A program made the position numbers and the translations under genes. 64,000 nucleotides of DNA, taken from a bacterium. GTDB taxonomy: Bacteria; Patescibacteriota; Patescibacteriia; UBA9934. Location of the stretch: the NCBI GenBank assembly GCA_027592325.1, contig JAQCKO010000005.1:202-64201 (forward strand). Direction: 5' to 3'. The notes under the pieces are model-generated. The model had not been told where the DNA came from, ran no database searches, and saw nothing but the letters and a program-made list of their open reading frames with translations. Below, piece by piece: positions 1 through 64,000 of this stretch (its first letter is position 1; each line of letters starts with the position of its first letter).

Positions 1-1
1 T

Positions 2-259
2 CTATCACATAAACAGCTGAGCGGTAAGATGGTAAGGATATCATCTTGCACTTAGAACCCTGAGGCCGCTCTCGGGAGCTTGAAAGAGCAGTACGACCGC
101 CTACAGAATCGTATTGAACATCTCTACGAAGATAAGTTAGATCGTGAAATTGATCCAACGCGATACCGAGAACTTTCTATGAAGTATCGATCAGAACAAG
201 AAGCAGTTTTGGGGGAAATAACCGGTCATCACGAAGGAAACAAAAAAGCACGACCGTAG
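2..259 (+). pseudogene. C-terminal fragment resembling the coiled-coil tail of a large serine recombinase, with no usable start
   Basis: The frame ending at TAG 257-259 reads ...LKEQYDRLQNRIEHLYEDKLDREIDPTRYRELSMKYRSEQEAVLGEI.... An in-frame stop lies at 53-55 and no ATG or SD precedes it. It sits beside a tRNA gene. Confidence 0.25.
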
Positions 260-264
260 TCGTG
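240..264 (-). terminator. Intrinsic terminator downstream of tRNA-fMet
   Basis: The hairpin gcacgac-cgta-gtcgtgc at 247-264 is followed on the minus strand by a T-run, seen as caaaaaa at 241-246. Confidence 0.6.
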
Positions 265-270
265 CATCTT

Positions 271-347
<77 letters not shown>

Positions 348-384
348 AAAAGAGAGTACATGAAATAATCAAAATCGTCAACGT

Positions 385-2415
385 TTACCCTGTCAGCCGC
401 TTACTGCCTTCACGCTCTTTCATCCCTTCAAGAGGTATTGCAACAAAGAACGTTGTCCCCTCGCCTTCCTTTGATTCAAACCAGATACGCCCACCCGACT
501 TCTCAACGATCGACTTCGTCATGTAAAGACCAAGTCCATTTCCATCAATTTGTGCACGTTGCACATTCGTTGCGCGGTAGAGTTTGCTAAAAATCTTATG
601 CTGCTCCTCTGAGGGAATTCCATAGCCTTGATCTTGTACCGAAATCAACACATCAGAACCTGCTTCATGTATCTTCATGGCGACTTCTCCGTTTTCATGA
701 GAATATTTCACCGCATTTGATAAAAGGTTTTGAAAGACAATCCCCATCAATTTTTCATCAACACGCACCTTTGGCAGTACTTTATCAAACTCTGTTTTCA
801 GTACAATGCTGTTTTCTTTTGCCTCAACCTTCACTTGATCTAAGACCGTATGCGCAATATCACGCATATCGGCAAGGGTTGGTTCAATCGCAAAGGTTCC
901 TAGGTCGAGGCGTGATACATTTAACAGCGCGCGTACTAAATCAATCATATACGTCGTATTCTCCCCCAGATCGTGAAGATAGTCGCGCTGTTCGTCGCTG
1001 AGATCACCATCCTTTTCCAGCAGTTCAATATACCATTTCATCGCCGTCAACGGACCACGCAGCTGATGTGATGCAAGTGAAACGAATTCTGATTTCGCGC
1101 GATCAATATCTTTTTCAATGGTAATATCATGAAAAATGATCACAGCACCAATCATGCCATCAACACCTTCAATAGCCGTGACCGTTACGGAAACAGGGAA
1201 TACTGAACCGTCCTTTCGCGTGAACGCAATATCACGCGTCGAAAATCGTCCTTCGCCTGACATAATGTGATGAATAGGATGCTGCTCTGGTGGGATCGCC
1301 TCCCCTTTTTCAGAAACAATGCTCACGATATTTGTAAACGTATTTCCTATCAAATCACGCATAGAATATCCTAATAGCTGCACCGTGCTTTCGTTCGCGA
1401 GCGTAACTTCACCCGTCGGATTGATGACAACCAGTCCGTCTCCAATACTCGACAGAATTGCCTCATCCTTTGCCTTTGCTTCCCCGAGCCGGGCTTTTTC
1501 CTGCTCTAAATGATTCATCGCATCGACAAGCGCTGTTTTTGAACGTTGTAACTCGTGATTTTTATCTTCAACTTGATCAAGTGTATCTTTCAATTTTCGC
1601 GTTTTTACCTCAACCTCGTGTTTGATATTTCGGTACGATGATTGCAATTTTGACGTCATGTCATTAAACGCCCCTGCAAGCTCACCAATTTCATCATGCG
1701 ATTCGATGTTTGCACGTTTTGAGAGATTCCCATCAATAATCGCATCAACCGTTACGTGTAAGTGTTCTATGGAACGCGTAATTGAAAGCGTCAAATAAAA
1801 TGCAAAGGCGCCAATAAAAATGACGAGCGTAATAACCGAAACGACAAATGTATTCCCCCCAAAAAGTAAGGCTGCACGAGATTCTTGTACAAGGGTCGTC
1901 ATTTCAGAACGTATGCCATTTACAAGTTCATTGAAAAGCGCATCACTATTTGCCGAACTTGATACATACTCATTGATGTAGATTTCATTTGCGAGAGCAG
2001 CTTCCCCTTCTTGAAGTCGATTCATGATGAGAAACGCGACATCACGCACGTGCAAGTTTGATTGCTCGTACAGTCGAATGGCATTGAAAATCCTTGAATT
2101 ATCTACCCCATTCCGCGCCTCAACAACCGTAGTATCGAATGCTGTCACAGCGTTATTAAATGCATCAACCCACTTCTCGTCGCCGGTGATCATATACGCC
2201 ATCAATGCCTCGTGTTCTTCCTGCTCGGTACGGAGCAATTTGTTGAGCGTTTCAATGTCGCCAAAACGATGATCAATCAGCGAGAAAGCCGTACCTGTGA
2301 GATTGAGCGTATTGATAAAAACCACTCCAAGGACGCCGAGTAGCAATACAATAAAAACGAATCCGGAGAGCAACTTGGTTCCAAGAGAAATTGTACGTCC
2401 TTCTTGATGCGGCAT
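385..2415 (-). CDS. Sensor histidine kinase (TM-HAMP-PAS-HisKA-HATPase)
   Basis: The H-box is SHQLRGPLTAMKWYIELL and the G2 box is GNGLGLYMTKSIVEKSGGRIWFESKEGEGTTF. There is an N-terminal transmembrane segment. Confidence 0.9.
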   Translation of the reverse strand: MPHQEGRTISLGTKLLSGFVFIVLLLGVLGVVFINTLNLTGTAFSLIDHRFGDIETLNKLLRTEQEEHEALMAYMITGDEKWVDAFNNAVTAFDTTVVEARNGVDNSRIFNAIRLYEQSNLHVRDVAFLIMNRLQEGEAALANEIYINEYVSSSANSDALFNELVNGIRSEMTTLVQESRAALLFGGNTFVVSVITLVIFIGAFAFYLTLSITRSIEHLHVTVDAIIDGNLSKRANIESHDEIGELAGAFNDMTSKLQSSYRNIKHEVEVKTRKLKDTLDQVEDKNHELQRSKTALVDAMNHLEQEKARLGEAKAKDEAILSSIGDGLVVINPTGEVTLANESTVQLLGYSMRDLIGNTFTNIVSIVSEKGEAIPPEQHPIHHIMSGEGRFSTRDIAFTRKDGSVFPVSVTVTAIEGVDGMIGAVIIFHDITIEKDIDRAKSEFVSLASHQLRGPLTAMKWYIELLEKDGDLSDEQRDYLHDLGENTTYMIDLVRALLNVSRLDLGTFAIEPTLADMRDIAHTVLDQVKVEAKENSIVLKTEFDKVLPKVRVDEKLMGIVFQNLLSNAVKYSHENGEVAMKIHEAGSDVLISVQDQGYGIPSEEQHKIFSKLYRATNVQRAQIDGNGLGLYMTKSIVEKSGGRIWFESKEGEGTTFFVAIPLEGMKEREGSKRLTG

Positions 2416-2547
2416 ATTAGAGACCTACGTACAACGCTTCAAAATAAGCCACGAATAAAGTCCGGTTAGAACAACCATTGTGACAATTCCAATCGTATAG
2501 CCTTCTTGATGCTTCATAATCTTTTCTATTTTATCACGCCACGTTTT

Positions 2548-2581
2548 CAAAAAAACAAAAACAGAGCAAAAACGCTCTGGG
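2548..2581 (-). terminator. Intrinsic terminator after tRNA-Leu
   Basis: In minus sense the hairpin cagagc-guuuuu-gcucug is followed by a long U-run. Confidence 0.6.
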
Positions 2582-2668
2582 TGGTGCCGCGGGAGGGACT
2601 CGAACCCTCAAGCCCGTGAAGGCAACGAATTTTGAGTCCGTCGCGTATACCAGTTCCGCCACCGCGGC
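2582..2668 (-). tRNA. tRNA-Leu (anticodon CAA), class II with a long variable arm
   Basis: The 87-nt gene has acceptor GCCGCGG/CCGCGGC and an anticodon loop CTCAAAA, with a long variable arm and a CCA end. Confidence 0.85.
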
Positions 2669-3044
2669 ATTGGACGGAAGAATAAAGGGAAATAGATCCT
2701 TTGTCAACGCAGACTTGCCTTTTTCTCTGTTTTTCGATAGAATCTCGACACCAAAAGGACGAAAACGAAGACAAATCGATTAGATCCTTCGACGCATTAC
2801 GTTCGCTCAGGATAATGATATGATTTGAGCTAATGTTCTTTGCTTCTGTACAAGGAAGACAGGTAACGATACTATATTGAATGGAAATTTTTGGTCTCCT
2901 GCGAGGATCATCGTCTGGTATGATCATTGCGCAGGATTTTTCTTCCAGGAATGGTGCATAACGAGCTGCGGAGTAAGACGTATATAGATATACGTTGTCG
3001 AGCGGCGCAGCTATAAACTATTCCTGGGGGAAAAAGACAAGCAA

Positions 3045-3121
3045 GGCTGGGTAGCTCAGTTGGTTAGAGCGTGGGACTCATAAGCCCGAGGTCGAGGGTT
3101 CGACCCCCTCCCCAGCCACCA
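3045..3121 (+). tRNA. tRNA with CAT anticodon, elongator Met type (or Ile2-lysidine)
   Basis: The sequence GGCTGGGTAGCTCAGTTGGTTAGAGC...CTCATAA...GGTTCGACCCCCTCCCCAGCCACCA is close to elongator tRNA-Met architecture. Confidence 0.8.
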
Positions 3122-3125
3122 AGAG

Positions 3126-3149
3126 GAACCGATCAACTCGGTTCTTTTT
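3126..3149 (+). terminator. Intrinsic terminator after tRNA-Met
   Basis: The hairpin gaaccg-atcaact-cggttc is followed by ttttt. Confidence 0.7.
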
Positions 3150-3209
3150 GTTTGCAAAGCAAAGAGGAGCCCCGAAGGACTCCCCACGAATGTACCACGC
3201 TGGCACATG

Positions 3210-3617
3210 TCAGTTATGCACGAGCTGCCACTGGCGCCAACCGGTTGCGTGAACCTTGACCTCTACCCATTGACCCGCAAGATCTTTAGCCAATCTCATC
3301 ATGGTTTCATGCTCAACAAAGCTCCCGTCCCCGCCCATGACGAACTTGCTTTCTCGCGACTCCCCCTTTCCGACGTCGATCATGTACATCCTACCCCCTT
3401 TAACCATGGACAAGGAAGCAAGATGCGGATGCACGCTATCAAAGCTGACAAGAAGCAGATCATCCGTTTTGTAGTTGAAGGGTTCAGGCTTTTCCCCGAT
3501 CGGATACATGACGAGGTCTGATCCATTGTCATACGGACCTCCCGTCAAATAGATTTTCACGTCACACCCCCTTGGCAAGTGACGATGCATTTTAACATGC
3601 GAAACGGCTAGTGTCAA
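3210..3617 (-). CDS. Hypothetical protein, possibly a nucleoside 2-deoxyribosyltransferase-like fold
   Basis: The 135-aa ORF has a 4-nt ATGA overlap with the upstream gene. The motif KIYLTGGPYDNGSD...DLLLVSFD recalls the IYxAGP motif of the NDT/Rcl family. The match is weak. Confidence 0.35.
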   Translation of the reverse strand: MTLAVSHVKMHRHLPRGCDVKIYLTGGPYDNGSDLVMYPIGEKPEPFNYKTDDLLLVSFDSVHPHLASLSMVKGGRMYMIDVGKGESRESKFVMGGDGSFVEHETMMRLAKDLAGQWVEVKVHATGWRQWQLVHN

Positions 3618-4117
3618 CTGAGCAATGCTTCAAACCCTGCGGAAAGTCCGTAAACCAAAATGGCTGCAATCAGGAGACCAGTGAGAATTGCCGGCGCCGC
3701 GTATTTAAAGGGAATTTTGAGCGCAACGGCTGCAAACGTTGCCGTCCATAGGCCAGTTAGCGGGAGCGGGAGCGCCGTAAAGAGCGCGAGCGCAATCGAA
3801 CCATAGCGTTCGTAATTCTGTGCAAGTTTTGCGCGTGCGGAATCGAGCCTTGCGTCAATGACACGATGTAAAAAAGGAATCCGATGTTCAAGATCGTGTC
3901 GCAAATGATCAAGTCCAAAATAAAGGGGAGCAAGCGGAAGCGCGCCTCCTATCAGCCCCATAAGTAAAATAACGAGCGCGGGCAAATCGGTAAAGGCAAT
4001 TCCAAATGGAATACCTGCGCGAATTTCAAATAGTGGAAGTGCTGAAATAAGCCCAACGGCAATAGCGGGAGCTGAATCGGCTAGATTAGAAAAGGGGATC
4101 TCCATACCCGATGTCAT
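3614..4117 (-). CDS. Small polytopic membrane protein (COG2426 / small multidrug-export-like)
   Basis: It is hydrophobic and multi-TM (MEIPFSNLADSAPAIAVGLISALPLFEIRAGIPFGIAF...). The likely start is an internal Met, which reduces the overlap with dacA. Confidence 0.45.
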   Translation of the reverse strand: MTSGMEIPFSNLADSAPAIAVGLISALPLFEIRAGIPFGIAFTDLPALVILLMGLIGGALPLAPLYFGLDHLRHDLEHRIPFLHRVIDARLDSARAKLAQNYERYGSIALALFTALPLPLTGLWTATFAAVALKIPFKYAAPAILTGLLIAAILVYGLSAGFEALLS

Positions 4118-5069
4118 TTGGCCACCGATGCACACGAAAGGCCCACAGCCCAAGACCCGCAATATCGGCCGCACGCGCTTCGGTTGATTCTGCTCCAAGC
4201 GTCACAATATGCAAACGATTCCCATTGTGCTCCACCGTCGAGGCAAGCACATATCCAGCAAGTGGCAAAAACCCCGTCTTTCCAACGAGCATGTCATATT
4301 CACCTCTATTTACTGGAAGCTGAAGGGCTAAATTCGTGTTCTCAATTTCAATCGTTCTTCCACTTCGCTGCCGGATGATAACCGATTCTGCGGTCGTCCA
4401 TCTTGCAATCACCGGCACCTCCCCTGCTGCCTTCAGAAGCTTAACCAAGTCATGCGCCGTTGAAATATTCTGGCTGTCAACACCAGTAACATCGGTAAAC
4501 TGACTCAATATCATTCCAAGTTCTGTGGCTTTTTCATTCATGCGCGCGATAAATTCTTCTTCCGTCATGCCAGAGAATCGCATCAGCGCTTTCGTGGCCG
4601 TATTATCAGATCCTACCAAACTCGCCGCAAGCACATCTCCCAATTGTAGCGCATCATTAAACGCCAAATACACCCGACCGCCAAGGACCATATCTTCTTC
4701 CTGAAGGGTCACAAAATCGGCGACATTCGGATTCTGCTCCATGAACACAAGCGCGGTCATCAGCTTCGTGACGCTCCCAATGGACCGAATTTGATGGGGT
4801 TGCTCCCCCCAAAGCATATCCCCAGATGCGTCATCAATCACAATGCTGCTAAATCCGCTTGTCACAATTCCATAAGAATTCAGGTCTATTTTCTCCGGCG
4901 CTGCTACAGCCTCTCCACTTTCAGCATCCTCTGAAACTCCAACATATGCCGATGCTTCTACCGGCCGATACTCACCCGTCGCGCGCATTTCCATCACTGC
5001 TCCATCAACAGGAAAGAGCTGAAAGAGCGCCGCGCTCGTCATAATGCTTGCAAGAATTTTCAACATCAA
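4086..5069 (-). CDS. dacA: D-alanyl-D-alanine carboxypeptidase (S11, PBP5-like)
   Basis: It has a signal peptide plus the SxxK motif (SVTKLMT), the SDN motif and the KTG motif. Confidence 0.85.
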   Translation of the reverse strand: MMLKILASIMTSAALFQLFPVDGAVMEMRATGEYRPVEASAYVGVSEDAESGEAVAAPEKIDLNSYGIVTSGFSSIVIDDASGDMLWGEQPHQIRSIGSVTKLMTALVFMEQNPNVADFVTLQEEDMVLGGRVYLAFNDALQLGDVLAASLVGSDNTATKALMRFSGMTEEEFIARMNEKATELGMILSQFTDVTGVDSQNISTAHDLVKLLKAAGEVPVIARWTTAESVIIRQRSGRTIEIENTNLALQLPVNRGEYDMLVGKTGFLPLAGYVLASTVEHNGNRLHIVTLGAESTEARAADIAGLGLWAFRVHRWPNDIGYGDPLF

Positions 5070-5602
5070 CCTGATTTTACCATGTCTGAAAGAGATGTTT
5101 CTTCATGCAAGCGATCATAATCCGGCAGTTCTTTCGCACTTCCAAGACCAAGGTGCTGAAGCATATCTGCAGAAATTGTATATACGGTATGAAGATGATC
5201 GGCAGATTCGGTTTCATCAACCATACCGCGCATAAGCAAATTACGCAGAATCATACTCGAATTCACGCCGCGAATATGTTCAAGTTCCGGTTTCGTGATT
5301 GGACCTCGGTAGGCAATAATCGTCAGCGTTTCGAGCTGCGGCTTTGTAAGGCTGGACTCGTCATCGTCTTTTTTACCTGTCTCGATGAGTTCAGCATAGG
5401 CGGGATTCGTAACAAGTTTTAAGCCGGCTTCTGTTTCAATCAAATGAAGACCTGAATCACCAGATCGGGCATGACCTAGGGCATTCACAGCATCAGAAAA
5501 TTCGTCATTCGTCACATCAAGTTGGTGCTGTAAACGCGATTTCTGAACCTCACCCCCTGCGACATAAAGAAGGGCTTCTAATTGTGCGGCATACTTATTC
5601 AT
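5066..5602 (-). CDS. scpB: Segregation and condensation protein B
   Basis: ScpB winged-helix motifs are present (LEALLYVAGGEV, ETLTIIAYRGPITKPELEHIRGV). It has a 4-nt overlap with scpA. Confidence 0.85.
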   Translation of the reverse strand: MNKYAAQLEALLYVAGGEVQKSRLQHQLDVTNDEFSDAVNALGHARSGDSGLHLIETEAGLKLVTNPAYAELIETGKKDDDESSLTKPQLETLTIIAYRGPITKPELEHIRGVNSSMILRNLLMRGMVDETESADHLHTVYTISADMLQHLGLGSAKELPDYDRLHEETSLSDMVKSG

Positions 5603-6300
5603 ACACGAATGATTTCAATGTCTTCTTGTTGTTGACGAACACGGACGATTTGTTTTTTTACAAGTTCTAGGAGTGCAAGGAAACTTACCACAACATCTGC
5701 TTTCGAGCTCGCTCCTCTTGCGATGTCACGAAAACCAATCGTGCGGCGTTTTTGAAGCGTTTTTTGTAATCGCTTCATGCGCTCCTCTACCGATTCTATC
5801 CGTTCCATGGATCGCTTTTGCAGCGAGAAAAATGGTTCAAGTTTTTTAAGAAGGCTTAAAAATGATTCGCGCAGTGAGGATTCTGTCACATTCTTCGCCG
5901 GAGCGAATCGGCGCTCTTCTTCACTCGATTCCAGCTTCATGTGTTTCTCGCGGGCATATGCACGATTCGGTGAATGATAAAGTGCAAGAAATGTTTGAGA
6001 TGCGTCCTGAAATTGCTTATAGACCTCAAGCTGTTCTTTTAGATCTTCAATGCCTTCCTCTTCTTCCTCAATACGTAAGTATGGCAAGAGCTCGCGGCTT
6101 TTGAGGTAAATCAATCTACTCGCTGTGAGCAAAAAGTCTGCCCGCGCTGAAACTTCCGCCGGATGCGCCTCTAAATACGCCAAATAGTCATCGGTAATCT
6201 TCGCAAGGGCAATATCGGTAATCGATAATTTCTTGTCATTCAGAAGATCCAAAAGCAATTCCAGCGGCCCTGAAAATTGTTCCTGCTCGGTAGTGAACAT
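5599..6300 (-). CDS. scpA: Segregation and condensation protein A
   Basis: The N-terminus LELLLDLLNDKKLSITDIALAKITDDYLAYLE is typical of ScpA. Confidence 0.85.
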   Translation of the reverse strand: MFTTEQEQFSGPLELLLDLLNDKKLSITDIALAKITDDYLAYLEAHPAEVSARADFLLTASRLIYLKSRELLPYLRIEEEEEGIEDLKEQLEVYKQFQDASQTFLALYHSPNRAYAREKHMKLESSEEERRFAPAKNVTESSLRESFLSLLKKLEPFFSLQKRSMERIESVEERMKRLQKTLQKRRTIGFRDIARGASSKADVVVSFLALLELVKKQIVRVRQQQEDIEIIRV

Positions 6301-6344
6301 GGACGTATTTTAGCGCAAAACTAGGAAAAACAAAAACCCGCGCG

Positions 6345-6372
6345 AGGCGGATTTTTTTTCGAGCTGGGCGCA
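6345..6372. terminator. Hairpin plus T8/A-run, bidirectional terminator-like
   Basis: The motif aaaaacccgcgcgaggcggatttttttt lies between scpA and aspS. Confidence 0.4.
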
Positions 6373-6525
6373 GATATTGTCCACTTCATCTTCTGATGAT
6401 CGCTCCTAGATCTCTCACATGCGTTCCCGGCGGAGTCACGGCGGAGCCGGACGGGCCGGGCAAGCGGGAATTTACAAATTCCGGTCTGCCCTGCTCTGCC
6501 GGGAACGCAGTGAAGGATGTATTCA

Positions 6526-7968
6526 TCAACTATTATCCTCACCCTTCATCTCATCAATCGCCTGCTTTGCTTCATCGTCAAGCTTCAAATGCAAATCCAT
6601 GAGCACAGTGTCTGGCATTGGCGATGGCGCATTCATCATCAAATCTTTTGCATGACCATCTTTCGGGAAGGCAATCACCTCACGAATATTCGGCTCCCCC
6701 ATCATAAGCATGACAATGCGATCAATTCCAGGCGCAAATCCTCCGTGCGGCGGCGCACCGAATTCAAATGCCTCAAGCATATGTGCAAACTTTCTTTGTT
6801 GCTCTTCTTCTGAAATTTGAAGCAAATCGAAAATACGCTTTTGCATATCGCGCTCATGAATTCTAATTGAACCTGAGCTAAGCTCGTATCCGTTTAGAAC
6901 GAGGTCATAGGCATTTGCGCGAATTGAGAGCAAATCTTCGCCTTTCATGAGCTTCTCTTTATCTTCTTCTTTCACGCTACAGAATGGATGGTGCTGCGCT
7001 TGAATGCTGCCATCCTCTAGCCGTTCAAACATTGGGAAATCAACAATCCAGCAAAAAGCGAGCTCATTTGGGTCGTTTTTATCTTCCCGGAGGTCAGGCT
7101 TATCGGTTCCGTATTTTTCCATGGCTTCCGCATAGGTCATGCGTACAAATGGTGAAGAGGCAATCTTCTTTTCTGGATACAGCTCCGTAACCAGCTGAAC
7201 AAACATCTTCTCTGTGTACTGAAGTACATCCTCCTGCGTCACAAACGACATTTCAAAGTCAAGCTGAGTAAACTCTGGCTGACGATCCCCTCGAAGGTCT
7301 TCGTCACGCATACAACGCGCAATCTGGAAATAGCGCTCAAATCCAGCCACCATAGAAAGCTGCTTGAATTGCTGAGGAGACTGCGGGAGTGCGTAAAATT
7401 GCCCAGGATGAATACGTGATGGCACAAGATATTCGCGCGATCCTTCCGGCGTTCCCTTCATCATCATCGGAGTTTCAATTTCGATGAATTCGTTGTTATG
7501 CATGTATGATCGAAAGAACGTGATAATACGATCACGTTCACGAATATTTCTTTGCATCCGCGCACTGCGAAGGTCGAGATAGCGATACTTGAGGCGAAGC
7601 TCTTCATTAATTTCTGTCGTGTCTTTGTCGATTTCAAATGGCGGAGTTTTTGCCTTATTCAAAATCTTCATCGATGTCGCAAGAAGCTCAACCGTTCCTG
7701 TGGTGATATTCGTATTGATCTGCCGCTCTCCACGCGCTTGCACAACTCCTTCAACCTCAACAACAAATTCGCTGCGAAGCTCTTTTGCGCGTTCCATATC
7801 GTCTCCAAGATCGCTTGGAACGCAAACGATTTGCAGAAGTCCGTCTTTGTCGCGAAGGTCAAAAAACATCACCTTCCCCATATCGCGGCGGGCATGCACC
7901 CAACCAGCAACTTTGACGGTTTCTCCTACTTTTTCTACGGTCTCTTTGGTAAAAATGCGTGTATTCAT
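6526..7968 (-). CDS. aspS: Aspartyl-tRNA synthetase, bacterial-type but lacking the GAD insertion domain (~481 aa)
   Basis: The LPQSPQQFKQ motif, the class II motifs and an N-terminal OB fold are present. The start is taken at MNTRIF, an internal Met of the track ORF. Confidence 0.85.
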   Translation of the reverse strand: MNTRIFTKETVEKVGETVKVAGWVHARRDMGKVMFFDLRDKDGLLQIVCVPSDLGDDMERAKELRSEFVVEVEGVVQARGERQINTNITTGTVELLATSMKILNKAKTPPFEIDKDTTEINEELRLKYRYLDLRSARMQRNIRERDRIITFFRSYMHNNEFIEIETPMMMKGTPEGSREYLVPSRIHPGQFYALPQSPQQFKQLSMVAGFERYFQIARCMRDEDLRGDRQPEFTQLDFEMSFVTQEDVLQYTEKMFVQLVTELYPEKKIASSPFVRMTYAEAMEKYGTDKPDLREDKNDPNELAFCWIVDFPMFERLEDGSIQAQHHPFCSVKEEDKEKLMKGEDLLSIRANAYDLVLNGYELSSGSIRIHERDMQKRIFDLLQISEEEQQRKFAHMLEAFEFGAPPHGGFAPGIDRIVMLMMGEPNIREVIAFPKDGHAKDLMMNAPSPMPDTVLMDLHLKLDDEAKQAIDEMKGEDNS

Positions 7969-8017
7969 ACGGCTATAGATAGGCGAAATGTAACAGTTTA
8001 AGGGGTACTTGGCAAGA

Positions 8018-8788
8018 TTACACGAGTACTCCTTCCCAGTAAGGGGCGCGAAAATACCCTGGCACGTGCATTGCAACAAGATCCTGAATACATTTTGTGT
8101 ATTGCTTCACAATTGTTCGGTCCGCTGTAAGGACAAACATATCCTCATATGTAAGCTGCTGCGCCGCTTGCATCAAATCGAGCACCCTCAAATCAATACG
8201 CTCAGCTGTAAACCAGCGATGCCGATCTTTATTGCGACAATCGGCACAGACAACCCCGCCATAAGCAGGATGCCAGAATGGATCATTTCCGGACGTACGA
8301 CAGCTCGTGCAATGCTCAAATTCAATATCGTAACCAAGATGCGACATGAGGCGCAATAGTAGTCCTCCGTACAACAAGAGACGCTCACGGCGCGGAATTT
8401 CGCCTGCGCCGTCAAGAAAATTGAGCCAGGCTTCAAGCTCGGGATAAATAGCATCACGGCCACCAAGTTCCTGCAATGCACGATCTAAAAATGCGCAGCT
8501 TGAACTTGCCAAAAGGCGTGCATCAAAGGAACGATGTAGTCCGGAAAGACGTTGTTTGAGCTCCGCAGAAATAATCGTCATGTAGCGTCGTCCTTGAACG
8601 ACTTCAAGCGAAAGAATACGGAACGGCTCTAGTTGCGGCGCAAGTTTCGCCATACCTTTTTGTGCACCACGACCAATCACATCAATTTTTCCAAGGTCTG
8701 GTGTTAAAATTCGATAACGCCGATCTGACTCACGAAAAGGTGATACGGTAAGTACGATTCCAGTTGTTTTAATTGAAGACCAGGCCAT
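8018..8788 (-). CDS. recO: DNA repair protein RecO
   Basis: It has an N-terminal OB fold and the C-terminal zinc-finger motif CTSC...CADC. Confidence 0.8.
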   Translation of the reverse strand: MAWSSIKTTGIVLTVSPFRESDRRYRILTPDLGKIDVIGRGAQKGMAKLAPQLEPFRILSLEVVQGRRYMTIISAELKQRLSGLHRSFDARLLASSSCAFLDRALQELGGRDAIYPELEAWLNFLDGAGEIPRRERLLLYGGLLLRLMSHLGYDIEFEHCTSCRTSGNDPFWHPAYGGVVCADCRNKDRHRWFTAERIDLRVLDLMQAAQQLTYEDMFVLTADRTIVKQYTKCIQDLVAMHVPGYFRAPYWEGVLV

Positions 8789-8813
8789 TTAGGTTTTACA
8801 TTCTATGATGGAA

Positions 8814-8920
8814 TAGTACAGCTTACCTCATCTAGCGTCTCAGATCTGCGATACTCGCTCGACGTACGTTCTAGTACGCCTCGCTCTGTTTCTTGATCTT
8901 CACCACCATCTAAAGCAGTC
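8814..8920 (+). repeat. Copy 1 of the intergenic repeat family (plus orientation)
   Basis: TAGTACAGCTTACCTCATCTAGCGTCTCAGATCTGCGATACTCGCTCGACGTACG...TCTAAAGCA aligns base-for-base with the copy at 52400-52510. Confidence 0.8.
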
Positions 8921-8934
8921 TATACGATTCGCTA

Positions 8935-9324
8935 TTAACTCTCATCCAAATACGATTGCAGTATCAACATCGCTGCAAGGGCATCCTCGGGTGCGGTTGC
9001 TCCATACTCTTCTACTAGTCGCCGACTTTCTGCCGTCGTAAATTGCTCATCAACGGTATGAATGGGCATATTGCTCATCCCTTTTAGTTCTTCAATAAAC
9101 CCACGCACCCTCTTTGCCTGCGAGTCATCATGAAAGTCTCCTGCCTCTCCTGGGACACCGATGACGAGTTCATCAATGCCTTCTTCGCGGACAAGATCGA
9201 TAATGCGCTTTGCAAGATCATCGCCGCCTGGAATCACCTCAAGCGGCGTCGCAAGCTTGGTCTCATTATCCCCAAGCGCGAGGCCAACTTTCTTCTCCCC
9301 AAAATCGACTCCTAAATAACGCAT
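8935..9324 (-). CDS. ruvX: Putative pre-16S rRNA nuclease / Holliday-junction-resolvase-like YqgF
   Basis: MRYLGVDFGEKKVGLALGD...ELVIGVP has the RNase H fold. Confidence 0.85.
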   Translation of the reverse strand: MRYLGVDFGEKKVGLALGDNETKLATPLEVIPGGDDLAKRIIDLVREEGIDELVIGVPGEAGDFHDDSQAKRVRGFIEELKGMSNMPIHTVDEQFTTAESRRLVEEYGATAPEDALAAMLILQSYLDES

Positions 9325-9325
9325 A

Positions 9326-9772
9326 TTATTCTACTGGCTCACCAATGAAGACAAAATCTTCGCGCACCACTTCTTCTCCTACAACTCCTGCTCGATCATC
9401 GCTATAATCAAGGACTCCATCACCGTTATCAACGCGGATTAGTGCGGCATAGCTACTCCCAAGCTCCATACGCTCATCAAGATTAATGACAAGATTTTCG
9501 TGCACACCAGGTTCAAGATAGATCGATGCGCCAATTGGCTCAGACGGAGCAATGCTGAGCATGTTATGAATACTCACAAATCCTCCCGCAGAAAGGCTCA
9601 CCGAAGCGATTGCGGTATAACCATCCCCTGCTTGATCAGCAAGAGTGAGAGAGGCAGATTCAAGCATGTTTATGCGTGGTTCTTCCGGACCTGGACCAGA
9701 AAAAAACATCAAGACACCAATAACAATAATGGTAATGAGAGAAAGAATAATAAGGCCGATATCGTGTTTCAT
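9326..9772 (-). CDS. Hypothetical membrane-anchored or secreted protein
   Basis: The start is taken at MKHDIGLIILSLITIIVIGVLMF, which supplies an N-terminal TM segment. The rest has no recognisable domain. Confidence 0.5.
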   Translation of the reverse strand: MKHDIGLIILSLITIIVIGVLMFFSGPGPEEPRINMLESASLTLADQAGDGYTAIASVSLSAGGFVSIHNMLSIAPSEPIGASIYLEPGVHENLVINLDERMELGSSYAALIRVDNGDGVLDYSDDRAGVVGEEVVREDFVFIGEPVE

Positions 9773-9826
9773 ACATTGGAAATATAGCAAATACTTGCGT
9801 TTCTGCACATACTTCATCAACATTAT

Positions 9827-9855
9827 TTGACGCCGCAACATAACCTCGCTAGGAT
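9827..9855 (+). promoter_or_regulatory. Sigma70-like promoter (TTGACG-17-TAGGAT)
   Basis: The -35 element TTGACG is at 9827-9832. A 17-nt spacer separates it from the -10 element TAGGAT at 9850-9855. Confidence 0.4.
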
Positions 9856-9898
9856 TTACGTGTCCCGCAATCCCGCGGGTCATTACCAAGGAGTGCCC

Positions 9899-9991
9899 AT
9901 GAACGGACTCACCTTGTCCAATGCGCCACCCGGCTGGCGCGAGTCCGGAAACATCCACTCCACCCGTTGCCCTGCCAATAACTACGGTTAG
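9899..9991 (+). CDS. Orphan 30-codon ORF with a consensus Shine-Dalgarno (MNGLTLSNAPPGWRESGNIHSTRCPANNYG)
   Basis: AAGGAG at 9888-9893 lies 5 nt before the ATG. The ORF sits in a 360-nt gap between minus-strand genes, bracketed by a plus-strand promoter and terminator. It could instead be a structured sRNA. Confidence 0.35.
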   Translation: MNGLTLSNAPPGWRESGNIHSTRCPANNYG

Positions 9992-10081
9992 TTTTGAGAG
10001 TGCCATCATCGCAACACCCGGCTCGCGTCATGCGCTTGAGCAACATCTAGAGGGTGCCTTCTAAGTAGAAGCGCACCTCGG

Positions 10082-10116
10082 CGCCCTGACCATAGGTTAG
10101 GGCGTTTTCTTTTTTT
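10082..10116 (+). terminator. Strong intrinsic terminator (plus strand)
   Basis: The hairpin cgccctgacc-ata-ggttagggcg is 10 bp with one G:U pair and is followed by TTTTCTTTTTTT. Confidence 0.75.
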
Positions 10117-10134
10117 GACGTAGTAATGAATACC

Positions 10135-10923
10135 CTAAATCTGAACCTCGGGTTGTGGCGTGAGAATCTCGGGACCTTTTTCGGTAATCGCTATCGTTAC
10201 CTCAAAATGCGCTGCATGCTTTCCATCGACAGTCACAATTGTCCAGCCGTCATCGGCTTCCTGTACTTTATGCGTTCCAAGCGTAATCATTGGCTCGATG
10301 GCAATACACATACCGACCGCTAACGTACTGTCGCCAAAACGTTTTGCCCGATAATTGGGAATATTTGGGGGTTCATGCACAGCGTGGCCAACGCCGTGAC
10401 CAACAAGCGCCTTGACAATCCCGTACGTTTTTTGATCGATCGCATCTTCAACAGCGCCCGAGATATCGCTGACCATTTTCCCAGCAATCGCGGCATCCAC
10501 GCCCGCATACATGCTCGCACGCGTATCCCGCATGAGCTTCAGATGCTCTTCACGTACATTCCCAACCGGCACGGTTACCGCCATATCGGTACACAGGTCT
10601 TTATACCAACAGCCAATATCAAGACCAACAATATCGCCTTCCTCTAAGGCAATATCACGTGTTCCAACACCGTGCACAACTTCATGATTACGCGAAATAC
10701 AGACCGTGGAAGGAAATGGAATCTGACCGCCACCCTTATAACCAAGAAATGAGGGCTTCCCGCCGCCCTCTTCAATCACGTTTTTTGCAATTGCATCGAG
10801 CTCATGCATTTTTACGCCAGGCTTCACTAAATCAATTGCCGCCTGTAATGCGCGCGAAAGAAGTGCACCGCCTTCACGCATGTACTGAATGTCTTGTGCT
10901 GTTTTGATATTCGCCATAAGCAT
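10135..10923 (-). CDS. map: Methionine aminopeptidase type I
   Basis: The HGVGHAVHEPP and metal-ligand motifs are present. Confidence 0.9.
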   Translation of the reverse strand: MLMANIKTAQDIQYMREGGALLSRALQAAIDLVKPGVKMHELDAIAKNVIEEGGGKPSFLGYKGGGQIPFPSTVCISRNHEVVHGVGTRDIALEEGDIVGLDIGCWYKDLCTDMAVTVPVGNVREEHLKLMRDTRASMYAGVDAAIAGKMVSDISGAVEDAIDQKTYGIVKALVGHGVGHAVHEPPNIPNYRAKRFGDSTLAVGMCIAIEPMITLGTHKVQEADDGWTIVTVDGKHAAHFEVTIAITEKGPEILTPQPEVQI

Positions 10924-10979
10924 TTGTAGAACCGTTAAGAATAATCGTATGTCGTGGAAAAAGAGAATGAGACAGTGAA

Positions 10980-11537
10980 CTATAGGTCAAGGGCAGCGGC
11001 GATGCGCGCCTGTACCTCTTCAACGGTCCCAAGACCATCAATTTCATGGACAATGCCAAGGTGTTTATATGCTTCAATGACAGGAGCCGTTTTTTCTTCG
11101 CTCCATTGCAATCGTTTCTCGAGCATTTCTGGCGTATCATCACTGCGACCTTCTTTTTCTGCTCGCAACATAATCCGCTTCACAGACTCTTCTTTTGCTG
11201 CGGTGATAACAAGTACATGTGAGGGACTCAGAAATGTTCTCGATGCTTCATACTGTTCAATGAAACGAGGATATCCATCAATAATAAAGCCATGCTTTGC
11301 ATCATCTTTGGCAAGTCGTTGCTTCAGAATATTAGACGTTATTTCGTCAGAAACAAGATTACCCGCATCTTGAATTGCGAGAATCTCTTTTCCAATATCA
11401 CTTCCGGTCGCACCTTCATCACGTAAGAGTTGCCCCATGGAAAGCGCGGGAATACCAAGCTTTTCTGCAATCATATTTGCTTGAGTGCCTTTTCCACTCC
11501 CTTGAGGGCCTAAAATCACAATTTGTTTCATAATCAA
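10980..11537 (-). CDS. adk: Adenylate kinase
   Basis: The P-loop is GPQGSGKGTQ and an LID region is present. Confidence 0.9.
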   Translation of the reverse strand: MIMKQIVILGPQGSGKGTQANMIAEKLGIPALSMGQLLRDEGATGSDIGKEILAIQDAGNLVSDEITSNILKQRLAKDDAKHGFIIDGYPRFIEQYEASRTFLSPSHVLVITAAKEESVKRIMLRAEKEGRSDDTPEMLEKRLQWSEEKTAPVIEAYKHLGIVHEIDGLGTVEEVQARIAAALDL

Positions 11538-11579
11538 TATTCAGCCGCACTATAACAAATTGACGGCTTTCCGCAACCA

Positions 11580-11608
11580 AAAACAGCCCGTATGGGACTG
11601 TTTTTGCC
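11580..11608. terminator. Hairpin with flanking T-runs between secY and adk
   Basis: aaaacagcccgtatgggactgttttt reads as a terminator on both strands. Confidence 0.45.
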
Positions 11609-11619
11609 ATGACTTGTTA

Positions 11620-11699
11620 AACGCCTCATGGCTGCCTTAGATAGTGGTGACGATCGGGGATCGGAGATTGGAGCCGCTAGATGAGGTAGGCTGAGGTGT
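11620..11699 (-). repeat. Copy 2 of the intergenic repeat family (minus orientation, internally shortened)
   Basis: In minus sense it reads CAGCCTACCTCATCTAGCGGCTCCAATCT...TCTAAGGCA, directly after the secY TAA stop. Confidence 0.65.
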
Positions 11700-12944
11700 T
11701 TAAGACTTATCGTATTCGCGCATGGTGACTTGCGCTTCCACCTGCTTCACGATATCAATCACAACTGCCACAATAATGAGAATAGATGCTCCACCGACAA
11801 GAAGACTTTGACTTCCTGTCACTTCCTGCACAACAAGTGGCAATACGGCAATCGCTCCAAGAAAACCTGCTCCAACGAGCAAAATACGATTCTTCACCCA
11901 CTCAAGGTAGGTTGCTGTTTGTGTTCCTGGTCGAATTCCTGGAATGAATCCTCCTTGTTTTTGCAAATTCTCCGCAATTTGTTCCGGCTTGAAGATGACA
12001 CCCGCATAGAAGAAGGTGAATCCGAACACTAATGCAAAGTAAAGGATGGCATAGAAGGCACTGTTCCCAAAGAGTTCAATGACCCATCGCGCCGTATTTT
12101 GAAGGAATTCTGAACGTGCATCTAAGAAGTATTGTGCAATAAGTGGAGGGAAAATCATCACAGAAATCGAGAAGATAATAGGGATCATTCCACCCATGCT
12201 CACGCGTACAGGAAGCACCGAGCTTGACTGCATGCCTGCACCACCACGCGCATACTTGATGGCAATATTGCGCTGCCCTTCATTAACAATCACAACCGAA
12301 ACAATCGTGACGATGGTGAGGGCAATGAAGAGAATGATGTCAAAAAGATCATTTCGTGTGTACGTCGCAAGTGTTTGCTGCACGAAGGTTGGAAATCCTG
12401 CAATAATACCCGCCAGAATGAGAATCGAGATTCCATTTCCGACTCCACGCTCGGTAATCAACTCACCAATCCACATAAGGAACATTGTTCCAGCGGTCAT
12501 TGCGATGAGTGCGGCGACTATTTCAAGCCCTACAAGATCAATACTGACGCCACCTTGTGTGATGAGCGTAAGCACACCGTATCCTTGAACCAGAGCGAGC
12601 GGTACTACCGCGAAGCGCGTCCAGCGATTCAATTTCTGACGACCCTGTTCTTCTTTCTGCATTTCTTCTACGCTTGGGAAAATCATTCCAAGCAGCTGAA
12701 CAATGATTGACGCCGTAATATACGGAGCAACACCGAGCGCCACAACGGAAAGATTCGCTAGCGTTCCGCCAGAGAACACATTCAATAGCCCTAGGAATTG
12801 ATTACCAGCGAGAAGACCTGTGAGGTCCGTCTGGTCAATTCCAGGAATGGTGATATGTGCCGCGAGGCGGAAAATGGTGAGGGCTCCTAGAATAGCTAAA
12901 AGGCTATTACGAAGTTCGGTCATTTTCCAAATTCTCGCTAACAT
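11700..12944 (-). CDS. secY: Preprotein translocase SecY
   Basis: It is a 10-TM protein with conserved SecY motifs. Confidence 0.95.
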   Translation of the reverse strand: MLARIWKMTELRNSLLAILGALTIFRLAAHITIPGIDQTDLTGLLAGNQFLGLLNVFSGGTLANLSVVALGVAPYITASIIVQLLGMIFPSVEEMQKEEQGRQKLNRWTRFAVVPLALVQGYGVLTLITQGGVSIDLVGLEIVAALIAMTAGTMFLMWIGELITERGVGNGISILILAGIIAGFPTFVQQTLATYTRNDLFDIILFIALTIVTIVSVVIVNEGQRNIAIKYARGGAGMQSSSVLPVRVSMGGMIPIIFSISVMIFPPLIAQYFLDARSEFLQNTARWVIELFGNSAFYAILYFALVFGFTFFYAGVIFKPEQIAENLQKQGGFIPGIRPGTQTATYLEWVKNRILLVGAGFLGAIAVLPLVVQEVTGSQSLLVGGASILIIVAVVIDIVKQVEAQVTMREYDKS

Positions 12945-12946
12945 AT

Positions 12947-13384
12947 CTATGCGTTAATCGTTCCGCCCGCAGCAGTGATTTTTTCTGAAGCTGCCTTAGA
13001 AACTTTGCATCCGCTCACTTTGAGAGAAACAGTCACTTCTCCATCTGAGAGGATTTTTACACCATTTTTCTTCGTCGCGATAAGATTTTTCGCTTTAAGC
13101 GTATCCGGGGATACCAATTCCCCCTTCAGAAACACAGCTGCTAAATCACCCACATTTACGGTTGCAGGTTTATTATACGGGGAATTGAATCCGCGGAGCT
13201 TTGGTGTTGCAAGCATAAGCTTACGCATTCCAAGCCGCTGAAATCCGCTTGCACCTGATCGTGATTTTTGTCCCTTCATTCCGCGTCCTGATGTCTTTCC
13301 AAGGGTTGATCCGATTCCGCGTCCAAGGCGTTTTTTTGTCTTTTTTGAGCCGCTTTTTGGGCTCAGATTATGTAATGACAACAT
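12947..13384 (-). CDS. rplO: 50S ribosomal protein L15
   Basis: The sequence is conserved. No L30 gene sits between rpsE and rplO. Confidence 0.9.
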   Translation of the reverse strand: MLSLHNLSPKSGSKKTKKRLGRGIGSTLGKTSGRGMKGQKSRSGASGFQRLGMRKLMLATPKLRGFNSPYNKPATVNVGDLAAVFLKGELVSPDTLKAKNLIATKKNGVKILSDGEVTVSLKVSGCKVSKAASEKITAAGGTINA

Positions 13385-13390
13385 AGGGCG

Positions 13391-14041
13391 TTATTCTGCT
13401 TTTTTGTCAGATGATTTTTGTCCCTTCTTCGCCTTTAGTAAAGGCGCTTCAGATGCCTGTACAGCCTTCGCTGGAGTTTTTACCTGCTTAGGCTTGCTCA
13501 CATTGTTCGTAACATTACGTAGGCCAGATAGTGCATGCATCATTGCCTTCGCATTGTTGATTTTGCTTTTTGAACCAAGAATTTTTGATACAACATTCGG
13601 TACACCAGCAAATTCAAGGACCATACGAGCAGGTCCCCCTGATTTAAGCCCAGTTCCTTTTGGAGCTGGCTTAAGCATCACCTGCGCCGCACCAAATTTC
13701 ATGTCAATTCTGTGCGGGATTGTTTCATTAACAATAGGCACGGTGATAAGATTTTTCTTAGCCTGTCGGAATGCTTTTTCTACTGCTGCCGCTACATCGG
13801 TTCCTTTTGCAACACCCATTCCAACACGTCCTTTTTTATCGCCAATGATAAGACACGTACGAAAACTCATCCGTTTTCCTCCTTTCGTAACACGCGTTAC
13901 ACGAGCAAGTTCCAAAATCTTTTGCTCGAACTCACGCGGTTCACGTTTTTCACGACGACCATTTCCCTTTCGGCGACGTACACGACGCTCACTTGCGCCC
14001 GTGAAGCTTTTATTATCTTGTGTTTTTGTTTCTTCCGGCAT
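13391..14041 (-). CDS. rpsE: 30S ribosomal protein S5, with an R/K-rich N-terminal extension
   Basis: S5 dsRBD and C-terminal domains are present. Confidence 0.9.
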   Translation of the reverse strand: MPEETKTQDNKSFTGASERRVRRRKGNGRREKREPREFEQKILELARVTRVTKGGKRMSFRTCLIIGDKKGRVGMGVAKGTDVAAAVEKAFRQAKKNLITVPIVNETIPHRIDMKFGAAQVMLKPAPKGTGLKSGGPARMVLEFAGVPNVVSKILGSKSKINNAKAMMHALSGLRNVTNNVSKPKQVKTPAKAVQASEAPLLKAKKGQKSSDKKAE

Positions 14042-14043
14042 AT

Positions 14044-14406
14044 TTAGAATTGAATTCCTTCACTTCGCACACCTTCCGCAAGCGCTTTCACACGTCCGTG
14101 ATAAAGGAATGATCCGCGATCGTAAATGGCAGTCGTTATACCCGCCGCCTTTAATTTCGCGCCAAGTTCTTTTCCAACAAGCTCGGCAATCTCTAGAGGA
14201 GTTTTTCCCTCTACCGCAATTGTTTTGTCGAAGGCGCTCGCAAGCGTGACACCTGCAGCGTCATCGATTGCCTGCACAGATATATGCTTCTTTGTGCGCG
14301 CAACGCTAAGACGAGGACGATCAGCCGTTCCTTGAATGCGTGAACGCGTCCGCCCAGCACGTCGGAGCTTTTGCGCACGTTTTTTGATGAGTGCTTTTTT
14401 ATCCAT
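14044..14406 (-). CDS. rplR: 50S ribosomal protein L18
   Basis: The sequence is conserved. Confidence 0.9.
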   Translation of the reverse strand: MDKKALIKKRAQKLRRAGRTRSRIQGTADRPRLSVARTKKHISVQAIDDAAGVTLASAFDKTIAVEGKTPLEIAELVGKELGAKLKAAGITTAIYDRGSFLYHGRVKALAEGVRSEGIQF

Positions 14407-14411
14407 AGAGA

Positions 14412-14972
14412 TTATTCACCTTTGGCAGCCTTACCAGCCTTACGCCGAATGACTTCATGGTCATATTTGAAGCCTTTTCCTTTGTATGGCTCTGGTTTCT
14501 TGAGTGATCGAATTTCTGCAGCGGTTTGCCCGATAAGCTGTTTATCAATGCTCGTCAGTGTGAGCTTCATCCCTTCAACCACTGCATCGACTGATGCAGG
14601 AAGTTCGTAACGAACCTCGTGCGAAAATCCTAGACTCATAACAAGGGTCTTTCCTTGAAGAGCCATTTTGAATCCAACACCGTTAAGCTCAAGAACCTTG
14701 GTCCATCCTTTCGTCACACCAGTCACCATATTTTGTATGAGTGCCCGATATGTTCCCCAAATTGCTGAGCTTCCTGTTTCGTGACGCGCAACATTCAAAA
14801 CTTTTTTCCCCTCTTCTGTTTCGGTTATTTCAACCTTGATCTCTGCTGGAATGGTGAGCGTCAACTCTCCTTTGCTTCCTTTTACCGTAAGCATATCAGC
14901 GTTTAACGCTGCTTCTGCTCCTTCAAAGAATACGGGTTTATTTCCAATGCGTGACATATTAGAAGAGTTCAC
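14412..14972 (-). CDS. rplF: 50S ribosomal protein L6
   Basis: The sequence is conserved. Confidence 0.9.
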   Translation of the reverse strand: MNSSNMSRIGNKPVFFEGAEAALNADMLTVKGSKGELTLTIPAEIKVEITETEEGKKVLNVARHETGSSAIWGTYRALIQNMVTGVTKGWTKVLELNGVGFKMALQGKTLVMSLGFSHEVRYELPASVDAVVEGMKLTLTSIDKQLIGQTAAEIRSLKKPEPYKGKGFKYDHEVIRRKAGKAAKGE

Positions 14973-15351
14973 AAATTAGCTCGCCACCGAGTCGACGCTT
15001 TTTTGCTTCTGTTCCTGTCATCATACCGTTTGGTGTCGACAGAATAGAAAGCCCAAAACCGTTTTGTACCGATTTAATTTCTGTTGCTTTCACATAAACG
15101 CGTCGCCCTGGCTTACTTACACGTTTCACGCTTGAGAATGCCGGAGTGCGTCCATCGTACTTGAGGTGCATGCGAATGACTGGTCGTTTCTGAACTTCTA
15201 CTGTTTCTACGCGTTCAACGTATCCTTCCTTTTCAAGAATTTTGCTGATCGCAAATTTAACTTTCGAGAGAGGTACGTCAACGGTTTCCTTGCGTACAGC
15301 AGTAGCGTTTCGGAGACGTGTCAGCATGTCTGAGATTGGGTCTGTAGTCAT
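14959..15351 (-). CDS. rpsH: 30S ribosomal protein S8
   Basis: The start is taken at MTTDPISDMLTRLRNA, an internal Met. Confidence 0.9.
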   Translation of the reverse strand: MTTDPISDMLTRLRNATAVRKETVDVPLSKVKFAISKILEKEGYVERVETVEVQKRPVIRMHLKYDGRTPAFSSVKRVSKPGRRVYVKATEIKSVQNGFGLSILSTPNGMMTGTEAKKRRLGGELICELF

Positions 15352-15355
15352 ATGC

Positions 15356-15541
15356 TTACCAGCTTGCTTTCTTAACACCTGGGATTTCTCCCTTATTTGC
15401 GAGTTCACGGAAGCAGATACGGCAAAGTCCGAAATCTCGCATAAAGTAACGGTTTCGCCCACAATGCCAACACCGATTCACCTTCCGGCTCATATACTTT
15501 GGCGTCTTGTGTGACTTCGCGATTTGATTCTTTGTCGCCAT
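15356..15541 (-). CDS. rpsN: 30S ribosomal protein S14, zinc-binding type Z (61 aa)
   Basis: It carries the CxxC...CxxC zinc motif. Confidence 0.9.
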
Positions 15542-15543
15542 AT

Positions 15544-16086
15544 TTATTTATCTGACTTCTTAAATGGGAACCCCAGCGCTTCAAAGAGTGCCATACCTTC
15601 TTCCTTTGTTTCAGCGGACGTTTTGACCGTCACCTGAAGTCCGTGAATTTGATCTACGGCATCTGGACTGACTTCAGGAAATGCAAGATGTTCCTTAAAT
15701 CCGAAGTTGAAGTTTCCTGAACGATCAACAGTTGAGCGTTCAATACCGCGGAAGTCACGAATACGTGGAAATGTGACATTCACGAGCTTGTCGAGGAAGT
15801 CCCACATACGCTCGCCGCGGAGCGTAACCATTGCACCAACAACTTGTCCTTCACGGATTTTGAAGCCCGCTTCTGACTTACGAGCTTTGGTAATCACAGG
15901 CTTTTGACCAGAGATGAGCTCTAGTGTATCTGTAAGAATTTCGATGAATTTAGAATCTTTCTTCGCTGAAAGACGGGTATTCACCGTTACCTTTTCGATT
16001 TTTGGTACAGCATGCACATTCTTCACTCCAAGTGAATCCTGGAGTGCCTTTGCCGCTGTATCTTTGTAGAGGGTTTTAAGTGACAT
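15544..16086 (-). CDS. rplE: 50S ribosomal protein L5
   Basis: The sequence is conserved. Confidence 0.9.
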
Positions 16087-16093
16087 ACCTTTC

Positions 16094-16411
16094 TTAGTTC
16101 AAATCTTCTACACCTGTTTTTGTACGAAGAACGCGCACTTTCACTTGTTTTTCATCTTTTTCAATGAATTTGTATCCAATACGTCCTTCGCTATCGGTTC
16201 CGATAACGCGTACGTTTGATACGTGAAGTGGTGCATCGAATTCTACACGTTGCCCTTTTTCTCCTCCGCGAGCCTTCAGATGCTTAACTGCTTTATTTAC
16301 TCCTTCTACAACTACAGTATTCGCATCTTTAAGAACCTGGACAACTTTTCCAGTTTTCCCTTTCTCTTTTCCGGCGATCACGCGTACATTGTCGTTTACC
16401 TTTATCTTCAT
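16094..16411 (-). CDS. rplX: 50S ribosomal protein L24
   Basis: MKIKVNDNVRVIAGKEKGKTG contains a KOW domain. Confidence 0.9.
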   Translation of the reverse strand: MKIKVNDNVRVIAGKEKGKTGKVVQVLKDANTVVVEGVNKAVKHLKARGGEKGQRVEFDAPLHVSNVRVIGTDSEGRIGYKFIEKDEKQVKVRVLRTKTGVEDLN

Positions 16412-16419
16412 ACACGTCA

Positions 16420-16791
16420 TTAAAGCACCTCAGGAGCGAGTGAAACGATTTTTGAAAATCCAGCTGCACGAAGTTCACGCGCAACAGGTCCAAAAATACG
16501 TGTCCCCTTTGGCTCATTATTTTTACGATCGATGATTACCGCCGCATTTTCGTCAAAACGAATATACGATCCATCTGCGCGACGAGTTTCTTTGCGGGTT
16601 CGAACAATAACCGCATGCACAACGTCACTCTTTTTTACTGCATTATGTGGAGCTGCTTCTTTTACAACTGCCGTTACAATATCTCCAATACCTGCATTAC
16701 GCTTTTGATACCCACCAAGCACGCGAATAACCTTGAGTCGCTTTGCGCCGGTATTATCGGCTGACATGAGAACTGATTCATTCTGTACCAT
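16420..16791 (-). CDS. rplN: 50S ribosomal protein L14
   Basis: The sequence is conserved. Confidence 0.9.
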
Positions 16792-16799
16792 ATCCTAGG

Positions 16800-17057
16800 T
16801 TAGGCAATCTTACTTACAACGCGCCAAGTTTTAGACTTTGCGAGCGGTCGTGTTTCTTCAATGATAACCTTATCACCAGCCTTGTACGCATTCTCTTCAT
16901 CATGCGCCTTGTATTTTTTGCTGAGCGAAAACCGCTTAAGATACTTTGGGTGCTGGTGCGCGCGATCAACACGAACAACGACGGTTTTATCCATCTTGTC
17001 AGACACCACCACGCCATTTAGGCGTCGGCGTTTTAATTGTGTTTTTGTTTCTGACAT
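16800..17057 (-). CDS. rpsQ: 30S ribosomal protein S17
   Basis: The sequence is conserved. Confidence 0.9.
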
Positions 17058-17058
17058 A

Positions 17059-17259
17059 TTATTCGGTTTGAGCATTATTAAGCTCGGTAATGCGCGTCTT
17101 TATGCGTGCGATTTCTTTTCGAATTACTCCAAAAAGATGATTTTGCTTTAGCTGACCAATTGAATCCTTCGTTCGAAGGTTATAGAGCTCTGCTCGTTTC
17201 TCCTCGATCATCCCTTCAAGCTCTTCGATGGTTTTCTTTTCAAGATCTTTATATTCCAT
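17059..17259 (-). CDS. rpmC: 50S ribosomal protein L29
   Basis: The sequence is conserved. Confidence 0.85.
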
Positions 17260-17261
17260 AC

Positions 17262-17672
17262 TTAGCGTGAGATGAATTTTGTTTTCACGGGTAGCTTATG
17301 CATCGCGAGACGAAATGCTTCACGCGCCTGATCTTCCGTTACTCCGTCAATTTCGAACAGGATTGATCCAGCACGTACCGGCGACATGTAATAGTCAACG
17401 TTTCCTTTACCTTTACCCATCGGGGCTTCGGCTCCATGGCTTGTGACTGGTTTATGTGGAAAAACGCGAACCCATATTTTTCCTCCACGCTTTACAGAAC
17501 GCGTCATCGCTCGACGAGCGGCTTCAATTTGGCGAGCCGTCACCCAGCTTTCTGTCATTGCTTTCATTCCATACGACCCAAATGCAAGGTCTGTTTTACG
17601 TGTTGCAACGCGATCACCTTTCGTACGGCGCTTATGCTGTTTGCGCCACTTCAGCTTTTTTGGCATCAACAT
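17262..17672 (-). CDS. rplP: 50S ribosomal protein L16
   Basis: The sequence is conserved. Confidence 0.9.
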   Translation of the reverse strand: MLMPKKLKWRKQHKRRTKGDRVATRKTDLAFGSYGMKAMTESWVTARQIEAARRAMTRSVKRGGKIWVRVFPHKPVTSHGAEAPMGKGKGNVDYYMSPVRAGSILFEIDGVTEDQAREAFRLAMHKLPVKTKFISR

Positions 17673-17678
17673 ATACGC

Positions 17679-18383
17679 TTAATTACTATTTCGATTATTT
17701 CGGCGCTGTGGGCGCTTACGCACTTCACGCTCTACCGGTTCATCACCGAATACTTCTCCCTTGTAAATCCACACCTTAATTCCAATCGCTCCATAGATTG
17801 TACGCGCTGTAACGCGAGAAAAATCAACATCAGCGCGCAGATTGTGAAGCGGAATACTCCCCTCAGAAGTTGTTTCTGAGCGAGCAATTTCTGCTCCGTT
17901 TAGTCGGCCAGCGATCATAACCTTTACTCCTTTTGCCCCCGACTTCATGACACGCTCTGCAGCCATTTTCATCGAGCGACGAAACGGCATACGCTTTTCA
18001 ATCTCCTGAGCGATTTGAAGCCCAGTGATGCGTGCAGAAAGATTTGGTCGCGCTACTTCTTGAATATTAAGATGTACTTGAACTTTTTTCCCACGGTAAA
18101 ACTGCGATTTAATTTTCTTCTTCAAGTCTTCAATTCCCGCTCCTTGACGTCCAATGATATACCCAGGCTTTGCTGAGAAAATTGAAACGCGGACATCGTT
18201 TGAATTACGGTCAATCGATACATGATCAACACTGGCGTGGTGAAGCTCCTTTAGGAGGAATTCTCGGATCAAAACATCTTCCCGTAAAAACGGAATAAGA
18301 TTTTTCTTTCGAGCAAACCACTTAGAGTCCCAGCGGTAAATCGTTGAAAGACGGAAGAGCTTTGGATGAATCTTTTGTCCCAT
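17679..18383 (-). CDS. rpsC: 30S ribosomal protein S3
   Basis: The start is MGQKIHPKLFRL and a KH domain is present. Confidence 0.9.
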   Translation of the reverse strand: MGQKIHPKLFRLSTIYRWDSKWFARKKNLIPFLREDVLIREFLLKELHHASVDHVSIDRNSNDVRVSIFSAKPGYIIGRQGAGIEDLKKKIKSQFYRGKKVQVHLNIQEVARPNLSARITGLQIAQEIEKRMPFRRSMKMAAERVMKSGAKGVKVMIAGRLNGAEIARSETTSEGSIPLHNLRADVDFSRVTARTIYGAIGIKVWIYKGEVFGDEPVEREVRKRPQRRNNRNSN

Positions 18384-18384
18384 A

Positions 18385-18846
18385 TTACTTGCTTTCAGCT
18401 TTTTTTGTTGTCTTCTTTGCAACCTTTTTCTCTACAGCCTGCTCTTCTTTCTTTGCTACCACAGACTTCTTTGGCAGTTTCACCTCTTTCTTAGAAGATT
18501 GAGATGCTGTTTCTGCACGCTCCCCAACCACAATGGTGATATGAGATGAACGTTTACGAAGTGTAGATGCACGTCCAAATGCTCGAGGCATATAACGCTT
18601 AAGTGTTGGTCCTTCATCAACAAACGCTTCTGTAATGATGAATTCCTGCGTGTTGAGTCCAAAGTTATTTTCTGCATTCGCGACCGCAGAATTCAGTGCT
18701 TTGAGCACAGGCTGTGCTGCGCGCTTCTGCGAAAACATCAATTGATGCTGCGCTTGTTTTACAGGGAGACCACGCACCAAATCAACCACAAGTCGAACCT
18801 TGCGAGGAGCGATACGGATATATTTTGCTTTTGCCTTTACCTGCAT
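18385..18846 (-). CDS. rplV: 50S ribosomal protein L22 with a K-rich C-terminal tail
   Basis: The sequence is conserved. Confidence 0.9.
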   Translation of the reverse strand: MQVKAKAKYIRIAPRKVRLVVDLVRGLPVKQAQHQLMFSQKRAAQPVLKALNSAVANAENNFGLNTQEFIITEAFVDEGPTLKRYMPRAFGRASTLRKRSSHITIVVGERAETASQSSKKEVKLPKKSVVAKKEEQAVEKKVAKKTTKKAESK

Positions 18847-18849
18847 ATC

Positions 18850-19116
18850 CTATGATTTATCCTTTCCGGAATGTTTGACAAACTTTCGTGTTTTTGCGAA
18901 TTCACCCAGCTTGTGGCCAACCATATTTTCCACTACACGAACTTGAATAAATTCACGCCCATTGTGAACACCAAAGGTGAATCCAACCATTTCTGGTGTA
19001 ATGTCTGAGCTGCGAGCCCATGTTTTAATCACGGACTTGTCGCCAGCAGAAAGTTTTGAAACTTTCTTGGCAAGCTTCGCGTCTACGTAAGGTCCTTTTT
19101 TGAGACTTCGTGACAT
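18850..19116 (-). CDS. rpsS: 30S ribosomal protein S19
   Basis: The sequence is conserved. Confidence 0.9.
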
Positions 19117-19119
19117 ACC

Positions 19120-19953
19120 CTATTTCTTATTTCGGCGCTTCACAATAAAGCGATCCGTTATCTTATTTCTTCGTGTTTTGACACCAAGTGCCTTCTTACC
19201 AGTTGGCGTCTTTGGAGCTTTAAGACCAATTGGATTTGATCCTTCTCCACCTCCATGCGGGTGATCAACTGGGTTCATCGCCTTACCGCGAACGGTTGGA
19301 CGGATTCCACGATGACGTGTACGTCCCGCTTTCCCCCAACGAATAAGCCGCCAATCAGGATTTGAAACAGCACCAATTGTCGCCATACAATTCTTCTTTA
19401 CAAGACGAATTTCTCCTGATGGAAGCTTAAGTGTGGCCATATCACCTTCAACGGCCATAAGCACAGCACCGTTTCCAGCTCCTCGTGCCATTTGCGCACC
19501 CTTCCCTGCTTGTAGTTCAATATTGTAAACCGTCATTCCAGGTGGAATATGCTCAAGCTTGAATCGATTTCCAATATGAGGTTCCCCTTTTTTCTCAGAC
19601 GACACAATTGTCATGCCAACTTTGAGTGTTTGAGGAGCGAGAATGTAGCGCTTTTCTCCGTCCGCATACGTAAGGAGTGCGATACGCGCTCCACGATTTG
19701 GATCGTATTCAATTGTTTTCACGGTCGCAGGAATATCAAATTTATCGCGCTTGAAATCAATTTCACGAATGAAGCGTCTTGCTCCACCCCCTCGGTGACG
19801 TACGCGAATAACACCATCGTTTCCACGTCCTTTACGACGCACTGGCTTTGATACGAGGTTCTTTTCTGGCTTCTTTGACGTAATGTCATCGAATGTTTGC
19901 ACACTCGATTTACGACGTCCAGCCGTTGTTGGTTTATGTACGCGAATTCCCAT
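19120..19953 (-). CDS. rplB: 50S ribosomal protein L2
   Basis: The start is [14 protein letters not shown]. Confidence 0.9.
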
Positions 19954-19954
19954 A

Positions 19955-20338
19955 TTACACGCCTTCAAATACATCTACCGTCTTACCTTCTGGAAGGTAG
20001 ACGAGAGCTTTCTTATAATCACTGCGCTTTCCTGTCGTAAGCCCTATGCGTTTCTTTTTTCCGCGAACGCGAATAACATTCACTTTTTCGGGAAGAACAC
20101 CATACACCTCCTTAAAGGCTTGGCGCACAGCAATACGATTTGCATCCATCGCAACTTCGAAGACAATAACACCACTATCAGCTTGATGAGCTGTCTTTTC
20201 AGAAACGATTGGACGAACAAGCGTTCTAAGCGCCAATCGAGAGATACCTCGTTGTTTCTTTGAAACACTTACAGATGTTTTTGTTCCTTTCTTTTCAGCA
20301 GACTTTTTTGTCGCTGTTTTCTTTGCTTTCTCCGCCAT
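19955..20338 (-). CDS. rplW: 50S ribosomal protein L23 with an N-terminal K-rich extension
   Basis: The sequence is conserved. Confidence 0.85.
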
Positions 20339-20340
20339 AC

Positions 20341-20973
20341 TTACTTGCTATAGGTCTTTTGCATGCGTTCAATCGCCGCTTCTGAAGCAATCACATATGT
20401 GAACTTCAATAGATCACGAACATTGAGGCTTTCTGCAGAAATTGCTTCTGTCTTTGGAAGATTTTCAACCGCACGCGCCGCTTCTCGTTCCTCTTTTGTA
20501 AGAACAATAAGCGCTGTCGCATTTGCTCCCGGAAGAGCAGCTCGCATTTTTGCCGCCTGCTTTGTTTTTGTGTCATCGAACCGCATTTCATCAACCGCGA
20601 TAAATACATCGTTGTTTACTTTATCGCTGAGTACCATCCGAAGGGCCTCTTTACGCATTTTCTTATTTACCTTCTTTCCAAACACGCGGTTAAGCGTTGG
20701 ACCGAATGTAATACCTCCCCCAACCCAAATTGGTGAGCGGCGTGAACCATGACGCGCACGTCCTGTCCCCTTTTGTTTCCATGGTTTTTTTCCACCTCCA
20801 CGTACCTCGCTACGATCCTTGGTGCTGCTTATAAGTGATCGGCCATTTGCTAATTGTGCAACAAACACTTCGTGCACAACATGCGGCTTCACCTCGCGAG
20901 CAAAAAGGTCGTCCGAAAGCGTTACGCTACCGGTTTCTTTTCCTTCTAGGTTGTATCGCTTTACTTCTGCCAT
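20341..20973 (-). CDS. rplD: 50S ribosomal protein L4
   Basis: The sequence is conserved. Confidence 0.9.
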   Translation of the reverse strand: MAEVKRYNLEGKETGSVTLSDDLFAREVKPHVVHEVFVAQLANGRSLISSTKDRSEVRGGGKKPWKQKGTGRARHGSRRSPIWVGGGITFGPTLNRVFGKKVNKKMRKEALRMVLSDKVNNDVFIAVDEMRFDDTKTKQAAKMRAALPGANATALIVLTKEEREAARAVENLPKTEAISAESLNVRDLLKFTYVIASEAAIERMQKTYSK

Positions 20974-21581
20974 ACATTTCCGTCAGAGCTGAGAATGCTT
21001 ACAATACTTCCACGAGCTCCAGGAATAGCTCCTTTAATCGCTACCGTATTGTTTTCTTTATTAACCTCAACAATTTCGAGATTTTGAACCGTCACTTGAT
21101 TCCCTCCCATACGACCTGCCATGCGTACACCTTTAAATACACGCTGTGGGCCTCCTGCACCAATAGAACCTGGCATACGTAGCTGGTCTTTGTGACCGTG
21201 TGACGCTGGACTTCCTGAGAACTTGTGGCGCTTTACCACACCTTGAAATCCTTTTCCTTTCGAGGTTCCAACAACAGTTACAACGTCGCCAGATGTAAAG
21301 ACATCAGCAGCGAATACCGCCCCTTCAGAAGGAACGTCACCGTCAATAGGAAACTCACGCGTAAGCTCGAAAGATCCAAGCTCTTTCCATTCCCCCTTCT
21401 GTGCTTTCTTAATTTTTTTCTTCTCACCAAATCCAAGCACAATCGCTGTTTTACCAGCTGGATTTGTTTTGACAGCGGTTACGGTACATGGACCTGCGTC
21501 AACAAGTGTCACAGGCACAACCGTTCCGTCATCTTTGAAGATTTGCGTCATTTCGCGTTTTTTTCCAAGAAGGATTTTCAT
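20961..21581 (-). CDS. rplC: 50S ribosomal protein L3
   Basis: The start is taken at MKILLGKKREMTQIF. Confidence 0.9.
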   Translation of the reverse strand: MKILLGKKREMTQIFKDDGTVVPVTLVDAGPCTVTAVKTNPAGKTAIVLGFGEKKKIKKAQKGEWKELGSFELTREFPIDGDVPSEGAVFAADVFTSGDVVTVVGTSKGKGFQGVVKRHKFSGSPASHGHKDQLRMPGSIGAGGPQRVFKGVRMAGRMGGNQVTVQNLEIVEVNKENNTVAIKGAIPGARGSIVSILSSDGNVWQK

Positions 21582-21866
21582 ATTTATTGAATAGTGGAAA
21601 ATCACCTAACTTTTGCATCACAAAAGCTAGAAGTCACTTCTCAACGTCGTTAAGAAAAGGCTTCTAGCCCTAAAAACAAGCTCATTTGTCTTTTAGGTGG
21701 TGTGGTTTTTAATGATTCCTTTCTTTTGCGCCTTGATGCTATCTGAGGAAGGTTTTCACGAGGATCTTTCTTCCTTGTAGTCAGGGTGCGTTTGGGCACT
21801 TCTCGGCCTCTGCGAAGGGCTTATCCCTCGCACTGGCCGAGAAGCCAGTGTTACGCAAATGCGTAA

Positions 21867-22202
21867 TTACATTTTGATTTCAACATCCACGCCAGACGGG
21901 AGGTTGAGGGTCATGAGAGCATCGATAGTACTCTCCCCAGGATTCACAATGTCAATAAGACGCTTGTGAACGCGTACTTCGTATTGATCACGCGCTTTTT
22001 TGTAGACGAATGTTGAACGGTTTACCGTGTATCGGCGTTTTTCGGTAGGAAGCGGTACTGGACCGTGAACGGTCGCTCCACTTCTTTCCGCCGTTTTAAT
22101 AATCGTCTTGGTCGCCGTATCGATAATACGGTGATCATATGAGCGGATCTTAATACGAATACGCTGCTTTGCCTCCTCTTTATTGTTGTCTTGCGTGGTC
22201 AT
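21867..22202 (-). CDS. rpsJ: 30S ribosomal protein S10
   Basis: The sequence is conserved. Confidence 0.9.
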
Positions 22203-22228
22203 ATCGTAAAGAACAAATTACGTGAATG

Positions 22229-23407
22229 TTATTCAACAATCTTCGTTACAACTCCTGCACCAACAGTTCGTCCACCTTCACGAATAGCGAAACGCATCTG
22301 CTCTTCCATCGCTACTGGAACGATAAGGTTGATTGTTGCGTTTACGGTGTCGCCAGGCATAACCATCTCTGTTCCCTCAGGAAGAGCGGTTACTTCACCT
22401 GTTACATCTGTTGTTCGGATGAAGAATTGCGGTTTGTATCCCTTGAAGAATGGCTTGTGACGCCCACCTTCTTCTTTGGTAAGTGCATAAAGCTCAGCTT
22501 CAAACTTTGTATGCGGAGTTACTGTTCCTGTCTTTGCAAGAACCATTCCACGCTCTACATCTTCTTTCTTGATTCCACGAAGAAGAAGTCCAGCATTGTC
22601 TCCTGCCATACCTTTATCGAGCTGCTTGTTGAACATCTCGATTCCTGTAACAACAGTCTTCGTTGTGTCGCGAAGTCCAACCATTTCGATTTCATCGTTT
22701 AGGTTGATCATTCCACGCTCGATACGACCGGTTACAACCGTTCCACGGCCTTCAATTGAGAAAACATCCTCAATCGGCATAAGGAAATCCTTATCAGTAT
22801 CACGCTCTGGCGTAGGAATGTATTCATCGAGTGCTTTGAGAAGCTCAGCGATGTGACCCTGGTGAGTCGCATCTCCTTCAAGTGCCTTAAGCGCTGATCC
22901 ACGAATAATTGGTGTTTCTGCACCCGGATATTCGTACTGATTAAGAAGGTCTCGTACTTCCTCTTCCACAAGATCAACAAGCTCAGCGTCATCAACCATG
23001 TCGACTTTATTGAGGAAAACAACAATCTTAGGCACTCCAACTTGGCGTGCTAGAAGAATGTGTTCACGTGTCTGAGGCATAGGACCATCAGCCGCTGATA
23101 CCACAAGAATAGCGCCATCCATTTGCGCAGCACCTGTAATCATGTTCTTTACATAGTCCGCGTGACCTGGACAGTCAACGTGTGCATAGTGGCGTGCTTC
23201 ACTTTCATATTCAACGTGTGAAGTAGAGATGGTGATTCCACGCTCTCGCTCCTCAGGAGCTTTGTCGATTTGGTCGAATGCCTTCTTTTGTCCTCCTGGA
23301 GAGAACTGTAAAGAGAGTGTCGCCGTAAGCGTCGTCTTTCCGTGGTCAACGTGACCAATGGTTCCAACGTTAACGTGTGGCTTTGACCGGTCAAAATGTT
23401 CTGCCAT
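22229..23407 (-). CDS. tuf: Elongation factor Tu
   Basis: The motifs [14 protein letters not shown] and NKVD are present. The start is [13 protein letters not shown]. Confidence 0.95.
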
Positions 23408-23534
23408 AACGAAGTTAACTTCTAGGAAATTCCTTAAATTAAGTGCGGCGATTGTAACAAAATCCTTAAAATAATGCAAGTGCAACGTAGTAAAATTTTG
23501 TCAAGCTGATGCTTTAAAGCGTTTTTTGGCTAAA

Positions 23535-23562
23535 GCAAGAGAAAATCCCTAGTTTTCCAGGG
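23535..23562 (-). terminator. Intrinsic terminator after the Phd-like gene
   Basis: In minus sense the hairpin auccctgg-aaaa-cuagggau is followed by a U-rich tract. Confidence 0.5.
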
Positions 23563-23563
23563 A

Positions 23564-23983
23564 TTATTCTAGGCTTTCAAGATAGAAGCGTTCTTCGGCT
23601 TCAAATGCGCCATCAGGCTCCTCTTCACGTCCGGGAATTGGCTCATACGCCCGATCACCCGTCGTTGTCTGCGTCTTTTCGATAGGGATTCGTGTCTCAG
23701 TTTTGGCAACAGGAAGGCCAACTGGGGCTTCCTGCATAACCGACCCCGGTGCTTCCGATGATGCAGTAAGCGCTTCTTGTCTGGGCTCGTGCTTTTGCTC
23801 AGGTGGCGGTTGCAGTGCTGGAGAAGACGCAGCGTCCGCGACAGGCTGCCCGCCAGAGCGAAGCGATGCATACGTCTCAAACGGAACAATGACCACCGGA
23901 TGCTCGGCTGTTTCATTCGTCACAATCACAGTCTCACCCGTTTTCTGTGCAAGTCGCAAAATACGCGCAAATTGGTCGTTCAT
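23564..23983 (-). CDS. Protein with an N-terminal Phd/YefM-like (antitoxin-type) domain and a P/E/A-rich disordered tail
   Basis: FARILRLAQKTGETVIVTNETAEHPVVIVPFETYASL fits the Phd/YefM beta-alpha pattern. The C-terminal 80 aa are low complexity. Confidence 0.45.
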   Translation of the reverse strand: MNDQFARILRLAQKTGETVIVTNETAEHPVVIVPFETYASLRSGGQPVADAASSPALQPPPEQKHEPRQEALTASSEAPGSVMQEAPVGLPVAKTETRIPIEKTQTTTGDRAYEPIPGREEEPDGAFEAEERFYLESLE

Positions 23984-24124
23984 ATGTGGTGGTAAAAGGA
24001 TGTAGAGGTCGTAAAGGCGCAGAAGTTTTAATAGTTATAAAGGCTTCTACGCCATTATGCGCATCTTAGAGAAAAAGGTGAAAAGGGGCAAGCGGGGGTG
24101 CTCGAGATGTTGAAAAACGAAGGA

Positions 24125-24260
24125 TCGGCCTTCGGCCTCGTTGGAAGCGTTGGTTCCTCGTCACCCCTGCGCAGGCAGGGGTCCAGCGTATACCGATTGC
24201 ACTTCGATGGATTCCTGCTCCCTGCTGCGCAGGGACAGGCTTCGCAGGAATGACGAATAA
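24125..24260. repeat. Cluster of GC-rich REP-like hairpins (aatgacg family), copy R1
   Basis: The cluster includes acccctgc-gcag-gcaggggt and attcctgc...gcaggaatgacg. It is homologous to the cluster at 59961-60090. Confidence 0.75.
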
Positions 24261-24409
24261 TTACTGCATCCAACGGCTCTGCAGCCTCATACACGTTCAC
24301 CTCGAGCGAGTGAGCGCAGCGAACACAACGTCTTCAACGAGCAAGGAAAAGCCGATCTATCCAAAGAGAAATCCCCCGCTACCAGGTGGCATTGGGGGAT
24401 TACGAGAGC

Positions 24410-24877
24410 CTAGTTCCCCCTTCGCTTCGCGCGTACTCGAGCAATGAGCCCATTATCGCCGAAGAGCGCATGACTGGCGGAAGAGGGCGTTATGATCAAG
24501 CCTCCCGTGCGAACGACGAATTTCTGTCGAAAAACTCGCGCATGGAGGCCTGCTGGAATAGGATCCTGGCACAGGAGAGCCACGAGCGGGGCATAGTCGA
24601 TCTCCTCTTCGATGGCAGTCAGCATTTCTGCCCAGCACCACGTTACTGACGTATCCTTTCCCGTCCAAGGCAACAGGATGAGAATGTCCGGCCTCACACA
24701 CGCAACTTGCTCTGCCACCTCTTCTGGAAAGCGAGCTATGCACGGTCTTCTCATATCGGTATAGACCATTGATTCTTCCGTACTGCCCAACGGAAACCAC
24801 GCATCGAGCGCCCGCCTTCCCGCATCCGCTTGCGCACTCCCCGCTCCAAGAATGTATTGAACCGTCACATGGCGCAT
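24410..24877 (-). CDS. Hypothetical protein in a high-GC island, with a strong RBS
   Basis: In minus sense AAAAAGGAGAGGTAAGCA precedes the ATG. The protein reads MRHVTVQYILGAGSAQADAGRRALDAWFPLG.... It has no recognisable family. An overlapping alternative frame at 24453-24944 looks non-protein-like. Confidence 0.45.
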   Translation of the reverse strand: MRHVTVQYILGAGSAQADAGRRALDAWFPLGSTEESMVYTDMRRPCIARFPEEVAEQVACVRPDILILLPWTGKDTSVTWCWAEMLTAIEEEIDYAPLVALLCQDPIPAGLHARVFRQKFVVRTGGLIITPSSASHALFGDNGLIARVRAKRRGN

Positions 24878-25002
24878 TGCTTACCTCTCCTTTTTCAGAA
24901 TGAACGTTACAGGTAACCTTAGCGCATTTCACGCCTCGCGTCAACCTGACACAGAAATAAAACCTTTGAAGCCTTTACGACCTTTTACCGACTTTCCAAA
25001 CG

Positions 25003-25031
25003 AAAAACCCCAAGCTCCGCAGAGCCGGGGG
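25003..25031 (-). terminator. Intrinsic terminator after the alpha-CTD-like gene
   Basis: In minus sense the hairpin ccccggcucugcggagcuugggg is followed by UUUUU. Confidence 0.55.
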
Positions 25032-25056
25032 TACGACGAGGGCGACTGGGTGGAGC

Positions 25057-25545
25057 TCAGTTGCCGGGCAGCTGATCACGAATCTCAGCGATATCCATGT
25101 CAAGATTCAGAGCGAAATCATCCAATACCCTCTTGATCTCACGGAGGAGCTTGGTCCCTATGCCCTTCGTTTTGCGGATCTCAGCCTCGCTCTTCTCCGC
25201 AATATGCCAGACGTAGACAAACCCTGCATCCGACAGAATATTCTGTAGACGCACGGAAATTTCCAACTTCCCGACTGACTGGCTGAGCGCCTCCACCTTC
25301 GTGAGTGCCCTTGGGTTGCTCGGCAAATTATCTGCAGTCTGAGTCTGCGGAGCCTTCTTTGGTTCATCAGGAACGGGAAGGAGCATCAACGGACCGATGG
25401 TACGGGCTCCTACTCGCGTCGGTCGAACCTTAACGGTGACCACGACCCCCAGAAGTTGCAGCAAAGCCTCGAAGTCTTGTGTGTTCTCAGCTCCCTCGGG
25501 CAGCTCGATAACCTTGTCGCCAAACTCAATCTTGTACGTAGCCAA
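25057..25545 (-). CDS. Free-standing protein with a C-terminal RNA polymerase alpha-subunit CTD-like helix-hairpin-helix domain
   Basis: LEISVRLQNILSDAGFVYVWHIAEKSEAEIRKTKGIGTKLLREIKRVL parallels E. coli alpha-CTD [48 protein letters not shown]. The N-terminal 90 aa are unrelated to the RpoA NTD. Confidence 0.6.
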   Translation of the reverse strand: MATYKIEFGDKVIELPEGAENTQDFEALLQLLGVVVTVKVRPTRVGARTIGPLMLLPVPDEPKKAPQTQTADNLPSNPRALTKVEALSQSVGKLEISVRLQNILSDAGFVYVWHIAEKSEAEIRKTKGIGTKLLREIKRVLDDFALNLDMDIAEIRDQLPGN

Positions 25546-25601
25546 TGAACACCTCTTTTTGCAGCTTATGCTGCGCTTGAGTAATTGTCTTTCGACGAAC
25601 T

Positions 25602-25630
25602 ATCATACGAATTAAACAATGATTTGTCAA
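25602..25630 (-). promoter_or_regulatory. Near-consensus sigma70 promoter for the alpha-CTD-like gene
   Basis: In minus sense it reads TTGACA, a 17-nt spacer, then TATGAT. Confidence 0.55.
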
Positions 25631-25662
25631 CAAAAAAAGCAGGCCCGAAGGCCCACTCTTTT
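25631..25662 (-). terminator. Intrinsic terminator after fusA
   Basis: In minus sense the hairpin gggccuucgggccugc is followed by UUUUUUU. Confidence 0.6.
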
Positions 25663-25717
25663 ATTTGGCACATGCCATGCGCCGCTACTCGCTACTTTCT
25701 AATAGCTACTAGCTAAT

Positions 25718-27817
25718 TTACCCATTCCGCTTCTCCTTTATCTCTTTTGCCACATTATTTGGCACTTCTTGGTATTCATGGAATTCCATTGAATAGCTCG
25801 CACGTCCTTGCGTCATGCTGCGGAGCGATGTTGCGTATCCGAACATTTCAGAGAGAGGAACAATCGCGCGTACAATCTTAATATTTCCACGATCACTCAT
25901 TTCCTGAATTTGTCCGCGTTTTCCATTGAGGTCACCTACAACGGTTCCCATCGATTCTTCCGGCGTCACAACCTCAACTTTCATGGTTGGCTCAAGAAGT
26001 ACCGGACTTGCATTACGAAGAGCTTCTGCAAGCGCCATTGAACCTGCCATCTTGAAGGCTGCTTCATTTGAGTCCACTTCATGGTATGAACCATCGTAAA
26101 GACGTGCCCTTACATTAATGACCGGATATCCAGCAATAACCCCACGATCCATCGCTTCACGCATTCCCTTTTCAATCGCCGGAATATATTCCTTCGGAAT
26201 AGAACCTCCTTTAATTTCATCAACGAATTCAAATGTCTGTGCATCTTCATCCGCGCCTTCCACTGGAGCGAGCGGCTCAATACGGACCTTTGCGTGACCA
26301 TATTGTCCGCGTCCTCCAGACTGCTTAACGTACTTTCCTTCTGCTTCCGCGCTGCTCTTAATCGTTTCACGATAACTCACTTGCGGCTTTCCAACATTCA
26401 CTTCTACGCCGAATTCACGCTTCATACGGTCGATAATAATATCGAGGTGAAGCTCTCCCATTCCAGATACGATTGTCTGATTGGTTTCTTCATCGGTTCG
26501 CACACGGAAGGTTGGGTCTTCTTCTGCAAGCTTTGAAAGCGCGATTGAAAGCTTTTCTTGATCTGCTTTTGTTAGCGGTTCAAGCGCTTGCGAGATAACT
26601 GGTTCTGGGAAGGTAATTGACTCAAGCACGATTGGCTTTGCAGGGTCACAAAGTGTGTTTCCAGTCGTCGTATTTTTTAGTCCCACAGCTGCCGCAATTT
26701 CTCCGGCAAACACTTCGTTTACATCTTCACGTGAATTTGCATGAAGCCGCACAATACGTGAAACACGTTCCTTTTCTCCTGTTGACGCATTGAGTACATA
26801 TGTTCCTGCCTTCAGCATTCCTGAATACACACGGAAGAACGCAAGTTTTCCAACGAATGGGTCTGTTGCGATTTTGAACGCAAGCGCCGAAAACGGCTCT
26901 TCATCTGCTGCTTCTCGCTTTTGTACATTTGTCTCGTCGTCTGGGTGAAACCCTTCAACCGCTGGAATGTCAAGTGGTGATGGAAGATAGTCCACAACGG
27001 CATCGATCATCATTTGCACACCTTTATTTTTCAGTGCCGATCCACAAAGCACTGGAACGATATCTAGACGGATCGTTGCCGCGCGAAGGACACGCTTTAA
27101 ATCTTCTATCGCAATCTCTTCTCCGGCAAGATACTTCTCCATGAGCGATTCATCATTTTCCGCAATCGCTTCTACAAGTTTTGCACGCCATGTTTCTGCT
27201 TGCTCCTTGTACTCATCTGGAATATCGATTTCATCAACTTGACGTCCTTCTTCATCTCGGTACATGAAGGCCTTCATCTTCAAAAGATCGATAATCCCCT
27301 CAAACGCATCTTCTTTTCCGATCGGAAGCTGAATTGGATAGGCCTTCTTGGTAAGACGCGCGTGAATTGAATCAAGGTCTTTGAAGAAATCTGCCCCAGT
27401 TCGGTCTAGTTTATTGATATAACAAATACGCGGTACTTTGTACTTATCAGCTTGGTGCCAAACAGTTTCAGACTGCGGCTCTACACCTGCTACACCGTCG
27501 AATACGGTTACTCCGCCATCGAGTACGCGAAGTGAACGCTCTACCTCTACCGTAAAGTCTACGTGACCAGGTGTATCGATGATATTAATTCGGTGATCCT
27601 TCCAGAAACAGGTGGTTGCTGCAGCAGTAATGGTAATTCCGCGCTCACGTTCTTGCTCCATCCAGTCCATTTCCGCTTCCCCTTCATGAACCTCACCAAT
27701 GCGATGCTTTTTACCAGTGTAAAAGAGAACACGCTCGGTTGTGGTTGTTTTACCGGCATCAATATGGGCGATAATTCCGATATTACGTGTTCGCTCAAGG
27801 GGATATTGTCGGGGCAT
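25718..27817 (-). CDS. fusA: Elongation factor G
   Basis: The motifs [17 protein letters not shown] and the EF-G domain IV/V signature are present. Confidence 0.95.
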
Positions 27818-27867
27818 AACGTGTGATTAGTGAAAAGTGTTTAGGGAAATTGATCTGATTATAGTCG

Positions 27868-27892
27868 ATTTTCAGAAGCGAGAAAAACGCCA
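27868..27892 (-). terminator. Weak terminator or attenuator hairpin between rpsG and fusA
   Basis: In minus sense the hairpin aaacgcc-uuuu-ggcguuu is followed by a U-containing tract. Confidence 0.35.
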
Positions 27893-27900
27893 AAAGGCGT

Positions 27901-28371
27901 TTATCGTCGCGCAAAGTGCGCGAATGCGCGGTTTGCTTCCGCCATACGCTGCACGTCTTGTTTTTTCTTGATCGTTGGTCCTTCGTTCTCAGCCATCGCC
28001 ATGAGTTCGTTCGCAAGACGTATAGCCATTGGCTTTCCTTTTGCCTTACGCGCCGCTTCAAGCATCCACCGATAAACAAGGGCATAGCGTCGGTCTCCAC
28101 GTACAGGGATTGGCACTTGATAGTTTGCTCCACCAACACGACGAGACTTTACCTCAACGCTCGGCGCGCCGTTTTTGATTGCGAGATTAAAGATATCCAT
28201 TGCAGGTTTCTTTGTCTTGTCTTCCATGTACACAAAAGCATCGTATACAACACGTTCTGCAACAGATTTTTTTCCATCCATCATGACGTAATTAATCAGC
28301 TTCGTCACGAATGGACTTCCGTATTTTCGATCAGGCGCGAGTTCGCGCTTTGGGGCTTGTTTTCCACGCAT
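27901..28371 (-). CDS. rpsG: 30S ribosomal protein S7
   Basis: The sequence is conserved. Confidence 0.95.
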   Translation of the reverse strand: MRGKQAPKRELAPDRKYGSPFVTKLINYVMMDGKKSVAERVVYDAFVYMEDKTKKPAMDIFNLAIKNGAPSVEVKSRRVGGANYQVPIPVRGDRRYALVYRWMLEAARKAKGKPMAIRLANELMAMAENEGPTIKKKQDVQRMAEANRAFAHFARR

Positions 28372-28505
28372 AGTCTTATAGATAATATGTCTGGAATCTT
28401 CCCGCCGTAGTATGCGGTACTCCAGACGTTAATAGAGCTGTTAGCTGATAGCATTTAGTCGTTAGCCGAGGCTAATAGCTAATTGCTAACCGCTAATAGC
28501 TTTCG

Positions 28506-28925
28506 TTACTTTTTAGGCTTCTTTGTTCCGTACTTAGAACGACTCTGGTTGCGACCATCTACACCAGCGGTGTCATAGCGACCACGAACAACGTGATAAC
28601 GCACACCAGGAAGATCTTTTACACGTCCACCGCGAATTTGCACGATAGAGTGTTCCTGAAGATTATGTCCTTCCCCAGGGATATACGCATTCACTTCCAT
28701 TCCATTTGAAAGGCGAACACGCGCTACTTTTCGCAGCGCCGAGTTTGGCTTTTTTGGTGTCATGGTGAATACACGCGTACAGACACCGCGCTTAAACGGT
28801 GCGCCACGACGAAGTTCGGTCTTGCGACGATGAAGTGTGTCCATCGTGAATTGCATCGCTGGAGACTTCGATTTTTTTGATTTAGATGACCGTCCTTTTC
28901 GGACGAGCTGATTCATTGTTGGCAT
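28506..28925 (-). CDS. rpsL: 30S ribosomal protein S12
   Basis: The sequence is conserved, including the [10 protein letters not shown] motif. Confidence 0.95.
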
Positions 28926-29321
28926 AAAGATGGCCGAAAATTATCATAAACAAGATTTTTGGTCAAGGGGATTTGGTTGCTAGAGGTGGGAGGTTTGAGG
29001 TTGGAGGTTTGGGGTATGAAGAATATGGTTACAAGCACGAAAAACGCATCCTTCCGGGCTTGACCCAGAATCCATCGTTTTTCACTCGTTTGAATAGATC
29101 TTCCGCTATGCTCCCGCCTTCGCTCTTTGAGCTTCGGACGGGCAAGCTAGAATGCAAATTCCCTGACGAATGTGAGGGATCTACTCGAAATACCCGCACG
29201 TCAGTCGATGACCGCACCCTCCCCTTAGCCCCCGTCCGTCCAACGAAGGACGTCGCGGGGGATTGTCATTAATGACCAATTAAATACCAAGCTTCATTCC
29301 GCTTTTCACAAAGGAGGCTCT

Positions 29322-29483
29322 ATGCCTGTTCTTGATCCAGGAATTGGCACTTTCTTGTCGGTTGCCGCGCTGATGCTCATCGACATCCCGATTCTGATTC
29401 TCATCGACTTTCGTGATTTACAAACACAGAGAAGAACTGAACGCATCTCTCCCCTCGCCATTGTGCGAGGGAGCCATATTTGA
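29322..29483 (+). CDS. Small hydrophobic protein (53 aa, 1 TM) with a consensus SD
   Basis: AAGGAGG lies 5 nt upstream of the ATG. The protein reads MPVLDPGIGTFLSVAALMLIDIPILILIDF.... It is absent from the ORF track because it is under 60 aa. Confidence 0.4.
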   Translation: MPVLDPGIGTFLSVAALMLIDIPILILIDFRDLQTQRRTERISPLAIVRGSHI

Positions 29484-29497
29484 TATACTCCTCTTAT

Positions 29498-29677
29498 ATG
29501 AATAAACAAATCTTTACCTCACTTGGTGTACTCGCCCTAATTGTTGCCGGCCTTATGTGGATTGTCGGTGGAAATAATCCAAATCTTTCAGAACTCGCCG
29601 ATCTGTGGTGGCTCCCAATTCCACTTGGAGTTATTCTTATTCTCATTGGAATGAAGAAGGATAAGGGGGAAAAGTAA
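29498..29677 (+). CDS. Small membrane protein (about 59 aa, 2 TM)
   Basis: MNKQIFTSLGVLALIVAGLMWIVGG...WWLPIPLGVILILIGMKKDKGEK starts immediately downstream of the previous small ORF and is followed by a hairpin. Confidence 0.45.
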   Translation: MNKQIFTSLGVLALIVAGLMWIVGGNNPNLSELADLWWLPIPLGVILILIGMKKDKGEK

Positions 29678-29687
29678 AGGTAGACAG

Positions 29688-29727
29688 TGCAATAACAAAA
29701 CAGACCGACGGTCTGTTTTGTTATTGC
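29688..29727. terminator. Long hairpin between convergent genes
   Basis: caataacaaaacagaccg-acgg-tctgttttgttattg. Confidence 0.4.
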
Positions 29728-29735
29728 AAGCGGCT

Positions 29736-30401
29736 TTAGAAGCCCAAACTGAGCAGCGCGGTGCAAGATGTACCTACAATAGCGTCACAAGCGGCAAAAG
29801 ATGGAGCGCTCACAAAAAAGAAGACATCAAAAGGTGTGAGAATTGAAATGATGACAAGCAGCATTAATACTTGCGGTCCATACGTTGCAATCGCGATACG
29901 AAGCTGCGCCCACCTGGGCGCGGTCAAAAGTGCATCAACAAGCTTCGATCCATCCAGCGGATGAATTGGAATGAGATTAAAAACAAGCAAAAACAAGTTG
30001 ATGAGCACCATCAAGGTGAGAAAAATATGCAGGAGCGAAAGCTCGGCACCCACACCAAGCAAAATACGCAAAGCCACCGCTGCGAGCAAAGAAAGAAGCA
30101 GATTCGAACCAGGACCTGCGAGCGCAATCTTCACCGCATCCCACCTCGGATTATTGAGATTGTACGGATTAAACGGCACTGGTTTTGCCCACCCGAATCC
30201 TAGGAGCAATAGCATCACAAATCCCATTGGATCAATATGTGCGAGCGGATTCAATGTCAAACGCCCCAGTGCTTCTGCCGTTTTATCACCAAGCCTGCTC
30301 CCCACAAATGCATGCGCAAATTCATGAACGGTTAATGCGGTTACTATGACAATAACCCAAATGAGCAGCAAGGCTGGATTCGAGAGTAAATTCAAAATCA
30401 T
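29736..30401 (-). CDS. Site-2 protease family zinc metalloprotease (M50)
   Basis: It has the HEFAH motif, LNPLAHIDPMG and a multi-TM topology. Confidence 0.8.
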   Translation of the reverse strand: MILNLLSNPALLLIWVIVIVTALTVHEFAHAFVGSRLGDKTAEALGRLTLNPLAHIDPMGFVMLLLLGFGWAKPVPFNPYNLNNPRWDAVKIALAGPGSNLLLSLLAAVALRILLGVGAELSLLHIFLTLMVLINLFLLVFNLIPIHPLDGSKLVDALLTAPRWAQLRIAIATYGPQVLMLLVIISILTPFDVFFFVSAPSFAACDAIVGTSCTALLSLGF

Positions 30402-30404
30402 ACC

Positions 30405-30602
30405 CTACTTTTTTACCGAATGTTTCGGATCTTTGCAAAGTTGATGTCGATATCTATCGCTTGTCACAATGAATCCATAAACCAAACTTGCAATCATAAA
30501 ACCGACAAGCAGCCCTAAAAATATTGGCGAATCAATGAGCATCATCACTTCTGTGCGCATAAGTTTTACCAGCGATTCAATGCCTAAAAGAAAATTATTC
30601 AT
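30405..30602 (-). CDS. Small hypothetical membrane protein
   Basis: The hydrophobic 2-TM ORF sits immediately upstream of the M50 protease with a 4-nt gap. Confidence 0.35.
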   Translation of the reverse strand: MNNFLLGIESLVKLMRTEVMMLIDSPIFLGLLVGFMIASLVYGFIVTSDRYRHQLCKDPKHSVKK

Positions 30603-30616
30603 GATAAAATTGTACC

Positions 30617-31201
30617 ATGCGTTTACGCCATTTTTTTCTCTATCAAAAACGAGCACTCGGCGTTCTTGCCTCCGTGCTTTTCATTGGCGGCATTGGGCAT
30701 TTTTTTGTGCTTGAACCAACACGCGTCAATGGTACTTCCATGGCGCCCGCGCTCGAGAACAATGAGCGTATTCTGATGGAAAAATTGAGTCTGCTTGTTC
30801 GCGCACCGAAACGCGGACAGCTTGTAGGGGCTTTCGACGCACGCAATGAGCTACTTCTCGTAAAACGCGTTATTGCGCTTCCGGGTGAGCAAGTGGTCAT
30901 TCGCCGCGATGGGCTATACATTGTTGACCGCTACGGCATAGAAGCAAAGCTTGATGAACCATATGTAGACCAAGCCTTAAAAACGCTTCCAAAATATGGG
31001 CAAGAAGCTGTCTATCCTCTGCTACAAGATCATCAGTATTTTCTCATGGGCGATAATCGCGAAAGCAGCGTAGATTCGCGATCATTCGGGGCCGTACATA
31101 GATCAAACATTGTAGGAACGATTTTACGCATTCCTCTGATTGGACGAATTGGTACTACTTCTGATCCTTATTCTGCCCTCACATCAGCACCAATCGACTG
31201 A
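30617..31201 (+). CDS. lepB: Signal peptidase I
   Basis: The catalytic-dyad context is present in the S26 boxes GTSMAPA, VKRVIALPGE and GDNRESSVDSR. Confidence 0.85.
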   Translation: MRLRHFFLYQKRALGVLASVLFIGGIGHFFVLEPTRVNGTSMAPALENNERILMEKLSLLVRAPKRGQLVGAFDARNELLLVKRVIALPGEQVVIRRDGLYIVDRYGIEAKLDEPYVDQALKTLPKYGQEAVYPLLQDHQYFLMGDNRESSVDSRSFGAVHRSNIVGTILRIPLIGRIGTTSDPYSALTSAPID

Positions 31202-32478
31202 AGTTTTCCAAGTAAGTCTTCGTATCCCCGTTCTAAATGATCGAGCCCATCAAGTTTTGACGTCCCTTCCGCAAGAAGCGCTGCAATGACATACGCGAGC
31301 CCCGCACGAATATCGGGCACGGTCATATTTGCTGCCTTGAGTGTACTTGCACCTTTAATAACTGCTGAGTGACGATAATTTTGATCTTTGAAGCGACAAG
31401 GAAGCTCTCCCAAACATTTCGCAAAAAGCGAAATGTCTGCTCCCATTTCATTGAGTGTCTCTGTATATCCAAAACGTTCCTGATAGACCGTTTCATGCAC
31501 CACTGACGTTCCTTCCGCCTGTGTCAGCACCACAACAAATGGTTGCTGCCAATCAGTAGAAAACCCTGGATAAGTGTCCGTTTCGAGTTGTATCCCCTTA
31601 TACGCTTTCTGCCCACCTTTGAACAAAATGCCATCTTCTTGAATGTGATATTCTCCACCGATCATCCGTACAGCATTTAAAAAGGTGATCATATCTTCAT
31701 GGCGAGCTCCTTTCGCAAAAATTTCACCGCCTGTTGCAAGCGCAATGCAACCATAACTCGCCGCTTCAAGCCTATCCGGAATCACCGTGTGCTCGCATCC
31801 GGATAGTTTTGAAACTCCTTGAATTTCAATATGTCGTCCAACGCCGACTTCAATGATCGCTCCCATTTTTTGGAGCATCATAATAAGGCTAATAATCTCT
31901 GGCTCAATCGCTGCATTTTTAATAACTGTTCGTCCTTTCGCGAGCACGCCAGCAAATAACACCGTCTCAGTCGCACCTACGGATGGATACGGCAACTCAA
32001 TGAGAGCACCTTTTAATCCGTCTATTGCAGACACAAAAAAATCATCCTCGCGCACGTCGATCTTTGCCCCCATTTTTTCAAGTGCCATGAGATGAAAATT
32101 GACAGGACGAGGACCAATTTTATCGCCACCCAGCGTTGGCACGGTCGCCTCACCAACGCGATGCAAGAGCGGAGCTACAAGCAAAATTGAAAGACGATTT
32201 TTTCTTGAAAGCGCCATCGCAGACGCATCGGCAATCGATTTTGTCTGCAATGTGAGCGTGTGATCAGTGAGGTCGGTCATGGCACCAACGGTTCCAATCA
32301 GCTCGCGCGCAATGTCGGTTTCTTGCTGAAGTGGACTATTGTGCAATTTTACAACTTCTTCCGTCAACGTACTTGCAATAATCATTTTACTCGCCGCATT
32401 TTTTGCCCCGGCAATTTGCACTTCACCGTTGAGGGCTTTCCCGCCGGTAATTGAAAGATATTCCATAGATATGCCCAT
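31168..32478 (-). CDS. murA: UDP-N-acetylglucosamine 1-carboxyvinyltransferase
   Basis: The EPSP-synthase-like fold and the GAKNAASK motif are present. There is a 34-nt convergent overlap with lepB. Confidence 0.9.
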   Translation of the reverse strand: MGISMEYLSITGGKALNGEVQIAGAKNAASKMIIASTLTEEVVKLHNSPLQQETDIARELIGTVGAMTDLTDHTLTLQTKSIADASAMALSRKNRLSILLVAPLLHRVGEATVPTLGGDKIGPRPVNFHLMALEKMGAKIDVREDDFFVSAIDGLKGALIELPYPSVGATETVLFAGVLAKGRTVIKNAAIEPEIISLIMMLQKMGAIIEVGVGRHIEIQGVSKLSGCEHTVIPDRLEAASYGCIALATGGEIFAKGARHEDMITFLNAVRMIGGEYHIQEDGILFKGGQKAYKGIQLETDTYPGFSTDWQQPFVVVLTQAEGTSVVHETVYQERFGYTETLNEMGADISLFAKCLGELPCRFKDQNYRHSAVIKGASTLKAANMTVPDIRAGLAYVIAALLAEGTSKLDGLDHLERGYEDLLGKLQSIGADVRAE

Positions 32479-32555
32479 AATCTCATGTTCTTCAAGGAGC
32501 GTCTAGGTTGCATCGCTTTGCTCGTTGAAGACGTTAACATCGTACGTTTCAAAAA

Positions 32556-32580
32556 AAAATCACCGAAGGTGAATAACTGG
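32556..32580 (-). terminator. Hairpin plus U9 about 100 nt upstream of the murA start (leader terminator or end of an sRNA)
   Basis: In minus sense ucaccuucggugauuuuuuuuu. Confidence 0.4.
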
Positions 32581-32799
32581 GCGCGGCGCGTAACGCGAAA
32601 TTTGGTTCATACCACATGTGGGCGTAGCGAGCAGCTTGCGATGGAAAGAGCCCTTGCCCCATCTATCGGTCGATTGCACACCATGAACCGCTGAATCCCC
32701 GAGTCTTTCGGTGTCTAGAAAGGGTCGAACAATGTGATCATCGTTTTTATTGGATTCTCAAAAAATGCTTAGCCAATTCGCGTGTACGCGCGGCGCATA
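32581..32799. mobile_element. MITE-like element with 19/20-bp terminal inverted repeats
   Basis: The left terminus is GCGCGGCGCGTAACGCGAA at 32581-32599. The right terminus TTCGCGTGTACGCGCGGCGC at 32777-32796 is its reverse complement with 1 mismatch and 1 indel. The interior is about 177 nt. Confidence 0.5.
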
Positions 32800-32815
32800 G
32801 TAAGCGTACCATACT

Positions 32816-32856
32816 CAAAAAGAAAACGCCCACGAAGGGCGGCTTCTTTTTTTTCG
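32816..32856 (-). terminator. Intrinsic terminator after ndk (also reads as plus-strand)
   Basis: The hairpin cgccc-acgaa-gggcg has T-runs on both sides. Confidence 0.6.
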
Positions 32857-32865
32857 CTCAACAGA

Positions 32866-33324
32866 CTATCCAAGATGGTATTGATCGGTCAGTTTGTCGT
32901 AGCTGAAAACTTCTTCTTCTTTGAAGAAGCGTTTGATTTCTTCTTGCGCATTCTCAAGTGAATCAGAAGCGTGCACAATATTACCGGCAACACTCATGGA
33001 GAAGTCTGCGCGCACAGTTCCTGCATCGGCTTCGAGTGGATTTGTCGCACCGTTGACCTTGCGTACTTCATCAATAGCTCCTACCCCTTCAAAAACGATT
33101 CCAACAACTGGTGTTTGCATCATAAATTCAACGAGCCCCTTGTAAAAGGGCTTATCAACGTGGTGATGATAGTGGTCTGCAAGAACGGTCTCGTCAAGAT
33201 GAATAAGCTTCATTGCAACAATTTTGAGACCCTTTCGCTCGAAGCGAGAAAGAACCTCTCCAACGCGTTCACGTTGAACCGCATCAGGTTTGATTAGGAC
33301 AAGCGTTTTTTGTACATCTGCCAT
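32866..33324 (-). CDS. ndk: Nucleoside diphosphate kinase
   Basis: QKTLVLIKPDAVQR, the NIVHASDS active-site motif and the catalytic His are present. Confidence 0.9.
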   Translation of the reverse strand: MADVQKTLVLIKPDAVQRERVGEVLSRFERKGLKIVAMKLIHLDETVLADHYHHHVDKPFYKGLVEFMMQTPVVGIVFEGVGAIDEVRKVNGATNPLEADAGTVRADFSMSVAGNIVHASDSLENAQEEIKRFFKEEEVFSYDKLTDQYHLG

Positions 33325-33377
33325 AAATAAGTGGTTATTTGACCGAAGACTACGCGTTATTGGCATTTTCGTCAATC

Positions 33378-34226
33378 TCAAAGTGAGAAAAAGTCAATGT
33401 CAACTCGTCCATTTTTTACACGTAAACGAATATCGCCATGCAGATCTGTGCGATATATCTCTGTTTCGATTTCATCAAGTCGTTCAAGAACCGCCGTGTG
33501 CGGATGACCATAATTGTTTTCTCCGACTGATATCACACTGATTTCAGGGTCGATATGTTCTAAAAAGGCACTTGAACTTGATGTATTTGAACCTTGATGC
33601 CCTACTTTCAATACATTTATATCGCCAAGATACGGCATAATTGCCAGCTCTTGTGATGTCCCAATATCCCCCGTGAACAAAAATTGTACCCCAACTGCCT
33701 CAAGAAGGTAGACAAGTGAACCATCATTTGGATTTTCCGGATGCTCTTCAACGTCAATCGGATACAGGAGCGTCATTTTTGCACGATCGCTAAGATCGAT
33801 TTCAGAGAGAAAATGTGGAATACGTCCAATGTCATCAATGATCCTCAAGAATTCTTGATAGGTCTTTGTGCCGTACTCTTGTCCGCTATAAAACATGTGC
33901 TCAACGCTATAGCGCTCTAAAATGTGATTCAATCCAGTGACATGATCAGCATGAGGATGAGTATTGATGAGATACTCAATCGTGCGGTCCCATGGCGGCA
34001 TGACGGCTCCAATTTTTTCCAATATCGCTTCATTTGGACCACCATCGATGAGTACTTGACCATTTGGACTGTCAATAAAAATTGCATCCCCTTGCCCAAC
34101 ATCAAATATCCAAACGACCACATCGGTTTTTGCCCCAAAGGTGCCCCTGACGGACGATTGAATGATTAGACTGCACAGGAATACCAGGGTAAGTCCGAAG
34201 AGCAATGTTAACTTGTCCCGATTCAT
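33378..34226 (-). CDS. Metallo-beta-lactamase domain protein corresponding to the ComEC C-terminal domain
   Basis: The HxHxDH motif (NTHPHADHV) is present. A 4-nt ATGA overlap links it to the upstream competence-domain ORF. Confidence 0.75.
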   Translation of the reverse strand: MNRDKLTLLFGLTLVFLCSLIIQSSVRGTFGAKTDVVVWIFDVGQGDAIFIDSPNGQVLIDGGPNEAILEKIGAVMPPWDRTIEYLINTHPHADHVTGLNHILERYSVEHMFYSGQEYGTKTYQEFLRIIDDIGRIPHFLSEIDLSDRAKMTLLYPIDVEEHPENPNDGSLVYLLEAVGVQFLFTGDIGTSQELAIMPYLGDINVLKVGHQGSNTSSSSAFLEHIDPEISVISVGENNYGHPHTAVLERLDEIETEIYRTDLHGDIRLRVKNGRVDIDFFSL

Positions 34227-35533
34227 AGATTGATCGCCGAAAATGGGAGTGATTCTAGTGTGCGAATCAGTTCAAGCATGAGGTGAAGAAGGCTCCACGT
34301 GATAGATTCGACCGGAACGACCAGTCCCAAAACGCCGAATAATATCGTGTACGGGATAAGCGGCAAGACCAGCAGATTCACAAGTGGGCTTATGAGGGAA
34401 AATCGATCAAAACTGAAGACGATTATCGGCAATGTTGCGGCTGTTGCTGCGAATGTTGATGCGGCAGAATCACGAATTGAAAATGCTTCGGGTAGGAATG
34501 CAAGCCAACGCGAAAATTTGTCCCCAAAATAGACAAGACCAATCGTCGAGGCAAACGAAAGTTGAAAACCGATATCGTCACGCAACAAAAGTGGATTTAT
34601 AAGAAGCATGATTGTCGCAGCGCAGAGAAGGAGAATGAGTGGCGCAGATCGGCGTCCAATTGTTCTTGCAATAAGCACAATCGCCCCCATAACCGCTGCT
34701 CGAATAATAGGCGCATCTCCCCCAGCGAGTACCGCATACACACCAATCCCAACCATAATTACGGCAAAAATTTGCTGGCGTTTGAAGCCTAGAAAAAAGA
34801 GCATCCCTGAAAGGATAATCACTATGATGGCAACGTTATACCCGCTTGCGGCAACAATGTGTGTGGTGCCCGTTTCTTGAAATCGATTCTCCCAGCTCTC
34901 AGAGAAATCAGCCTCACCAAAGAGAAGACCATACAGAAGTGTCGCATGTGGCTCGCCGTACGAACGGTCAATGTGCGTCTGTACTCCTGCACGGAAGCGA
35001 TCGAGCTGACCAAAGACTGTATTTTGCGAATCAGTAATAATCTGCCCTTGCGGTTCACAGATTGTATAGACGTGTTTTGCTGCGAGGAATCGATCATAAC
35101 GAAAACCGTCAAACGGCTCAGGTACTTCAAGCGCACAAAAGACATCTATCCTATCACCAGCAAATACATCAGCACCTGAGCGATCGCGGACAAGCACGCG
35201 ACCCGGCAATGTTGACGTTTTTACATAAATATCTTGTCGTCCGTAGCGATCATCGACACTCATAACGCGTCCTAAAACGGCTGCTGATCCATGCAACTCT
35301 GGAGCGGACGAGATGGCAAGTAAATATCGACCAAATCCGAATCCGGCGAAAATAAGACCGAGCAGCGCAAATGCAAAAGTCAACCTTGACCGAACAAGAA
35401 AAAGATAGACAAGTACAATCCCTATCGATACAAGCAAAAAGAACAGTCGTGCATCAAATGAAAATGATGCGATGAGCGTTCCGACGAGGAATCCCGATGC
35501 CGCTGCTACAATCCATTTGTAGCCTCCTTGCAT
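34223..35533 (-). CDS. comEC: ComEC/Rec2 competence membrane channel (DUF4131 plus competence domain), lacking its MBL domain
   Basis: It is multi-TM and contains the competence core motif GTTHIVAASGYNV. Confidence 0.75.
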   Translation of the reverse strand: MQGGYKWIVAAASGFLVGTLIASFSFDARLFFLLVSIGIVLVYLFLVRSRLTFAFALLGLIFAGFGFGRYLLAISSAPELHGSAAVLGRVMSVDDRYGRQDIYVKTSTLPGRVLVRDRSGADVFAGDRIDVFCALEVPEPFDGFRYDRFLAAKHVYTICEPQGQIITDSQNTVFGQLDRFRAGVQTHIDRSYGEPHATLLYGLLFGEADFSESWENRFQETGTTHIVAASGYNVAIIVIILSGMLFFLGFKRQQIFAVIMVGIGVYAVLAGGDAPIIRAAVMGAIVLIARTIGRRSAPLILLLCAATIMLLINPLLLRDDIGFQLSFASTIGLVYFGDKFSRWLAFLPEAFSIRDSAASTFAATAATLPIIVFSFDRFSLISPLVNLLVLPLIPYTILFGVLGLVVPVESITWSLLHLMLELIRTLESLPFSAINL

Positions 35534-36813
35534 AACCCAATTCCGTACACCGATAGACCTGCTAATGCAAGTCGATCTGCATCGAGAAAACTTTTTCCAT
35601 CAAAAACGACAGGTGCCGAGAGGAGTGAAGCAACCTGCTGCCAATGCACCCCTCGATATTCATCCCATTCCGTCATCACAAGCAGCGCATCTTTTCCGTC
35701 CAGCATTTTTATAGGATCTTCTGCGAATTCTATCGCCTCGCCAAGCTCTTTTTTTGCATTCAATGCAGCCTTTGGATCATGCGCAACAATCTTCGCACCA
35801 CGTTCAAGAAGAAGCGGAATCAAGCGAAGCGATGGCGATTCGCGCACGTCGTCGGTTCCCTTATTAAACGCGAGCCCCCAAATTGCCAGACGTTTTCCAT
35901 GCAACGGACCAATACGTTTTTCAATCATTACCACAAATCTCTGCGCCTGCTTTTCATTTACCTCAATCACCGGATCGATAAGCTTAGATTCATACCCCTC
36001 ACGACGTGCGGCATCGGAAAGTGCGATAACATCTTTTGGAAAACAGGATCCACCGAAGCCCGCACCCGAACGCAAAAATGCCTTGCCAATGCGGGGATCC
36101 GTTTCTAGTACCAATTTTACATCGGCCATTGAGGCATCAAACACATCGGCAATATTCGCAATCTCATTTACAAGCGACAGTCGCGCTGCAAGCATGGTAT
36201 TCGCGGCATACTTCGCAATTTGTGCGCTTTCCACCGACATCGTCAATATCGGCGCATCTATGCCCTGATACACCTGCTCAAGCACTTCCGCAACTTCTTC
36301 ATTTTCTGTTCCAATCACAATACGATCAGGCCTCATAAAATCACTCACCGCCGACCCTTCGCGCAAGAACTCGGGATTCGAGGCGATAGAGATTTGATCA
36401 TTATTGAGCCGCTCACGAAGTTGCGGCCGCGAACCTGGCGGGACGGTACTCTTTACACAAAGAATTGTTTTTTCAATACGCGATCCGACATCTTTCGCAA
36501 CGGCGAAGACGGATGACAAATCACAGCTTCCATCTGCTCGTCGGGGCGTTGGAACGCAAACAAAAACAACATCCGGATTTGGCATACCGCTCAGTGCATC
36601 TTCTATGCCAATATGAAATGTCAACTTCCCTGTATGAAGACCTCCTTCAACAAGTTCTTTGAGTCCGGGTTCGTAAAATGGTATCTCCCCTTCCTTCAGC
36701 TTCTCAACTTTCTCGTCATCAATATCTACGGCCGCAACCTGATGTCCGAGCGTCACAAGCCCCGCAGCCTGCACTAAACCAACGTATCCAGTTCCAACAA
36801 CCAAAATTTGCAT
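35506..36813 (-). CDS. UDP-glucose/GDP-mannose dehydrogenase family protein
   Basis: There is an N-terminal Rossmann fold (VVGTGYVGL) and the catalytic motif GGSCFPKD. Confidence 0.85.
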   Translation of the reverse strand: MQILVVGTGYVGLVQAAGLVTLGHQVAAVDIDDEKVEKLKEGEIPFYEPGLKELVEGGLHTGKLTFHIGIEDALSGMPNPDVVFVCVPTPRRADGSCDLSSVFAVAKDVGSRIEKTILCVKSTVPPGSRPQLRERLNNDQISIASNPEFLREGSAVSDFMRPDRIVIGTENEEVAEVLEQVYQGIDAPILTMSVESAQIAKYAANTMLAARLSLVNEIANIADVFDASMADVKLVLETDPRIGKAFLRSGAGFGGSCFPKDVIALSDAARREGYESKLIDPVIEVNEKQAQRFVVMIEKRIGPLHGKRLAIWGLAFNKGTDDVRESPSLRLIPLLLERGAKIVAHDPKAALNAKKELGEAIEFAEDPIKMLDGKDALLVMTEWDEYRGVHWQQVASLLSAPVVFDGKSFLDADRLALAGLSVYGIGLCKEATNGL

Positions 36814-36819
36814 ATATAT

Positions 36820-37578
36820 CTAGCTTAGCAAACTGCGGTGATCTGTCGACCCCTCATAGCGAAGCACATAGCGCGAGGAAAAACGAGGGCTGCACGCGGT
36901 ACATGAACGCTGATCATAGAAGCGTCGACCAGTTGTAACCATATGTCCATTTGGACAACGATAGCGATGCTGTTTGGGCAGAACACGATGCGCGCGCGTT
37001 GATCGATGGATGATATCGTCCTCAGAAAATGTAGATCGCCAATGCGCGCCTTCTATCGCGCGGGACACATTCACTCCTTTTCGCACACGCAGCACACCCG
37101 GATTCACGCCCTGTTTTAAATAACGCAATTGCAGCATTTCTTCTTTTGAACACGCTTTTGGTTCAAAGCCATTTTGAGATCGGTATTCCTGAACACAATC
37201 CGCAACATTTGTGTTGAATACACGCCCATGTGGCATGCGGCGCGCTTTTCCATCGAAAGCAGGAGCCATATGCCAAAGTTCGTGCATGAGCGTTTCAAGC
37301 AGTTCACCGCGAAGGCCATGGTTCTCAACAAGAAGTCCGGCGTTCAATTGCAATAAATAAATGATATCTCGATGTTGATAATGAAAGGTCGGGAACATGG
37401 GGCGGAATGTTGTGCCGTCATAGGCATGCCGAAGCGGAGTGAGCTTGCCATGGGTTCTAACGCCGCCTTTTTTGATGAAAACGAGCACTTGATCAGGTCG
37501 AATATGCGAAAGCCGCGGCACAACTTGTACCGCGTCTTTGATCATGCGTTCGATTGTCGCCGGGGCGTCGAAAGACAT
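36820..37578 (-). CDS. SprT-like zinc metalloprotease domain protein
   Basis: The HELWH (HExxH) motif is followed by a Cys-rich zinc-ribbon tail (YRCPNGH...CTACS). The gene lies in a GC-rich block. Confidence 0.4.
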   Translation of the reverse strand: MSFDAPATIERMIKDAVQVVPRLSHIRPDQVLVFIKKGGVRTHGKLTPLRHAYDGTTFRPMFPTFHYQHRDIIYLLQLNAGLLVENHGLRGELLETLMHELWHMAPAFDGKARRMPHGRVFNTNVADCVQEYRSQNGFEPKACSKEEMLQLRYLKQGVNPGVLRVRKGVNVSRAIEGAHWRSTFSEDDIIHRSTRAHRVLPKQHRYRCPNGHMVTTGRRFYDQRSCTACSPRFSSRYVLRYEGSTDHRSLLS

Positions 37579-37671
37579 AATTTGAGCGTAGCATGGATTG
37601 ACATCCAGATCGATTCATGTTAGAAAGAATGGTCCTTTCAAATCTCGTTCAACCCCTCACCTGAGGCCCAA

Positions 37672-38121
37672 ATGACTACCAACCATGAAGCCATCGATGA
37701 TCTGGTCGAGCTCTTCCGGCAAGCCTTCGATGCATCTAGGATGTGGCGTAAGGCCAACAGTATACTGTATCGGCTTGCCGACGGCTGCGGATCTGCACGA
37801 ATCACTCCCCGGAGTGAAGAAGAGGGCGCGCAACCACCAAGCGTAGTAATCGATATGCCTTGGAATCGTCAGCCCGGCACAACCGTTGTCGGCGTCTGCC
37901 TTGTCTTCCTGAATCACTACCCCTCGCGCATCGTCCTGCACAATGATGTTGCGCTGCACGAGGGTAAACCGTATGAAACCGATCTCACTGGTCAGACGCC
38001 CGAGGCGATCGTCGCGCGCGTAATGCAGCTCATCGAGCAGTGGTCTCGTGAGGGCAGGTTCAAGCGATGCGCGAGCCGCGAGCCATATCATCAACATTCT
38101 CTGGAAGATGATGGAAGGTGA
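37672..38121 (+). CDS. Hypothetical protein (frame ambiguous)
   Basis: This 149-aa ORF lies in a 58% GC block. An antisense ORF at 37657-38097 is of equal length. The plus-strand frame looks more protein-like. Confidence 0.25.
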   Translation: MTTNHEAIDDLVELFRQAFDASRMWRKANSILYRLADGCGSARITPRSEEEGAQPPSVVIDMPWNRQPGTTVVGVCLVFLNHYPSRIVLHNDVALHEGKPYETDLTGQTPEAIVARVMQLIEQWSREGRFKRCASREPYHQHSLEDDGR

Positions 38122-38443
38122 ACGTGGCGGCGCTGTGCGTATCTATGTCCAGCAACCGCACGTTGGAGGCCCGGGCCGTGATGAGGTGGATCCAATCGTA
38201 GCGCAAATAGCGGTCTACCTACGCCCTCGAACACGCCATCCGGCGCCGGTTCGGGGGCGTGTTTCGTTTTGGTTATTTGTAGAATGGAAAAAGTAGACAG
38301 TAGAAAGTGATAAAAGCGCACCGTAGTACGCTTTTATCATCCTGATCGAGCCTTTGGAGAGCTGAAGGATCTATTCGAATCGAGAGATTGCCACGTCGTT
38401 CACTACGTTCACTCCTCACAATGACAATTTGATATGTCCGAAT

Positions 38444-38569
38444 CAAAGAACGCCTCAGATTGCTTTAGATGCAGGTGCGCCCGCGAGCACCGAAATGTGC
38501 CGTACTGAGCGTACGGTGAATAAGGCGCGGAGCTGCAAGCCTGCAGATGAAATAATCTGAGGCGTCCTA
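38444..38569 (-). repeat. Copy 3 of the intergenic repeat family (divergent), enclosed in a 13-bp inverted repeat
   Basis: The element starts at the leuS TAG stop. In minus sense it reads TAGGACGCCTCAGATT...CATCTGCAGGCTTGCAGCTCCGCG.... The outer inverted repeat is gacgcctcagatt / aatctgaggcgtc. Confidence 0.55.
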
Positions 38570-41557
38570 AACGACAAAGTTCACCAGCTTGTCTGGGACA
38601 AAAATAACCTTCTTCACCTCCCCTTCAAGATACTTCGCCACATGTTCTTCCGCGCGTGCGGCTGCTTCTACCTTCGCTTGATTTGACCCAGCATCCATTT
38701 CAAGTGTTGCGCGTAATTTTCCATTCACCTGCACAGCGATGGTTACTACATCGTCTTTTGTAAGCTCCTCGCTGAATTCCGGCCAGCTGAGCGATTCTAA
38801 AATCTCGTTTCCACCGGTTTTTTCATAGAGCTCATTCGCCACATGCGGCGCAAATGGAACAAGCGTGCGCAAGAACGTATGAAGTGAATCTTTCGAAACC
38901 GATTTTGCCTTATGAAGCTCATTCACATAACTCATCATGGCTGCAACGGCGGTATTGAATGACATTGATTCAATATCAGTGTTGACTTTTTTGAGCATTT
39001 TGTGAAGGGCCGAAGTCAGCTCTTTCGATGCATCATTCGCGATGAATTCCTCAAGGCGCATTACGCGGTCTAAAAATCGCTTTACTCCCATTACCCCATT
39101 TTCACTCCAAGGCGCCGGCTCGGAGAATGGCCCCAAGAAAAGCTCGTACATGCGAAGCGTATCAGCCCCAAAATTCGTGACGATGTCATCAGGATTCACC
39201 ACATTCCCCTTGCTCTTGCTCATTTTCGATCCATCCTCAGCAAGAATAAGCCCGTGACTTCGGCGCGAATGATACGGTTCAGAAACCGGCACATGCCCGC
39301 GATCATGCAGGAATTTATTCCAGAAGCGTGAGTACAAAAGGTGAAGCGTTGTATGCTCCATTCCGCCATTATAAAGATTCACCGGCATCCAGTACTTGAG
39401 CGCCTCTTCACTCGCAAATGCCTCGCTATTGTGCGGATCGGTATAGCGAAGGAAATACCAGCTGGATCCTGCCCAGTTTGGCATGGTATCGGTTTCGCGC
39501 TTCGCTGGACCACCACAAGACGGACATTCGGTATTCACCCAGTCATTAATCGCTGCGAGCGGTGATTCTCCATCATCGGTTGGAAGATATGCATCAATTT
39601 CAGGAAGCACAACCGGTAGCTGGTCGTCAGGAATCGGCACCCAATCACACGCTTCACAGTGAACAAGAGGAATCGGCTCTCCCCAGTAGCGCTGGCGCGA
39701 GAATACCCAATCCCGAAGCTTATACGTCGTCGCCTTTTCTCCTTTGCCAAGCTCTTCGAGCTTGCTGGTAATCCCAGCAATACCTTCTGCGACCGTCATA
39801 CGATCGAATGCACCCGAGTTCACAAGTTTGCCGTCTTTTGCAATAAAGGCTTCATGATCAAGATTAGCCTCATCACCATCAACCACCTGCTTCACCGGCA
39901 AATCATATTTCTTCGCAAAGGCAAAGTCGCGCTCATCATGCGCAGGAACGGCCATCACCGCGCCAGTTCCATAATTCATGAGCACATAATCGGCAACCCA
40001 AATTGGCACATATTCCCCAGTAAGAGGATGCTTGGCATAGGCCCCAGTGAATACGCCGGTTTTTTCTTTCGCGGCATCGCCACGCTCGATATCGGTTTTC
40101 TTTGCCGATGCTTCAATATACGTCTCAACATCCGCGCTCTGCTCATCCGTCGCAAGCTGAAGCGCAAGCGGATGTTCTGGTGCGAGGACCATATAGGTGA
40201 CACCGTAAAGCGTATCAGGACGCGTGGTGAAGACTTCGATTGTCGGCTGAAGGGCATCAAGAAGCGCCACACGATAATCCTCAAGCTCGACGCGGGTTTC
40301 TTCCTCCGTCTGCTCCTTGGGGTACTTTCCAGTTTTTCTATTGATATACAACGAACGAATAGGGAAAAATTCATCCACTGGTTCATGCACCTTGGTCGAC
40401 AGCTGAATGGGTCGCTTACATTCTGTCACCTTTTCTGTTCCATCAGGAAAAATACAAACAAAGACATCATGCCAATGTCCCTCAATAACACCGCCACGCG
40501 CTTCGGCAAGCCCTTTGTAATGCGCGAGCATACGATCGGCAATTTCTCGCTGCGAAAGCGCTGCCTCCTCTTCCTCGGTGACAACGCTCCTTCGCACTTC
40601 AGCCGGGTCCATATCAACCCCTTCGAGTACAAAGGCGGAGTCCATCCCGAGCACCGGAACATCTACATTTCCAGCGTACACCTGTGCCTTCATGCGTGCA
40701 TTTTCAACTAAATCACTTCCCTCATTCACCTCATGCGAATGCATCCCATAATCAACTGCCTCGCGAAGCGCAATATTGCTCCCCTCGCAAACAAAACGAT
40801 TCCGCTCGAGCTTTGCCTCATTTCCCGTCGCCACGAGAACTTCCCGTACCTCACCAAGATCAAATCGAATTTTTGCTCCTTCACTACGCCCAATCCAGTC
40901 TACCTGCTGCTTGGCAATTTTCGGAAGAAAATCGACGGTTTCAAGATCATCAATAAGCCGATCGGCAAATTTAGTAATCGCAATCATCCACTGTTCTTTT
41001 TCGCGCATTTCAACCTCTCCCCCGCAACGTTCGCACGCAGCATTCACCACCTCTTCATTTGCAAGCCCAATTTTGCATGACGTACACCAATTAATCGCTA
41101 TCGTATCTTTATACGCGAGCCCAGCTTTGAAGAACTCTAAAAATTGCCACTGCGTCCATTTGTAATACGCGGGGTCGGTGGTATTCACTTCGCGCGACCA
41201 ATCGAACGAAAGTCCGAGACTTTTGAGCTGACGCCGGAAATTATCGATATTCTCCTTAGTCACGTCTTGCGGCTTCCGGCCCGTTTTGATGGCATAATTC
41301 TCGGTTGGAAGACCAAAGGCATCCCATCCGATTGGATAGAGCACATTATATCCCTCCATGCGGCGCTTACGCGCGATCACGTCAAGCGCGGTATAGCTGC
41401 GCGGATGCCCAACGTGAAGACCTGCTCCAGATGGGAATGGAAATTCAACCAGCAAATAATACGGGTCTTTTTTCGAATCGTTCTTAGCTTCGAAGATTTT
41501 TGCCTCTTCCCAAGTTTTTTGCCATTTTTTATCAATATCGCTGTGATTGTAGCTCAT
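38567..41557 (-). CDS. leuS: Leucyl-tRNA synthetase
   Basis: The HMGH-like motif (GLHVGHPRSY), KMSKS, and the editing and anticodon-binding domains are present. The start is taken at MSYNHSDIDKKWQKTW. The track ORF extends 45 codons further upstream. Confidence 0.9.
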   Translation of the reverse strand: MSYNHSDIDKKWQKTWEEAKIFEAKNDSKKDPYYLLVEFPFPSGAGLHVGHPRSYTALDVIARKRRMEGYNVLYPIGWDAFGLPTENYAIKTGRKPQDVTKENIDNFRRQLKSLGLSFDWSREVNTTDPAYYKWTQWQFLEFFKAGLAYKDTIAINWCTSCKIGLANEEVVNAACERCGGEVEMREKEQWMIAITKFADRLIDDLETVDFLPKIAKQQVDWIGRSEGAKIRFDLGEVREVLVATGNEAKLERNRFVCEGSNIALREAVDYGMHSHEVNEGSDLVENARMKAQVYAGNVDVPVLGMDSAFVLEGVDMDPAEVRRSVVTEEEEAALSQREIADRMLAHYKGLAEARGGVIEGHWHDVFVCIFPDGTEKVTECKRPIQLSTKVHEPVDEFFPIRSLYINRKTGKYPKEQTEEETRVELEDYRVALLDALQPTIEVFTTRPDTLYGVTYMVLAPEHPLALQLATDEQSADVETYIEASAKKTDIERGDAAKEKTGVFTGAYAKHPLTGEYVPIWVADYVLMNYGTGAVMAVPAHDERDFAFAKKYDLPVKQVVDGDEANLDHEAFIAKDGKLVNSGAFDRMTVAEGIAGITSKLEELGKGEKATTYKLRDWVFSRQRYWGEPIPLVHCEACDWVPIPDDQLPVVLPEIDAYLPTDDGESPLAAINDWVNTECPSCGGPAKRETDTMPNWAGSSWYFLRYTDPHNSEAFASEEALKYWMPVNLYNGGMEHTTLHLLYSRFWNKFLHDRGHVPVSEPYHSRRSHGLILAEDGSKMSKSKGNVVNPDDIVTNFGADTLRMYELFLGPFSEPAPWSENGVMGVKRFLDRVMRLEEFIANDASKELTSALHKMLKKVNTDIESMSFNTAVAAMMSYVNELHKAKSVSKDSLHTFLRTLVPFAPHVANELYEKTGGNEILESLSWPEFSEELTKDDVVTIAVQVNGKLRATLEMDAGSNQAKVEAAARAEEHVAKYLEGEVKKVIFVPDKLVNFVV

Positions 41558-41574
41558 ACTTCTGCTCAAATAAG

Positions 41575-41592
41575 ATAGCGCTACTGTAGCGC
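41575..41592. promoter_or_regulatory. Perfect 7-1-7 palindrome GCGCTAC-T-GTAGCGC about 20 nt upstream of the leuS start
   Basis: The operator-like dyad lies between candidate -35 and -10 elements. Confidence 0.35.
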
Positions 41593-41911
41593 GCTCATTG
41601 ACGTTCTGTAAAGGATTTCGCACCCTTTCTTTCGCAAAGGAGGTGCCCATGCGGTACTTGAACCCAAGGAATGTCCTTGAGGACTTTCCCATATGGCTGA
41701 TCGATGAATGGGGGATTGCTCATCATTGTTATCGCAATTGCCCTCATCGCATATAATTTCGCGATGCTGAAGTATTCAAAGATTGAACGCAGGTTCAACC
41801 TTCAGGCGCACCGGTGCTTTCGTACTGGTGTCGTCACGCTCCCGTTCACGGTAGACATGTTCATGCTCGCCTTGTGGAGCATCGCGCGCCGTATGGTGAC
41901 GCGCATCTTGC

Positions 41912-41945
41912 CGCCTAGCAGTAGCTGGGCGGCTTTTCTTTTGTG
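41912..41945 (+). terminator. Intrinsic terminator (plus) inside track ORF 41704-42090
   Basis: The hairpin gccgcc-tagcagtagctg-ggcggc is followed by TTTTCTTTT. Confidence 0.55.
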
Positions 41946-42340
41946 GCGTGAGCAGCGAATCCATATTGGATCGGGGCCTTCCAGGTTCCGCAATAAGCTT
42001 CATCTAGCGCTACACTTGCATTCCATGCAAGGACGCGTCCAAGACGTATCGATTACTCTACGGAGTACTCAGTGTTCATATATGACTTGACGTGTTTTTC
42101 TCTGGCGTATAGGCTTCTTGCAGATATGTACGCATTTGTATATACAAACTGGTTTTTCCACCGTGCTCGATTTTATCGAGCAACTTGAGGTTATCCGCGC
42201 ACATATCTTTAAAAGACCAATTGATATTTGCCCGGATAGGGCATTTTTTCATTCTATGAGACAGCAATCACCACAATATTGGCATGGCTTTCGACGTTCT
42301 TTTAGGCGCCGGTAGCTTAGTTTTTGAGATGAATGTCGAA

Positions 42341-42375
42341 AAACGAGCTGCTAAGGCTCGTTTTTCTTCGGTCAT
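42341..42375 (+). terminator. Strong intrinsic terminator (plus) upstream of the real start of the 42425 gene
   Basis: The hairpin aaaaacgagc-tgctaag-gctcgttttt has an 11-bp stem and is followed by CTTC. Confidence 0.6.
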
Positions 42376-42424
42376 GGTCCATGGGAATTCTCCGATGGAC
42401 CAACTCGCAGACAAGGGAGCAATC

Positions 42425-43561
42425 ATGCCATTTTGTGTGACGCATAGGCCAGATCTTTCCATCGATGATCTGCTGCAGCTTATGAGGTCTGGAAAGCCCG
42501 TCTACAAGACGCCACATGCAGGAAATTTCTACCCGAATAACCTTGCACTTGCTGCGCTTGGCATTCCTATGAAGCTGGTTGACCACAATCGTGGAGAAAA
42601 GGATAAAAACTTTCATCCGCATGTGGTGGTCATGAATGGTGCGCAGTATGAAGTGGCTAACCCAACCTTACTTTCCGCAGGAGCAGCCCTTCTAACGGTA
42701 CCGGAATCATTGCGCGGGTACGCGCTTCCTGGCGATACGGCAGCCGAATTCCACTACCGAACGTTACGCGCAGCGATTCCAACCATGGACGGAGAACTGT
42801 GGTCACGTTCCGTCGGTAGGCGTGGTGGACCGATGTACGAACTCTGCGCCATTGTCGCAGAAATCGCGCCACAGCTCTTCACGCGCTACATGCATGAAGA
42901 TGGATCTACACGCCTCGTCACAGCGCGTGAGGCGAGGCTGCTGATCGCGAACGAGCATATTCAAGGGCTGCGTGGGAACCGAGAAGGTGTCGTCATCCCG
43001 AATGTCGTCTGTATTCTCGCGGACGGACTCGTAGATACCTACCTGTACCGCACCGAGGAAGTCTACAGCCTTTCGGGACCCGACATGTTCAGATACATCA
43101 AGCACATGCAAGATCAGCTTGATATGCTATTCGCAGCAGCTCAGGATAGGGTCAGCTGGAATGTACCTGAAACGATCACCATGAATATGGTGAATGTGAG
43201 CCCAATGAGGTTCACTGTACCAAGGCGTAGACAAGCAGCCCTCGATGCCGTCATGAACGCCTACCTTTCTGTCATCGCCGCTGACAGTCAGTGGAATCAG
43301 ATCATGCGGGAGGCAAATCCAGCGTCACGGCGAGCGCTCGCCGCTAGCCGAAAGGCAGAACGCGCCGTGCTCATTGTGGCACTGAGGGAAGCGCTTCAAG
43401 GCTGCTCCGAAATCCTCTACCGCATTGAGGATGGTGTATTCACGAGCCAATACGATCTTCTGAGGACGGGTGACGAAATGTACATCCATCCCTGGGCGAT
43501 GACGGCTTCCATGCGAGATATTGAAAAAGCATCGACTTTCATGATGAAGTTGATGCATTAA
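42425..43561 (+). CDS. Hypothetical protein of 378 aa with no recognisable domain
   Basis: AGGGAG lies 5 nt upstream of the ATG (MPFCVTHRPDLSIDDLLQLMRSGKPVYKTPHAGNFYPNN...). The region is about 56% GC. The track ORF extends upstream across the terminator, so the internal start is preferred. Confidence 0.5.
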   Translation: MPFCVTHRPDLSIDDLLQLMRSGKPVYKTPHAGNFYPNNLALAALGIPMKLVDHNRGEKDKNFHPHVVVMNGAQYEVANPTLLSAGAALLTVPESLRGYALPGDTAAEFHYRTLRAAIPTMDGELWSRSVGRRGGPMYELCAIVAEIAPQLFTRYMHEDGSTRLVTAREARLLIANEHIQGLRGNREGVVIPNVVCILADGLVDTYLYRTEEVYSLSGPDMFRYIKHMQDQLDMLFAAAQDRVSWNVPETITMNMVNVSPMRFTVPRRRQAALDAVMNAYLSVIAADSQWNQIMREANPASRRALAASRKAERAVLIVALREALQGCSEILYRIEDGVFTSQYDLLRTGDEMYIHPWAMTASMRDIEKASTFMMKLMH

Positions 43562-43594
43562 CCTCCGGCGCCAAACGGGCGCCGGCCCCCTTCT

Positions 43595-44536
43595 ATGCTT
43601 CCGATTATCGATTTACACCAAGACCTTCTCTCACATCTCAAATACAGAGCAAAGCTCGGTCAACATGATCAGTCGAGTTTTGAAATGGCTGCAGAAGCAA
43701 ATATTCGCTGTCTTATTGCAACCGCCTTTCCTCTTCCACCAAGGAATAATTTCTATGATCCAATAACAAATCAACAAATTGAAGAAGAGCTCGCGGAATA
43801 TCAACACTATTGCAAAAAATCAGAGGTATGGAATCTTATTCGCAACAAGAGCGATTTCGAGCAGGCGCTTCAAGGACCAAAACGCGGGATTATTTCGCAT
43901 ATCGAAGGGATTCATGTGCTAACTCGTCCTATCGATGAATTGCTTTCCGACTGGTATGCGCTAGGACTCCGTTCACTTGGACCAGTTTGGAATTTGGAAA
44001 CACCGCTTGGCGGAGGAACACATGCGGATGGAATTGGACTTACAGAAGATGGAGAAAAAGCGATTCGATTTGCTGAAACAAACGGGATGATTCTTGACTT
44101 CGCTCATATGAATCAAGAAACATTTTTTGATACTGTCGCTATTTGGAGCGGCCCCATCTATATCAGTCATGGAAATTGTTCCGCGATTTGTATGAATAAG
44201 CGAAATTACTCTGATGCACAATTGCAAATCATCAAAGAACGTGATGGGGTCATAGGGCTCTTTCTTGCCGCAAAATATGTCGATGCTTCTGGCAAAGCTG
44301 AAATTTATGATGTAATTCGTCATGCAAAACACATGAAACAAATGATTGGTGCAGAGCATATCGCTATTGGCAGTGACTTTGGCGGCATCTTGAGTGGATG
44401 TGTCAATGGACTTCGATCTGTTCTCGATCTGCCATTTTTGCTTGAACAATTCAAGCTTCATGGATTCACTGAGGAAGAGGTTGAAGGCATTGCCTATAAA
44501 AATGCTGCTCGTGTTATACGAAAAATGCTCAAATAA
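43595..44536 (+). CDS. Membrane dipeptidase (peptidase M19 family)
   Basis: The N-terminus is DLHQD. The GSDFGG motif and the His/Asp metal ligands of the renal-dipeptidase family are present. Confidence 0.7.
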   Translation: MLPIIDLHQDLLSHLKYRAKLGQHDQSSFEMAAEANIRCLIATAFPLPPRNNFYDPITNQQIEEELAEYQHYCKKSEVWNLIRNKSDFEQALQGPKRGIISHIEGIHVLTRPIDELLSDWYALGLRSLGPVWNLETPLGGGTHADGIGLTEDGEKAIRFAETNGMILDFAHMNQETFFDTVAIWSGPIYISHGNCSAICMNKRNYSDAQLQIIKERDGVIGLFLAAKYVDASGKAEIYDVIRHAKHMKQMIGAEHIAIGSDFGGILSGCVNGLRSVLDLPFLLEQFKLHGFTEEEVEGIAYKNAARVIRKMLK

Positions 44537-44565
44537 AAATGAGCCTCAGCCGAGGCTCATTTTTA
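44536..44565. terminator. Bidirectional intrinsic terminator between the dipeptidase gene and gdhA
   Basis: aaaaatgagcctc-agcc-gaggctcattttt. Both stop codons overlap its flanks. Confidence 0.75.
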
Positions 44566-45762
44566 TTTCTTCGCTTCGTGTAGCCGCTCGAGAGCAAGAA
44601 CAAATGCCGCTTTTCTAAGATCCACGCCATACTTCTCACTACGTTCATACACCGCGTCTGCCGCTTTTTGCATCAGATCCTGAAGCTTTTCATCAACATC
44701 TTTCGCACTCCATCGCTCTTCTTTCATATTCTGATCCCATTCAAAATAACTCACGGTGACACCGCCCGAATTCGCAAGCACATCTGGCACCACATGTATC
44801 CCCCGATCAAAAAATATGTCATCTGCCTCTGGTGTTGTTGGCCCATTTGCCAGTTCGAGGATCATTTTTGCCTTCACGTCCCTCGCATTTTCCACCGTGA
44901 GGACATTTTCTAGCGCTGCCGGCACAAGAAGATCACATTCGAGCGCGAGGAGCTGCTGATTTGAGATATTCTCTGCACATTCAAAATCTTGTACCAAGCC
45001 TGTTGCATCTTTGTGTATCCCAACCGCAGCAATATCGAGTCCATCTGCCTGCATAATCGCTCCGCGTGAGTCAGAAACGGCAAGGACTTTGAGGCCATTC
45101 TTCGCACAAATCTCGGCAAACATACGCCCAGCATTTCCAAAGCCTTGAATCACCACCGTCTTGATTGGGGCGTCGAGGAGCGTTTCGGTAAGCGCGTTCA
45201 ACACATAATATCCCCCCATTGCTGTTGCCGTGCTGCGTCCTTCACTCCCGCCCGCCTCAATGGGCTTCCCTGTCACGACGGCTGGATGCCCAAATTCATC
45301 GGCAATCCAGGCCATTTCACGTGGTGAAGTATTCACATCAGGAGCAGGAACATCAATTTCTGGCCCGATCACGCCGCGCATCGCCTTGGTCCAGCTGCGC
45401 GTAAGACGCTCGATCTCCGCCTCGGAAAGCTCTTTTGGATTCACCGTCACGCCCCCTTTTCCGCCGCCCATAGGAATCCCGGCAACAGCCGTTTTAACAC
45501 TCATCCACGTCGCAAGCGCACGCACCTCGTCAAGATCAACTGCCTGGTGATAGCGAATGCCGCCTTTAAATGGACCGCGCCAGTCATTATGCTGAACACG
45601 ATACCCTTCGATCATGAGTAAGGATTCATCATCACGAATAAGCGGTAAATTCACCTTCACCTCACGCATTGGATGACGAAGGAGTTCAACCGTTTCTTCT
45701 TGAATGCCAGCGATTTCTGCTGCGCGGGAAATTTGTTTGAGAGCGTTATTGAAGGCGGACAT
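44563..45762 (-). CDS. gdhA: NADP-specific glutamate dehydrogenase
   Basis: The GGGKGG motif and the catalytic Lys region are present. The start is taken at MSAFNNALKQ. The upstream track extension translates a C/A-rich leader. Confidence 0.9.
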   Translation of the reverse strand: MSAFNNALKQISRAAEIAGIQEETVELLRHPMREVKVNLPLIRDDESLLMIEGYRVQHNDWRGPFKGGIRYHQAVDLDEVRALATWMSVKTAVAGIPMGGGKGGVTVNPKELSEAEIERLTRSWTKAMRGVIGPEIDVPAPDVNTSPREMAWIADEFGHPAVVTGKPIEAGGSEGRSTATAMGGYYVLNALTETLLDAPIKTVVIQGFGNAGRMFAEICAKNGLKVLAVSDSRGAIMQADGLDIAAVGIHKDATGLVQDFECAENISNQQLLALECDLLVPAALENVLTVENARDVKAKMILELANGPTTPEADDIFFDRGIHVVPDVLANSGGVTVSYFEWDQNMKEERWSAKDVDEKLQDLMQKAADAVYERSEKYGVDLRKAAFVLALERLHEAKK

Positions 45763-45832
45763 AGGGGGAGTTAGGAATTTGGAGTTGGGAGTTGGGGTTT
45801 GTGGGTCAGGTCCAGGTTGGAGTTTCATTACG

Positions 45833-45905
45833 GTGTACTTGCTGGTACATGAACGAGCAACGCACATTTAAGCCTGCAAATGCGGTGAGCCGTGACGTTT
45901 TCCTA
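45833..45905 (-). repeat. Copy 4 of the intergenic repeat family
   Basis: The element starts at the trxB TAG stop. In minus sense it reads TAGGAAAACGTCACGGCTCACCGCATTTGCAGGCTTAAATGTGCGTTGCTCGTTCATGTACCAGCAAGTAC. Confidence 0.8.
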
Positions 45906-46832
45906 CTCCTCATGCGCCAAAAAGCGCTCCGCCTCTAAAGCCGCCATGCAGCCAGTTCCTGCTGCTGTCACCGCTTGACGATAGTGCGGATCCATCACAT
46001 CACCGGCGACAAAAAGACCTTCAATATTCGTCCTCGTTGAATCTGGCGCATGCTTTGCATACCCCCGCTCATCAAGTTCAATCACGTCTTTCACTAAATC
46101 GACATTCGGCTTATGCCCAATCGCCACAAAGAATCCATCGGTTTCTATTTCTGACTCTTCACCGGTTTCATTATTGAGAATCTTCACCTTTTCGAGTTTC
46201 TTCTCACCAATCAGCTCCTTCGCCTCAGTACGAAACAGGAAGGTAATTTTTGGATTATTCATCGCGCGGCTTAACATGATTTTCGATGCTTTCATATTCT
46301 CCTCATCACCGCGTACAAGAACAATCACTTCAGAAGCAAATTTTGTAATGAATATTGCTTCTTCCATGGCAGAATCGCCCGCCCCAACCACGACAACTTT
46401 TTTATCACGGAAGAAAAATCCATCACATGTAGCGCAAGCAGAAACACCGCGGCCTTTCAGCTTTTCTTCCCCAGGAATACCAAGCCACCTTGCCGAAGCC
46501 CCCGTTGCAAGCACAATCGTCTTTGCCTGATACGTTTTACCTGTCGTTTTAATTGTATACGGGCGTGAGCTAAAATCAATTTCTTCAACAAATGCCCCAA
46601 CCATTTCTGTACCAAACCGCTCCGCTTGTTTTTTGAATTTCTCCATGAGCTCAGGCCCCATAATCCCCGCTTCTTCCCCTGGCCAATTTTCGACATCTGA
46701 TGTTGTCATGAGCTGACCGCCTGGTTCTTTTCCTGAAAATAAGATTGGTTTTAAATCTGCGCGCGACGCATAAATCGCCGCAGTGTATCCCGCTGGGCCT
46801 GATCCAATAATGGCAATATCTCGAATATCCAT
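45903..46832 (-). CDS. trxB: Thioredoxin reductase
   Basis: The motifs GSGPAGYTAAIY, CATCDG and GAGDSA are present. Confidence 0.9.
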   Translation of the reverse strand: MDIRDIAIIGSGPAGYTAAIYASRADLKPILFSGKEPGGQLMTTSDVENWPGEEAGIMGPELMEKFKKQAERFGTEMVGAFVEEIDFSSRPYTIKTTGKTYQAKTIVLATGASARWLGIPGEEKLKGRGVSACATCDGFFFRDKKVVVVGAGDSAMEEAIFITKFASEVIVLVRGDEENMKASKIMLSRAMNNPKITFLFRTEAKELIGEKKLEKVKILNNETGEESEIETDGFFVAIGHKPNVDLVKDVIELDERGYAKHAPDSTRTNIEGLFVAGDVMDPHYRQAVTAAGTGCMAALEAERFLAHEE

Positions 46833-46833
46833 A

Positions 46834-47142
46834 TTACATGTGAGACTCAAGTCGCGCCTTTAGCTCCTCTGCTGTTTTTGTCCCAGAAAACCGATCAACT
46901 TCTTTCCCACCTTTGAAAATAAGAAATGTCGGAAGACTCATGATATTGTATTCACGAACAAGCGGTAAATGGTCATCAGCATTGACTTTTCCGATCGCAA
47001 CACCCTCCATTTCCTCTGCAAGCTGCTCGATGATCGGTCCCATCACCTTACAAGGTCCACACCACGGGGCATGAAAATCAATCAAAACAGGGGTTTCCGC
47101 TTGAAGAACAAATTGTTGAAATGTGTCATTTGTAAGATCCAT
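46834..47142 (-). CDS. trxA: Thioredoxin
   Basis: The WCGPCK motif is present. Confidence 0.9.
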   Translation of the reverse strand: MDLTNDTFQQFVLQAETPVLIDFHAPWCGPCKVMGPIIEQLAEEMEGVAIGKVNADDHLPLVREYNIMSLPTFLIFKGGKEVDRFSGTKTAEELKARLESHM

Positions 47143-47255
47143 AGATTATTTCATGTTTTTAACGTTATAGCATAAGACGCTTGTACGATGTAGGGAAGGA
47201 TACAAAGTATCGTGATTCATGAATGAGGTGTATGGGTTAAGGTTTGGATCTCGAT

Positions 47256-47290
47256 TAAAAGAATCCCCCGCATGTTTGCGAGGGGTTCTT
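47256..47290. terminator. Bulged hairpin with flanking T-runs between infB and trxA
   Basis: tcccccgca-tgtt-tgcgagggg is followed by ttctttttcg. Confidence 0.5.
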
Positions 47291-47432
47291 TTTCGAGCTG
47301 AGCACCAGAGTTGTCAACGGATAGGTTATCGCTATTTTTGTGGAAAGTGAAGGTCTCTCTACCGTGGACCGACGGGGTTTCGACATGTCCCTCCGAAGCT
47401 CTGCAAGAGCGTAGGGAGAAAAAGCGAAGTGG

Positions 47433-47507
47433 GAAGCTGACTTTCTGGTACATTGAGCGAGCACCGCAGATTTAGCCTGCAAATGTAGTGAGCTGTGCCG
47501 TCTCCTA
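47433..47507 (-). repeat. Copy 5 of the intergenic repeat family
   Basis: The element starts at the infB TAG stop. In minus sense it reads TAGGAGACGGCACAGCTCACTACATTTGCAGGCTAAATCTGCGGTGCTCGCTCAATGTACCAGAAAGTCAGC. Confidence 0.8.
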
Positions 47508-49529
47508 CAAATTCTTCGCTCCATGTACCTCGAGCGTTCGCTCCTTCACTTCCTCCGTGTAGAATTCAAGTACATCTCCCACTTCAATCTTCGCCTTTCC
47601 TGCAAGTTCCATCCCAAATTGTGTTCCTTGCTGCACTTCTTTCACATCCACTTTTCCAGCCTGAAGCCCAATCACTTTTCCTTCCGCTAAAATCTCGCCC
47701 GCACGCGTCACACGAGCTGTTGCACCAAGCTGAATGACGCCTTTTTTCACCTGACCACCAATCACCATGCCCTTTACGGTTTTCTTAAAAACCGCAAGCA
47801 CCTCGGCTGTTCCAAGCTCGATGTACACATGTTCTGCGGGAATCAGCAGGCGTAGCTTGTCAACAACATCTTCAAACAACTTATAAATGACGTTGTACGA
47901 ATGAATTGAAATATTCTTATCGCGCGCAAGTGACTCTGCCGCACTCGTCGCCTTGACATTGAAGGCAATGAGCATAGCTCCTGTTGCTTCCGCATTTAAG
48001 ACCTCTGCATCATTCACATTTCCAAGCCCTTTTTGCACCACTTTTGCTCCAACGTATGGGTTGTCGATTTTTTCAACCATTCCGAGAATCGCTTCAAGTG
48101 ATCCTAGCACATCCGATTTAATAATGAGGTTCAGTGTAATACGTTCCTTCTCCGTATCTTCATCTTGCGATTTCACCTGCTTTGTTACAGAAACATCATT
48201 CACCCCTGCTTTGCGCGTTGGTTGTGATTTGAGTTTTTCGAGATTCTTGACGTCTTCAGGAACCTCAAGCACATCTCCGACCGAAGGTGCTTCTTTGAAG
48301 CCTAAAATACGCACAGGTGTTGATGGCGCTGCCTCATTTGCATCTTGTCCATCCCATGTCTTCATGGCGCGTACTTTTCCAAAATTGACTGCACGTACAC
48401 CAAGCACATCTCCGCGTTTCAATGTACCTGTTTGCACCAAAACAGTCGCAACTGGCCCCTGCCCTTTGTCGACATGCGATTCGATAATCGTTCCAATCGC
48501 GCGGCGATGTGGATCGGCAACAATTGTCTCCTTTTCCATATCAGCAACAAGAATAAGCATGTCGAGCAGCTGATCAACATGCTGACCTGTTTTCGCTGAA
48601 ACAGGTACACAAATGGTTTTTCCACCCCAATCTTCTGGAACAAGTCCGTGTTCACCAAGCTGTCCTTTTACCATCTCGGCATTTGCGCCTTCTTTATCAA
48701 TTTTGTTAATCGCAACAACAAACGGAAGGCCTGCTGCCTTAATAATATCGATTGCCTCGCGCGTTTGCGGTTGAATTCCATCATCAGCAGCAACGACTAA
48801 GATCGCAATATCAGCAACTTTTGCTCCGCGCGATCGCATCACCGTAAAGGCTTCGTGACCAGGAGTGTCGATGAATGTCAAAAGACGATCGTTGCGTACC
48901 GCTTGATACGCCCCAATATGCTGTGTGATTCCCCCATGCTCACCAGAAACGACATTCGCGCTTCTGATCGTATCGAGGAGCAATGTTTTTCCATGATCAA
49001 CATGGCCCATGACAACAATCACCGGCGGCCGTGCCTCACGAATCGCCCCTTCTTCAGAAAGCGCTTCTTCCAATCGATCAACACCATCTTCATCCTTTAA
49101 CGATTCTGCGCCTTCAATTTCCGTAATATACCCAAGATCTTCCGCGATGATTGTCGCCGTCTCGAAATCAATCCGTTCATTCAAACTGGCAAGCACTCCT
49201 GCACGCATCAGCTCTTTCATTACATCAGAAAGGGACATATTCAAGCGTTCAGCAAATTCACGCACCGTAAGCGTTTGTGGGATGCTGATCTTCTCTGCGG
49301 TTCCGTCTTGCACGCGTTTTTTACGATCGAGACGTGCCTGCTGCTCAACTTTTTTGCGCTGCAAATCTTGACGATGCTTGTACTGACGCCATGCATATTG
49401 CACGCGTCCCACATCGCGATCGGGAATTTTGAGCGCTTTTTCTCCAATATCAAACCCAAGCAGCGGAAGCTTAGAGCGTAGCTCGTCTGGCGAAACGCGC
49501 ATTCGGCGCGCAAGTTCGGAAATATTCAT
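47505..49529 (-). CDS. infB: Translation initiation factor IF-2
   Basis: The G domain ([17 protein letters not shown]) and the C-terminal domains are present. Confidence 0.95.
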   Translation of the reverse strand: MNISELARRMRVSPDELRSKLPLLGFDIGEKALKIPDRDVGRVQYAWRQYKHRQDLQRKKVEQQARLDRKKRVQDGTAEKISIPQTLTVREFAERLNMSLSDVMKELMRAGVLASLNERIDFETATIIAEDLGYITEIEGAESLKDEDGVDRLEEALSEEGAIREARPPVIVVMGHVDHGKTLLLDTIRSANVVSGEHGGITQHIGAYQAVRNDRLLTFIDTPGHEAFTVMRSRGAKVADIAILVVAADDGIQPQTREAIDIIKAAGLPFVVAINKIDKEGANAEMVKGQLGEHGLVPEDWGGKTICVPVSAKTGQHVDQLLDMLILVADMEKETIVADPHRRAIGTIIESHVDKGQGPVATVLVQTGTLKRGDVLGVRAVNFGKVRAMKTWDGQDANEAAPSTPVRILGFKEAPSVGDVLEVPEDVKNLEKLKSQPTRKAGVNDVSVTKQVKSQDEDTEKERITLNLIIKSDVLGSLEAILGMVEKIDNPYVGAKVVQKGLGNVNDAEVLNAEATGAMLIAFNVKATSAAESLARDKNISIHSYNVIYKLFEDVVDKLRLLIPAEHVYIELGTAEVLAVFKKTVKGMVIGGQVKKGVIQLGATARVTRAGEILAEGKVIGLQAGKVDVKEVQQGTQFGMELAGKAKIEVGDVLEFYTEEVKERTLEVHGAKNL

Positions 49530-49703
49530 GGGCGCAGACTACCGTTTTTCAGGCTTTTTGGCAAGTTTTGTCGCATTCATGCATTGGTACATCTTCCATA
49601 CCTGCAAGATCGGCCAAGCAACCCAGCATCGGGATGCGTCGCTAGGTGCAATAAGCCGAAGTAACTTGCTTTTTTGCTTCAAAACCATATACGCTGCCAG
49701 CAT

Positions 49704-50411
49704 ATGGAACAAAAAGAAGGCTTTCTTCTCATCAATAAGCCCGCTGGGATTACCTCGCATGATGTCGTCGACAAGCTGCGAAAAATTATCGGGATTAAGA
49801 AAATCGGTCATGCCGGCACGCTCGACCCCTTTGCAACCGGCCTTCTTTTAATGGCGATTGGACGTGGCGCAACAAAGCGTATTTCTGAATTCGTTGGCCT
49901 TCCGAAAACCTACCGAGCAACGTTTGTGCTCGGCGAGACAACCGAAACCCTCGACACAGAAAAAGAAGTTGTTCAAGACCCAAACTGGAATAACCTCGTT
50001 ATTTCAGACGATCATATCAATGAGGCAATCACCGGTATGATTGGCCCCTCAAAACAAATCCCACCAATGTATTCCGCGATCAAAAAAGGCGGAAAAAAAC
50101 TCTATGAACTCGCGCGAGAAGGGAAAGAAATTGTCCGCGACGCTCGCCCTATTACGATTCATCGCTTTCAATTACTTCAGCCGGCAAAGCGATTTAAAGA
50201 ACGCATTGAGCTTGAGGTTGAGCTTTCTGTTTCCTCGGGAACGTATGTTCGCGCAATCGCACGCGATCTTGCTGAAAAACTCGGTACCACAGGCTACACA
50301 TCTGTCCTTCACCGCACGGCGATAGATCAGTATTCAATCGATCGCGCAATCAATCTACAAGAACTTACATCCGATAATTGGCATTTAGGCCTATTTGAGC
50401 CACAAAATTGA
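49704..50411 (+). CDS. truB: tRNA pseudouridine(55) synthase
   Basis: HAGTLDPFATGLL contains the catalytic Asp. Confidence 0.9.
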   Translation: MEQKEGFLLINKPAGITSHDVVDKLRKIIGIKKIGHAGTLDPFATGLLLMAIGRGATKRISEFVGLPKTYRATFVLGETTETLDTEKEVVQDPNWNNLVISDDHINEAITGMIGPSKQIPPMYSAIKKGGKKLYELAREGKEIVRDARPITIHRFQLLQPAKRFKERIELEVELSVSSGTYVRAIARDLAEKLGTTGYTSVLHRTAIDQYSIDRAINLQELTSDNWHLGLFEPQN

Positions 50412-50494
50412 CGCTCATTTCACGCGCATGCTAGGCTTTTTACAATCGGAATTTTTCGATTGTACTTGTTTGATTTACTGGTAGCCATCGATCT

Positions 50495-52015
50495 ATGACA
50501 ATCTCAATACTTATCATTGGCCTCTTTATTGGAGGGGCATCTGGATACTTTGGACGCAAATACGCGACAAAAGACAAAATCGCTTCGGCAGAAAAGCACG
50601 CTGATGAACTTCTTCAATCAGCAAAACAGGAAAAGTCGGAACTCATTCTCGCAGCAAAAGAAGAAGCGCTAAAGCTAAAAGAAGCGGCAAAAGAGGTAGA
50701 ATCTGAAACACGAAACGAACTAAAAGAGATGGAACGCACGCTTCGCAGCCGCGAAGAGCGTTTTGCAGCTCAATTATTAGAATTGCAAAAAAAGCAAGAT
50801 ACCATCGATAAAACCGCTCGCGAGGCAGAAGCCCTCCGACTTACATTAAAAGAAGAACGTGACGAAATCCGAATAACCTTGGAAATGGTTGCTGGACTTT
50901 CCACTGAGGAGGCACTCAAATCCCTCGAAGATACCGTCGAACAGGAATATCAAGAAGCGCTGCTTTCACGCGTCAAAAAGCTTGAACGACAAAATGAGGA
51001 AGCCGTTGAGGCAGAGGCGCGAAAGATCCTTGCCCTCGCGATGCAGCGCTTTGCAAGCTCGCAATCTGTTGATCACTCCACGACCATGGTCGAGCTTCCG
51101 AGCGACGACATGAAAGGGCGGATCATTGGAAAAGAAGGTCGGAACATCAAGGCACTTGAGCGGCTTACGGGCTGTGAGCTTATTGTCGATGACACACCTG
51201 GCATGATTATGGTGAGCGGATTTTCTCCCGTGAGGCGTCAGGTCGCCAGACTTGCCATTGAGGACTTAGTGAAAGATGGACGCATTCAACCAGCGCGCAT
51301 TGAGGCCGCGATTGAAAAAGCAAAGAAAGATCTCGCCAAAGATATGCGGAAAGCTGGAGAAGAAGCGCTCATGGAACTTGGTATCCCCGTTTCATCTATC
51401 GATCCCAAACTGATTTCTATTCTAGGCCGACTAAAATTCCGCACAAGCTATGGACAGAATGTTCTGCAGCACTCAATCGAAGTTGCGCGTATTTCTGGGA
51501 TGATTGCTGCAGAAATTGGGGCTGATGTTTTCAATTGTAAAAAAGGAGGATTGTTCCATGACATTGGAAAAGCTGTTGACCACGATATGCAAGGAGCGCA
51601 TCCTGAAATCGGCTACAATATTATGAAGAAATTCGGTTTCCCTGAAGAGCTTTGTTATCAGTCTATTGCTCATCATGAAGATAAACCGCGCACACTAGAA
51701 GGTACCATTGTAAAAGCTGCCGACGCTATTAGCGGAGCGCGTCCAGGAGCACGCCGAAATTCCATCGAGGAATATATTCAGCGTCTTGAAAACCTTGAAA
51801 AAACAGCAAATGAATTTGAGGGCGTGGAAAAAGCGTATGCGATTCAAGCTGGCCGCGAAGTGCGCGTATTTGTGCACCCACAAAAGGTTGATGATTATGG
51901 CGCGCACAAATTGGCGAATATGATTGCGAAGAAAATTGAAAACGATCTCACCTACCCGGGAGAGGTAAAAGTGACCATTATTCGCGAGACACGTATTTCA
52001 GAATTTGCCCGTTAA
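50495..52015 (+). CDS. rny: Ribonuclease Y
   Basis: It has an N-terminal TM segment, a coiled coil, a KH domain (GRIIGKEGRNIKALE) and an HD domain. Confidence 0.9.
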   Translation: MTISILIIGLFIGGASGYFGRKYATKDKIASAEKHADELLQSAKQEKSELILAAKEEALKLKEAAKEVESETRNELKEMERTLRSREERFAAQLLELQKKQDTIDKTAREAEALRLTLKEERDEIRITLEMVAGLSTEEALKSLEDTVEQEYQEALLSRVKKLERQNEEAVEAEARKILALAMQRFASSQSVDHSTTMVELPSDDMKGRIIGKEGRNIKALERLTGCELIVDDTPGMIMVSGFSPVRRQVARLAIEDLVKDGRIQPARIEAAIEKAKKDLAKDMRKAGEEALMELGIPVSSIDPKLISILGRLKFRTSYGQNVLQHSIEVARISGMIAAEIGADVFNCKKGGLFHDIGKAVDHDMQGAHPEIGYNIMKKFGFPEELCYQSIAHHEDKPRTLEGTIVKAADAISGARPGARRNSIEEYIQRLENLEKTANEFEGVEKAYAIQAGREVRVFVHPQKVDDYGAHKLANMIAKKIENDLTYPGEVKVTIIRETRISEFAR

Positions 52016-52080
52016 CCCACAGGGATAATTGTAATTATTCGGAAGATTGGTAAAATACCTGAAATTTTTGTCAAAGAAAT

Positions 52081-52395
52081 ATGAATAAAGCAATACTCGC
52101 CCTCCGCATTGCTGAACATCTTGGAATACAGAAGAAAGAAGCTGAAGCATTTATTGCTGCTTTTCAGCAGATTACCACAGAAACACTCGGAAACAACGAA
52201 GATGTTACCATCGCCGGCTTTGGGACATTTTCAAGTCGTGTACGTTCTGCACGCCGCGGTGTGAACCCTCGAAACCCATCAGAAATGATTGACGTACCAG
52301 CAGTTAAGGTTCCAAAATTCAAAGCTGGTAAAGCCCTCAAGGATTCCCTGAAGGCGAGTATGAAGGGGTCAAGCGGTGAGGTGGAGCTTAGTTAG
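52081..52395 (+). CDS. hup: HU family DNA-binding protein
   Basis: GFGTFSSRVRSARRGVNPRN marks the arm region. Confidence 0.85.
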   Translation: MNKAILALRIAEHLGIQKKEAEAFIAAFQQITTETLGNNEDVTIAGFGTFSSRVRSARRGVNPRNPSEMIDVPAVKVPKFKAGKALKDSLKASMKGSSGEVELS

Positions 52396-52399
52396 TGCG

Positions 52400-52510
52400 T
52401 AGAAAACAGAACAGCTTCCCTCATCTAGCGGCTCGAATCTGTGATACTCGCTCAACGTTCGCTTAAGTATGTCTTGTTTCGTTTCTCGGTTTTTATCGCT
52501 GTCTAAGGCA
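52400..52510 (+). repeat. Copy 6 of the intergenic repeat family (plus orientation)
   Basis: TAGAAAACAGAACAGCTTCCCTCATCTAGCGGCTCGAATCTGTGATACTCGCTCAACGTTCGC...TCTAAGGCA starts 4 nt after the hup stop. Confidence 0.8.
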
Positions 52511-52844
52511 ATATGTGCTCTTCAAGCTGAAAGTTTCGTCTGGTATTGCTTATCATCCTGAGCGAGCAAAGCGAGTTGAAGGATCTATGCGAACATGACG
52601 AAACACGTGAAAACGCCCGCGAGTCCTTGGCTCGCGGGCGTTGCGTTTAGGGGTGAGGATGAGGTGAGGCTACTCCTTCAAGAAGAGGTCGAGGATGAAT
52701 TCGACCTGTCCCAGGACAGTAGCATCGCTACCGTCGCGGAGTTCATCGACAATCGTCCTCTTTACTGCATAGCGACAAGCTATTCCACCTATGTGTATAT
52801 TCTCTGTCAACCAAAAAGAACGGTCAAAGCCGCTCGTTTACTCG

Positions 52845-52885
52845 CTGGATTCCGGGTCAAGCCCGGAATGACGATTTGTTTAGAT
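52845..52885. repeat. REP-like hairpin (aatgacg family), copy R3
   Basis: attccggg-tcaa-gcccggaat plus gacg. Confidence 0.6.
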
Positions 52886-52892
52886 AAGAGGA

Positions 52893-53011
52893 CCGCTCAG
52901 ATTGCCTGAGATGACGGTGCAATTCGAGGACCAAAGTGAGGCGTACTTTCTGGTACGTTGAACGAGGACCGGAGAATTAAGCCGTCAGATTAGGTAAGCT
53001 GTGCGGTCCTA
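52893..53011 (-). repeat. Copy 7 of the intergenic repeat family
   Basis: The element starts at the proS TAG stop. In minus sense it reads TAGGACCGCACAGCTTACCTAATCTGACGGCTTAATTCTCCGGTCCTCGTTCAACGTACCAGAAAGTACGCCTCAC...CATCTCAGGCAATCT. Confidence 0.8.
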
Positions 53012-54256
53012 GACGTTCTCTTCCACCAACATCTGCGCGGCTCGTTCTACCGCCTCTCCCAAATCCCAAATACCGCTCTCTCCGCTTGAGCGATCTTTCC
53101 ACTCAACCCCGCCAGCCTCAAGCGATTTTTTTGACACCAAAATGCGTACTGGGCATCCAATCAAATCGGCATCTTTGAGTTTTGCTCCTGGCGATGCATC
53201 AGCGCGGTCGTCGAAAAGCACCTCAAGACCAGCATCCTGCAAATCAGCGTAGAGGCTCTCTGCCTGCGCCATTTCATCTTCTCCTAATGCAACCAAATGC
53301 ACATGATACGGCGCCACTTCTTTTGGCCAAACCATTCCGTCATCGTCTGCAAGCACCTCGACAATCGATCCCATTAAACGCGAAATACCAATTCCATAGC
53401 AGCCCATAATCACATCGATATTCTTCCCTTCCGCACTATTCACGGTGAAATCGAATGCATGTGAGAATCGACATTCAAGCGGGAAAATATTCCCCACCTC
53501 AATCGCCTTTTTTATCTCATATTTCTCCTCATTCGCATGATCCGCTTCTTCAATAACCTCTTTGTTGAACGCTTCTCCCGTTTCGCGATCAATGTAAATA
53601 TGATCTTCGCCGGCTTCGGTCGCTACCTGAAATTCATGCGAATGCTTTTCGGTGAACACACCTCCCGAAGCTGCCGCAACAATAGCGTCAAGTCCGCAAC
53701 GTTTGTACACATTCAAATAGGCCTCTTTCATGCGTTCGTAATAGGCAAGAAAATCTTCTTCGGTAAGATGAAAGCTATACAAATCTTTCATAAGAAATTC
53801 ACGCCCGCGCAAAATCCCTGACTTTGCCCGTGGTTCATTCCGGAATTTATCGCGCATCTGATAAACGGCAACGGGAAAATCTTTATACGAATTTGCAAAG
53901 CTTTGCACAAGCGGCGTAATCACCTCTTCTGCCGTCGAGCTTAGCGCATATTCTTTCGATCCTGACCCTTCCGTTTTGAACAGCACATCGATTTTTTCCC
54001 AACGACCCGTCGCGTCATAAAGCGCTTTGGGATGAAGGAGAGGCATCGTTATTTCTTGCGCTCCAGTAGCATCCATTTCTTCTCGCACAATGGCTTCGAT
54101 CTTTCGAAGCGTACGAAGGCCAAGCGGCAAAAAGCTATACACTCCCGCAGCAAGCTGCTGCACAAATCCTGCCTGTGCTAAAAAGCGGGCATTTTTGCTA
54201 TCACTATCGGCTGGCGCTTCTTTGCGCGTTTTGGTAAACATCTTCGAATATCGCAT
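53009..54256 (-). CDS. proS: Prolyl-tRNA synthetase, short form without the INS editing domain
   Basis: Class II motifs and a ProRS anticodon-binding domain are present. The protein is about 415 aa. Confidence 0.85.
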   Translation of the reverse strand: MRYSKMFTKTRKEAPADSDSKNARFLAQAGFVQQLAAGVYSFLPLGLRTLRKIEAIVREEMDATGAQEITMPLLHPKALYDATGRWEKIDVLFKTEGSGSKEYALSSTAEEVITPLVQSFANSYKDFPVAVYQMRDKFRNEPRAKSGILRGREFLMKDLYSFHLTEEDFLAYYERMKEAYLNVYKRCGLDAIVAAASGGVFTEKHSHEFQVATEAGEDHIYIDRETGEAFNKEVIEEADHANEEKYEIKKAIEVGNIFPLECRFSHAFDFTVNSAEGKNIDVIMGCYGIGISRLMGSIVEVLADDDGMVWPKEVAPYHVHLVALGEDEMAQAESLYADLQDAGLEVLFDDRADASPGAKLKDADLIGCPVRILVSKKSLEAGGVEWKDRSSGESGIWDLGEAVERAAQMLVEENV

Positions 54257-54267
54257 ACACATGGAGC

Positions 54268-55398
54268 TTAACGCTTGTTAAAGCGTGTGGCAAGGAAGGT
54301 TGAAATTGGAACCGTGAGAATAAGCGCCATGGTCCCTGCAATGGTGCGAACGAATTCCTCCGCAACAAGCTCTTCATTGAGGAACCTCAGCATGGTTATA
54401 TCGTCATTTAACAGAAAAAGTAGGAATAGCGGCAACGCAACTCCTACATAGGCAAGCACGAGCGTATTCACCACCGATGCAATATGATGCCGCCCAATAC
54501 GCATGGCGCGCTGATAAATGTCTTTATCTTCCAAATTCCCGTTCACTTCACGAAGCTCGGTAACGGTCTCTGCCTGCGTAATCGCAATATCGTCAAGAAC
54601 ACCAACGGCACCAAGAATCATTCCTGCGAGCAGAATTCCGCGCGGAATCACAAACTCTTGCGCTTCAAAGTAAAGAAGCACGGTTTCTTCTGAGGCAAGT
54701 CCCGAAAGTGAGGCAAGACCGGTGAACAGCCAAGCAAAAAATGCCGCAAGAGCAAGGCCAATAAGGGTGGATAGATATGCAAGCGCCGTACTTTTATTCA
54801 CGCCATGCGCCAAATGCATATTAACCCCAAGAATAACCGCTGACGCAATGATGGTCATGGATATCGGGTTTGCTCCGGCAAGAATGGATGGGAGAAGGAA
54901 GAAAAAGATAATCGCAAGGGTCGCAAGAAGACCCAAAATTGCAAGTAAACCGCGCTGATACCCAATGAGGACAATAAGTGCCCCAAAAAGAAGGGCGATG
55001 AAAAGAAGTGCGGGAATACGCACAATATCGACCAAAAACACCTGCACAGGTTCGCCATCTTGTAGAATAACCTGCAAATACACGCTGTCTCCAACCGAAA
55101 TATTATATCGAAGCCCTTCGACTAATGCTTCTGCTGTATCAACGGTATATTGTGCTCCATCTGCTTCCGCAATGAATTTGACTTGCCGCTGCCCGCCTAT
55201 CTCGCGGTCATCGACAATATTCACAATTTGCGCCTTCACTTCAAAACTTTCCACCTTAGGAAGCGATCCCTCTGCAAAATCCTCACCAAACAGCTCCTCT
55301 CCTTCTCCGGGCAAAAATGCTTCATTAGGATTTTGTGCATACACAGGCGCACCGGCAAAGAGAAGCACTCCAAATAGGGCAAAAAACCATCTTTTCAT
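54268..55398 (-). CDS. YibE/F family membrane protein
   Basis: It has a signal peptide, an extracellular domain and a multi-TM C-terminal half typical of YibE/F. Confidence 0.55.
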   Translation of the reverse strand: MKRWFFALFGVLLFAGAPVYAQNPNEAFLPGEGEELFGEDFAEGSLPKVESFEVKAQIVNIVDDREIGGQRQVKFIAEADGAQYTVDTAEALVEGLRYNISVGDSVYLQVILQDGEPVQVFLVDIVRIPALLFIALLFGALIVLIGYQRGLLAILGLLATLAIIFFFLLPSILAGANPISMTIIASAVILGVNMHLAHGVNKSTALAYLSTLIGLALAAFFAWLFTGLASLSGLASEETVLLYFEAQEFVIPRGILLAGMILGAVGVLDDIAITQAETVTELREVNGNLEDKDIYQRAMRIGRHHIASVVNTLVLAYVGVALPLFLLFLLNDDITMLRFLNEELVAEEFVRTIAGTMALILTVPISTFLATRFNKR

Positions 55399-55437
55399 AC
55401 TTTCCCATTGTAACATTTTCTGATACGATTTCATCGT

Positions 55438-56358
55438 ATGAAGCAACTGCCCTGGATTATTTTGATTATTGCAACGCTAGTGCTTGCAGGTTTTTTTGCA
55501 CTACGTGCTGATACAATTGCGCCGGAAGAAGAAATTGATGTCGCGACAACCATATTCCCGTTTTACGATATAACGCGCAATATTGTTGGCGATACCCTCT
55601 CGGTTGATTATTTGCTTCCAGCAGGCGCGTCGCCGCATACCTACGAACCAACGCCACGTGATGTCCACGTGCTCGCATCCGCGAAGGCTCTTTACACCGT
55701 TCACGAAAATTTTGACGGATGGGCCGTGCCACTCGGGGTGACACAAGGTATCGATACGATTGATTTGTCTACCGTCGTAGAACTCATCGAATTTACCGAT
55801 GCCGATCGTGACGAAAATCACGAAGATGACGATGATTCCGAGCAAACGCATGAAGGAGACGATCCGCATTACTGGTTAAGTTTCAACAACGCCACCATGC
55901 TTACGGCTGCCATTCGCGACGACCTAGCAGAACGCTTTCCTGAGCATGCAGCGATTTTCATGGACAACGCAGCTCGTTACATAGATGAATTGCAGCGTGC
56001 AAAACGTCAGGCAGAGCTTGCCATGACCGGAGTCGAGAATCCGCATCTTATAACCATGCATGGTGCATGGGCCTACTTTGCGACAGATTTAAACCTTGAA
56101 ATTGTCGGAAGCTTTGAACCGGAAGCAGGTCAAAGTCCAACTGCTCGTGACCTAGAAGAAGTATCAGAACTTGTCAAGCAATACGGAATCACCACCATTT
56201 ACACTGAACCTCAACTTTCAGAAGCGGCCGTTGCAAGTTTCGCGAATGATACAAGGCTAAACATTGCCATTCTTGACCCACTTGGAGGCCTTCCAGGGCG
56301 TGAGACTTTTATTGATTTAATGCTCTACAATGTCAACACCGTCGCTGACACACAATAA
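55438..56358 (+). CDS. znuA: Zinc/manganese ABC transporter substrate-binding protein (cluster A-I)
   Basis: The TroA-like fold carries an acidic His-rich loop DENHEDDDDSEQTHEGDDPHYW. Confidence 0.8.
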   Translation: MKQLPWIILIIATLVLAGFFALRADTIAPEEEIDVATTIFPFYDITRNIVGDTLSVDYLLPAGASPHTYEPTPRDVHVLASAKALYTVHENFDGWAVPLGVTQGIDTIDLSTVVELIEFTDADRDENHEDDDDSEQTHEGDDPHYWLSFNNATMLTAAIRDDLAERFPEHAAIFMDNAARYIDELQRAKRQAELAMTGVENPHLITMHGAWAYFATDLNLEIVGSFEPEAGQSPTARDLEEVSELVKQYGITTIYTEPQLSEAAVASFANDTRLNIAILDPLGGLPGRETFIDLMLYNVNTVADTQ

Positions 56359-57073
56359 ACGCCACCTAAACGCCATCGAACTTGAACGCATTACAACCTA
56401 TTATGGGGAGGAAAAAGTACTCGATCGTATTTCTTTTAGCGTAAAAAAAGGAGATGTTGCTGCGATCATTGGCCCGAATGGATCAGGAAAAACAACACTT
56501 GTCAAAGTCATTGTTGGGCTCATTACTCCGCAGAATGGTCGCGTTCAGCTGTTCGGAAAAAAACCGCAAAGCCTTCATGGCCGCATTGGCTATGTTCCGC
56601 AACGGTTTACATTCGACCGTCACTTCCCCATCTTGGTGGATGAGTATCTCAATCTCGCTCGCGCACAACGCACCAATACCAAGGCATTACAAAAAGCTAT
56701 TTCAGAAGTAGGGCTTCAACCGAGTATTCTGCATGAACGCATTGGGACGCTTTCTGGTGGTCAACTTCAACGTATTCTCATCGCACAAGCGATTTTAAAT
56801 ACACCAGATATTTTGATTCTTGATGAACCTTCAACGGGTATCGACATTGTTGGTGAAGCCGTGTTTTATGAGATTTTGAAGCACCTGAACGAAGAACATG
56901 GAACGACCATTATTATGGTGTCTCATGACGTTTCGCGCATCGCAAATATCGTCACCAAGGTCATCTGCCTCAATAAAAAACTTATTTGCGCCGGGCCGCC
57001 ACGCCAAGCGCTGACAGAGAAGCGTCTCAAAGAACTCTACGGCCCTCACACCAATCATCACGAGCATCACTAA
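56330..57073 (+). CDS. znuC: Metal ABC transporter ATP-binding protein
   Basis: Walker A is GPNGSGKTT and the signature motif is LSGGQLQR. Confidence 0.85.
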   Translation: MSTPSLTHNKRHLNAIELERITTYYGEEKVLDRISFSVKKGDVAAIIGPNGSGKTTLVKVIVGLITPQNGRVQLFGKKPQSLHGRIGYVPQRFTFDRHFPILVDEYLNLARAQRTNTKALQKAISEVGLQPSILHERIGTLSGGQLQRILIAQAILNTPDILILDEPSTGIDIVGEAVFYEILKHLNEEHGTTIIMVSHDVSRIANIVTKVICLNKKLICAGPPRQALTEKRLKELYGPHTNHHEHH

Positions 57074-57074
57074 T

Positions 57075-57884
57075 ATGGCGCTAATCGAAATTTTTTCCTC
57101 CACCTTCATGCTACGTGCGCTCATAAGCGGTCTTTTTGTGGGAGCGTTGCTTGCAGCACTTGGAGTATTTACCACTCTCCGCCGCATGAGTTTTTTCGGA
57201 GAAGGCATCGCTCACGCGTCGCTTGCTGGAATTGCAATAGGATTATTGTCTGGCTTTGCTCCGCTTCCCATTGCTGTCATTTGGGGTCTCCTTATTGCTC
57301 TTCTCATCTATTTGCTCGAAGAAAAGAGTGTCATTTCATCCGATAGCCTGATTGGGATTTTTTTTACGTCTTCGATGGCGTTTGGTGTCATATTGATCGG
57401 TTTTATCCCAGGATATCAGCCAGAACTACTATCGTTTCTTTTCGGGAACATCCTCACCATTCAGAATAGCGATGTATTACTCATCACCATTCTATGTACC
57501 GTTGGCCTAGCCTGGCTCTCTGTTGCCCAAAGACAGCTCGCTTATCTTTCTTTTTCAGAAGAGAGTGCCATCGTTGGTGGAATTTCAAAAACGGCCTTCC
57601 TGTTGCCGTTTTATCTACTTACCTCCGTCGCTATTGTCCTTGGAGTAAAAATTCTTGGAATTATTCTCGTTTCTGCCCTCATGATCATTCCCGCCGCTAC
57701 CAGCCGAAACATGACGCATTCATTCCGAGGCTATGTTATAGGATCAATTGTCATTGCTGAGCTTTCTGTTTTTCTTGGCCTGATTGCATCGTACAGTCTT
57801 GATCTTCCCTCAGGTGCCACGATTGTTCTCACTGGATCAAGCCTCTTCCTCTTCAGTCTTTTTTCAAAGGCTCTTACATCATAA
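57075..57884 (+). CDS. znuB: Metal ABC transporter permease (ABC-3 family)
   Basis: It is an 8-TM ZnuB-like protein. Confidence 0.85.
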   Translation: MALIEIFSSTFMLRALISGLFVGALLAALGVFTTLRRMSFFGEGIAHASLAGIAIGLLSGFAPLPIAVIWGLLIALLIYLLEEKSVISSDSLIGIFFTSSMAFGVILIGFIPGYQPELLSFLFGNILTIQNSDVLLITILCTVGLAWLSVAQRQLAYLSFSEESAIVGGISKTAFLLPFYLLTSVAIVLGVKILGIILVSALMIIPAATSRNMTHSFRGYVIGSIVIAELSVFLGLIASYSLDLPSGATIVLTGSSLFLFSLFSKALTS

Positions 57885-58106
57885 CGACAGGAACGCAAGA
57901 TCACCTCCTGCCTGCACAGCACGGCTGATGAAATAAAACGCCAAAAAGAAGATCCCAACACCCATGGTAATGCATCCAATCATTACGACTCCCTGTGCGC
58001 CGCCGTCGTCTTTCACAAATCCAATAACAATATACCCAGCAAAACCGAGTAATATCGCAAGTGGCACTGAAACGAGAACGATTCCAATAAGCAAAAATGC
58101 AATCAT
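57879..58106 (-). CDS. Small membrane protein (75 aa, 2 TM)
   Basis: MIAFLLIGIVLVSVPLAILLGFAGYIVIG... Confidence 0.35.
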   Translation of the reverse strand: MIAFLLIGIVLVSVPLAILLGFAGYIVIGFVKDDGGAQGVVMIGCITMGVGIFFLAFYFISRAVQAGGDLAFLSL

Positions 58107-58177
58107 ATGCCTGTAGGGTATAGGTTTTAGGGATTAGGGTCTAGGGCTAAACTTATTTTCAATGTTATACTCCGGTA

Positions 58178-59953
58178 ATGCAAAAACCGGAGGACATCAC
58201 TATCAAACAAATTTGGCGCATGATTGCGCCGTCTATCAAGAAGGAATGGAAATATATTCCCTTGTTTTTTGTCTTTGCGGCACTCATGACAGCGATTTCT
58301 GTTTCAGAACCGTATATTTATGGACGCATCATCGATATTGTTGTTAGTGGCGCCGGAACAGGATCACTCGCAGAAGTGCTCAATCGCGTTTTTCCATTCC
58401 TTGCAGCTTGGGGAGGTGTTCTTATTGGTGAACTCATTACAAGTGCCGTATTTGTGTATACCGTCTGGCTTTTTGGGAATATTTGGCAAGGCGATTTACT
58501 CAATCGCCTGTATCAACATATCCTCCGCCTCGATCTTAGCGCATTTGAGAAACAAAAAAGTGGTGAGGTTTCGCAGCGCTATTTAAGTGCATGGCATGCC
58601 TTTTGGATGACGGCCAGTTTTATTACCAAAGATGCTCTTGAAGCGACCTTCCGGTTTATTTTCGGTGTTGCACTTGGACTCTTTCTTAGCCCTACCCTCA
58701 CCCTCGTGACAGTAGCGACCCTGCCATTCGTTCTTTTTGTTGCCTATTTCAACTATCGCATTTCAAAAGAAGATCAGGATGTTTACAATACGTATTGGGA
58801 AAAATCGAGCGGCTATATAACCGACACCTTTGCCAATATCAAAACGGTGAAAAGCTATTCAGCCGAGAATCGAAGCGCGAAGTTGCAACTCCAGAATTAT
58901 TTGGAAGCTGTTAAACATCAATTACGCGCCAATAAAAAATGGGCCATCGCAGATGGTCTCATTGGAATGGTCTATACAACCGGCCGCCTGGCGATTTTCA
59001 TCGTCGGTATTATCCTTGTCACAAATGGATCAACGACGGTGGGAACTATTGTCGCATTCATAGGAATAACGAATTTCATTTATGGTGCGCTTGAGCGGGT
59101 AACCGGAGGTCTCATTGAAATAACCGATCGTTTAAGTAAAATTCGAAAAATTACCCAACTGTATTACACGCAAGGTGCAATCCAAGAAATTGATGATCCG
59201 ATTGCGCCAAAAACGCTTTCCGGGGCGATTGAGCTTCAGGATGTTTCATTTCGATATACAAAGAATAAGACGATTCTCGATAATGTGAGTCTAACCATAG
59301 AACCTGGATCCACGATTGCGATTGTTGGGGAAAGTGGTGCTGGGAAATCGACTCTCGTGAAGCTCCTTATGCGCTTTTACGACGTAAGCGAAGGTGCTAT
59401 TTTGATGGATGGTCACGATATTCGTGAGATGAGTCTTGCTTCGCTGCGTGGAAATATTGGGTTTGTAATGCAAGAACATATTCTTTTCCATGATTCGATT
59501 GAGGCGAATATTCGGTATGCGAAACCTGGCGCGAAGAAAAAAGAGATTATTGCTGCGGCGAAGCGTGCACAGGCGCATGACTTCATCGAAAACCTTGAAA
59601 AAGGCTATAAAACTATTGTCGGTGACAGGGGCATTCGACTCTCAGGCGGAGAAAAGCAGCGCATTGCCCTCGCGCGTGTATTCCTCGAGGACCCACCGAT
59701 TTTGATCCTCGACGAAGCGACAAGTGCCCTCGACAGTAAAACAGAATATGAGCTGCAAATGGCGCTTGAAGAGGTGATGAAAGACCGTACCAGTATTGTG
59801 ATTGCGCATCGCCTCTCAACCGTCATGCAGGCTGATGTGATTATTGTCATGGATGAAGGAAAGATTGTCGACAACGGAACGCATACCGAACTTATTAAAA
59901 AGAGTGGCCCATATAAAGAGTTTTGGCAAATACAGGCTGGCGGATACGTTTAG
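58178..59953 (+). CDS. ABC transporter permease/ATP-binding protein (exporter type, MsbA-like)
   Basis: There are six TM segments. Walker A is GESGAGKST, the signature motif is LSGGEKQR and Walker B is ILILDEATSALD. Confidence 0.9.
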   Translation: MQKPEDITIKQIWRMIAPSIKKEWKYIPLFFVFAALMTAISVSEPYIYGRIIDIVVSGAGTGSLAEVLNRVFPFLAAWGGVLIGELITSAVFVYTVWLFGNIWQGDLLNRLYQHILRLDLSAFEKQKSGEVSQRYLSAWHAFWMTASFITKDALEATFRFIFGVALGLFLSPTLTLVTVATLPFVLFVAYFNYRISKEDQDVYNTYWEKSSGYITDTFANIKTVKSYSAENRSAKLQLQNYLEAVKHQLRANKKWAIADGLIGMVYTTGRLAIFIVGIILVTNGSTTVGTIVAFIGITNFIYGALERVTGGLIEITDRLSKIRKITQLYYTQGAIQEIDDPIAPKTLSGAIELQDVSFRYTKNKTILDNVSLTIEPGSTIAIVGESGAGKSTLVKLLMRFYDVSEGAILMDGHDIREMSLASLRGNIGFVMQEHILFHDSIEANIRYAKPGAKKKEIIAAAKRAQAHDFIENLEKGYKTIVGDRGIRLSGGEKQRIALARVFLEDPPILILDEATSALDSKTEYELQMALEEVMKDRTSIVIAHRLSTVMQADVIIVMDEGKIVDNGTHTELIKKSGPYKEFWQIQAGGYV

Positions 59954-59960
59954 AAAATAC

Positions 59961-60090
59961 GATCGTTATTCGTCATCCCTGCGAAGGCAGGGATCCATCC
60001 CGCCCTTCGCGAAGAGCGGGATCCAGCGTATGCAAGATAATTTGATAGATTCCCGCCTTCGCGGGAATGACGCATTCGCGTCTATAAGAA
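59961..60090. repeat. Cluster of three GC-rich REP-like hairpins (aatgacg family), copy R2
   Basis: The hairpins are atccctgc-gaag-gcagggat, atcccgc...gcgggat and attcccgc-cttc-gcgggaatgacg. They yield spurious ORFs such as ...DSRLRGNDA.... Confidence 0.75.
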
Positions 60091-60091
60091 A

Positions 60092-60118
60092 AACACCCAC
60101 GAATCGTGAGTGTTTTTC
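60092..60118 (-). terminator. Intrinsic terminator after the tRNA-Arg/tRNA-Lys pair
   Basis: In minus sense the hairpin acacucacg-auu-cgugggugu is followed by UUUUU. Confidence 0.65.
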
Positions 60119-60194
<76 letters not shown>

Positions 60195-60198
60195 GCCC

Positions 60199-60275
60199 TG
60201 GTGCAGCGTGAGGGATTCGAACCCCCGACCTTCTGGTCCGAAGCCAGACGCTCTATCCAGCTAAGCTAACGCTGC
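60199..60275 (-). tRNA. tRNA-Arg (anticodon TCG)
   Basis: The cloverleaf has a CTTCGGA anticodon loop, a GGTTCGAATCC T-arm and a CCA end. Confidence 0.75.
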
Positions 60276-60331
60276 GGATATTTAGGTGCCGAGATCATAC
60301 GTGTTTTTGAAAGAAAGGTCAAGACAATTGT

Positions 60332-60589
60332 CTACTTCTTCCACCGCTTCAGGCGAGGAATCCCGCGGGTGAGAAGCCATGCCATCCATTTGCTCATACC
60401 CTGTTCTTGCATTTTCTCAATACAAAACACTTGCATCTCTTTTGCATTTTTTAAATCATTCTTCAGGAATTCACCATTCCGATAACAAAGCGAGCAATAC
60501 GTCTCACTTTTTGACCCGTCTTTTTCACTGCCACCATGCCCAGGGTCTTGTTTCATGGGCATACCGCAGCTTTGACAGAAATGTTGCAT
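60332..60589 (-). CDS. Zinc-ribbon domain protein
   Basis: The motif MQHFCQSCGMP...YCSLCY contains two CxxC pairs. Confidence 0.45.
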   Translation of the reverse strand: MQHFCQSCGMPMKQDPGHGGSEKDGSKSETYCSLCYRNGEFLKNDLKNAKEMQVFCIEKMQEQGMSKWMAWLLTRGIPRLKRWKK

Positions 60590-60590
60590 A

Positions 60591-61283
60591 TTACCACCCA
60601 AGCTCTTCAAGAGCAGCCGCCGCGGCATTCAGCTGCGCCTCTTGCTTGCTCGTGCCTTTCCCTTCTGCAACCAAATTCTTCTCAAGGAACGCTCCGATTG
60701 TGAACGTTTTTTGATGATCAGGACCAACTTCATCGAGTACTTTGTACGCAGGTGTCACGGAGCGTCGTGACTGCGCTTCTTCTTGAAAACGACTTTTTGG
60801 ATCGATATATAGCTTTTTGTCGAGAATTTCTTGAAGGCCGCTGAGAATATGCGCATCAATAAATTTCTTCGCCTCATCCCATCCAAAATCAAGATACAGC
60901 GAACCAATAACGGATTCCATCGTATTTGCAAGAATATAGCGCCGCGCCTTCGAATCTGTATCTTGCGCTTCCCCACGGGAGAGGTACAAGTAATCTTCTA
61001 TCTGTAATTCCCGTGCAACTTTTGCCAAATTTTGCCCATTCACAAGCGCTGCACGCCAGTTTGTGAGCTCGCCTTCTGGATTCTCGTAATGCTCGAATAA
61101 GTGCTCCGTGACCACAAGTTCTAGTACTGCATCGCCTAAAAATTCAAGACGCTCGTTATGTCCTAACTCAAAACTTGGGTGCTCATTCAAGTACGAACGA
61201 TGCACAAAAGCTTGCTTCAAGAGACCTCCCTCTTTATATGCAACCCCCAATTTTTCCGCTGCCTCTAGAAAGTTCTTTTCCAT
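60591..61283 (-). CDS. rnc: Ribonuclease III
   Basis: The signature is ERLEFLGDAVLELVV and a C-terminal dsRBD is present. Confidence 0.9.
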   Translation of the reverse strand: MEKNFLEAAEKLGVAYKEGGLLKQAFVHRSYLNEHPSFELGHNERLEFLGDAVLELVVTEHLFEHYENPEGELTNWRAALVNGQNLAKVARELQIEDYLYLSRGEAQDTDSKARRYILANTMESVIGSLYLDFGWDEAKKFIDAHILSGLQEILDKKLYIDPKSRFQEEAQSRRSVTPAYKVLDEVGPDHQKTFTIGAFLEKNLVAEGKGTSKQEAQLNAAAAALEELGW

Positions 61284-61325
61284 ATGTACTAGAAATTAAC
61301 TGTTAACAGTTTACAAGTAACCGAG

Positions 61326-61874
61326 CTACTCCTTTGTCTGTTTTTCTTGCAAATCGTCCGTTCCGCGCTCCTGCACTTCAGCGACAACATCCTTAGACTG
61401 CGACGCTTCACTTGCAAGGTTTTTCTCATTTTGTGTGTCGATCTGCTTTCGCTCACCTTTGTTCACCATATCTTTGTATACGGCACCGAGGACGCCATTG
61501 ACGAATTTTCCAGATGCATCTCCTCCGAAAGCCTTCCCAAGTTCTATGGCTTCGTTGATTGCGACCTTCGCAGGAATCGCTTCATCGAATTTGAGTTCAA
61601 ACACGCCAAGACGCAGAATATTTCTATCCGTTATTGCCATTTCAGCGACTGGCCATTCAGGTGCAAAGTGCGCAAGAATTTCATCAATATCATCCTGACG
61701 TTCTGCAACAGCATTCACTTGTCGTTCAACGTAGCCGCCTTCATCGAAATCTTTTGCGAATTCTTCTTTAATATATTCGATGATCGTTGGAAGTCGCTCA
61801 TCATCAAAACCGCGAAAGTCCCACTCAAAGAGGGCTTGCATGGCCATGGTACGAGCTAGGTGCCGGTTAGACAT
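61326..61874 (-). CDS. nusB: Transcription antitermination factor NusB, with a C-terminal acidic extension
   Basis: The motif is [11 protein letters not shown]. Confidence 0.8.
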
Positions 61875-61952
61875 ACGTTTCGTTAATGTACGATGAGATT
61901 ATAACAAAAGGCTCGGCTATGCGCTATTGTAGCTAAATCGAAAAACCGAGGA

Positions 61953-62201
61953 TTACTCCTCGGTCTTCTCAGAGCCATTCGAAGGCTTCTTTGCGTTCTT
62001 CTTTGGTGCCGGCTTCTTTGTCTTTGTCTCAGTCTTCTTTACTTCCGCCGCTGCAGGCACTCCTGTGGTTGCGTTGTGGTGATGAGGAAGACGTGGCTCA
62101 CCGGTTACTTTGTCGATGACAATATGCGTCGGCTTCAGCTTATGATGCTGCCTGCGACGACGTACTTTTGCCTTCGAATTACGAAATGCTGGTACTGACA
62201 T
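61953..62201 (-). CDS. rpmF: 50S ribosomal protein L32 with a K-rich C-terminal tail
   Basis: MSVPAFRNSKAKVRRRRQHHKL...TGEPRLPHHH matches L32. Confidence 0.65.
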   Translation of the reverse strand: MSVPAFRNSKAKVRRRRQHHKLKPTHIVIDKVTGEPRLPHHHNATTGVPAAAEVKKTETKTKKPAPKKNAKKPSNGSEKTEE

Positions 62202-62410
62202 AGATGGACGCAATAGTACAGAAATGGGTGGATTTTGTCAAGAAAGAGTCATGCCTCTTGCGGCATTGCTCTATTCTGATCTGTTATGCTCACTCACTAT
62301 TGGGAATAGTACACTTCACTTTTTTGTGTCACATTGACGAATGCTATAGCAATCTTCGTGTCCCAGTGTCATGATTCTATTGGAGAAAATGAAATATGGT
62401 TACGAGATTT

Positions 62411-62444
62411 AAGCAAAAACGAGCCATAACGGCTCGTTTTTGCT
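62411..62444 (-). terminator. Intrinsic terminator after gyrA
   Basis: In minus sense the hairpin gcaaaaacgagcc-guua-uggcucguuuuugc is followed by UU. Confidence 0.55.
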
Positions 62445-62468
62445 TGTCACCTGAACGTGGCTACTCGC

Positions 62469-64000
62469 CTATTTCTTCTTCACCGCCTTCATCGCTGGCT
62501 TTTCTTCCTGGACTTCTTTCTCAACCTCCTTTTCAACAATTTCTACTTCCTTTGCTGCGTCCCCAAGGACCGTTACCGTTGTCACCTTATCGCCTGCTTT
62601 TTTGAAGCGCATGACGCGTACTCCTTGCGTGGTACGCCCAAGCTTTGAAACCGATTTAATTGCAATGCGAATGACCTGACCCGCCTCTGAAATCACCAAT
62701 AAATCACGTTCAGAATCACTGCTCACCACGCGTGCAGAAACAAATGGACCTGTTTTTGCGGTCAATTTTGCCGTACGAATTCCCATTCCTCCACGCTTTT
62801 GAGCCTTATATTCCTTTAACTGGGTACGCTTTCCGTATCCATTTGCTGACACAACAAGTAGCATTTTCTCTTTTTCTTCTAAGAGAATACTCATACCGAC
62901 AACTTGATCATCTCCTTTCAGCTTAATTCCACGCACACCAGACGCCGTGCGTCCCATCGCGCGAATATCGCTTTCAGGAAAACGAATTGCCATGGCATTC
63001 GCCGTTACCAGCATGACATCGCTTTTTCCATCGCTTGCCTTCACCCACTCTAAACTATCTCCATTATTGAGTTTAATCGCAATAAGCCCAGAACGACGCA
63101 CGTTCGCAAAATCTTCCAATTTTGTTTTTTTAATCGTTCCTGCGGTTGTCACCATGACAATGTATTTTGCCCCTTCTAAATCGCGTGAACGCATCATGGC
63201 CGTAACCTTTTCTCCTGCAGAAAGCTGAAGAAAATTCACAATAGCTTGTCCTTTTGCAGTACGCGATGCTTCTGGAAGCTCGTAGACTTTTAGCTGAAAC
63301 ACACGCCCTCGAGATGTGAAGAACATCAAATCTTGATGCGTTGTCGCTGTAAAGACAGATTCAACAATGTCTTCTTCCTTCGCCTTTAAGCCCGTGACAC
63401 CCTTCCCGCCTCGGCCTTGTTTTTTAAAAGTGTCTGGAGAAATGCGCTTAATATATCCGTCCTTCGTCATCATGACGACCGTAGATTCATCAGGAATAAT
63501 GTCCTCTACTCGGAACTCCTTTATGCCTGTTTTTGTCACCTTCGTCCGACGAGGTTCGGCATATTTATCGCGAAGCTCGACAACTTCTGTGCGAATCACC
63601 GAAAGCATTCTCTCCTCTGACTTCAAAATAGCTTCAAGCTCAGCAATGAGCTTCATTTTTTCTTCATATTCTTGCTCAATACGCAGACGTTCAAGATTGG
63701 CAAGATTCTGCAAACGCATTTCAAGAATGGCAATCGCCTGGCGATCAGTCATCTTGAATTTCTTCATGAGGTTCACCTTCGCCTCATCTTTATCTTTTGA
63801 TTTTTTAATCGTCTCAATGACTGCATCAATATTTTCAAGAGCGATTTTCAGCCCTTCAAGAATATGCGCGCGGTCACGTGCTTTTTCAAGATCAAATTCT
63901 GTCCGGCGTCGAACAACTTCTTTTCGATGCTTAATATACTCCTCCAAAATTGTCTTCAGCCCAAGCACACGCGGCTGAATCCCATCGATGAGAGCAACCA
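62469..64000 (-). CDS. gyrA: DNA gyrase subunit A, C-terminal part (partial; continues beyond the window edge)
   Basis: Beta-pinwheel repeats of the GyrA CTD are present (QGRGGKGV...). The frame stays open to position 64000. Confidence 0.9.
   Translation of the reverse strand, partial: VALIDGIQPRVLGLKTILEEYIKHRKEVVRRRTEFDLEKARDRAHILEGLKIALENIDAVIETIKKSKDKDEAKVNLMKKFKMTDRQAIAILEMRLQNLANLERLRIEQEYEEKMKLIAELEAILKSEERMLSVIRTEVVELRDKYAEPRRTKVTKTGIKEFRVEDIIPDESTVVMMTKDGYIKRISPDTFKKQGRGGKGVTGLKAKEEDIVESVFTATTHQDLMFFTSRGRVFQLKVYELPEASRTAKGQAIVNFLQLSAGEKVTAMMRSRDLEGAKYIVMVTTAGTIKKTKLEDFANVRRSGLIAIKLNNGDSLEWVKASDGKSDVMLVTANAMAIRFPESDIRAMGRTASGVRGIKLKGDDQVVGMSILLEEKEKMLLVVSANGYGKRTQLKEYKAQKRGGMGIRTAKLTAKTGPFVSARVVSSDSERDLLVISEAGQVIRIAIKSVSKLGRTTQGVRVMRFKKAGDKVTTVTVLGDAAKEVEIVEKEVEKEVQEEKPAMKAVKKK

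Follow-up and report, generated by a model that had tools for sequence, protein, structure and literature searches.

The window, i.e. the whole 64,000 nt stretch of DNA that was analysed, carries leuS on the minus strand with its start at position 41557 (MSYNHSDIDKKWQ...), followed on the plus strand by a gap, a leader, the gene of a 378-aa uncharacterised protein (CDS 42425–43561), which we named UNK, and a peptidase M19 gene that converges with a glutamate dehydrogenase gene (gdh). The features of this region are as follows.

41558–42086, no strand: spacer from the leuS start to the leader promoter; no conserved ORF, no RNA family
41910–41942, plus strand: orphan terminator 1; 10-bp stem with 8 G-C pairs, dG −20.3 kcal/mol
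42087–42115, plus strand: sigma-70-type promoter TTGACG-N17-TAGGCT, by promoter-motif likeness
42126–42188, plus strand: uORF1, 20 codons and a stop, MYAFVYTNWFFHRARFYRAT; register common with the leader peptides of relatives
42164–42170, plus strand: segment 2, UGCUCGA, whose complement is the 5' arm of terminator 2
42229–42249, plus strand: weak terminator-like hairpin TGCCC-GGATA-GGGCA, then T6, 40 nt past the uORF1 stop
42256–42315, plus strand: uORF2, MRQQSPQYWHGFRRSFRRR, a short frame in which Trp is again codon 9
42339–42368, plus strand: terminator 2 (putative attenuator terminator); core stem 42344–42360, A/U extension and U-tract
42376–42401, plus strand: stable hairpin GGTCCATG...CGATGGACC, past terminator 2 and ahead of the ribosome-binding site
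42414–42419, plus strand: Shine-Dalgarno (SD) sequence AGGGAG, 5 nt before the ATG
42425–43561, plus strand: UNK CDS, 378 aa, with conserved residues and motifs
43565–43585, plus strand: G+C-rich hairpin between UNK and the M19 gene
43595–44536, plus strand: peptidase M19 (membrane dipeptidase family) gene, by PF01244 match and synteny
44531–44568, no strand: bidirectional terminator separating the M19 gene from gdh, which is convergent with it

An earlier note on this DNA had placed the UNK start at 42425 behind the AGGGAG site, and the comparison with relatives bears this out, as 26 homologues begin at an equivalent MP(F/I) and carry GGAGG-type sites. The public record holds a 425-aa call from 42284, i.e. 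47 codons too early and running through terminator 2. The UNK family comprises at least 453 clusters at 50 % identity; H31, D60, G218, Y224 and D344 are invariant across 64 diverse members, and the motifs PHVGN, DKNFHPH, LSGPDM and SQYD are found. The protein was previously described as belonging to no recognisable family, and indeed it has no Pfam, NCBIfam or PDB sequence match. Searches of Pfam with 27 members, of PHROGs, NCBIfam and PADLOC, of the PDB sequences with two profiles and of 5.8 billion proteins with a 64-sequence profile returned nothing past ‘hypothetical protein’. Orthologues are many, and the function of none is known. A match to PF01244 readily assigns the neighbouring M19 gene (E 5.2e-67; 226.7 bits where the cut-off is 26; profile positions 6–318 of 319). 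UNK is nearly always followed by M19, in around 25 non-redundant loci, with a glutamate-racemase-like gene next in 17 of those, and a hairpin, mostly with a T-rich tail, lies between UNK and M19 in every locus. In the window, the terminator at 44531–44568 marks the end of the UNK-M19 unit.

Upstream of this unit, all ORFs of at least 20 aa on both strands of the gap were catalogued and scored by codon log-odds. As all of them scored below the reference genes (22/22), we agree with the earlier view that 41558–42424 holds no convincing CDS. The longest, a 128-aa ORF at 41704–42090, found no relative at E≤10 in a search of 5.8 billion proteins, and its sole Pfam match is sub-threshold and falls on a membrane-helix stretch. 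We consider it spurious, with orphan terminator 1 inside it. Compared by tblastx and blastn with every related locus and with the remainder of the window, the gap showed no gene remnants.

The two strong plus-strand intrinsic terminators announced for this gap were located, one within the longest ORF at 41910–41933 (stem GCCGCCTAGC/GCTGGGCGGC, tail TTTTCTTTT), the other at 42339–42368 (core 42344–42360, extended by an A/U tract to 42339–42365 and followed by UUUUUCUU), and a third, weaker plus-strand terminator was added at 42229–42249. Hairpins of this kind are rare by chance: the window contains three with a stem of at least 9, at least 7 G-C pairs and a T-tail, compared with 0.07 in dinucleotide shuffles, and 11 with a stem of at least 9 and at least 4 G-C pairs, compared with 0.87. 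No plus-strand promoter-like site lies upstream of terminator 1, and no ORF, RNA family or relative accounts for its presence. It was also considered as a relic of the ndk terminator, with which it shares GCC-rich stems and the TTTTCTTTT tail, but the likeness is too short to count. Rfam was searched in three runs, one of them narrow and permissive, with chance-level matches only: no family fell below E = 0.4 in 41540–42440, nothing including T-boxes and amino-acid riboswitches matched the window at E≤10, and nine related loci gave only rRNA and tRNA at the gathering score. A T-box upstream of leuS was set aside for want of Rfam support; it had been suggested by the string GUACCGC and by a hairpin lying 20 nt upstream of the ATG.

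The leader begins with TTGACG-N17-TAGGCT, the only plus-strand promoter-like site in 41450–42450. This promoter is weak (8/12 matches) and aligns with the TTGACA-N16-18-TAnnnT of seven relatives. Since the ATG of uORF1 stands 10 nt past the −10 box, this frame appears near-leaderless. Its Trp codon is at 42150–42152, and segment 2 begins 15 nt past the first base of this codon, leaving 19 nt from its end to that of uORF1, a register (15 nt and 19 nt) that matches loci L001, L003, L024 and L032. In the window, segment 2 also pairs locally, forming a hairpin with 42176–42182. The leader is atypical in that around 150 nt separate uORF1 from terminator 2, compared with around 25 nt in relatives, and 170 nt lie between segment 2 and terminator 2. 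The extra stretch of about 150 nt carries the weak terminator and uORF2, whose stop lies 25 nt from terminator 2 and for which no promoter or SD of its own was found; uORF2 is possibly a duplicated module. Terminator 2 ends around 60 nt before the UNK start codon, with no promoter-like site between them. The leader as a whole folds with −100.7 kcal/mol (z −4.97).

About 55 related loci from Patescibacteria were compared, and both the order and the spacing of the parts, from promoter, ATG and short frame with its Trp codon and complementary segment to terminator, hairpin and SD, are conserved. A promoter motif of the TTGACA-N16-18-TAnnnT type occurs in 25/27 leaders, with 6–17 nt (mode 9–10) from the end of the −10 box to the ATG. 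A strong terminator lies 46–125 nt before the UNK start in 26 of the 37 non-redundant loci and 205 nt before it in loci L025 and L026, and each of the 27 leaders has a stable hairpin ahead of the SD (z −1.7 to −9). When tested blind, the first ATG past the −10 box opens a frame that stops 10–35 nt before the terminator stem in 19/26 loci, compared with 5 and 9 of 26 for the other two frames; five of the seven failures are ATGs merely 0–2 nt past the −10 box. A strict module scan of all loci on both strands returned 44 modules, 40 of them directly upstream of UNK.

Within the short frame, an in-frame TGG is found in 17 of the 21 lineage representatives, compared with 48 % in the off-frames (p 0.002), while four lineages have no in-frame Trp; the Trp codon lies 12–22 nt before segment 2 in 12/21 lineages. 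The residues two to four positions before the Trp are loosely conserved (consensus ...[H/Y]-x-[Y/H]-x-W...). Substitutions by codon position (286/394/389) show no purifying selection of the protein type, which fits a regulatory peptide.

In the related loci, the best complement of the 5' arm of the terminator falls in the last third of the short frame. This complementarity has a mean z of −1.78 against dinucleotide shuffles, with 14/27 loci at p≤0.05, and in the largest subgroup it does not exceed the shuffles because segment 2 and the terminator arm are invariant there. Between lineages, segment 2 covaries with the terminator arm, i.e. the pairing within a locus beats cross-locus pairings, and the pairing of the window itself is equalled by none of 18 other loci. 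In nascent-RNA folds, the terminator 5' arm pairs with segment 2 in most loci; this antiterminator is not visible in equilibrium folds, in which the terminator forms with or without a modelled ribosome. Equilibrium folding with modelled ribosomes reproduces no switch because the terminator is always more stable, and the switch would therefore have to be kinetic. For the window, the fold models have segment 2 preferring its local hairpin and terminator 2 persisting at every modelled ribosome position.

Taken together, we read 42087–44536 as one transcription unit in which a leader-peptide transcription attenuator controls UNK and the M19 gene next to it, and we put the probability of this reading at roughly 60 %. 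The anatomy of the leader suggests ribosome-mediated attenuation of the trp type by a near-leaderless peptide, and terminator 2 is probably the stop element of a conserved switch for the UNK gene. The earlier suggestion of one or two attenuators or small RNAs thus holds in part, i.e. for terminator 2, which recurs in 26/37 loci with no coding signal running through its position in relatives; on a small RNA at 41600–41945, around terminator 1, the searches spoke neither for nor against. A terminated leader would be a small plus-strand RNA of around 245 nt.

The proposed mechanism would run as follows. Transcription would start at around 42122 from TTGACG-N17-TAGGCT, which places the ATG at 42126 at the 5' end of the transcript or a few bases from it, and, assuming leaderless translation in Patescibacteria, a ribosome would read the 20-codon frame MYAFVYTNWFFHRARFYRAT. 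A ribosome that reaches the uORF1 stop would cover segment 2 (42164–42170), so that the hairpin at 42339–42368 forms and transcription terminates with a short leader RNA. If the ribosome instead pauses at the Trp codon (42150–42152), segment 2 would lie just outside it and could pair with the 5' arm of the terminator as an antiterminator, letting the polymerase enter UNK and M19. The pause might be caused by scarce charged tRNA-Trp, or by the nascent peptide acting as an arrest peptide; the direction of regulation and the sensed signal are, like the transcription start and the translation of the short frame, inferred. No connection is known between Trp and the chemistry, established or guessed, of UNK and M19 downstream.

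A different origin for the region had been suggested by its base composition. The block was described as being of about 56 % GC beside an M19 gene of normal GC; the UNK CDS in fact has 53.1 % GC, 56 % being reached only in some 400-nt windows, and the gap has 43–52 % GC with the leader as its A+T-rich part, so there is not one uniform block, while the GC3 of the M19 gene (0.33) is the lowest of the window's genes. It is quite unlikely, in our view, that 41700–43561 is a recently acquired foreign segment whose first terminator is a relic of the donor context. UNK is atypical in composition, ranking first among the window's genes in GC (53.1 %) and GC3 (0.57) and last in native-codon score (0.075), the orphan terminator stands upstream without promoter or gene, and the genomic position of the unit differs from that in relatives: in more than 10 Uhrbacteria loci it lies between ndk and murA, whereas here ndk and murA are adjacent (387-nt gap, 32479–32865), the unit adjoins leuS and the racemase gene is missing. 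However, the GC3 of UNK exceeds that of the adjacent M19 gene in 33/33 loci (mean +0.14) and the mean of the neighbouring genes in 23/27, and an excess seen in every locus is no evidence of recent transfer. The GC of UNK also follows that of the host locus, from 0.35 to 0.72. Judged from these sequences, the GC3 skew is a property of the UNK gene family and not of this genome, and the family would mislead GC-based calls of horizontal transfer. Moreover, 41400–44700 contains no direct repeats and no tRNA lies nearby, no mobility genes or mobile-element boundaries were found at the block, whose neighbours are leuS, M19 and gdh, the gap holds no remnant of the relatives' neighbouring genes, and the orphan terminator is only slightly like that of ndk. 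The horizontal acquisition proposed from GC content is thus not upheld; what the comparison shows instead is the changed position of the unit.

The leader itself could be read in other ways. It might be a riboswitch or a factor-dependent attenuator, in which a small molecule, tRNA or protein binds the RNA and the short frame is incidental. The strong structure of the leader (z −4.97), the likeness of terminator, following hairpin and SD to riboswitch expression platforms, the lack of a third-position excess among the short-frame substitutions and the frequency of TGG in off-frames too would all fit. We nevertheless regard it as unlikely, given that Rfam had no match at E≤10 in the window and none at the gathering score in the nine loci, that the putative aptamer region has nearly no sequence conserved between lineages, and that what is conserved are the needs of a translated frame, i.e. 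the distance from the −10 box to the ATG, the position of the stop (19/26 vs 5 and 9) and the distance from Trp to segment 2. Very unlikely is an independent small gene made of the short frame and its terminator (for a small RNA or for a micro-protein, which may be the precursor of a modified peptide), with UNK transcribed from its own promoter or by constitutive read-through. Promoter, short ORF and terminator do form a complete unit, each locus has a hairpin or terminator after UNK too, so that each gene is bracketed, and attenuator-derived RNAs can act in trans (rnTrpL, PMC6614838). But the 60–100 nt from the terminator to UNK have no promoter-like site and are filled by the stable hairpin, the peptide is poorly conserved except for its Trp and lacks a purifying-selection pattern, the covariation between the 3' part of the frame and the terminator arm would be needless for an independent gene, and the module is nearly confined to the front of UNK (40/44).

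As to the controlled protein, the predicted structure of UNK is of high confidence and has no significant PDB neighbour in Foldseek. In three independent searches, the best matches were BshC, PanC and arginyl-tRNA synthetase, ArgRS (PDB 4wbd, 3ivc and 5b63; E 0.04–0.3, TM 0.18–0.36), the best of all, to BshC, being not significant (E 0.052, probability 0.44, TM 0.36). For BshC, which carries a coiled-coil domain, cysteine ligation is the putative activity, and the reaction has yet to be reconstituted (PMC5790435). All three are Rossmann-like (HUP class) ATP-dependent amino-acid ligases, and UNK resembles them in having a strand, P-H-x-G-N and a helix where those enzymes carry their HIGH-type motif, the invariant H31-x-G33-N34 standing past strand 26–28 and before helix 37–44, as well as a long helical hairpin (residues 267–325) past the alpha/beta part. 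Unlike them, it has no recognisable KMSKS-like motif, LSGPDM (216–221) being the sole candidate, and it shares no sequence similarity with them. Based only on the conserved neighbours and the weak fold signal, UNK is probably an enzyme that acts in the metabolism of amino acids, dipeptides or cell-wall peptides, and possibly a Rossmann-like amino-acid ligase. Membership of the HUP class finds no support in similarity, as neither fold nor sequence is significantly similar to the Rossmann-like catalytic domain. A divergent tryptophanyl-tRNA synthetase, suggested by the HVGN motif and the Trp leader, was not accepted as the identity of UNK, because TrpRS and TyrRS are absent from the top structures and Pfam tRNA-synt_1b does not match; a PP-loop ATPase, suggested by the resemblance of LSGPDM to SGGxDS, found no support either.

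It is tempting to join these threads, although we hold the joint reading to be speculative and, as a whole, improbable: the leader peptide would be a sensory peptide specific to Patescibacteria, in which pausing, due to tRNA-Trp charging or to a metabolite in the exit tunnel, switches on a novel ligase-like UNK, distantly similar to BshC and class-I synthetases, which would work with an L-Xaa-D-Xaa-type dipeptidase and glutamate racemase in cell-wall-peptide salvage or remodelling. The organisms in question cannot make their own amino acids, and the GC3 excess might then reflect selection on the transcription or translation of the UNK message under starvation.

Gene regulation in Patescibacteria (Candidate Phyla Radiation) is almost unknown, since most are uncultured and few recognisable regulators are present. 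Our literature search found no report tying leader-peptide attenuation to Patescibacteria. If our main reading is true, Patescibacteria would have in this conserved leader, which runs from the promoter through the near-leaderless sensory frame to terminator, hairpin and SD, a concrete and testable cis-regulatory device that can be defined from sequence. The leader also marks an abundant unannotated family whose structure is predicted with confidence, which has no close relative among solved structures and which is tightly linked to M19 and racemase genes, and hence a well-defined target for a missing step in the amino-acid or cell-wall-peptide metabolism of reduced genomes.

Among known systems, the closest parallel is the trp-type ribosome-mediated transcription attenuator trpL of Escherichia coli, whose mechanism is summarised in PMC4007540 and PMC1183508. 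As in trpL, the 5' leader holds a short frame with a Trp codon (or codons), an intrinsic terminator precedes the structural genes, pairing is possible between the 5' arm of this terminator and a segment in or near the 3' part of the frame, and the geometry is such that a ribosome at the Trp would free this segment, while a ribosome at the stop would cover it. In contrast to trpL, the start codon of the UNK leaders lies 6–17 nt from the −10 box and has no SD, there is usually one Trp codon with a loosely conserved His/Tyr before it, the genes under control are not Trp-biosynthetic, and an extra hairpin always stands between terminator and SD; the copy in the window additionally has the 150-nt insertion with a possible second module. 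Classical attenuators mostly use runs of regulatory codons. In TnaC, a conserved Trp of the nascent chain is needed to sense free tryptophan, and the UNK leader peptides similarly have a single conserved Trp in a short peptide with loosely conserved residues two to four positions before it. TnaC differs in relying on Rho-dependent termination and a stall at the stop codon, whereas the UNK leader has an intrinsic terminator and a putative RNA antiterminator.

Leaderless sensory frames have precedents elsewhere, i.e. in Deinococcus deserti, where 14 leaderless leader peptides are predicted upstream of genes for aminoacyl-tRNA synthetases and amino-acid biosynthesis (PMC4007540), and in mycobacteria, with their cysteine-responsive leaderless short ORFs (bioRxiv 10.1101/834739). 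In both of these the regulatory residues match the controlled pathway, for which the Trp of the UNK leader has no known counterpart, and the mycobacterial leader unmasks a downstream ribosome-binding site where that of UNK would use a terminator. The UNK leaders, which come from a different phylum, would share with the Deinococcus and mycobacterial peptides a 5'-terminal AUG that opens a short sensory ORF, with control, as proposed here, through the pausing of the ribosome.

The leuS gene of this Patescibacteria (Candidate Phyla Radiation) metagenome-assembled genome and the next convincing gene start, that of the uncharacterised protein called UNK here (coding sequence 42425-43561, plus strand), are separated by 867 nt, the longest non-coding stretch within the surrounding 21 kb. 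The earlier note had seen no convincing coding sequence in 41560-42420, and this view holds: all ORFs of the gap scored below every one of 22 reference genes of the window in codon log-odds, a search of 5.8 billion proteins with the longest (41704-42090, 128 aa) gave no relative at E<=10, and a search against the genes flanking the homologous unit in relatives found no gene remnants. The gap matched no Rfam family. Both plus-strand terminators described in that note are likewise real. Such signals are clearly in use by this genome: under one set of criteria the window has 33 terminator-like hairpins versus 7.3 +/- 2.8 in dinucleotide shuffles, and three as strong as terminator 1 versus 0.07. 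The features of the gap are:

41557, minus strand: leuS start, beginning MSYNHSDIDKKWQ...
41910-41933, plus strand: terminator 1, 10-bp stem with 8 G-C pairs, dG -20.3 kcal/mol, tail TTTTCTTTT
42087-42092, plus strand: -35 box TTGACG
42110-42115, plus strand: -10 box TAGGCT
42126-42188, plus strand: first short frame, uORF1, MYAFVYTNWFFHRARFYRAT
42150-42152, plus strand: Trp codon of uORF1
42164-42170, plus strand: segment 2, UGCUCGA, complementary to ACGAGCU in the 5' arm of terminator 2
42229-42243, plus strand: third, weaker terminator, 5-bp stem followed by T6
42256-42315, plus strand: second short frame, uORF2, MRQQSPQYWHGFRRSFRRR, Trp at codon 9 as in uORF1
42339-42368, plus strand: terminator 2, core 42344-42360, stem extended by A/U pairs to 42339-42365, then a U-tract
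42376-42401, plus strand: hairpin following terminator 2
42414-42419, plus strand: Shine-Dalgarno site
42425, plus strand: ATG of UNK

An alignment of the 250-370 nt upstream of UNK in eight loci revealed a common architecture rather than a common sequence, which was borne out when 37 non-redundant upstream regions were analysed systematically. Of these 37, 26 have a strong intrinsic terminator that ends 46-125 nt 5' of the UNK start codon. The closely related loci L025 and L026 have a spacing of 205 nt; their leaders contain about 135 nt of additional sequence inserted 3' of the terminator, which folds into a long and very stable hairpin (about -100 kcal/mol for 205 nt, z about -9). The terminator is preceded by a TTGACA-N16-18-TAnnnT promoter, and the distance from the end of its -10 box to an ATG is 6-17 nt (mode 9-10), so that the predicted leader would have a 5' UTR of a few nucleotides at most, with no Shine-Dalgarno site. 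This ATG opens a frame of 15-45 codons that stops 14-34 nt (mode 25) 5' of the terminator stem. In a blind test that took whichever ATG came first in the 25 nt after the -10 box, 19 of 26 loci had the end of its frame 10-35 nt 5' of the terminator; the two alternative frames gave 5 and 9, and five of the seven failures were ATGs too near the -10 box to be transcribed. Between the terminator and the Shine-Dalgarno site, all leaders have a hairpin of high stability (z -1.7 to -9), and the U-tail of the terminator often pairs with an A-rich stretch at that site. A strict scan for the whole module on both strands of all loci gave 44 instances, 40 of them directly before UNK.

The segment most complementary to the 5' arm of the terminator is located in the final third of the short frame (mean z -1.78 against dinucleotide shuffles; p<=0.05 in 14 of 27), ending 10-28 nt before the frame does. 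In lineages with different terminator sequences the complement changes along with the terminator, and in comparisons with 9-21 unrelated loci, L008b, L013, L019, L021, L028, L047 and the window each pair best with their own complement. When the nascent RNA is folded as far as the loop of the terminator, the 5' arm pairs with the complementary segment in most loci. An in-frame Trp codon is found in 17 of 21 lineage representatives versus 48% in off-frames (p 0.002), 12-22 nt (mode 15) 5' of the complementary segment in 12 of the 21, often with Tyr or His two or three residues ahead of it.

As judged from these comparisons, from which all functional statements on the leader and UNK derive, the geometry is that of a putative trp-type, ribosome-mediated attenuator. 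A ribosome stalled with the Trp codon in the A site would shield about 12-13 nt beyond it and leave the complementary segment just exposed to trap the 5' arm of the terminator, while a ribosome at the stop codon would sit on the segment and let the terminator form. The attenuator reading, one of two offered in the earlier note, thus gains support for terminator 2 from an architecture shared with relatives, together with a specific candidate mechanism. Since the single Trp codon is preceded by semi-conserved residues, the pause could report tRNA-Trp charging or reflect peptide-mediated arrest, both being compatible. Substitutions in the short frame number 286, 394 and 389 at codon positions 1, 2 and 3; because there is no third-position excess, the leader peptide is probably not a functional protein, and conservation probably extends only to where the frame begins and ends, to a few codons and to the RNA pairings. 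As the terminators are always more stable than the alternative in equilibrium folds, the modelled switch would have to be kinetic. Regulatory devices of this kind are well known, though hardly described so far in the phylum Patescibacteria.

In the window, 41450-42450 contains no plus-strand promoter-like site other than the one at 42087-42115, and the register of Trp codon and segment 2 (15 nt, plus 19 nt to the end of the frame) is the same as in L001, L003, L024 and L032. The whole leader folds with -100.7 kcal/mol (z -4.97). It departs from the family in one respect, i.e. the stop of uORF1 lies 152 nt from the terminator instead of about 25 nt. The extra sequence holds the weak terminator (42229-42249) and uORF2, which stops exactly 25 nt before terminator 2; no promoter or Shine-Dalgarno site of its own was found, and the region looks like a partly duplicated attenuator module. 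UGGCAUG in uORF2 is the complement of CAUGCCA, which spans the start codon of UNK (42424-42430). We rate attenuation higher for the family than for this particular copy, since segment 2 prefers a local hairpin here and none of the ribosome-masking models removes the terminator. Within the 530 nt around terminator 1 (41910-41942) we found no plus-strand promoter, conserved ORF, RNA family or relative. Terminator 1 could be left over from a previous genomic setting, could end a small transcript that has escaped recognition, or could serve as an insulator; its resemblance to the window's ndk terminator is slight.

The start of UNK at 42425 with an AGGGAG ribosome-binding site, as previously read from the sequence, is confirmed by the same MP(F/I) N-terminus in an alignment of 26 homologues (345-406 aa), by GGAGG-type sites at the corresponding place and by the 425-aa reading of the public record (from 42284), which would cross terminator 2. 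The public annotation begins 47 codons too early (42284-42424). Similar N-terminal extensions of the homologous proteins P0011, P0018 and P0023 probably run into their leaders as well. The identical protein on deposit is 'MAG: hypothetical protein O3B64_01860 [bacterium]', and the relatives belong to Candidatus Uhrbacteria and allied groups. The protein also remains one of unknown family in database terms: neither the single sequence nor profiles of 27 or 64 sequences matched Pfam, PHROGs, NCBIfam, PADLOC or PDB sequences. Searching 1.84 billion cluster representatives with a profile gave 453 members at E<=0.001 (227 at E<=1e-30), and all 150 members listed are single-domain proteins of about 215-435 aa. 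H31, D60, G218, Y224 and D344 are invariant across 64 diverse members and G33, N34, D53, P65, H110, S217, M221 and Q342 nearly so, an enzyme-like pattern. The AlphaFold2 model is confident (pLDDT 95, pTM 0.91); in it an alpha/beta region is followed by a long helical hairpin (residues 267-325), and the C-terminal part is helical. Foldseek gave no significant neighbour for the full length against PDB (best PanC and ArgRS, E 0.04-0.3, TM about 0.2) or BFVD (best ArgRS and cytidylyltransferase), nor for residues 1-266 (pLDDT 93) against PDB (BshC 4wbd, E 0.052, probability 0.44, TM 0.36, then ArgRS and PanC). UNK can now be placed in a large family defined by synteny.

For the gene context, 58 loci were gathered from genome and metagenome collections. 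The M19 dipeptidase gene (43595-44536, plus strand, in the window) directly follows UNK in about 25 non-redundant loci, 17 of which have an Asp/Glu racemase family gene next (best NCBIfam match glutamate racemase, 131 bits, slightly below cut-off). In the Saccharibacteria-type context UNK comes immediately after prolyl-tRNA synthetase, with alanine racemase, Mur ligase and RimK-like ATP-grasp genes as neighbours. The recurring theme is amino acids, D-amino acids and cell-wall peptides. More than 10 Uhrbacteria loci have the UNK-M19-racemase unit between ndk and murA. In the window these two genes are adjacent (387-nt spacer, 32479-32865, holding two minus-strand terminator-like hairpins) and the unit stands divergent beside leuS, lacking the racemase gene and followed by a convergent glutamate dehydrogenase gene, which shows a rearrangement relative to the Uhrbacteria relatives. 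A strong, mostly T-tailed hairpin separates the UNK stop from the M19 start in every locus (43565-43585 in the window), and the two genes may therefore differ in expression class. The M19 ATG follows this hairpin by about 10-25 nt, with no obvious Shine-Dalgarno site. Several genomes have tandem or nearby UNK paralogues (L005 4604-7131, L008 5001-7392 and L024), and in L008 the second copy is preceded by a leader of its own that has a short frame (MTIVMMNYWKHN...) and a terminator.

UNK is the most G+C-rich gene of the window (53.1% GC; GC3 0.57 versus 0.33-0.49 for the others, M19 being lowest at 0.33). The earlier note, going by a block of about 56% GC, had raised possible horizontal acquisition. 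This is unsupported: GC3 of UNK exceeds that of the adjacent M19 in 33 of 33 loci (mean +0.14; extremes 0.77 versus 0.40 in L043 and 0.88 versus 0.53 in L049) and, in 23 of 27 non-redundant loci from genomes of 33% to 68% GC, also the mean of the long ORFs nearby. Given this recurrence, and since no repeats, tRNA or mobility genes were found flanking the block, the high GC does not appear to mark a recent acquisition. The excess is absent from the Saccharibacteria-type loci, which have no attenuator.

On the leuS side, a minus-strand hairpin (GCGCTACAGTAGCGC, then TATCTTATTT; 41569-41592) lies 20 nt 5' of the start codon, overlapping a promoter-like site. The 200 nt 5' of leuS on the minus strand fold with z -2.6, and no T-box was found there with Rfam. 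LeuS (38567-41557, 996 aa) seems to contain a long acidic stretch as an insertion (about residues 290-480 in the ORF listing), which is not known to be typical of bacterial LeuS. Across leuS lies a second G+C-rich island (36820-38566; GC 0.54-0.58 at 37600-38400) with overlapping unannotated ORFs (37672-38121, plus strand; 37657-38097, minus strand). A 252-aa ORF (36820-37578, minus strand) with no precomputed Pfam and no NCBIfam match occupies the place of a NUDIX gene in relatives.

Deinococcus deserti has leader peptides whose start codon lies at the 5' end of the transcript, encoded ahead of genes for synthetases and biosynthesis (PMC4007540), and mycobacteria have cysteine-responsive short ORFs that likewise start at the 5' end, acting, however, on the downstream ribosome-binding site (bioRxiv 10.1101/834739).
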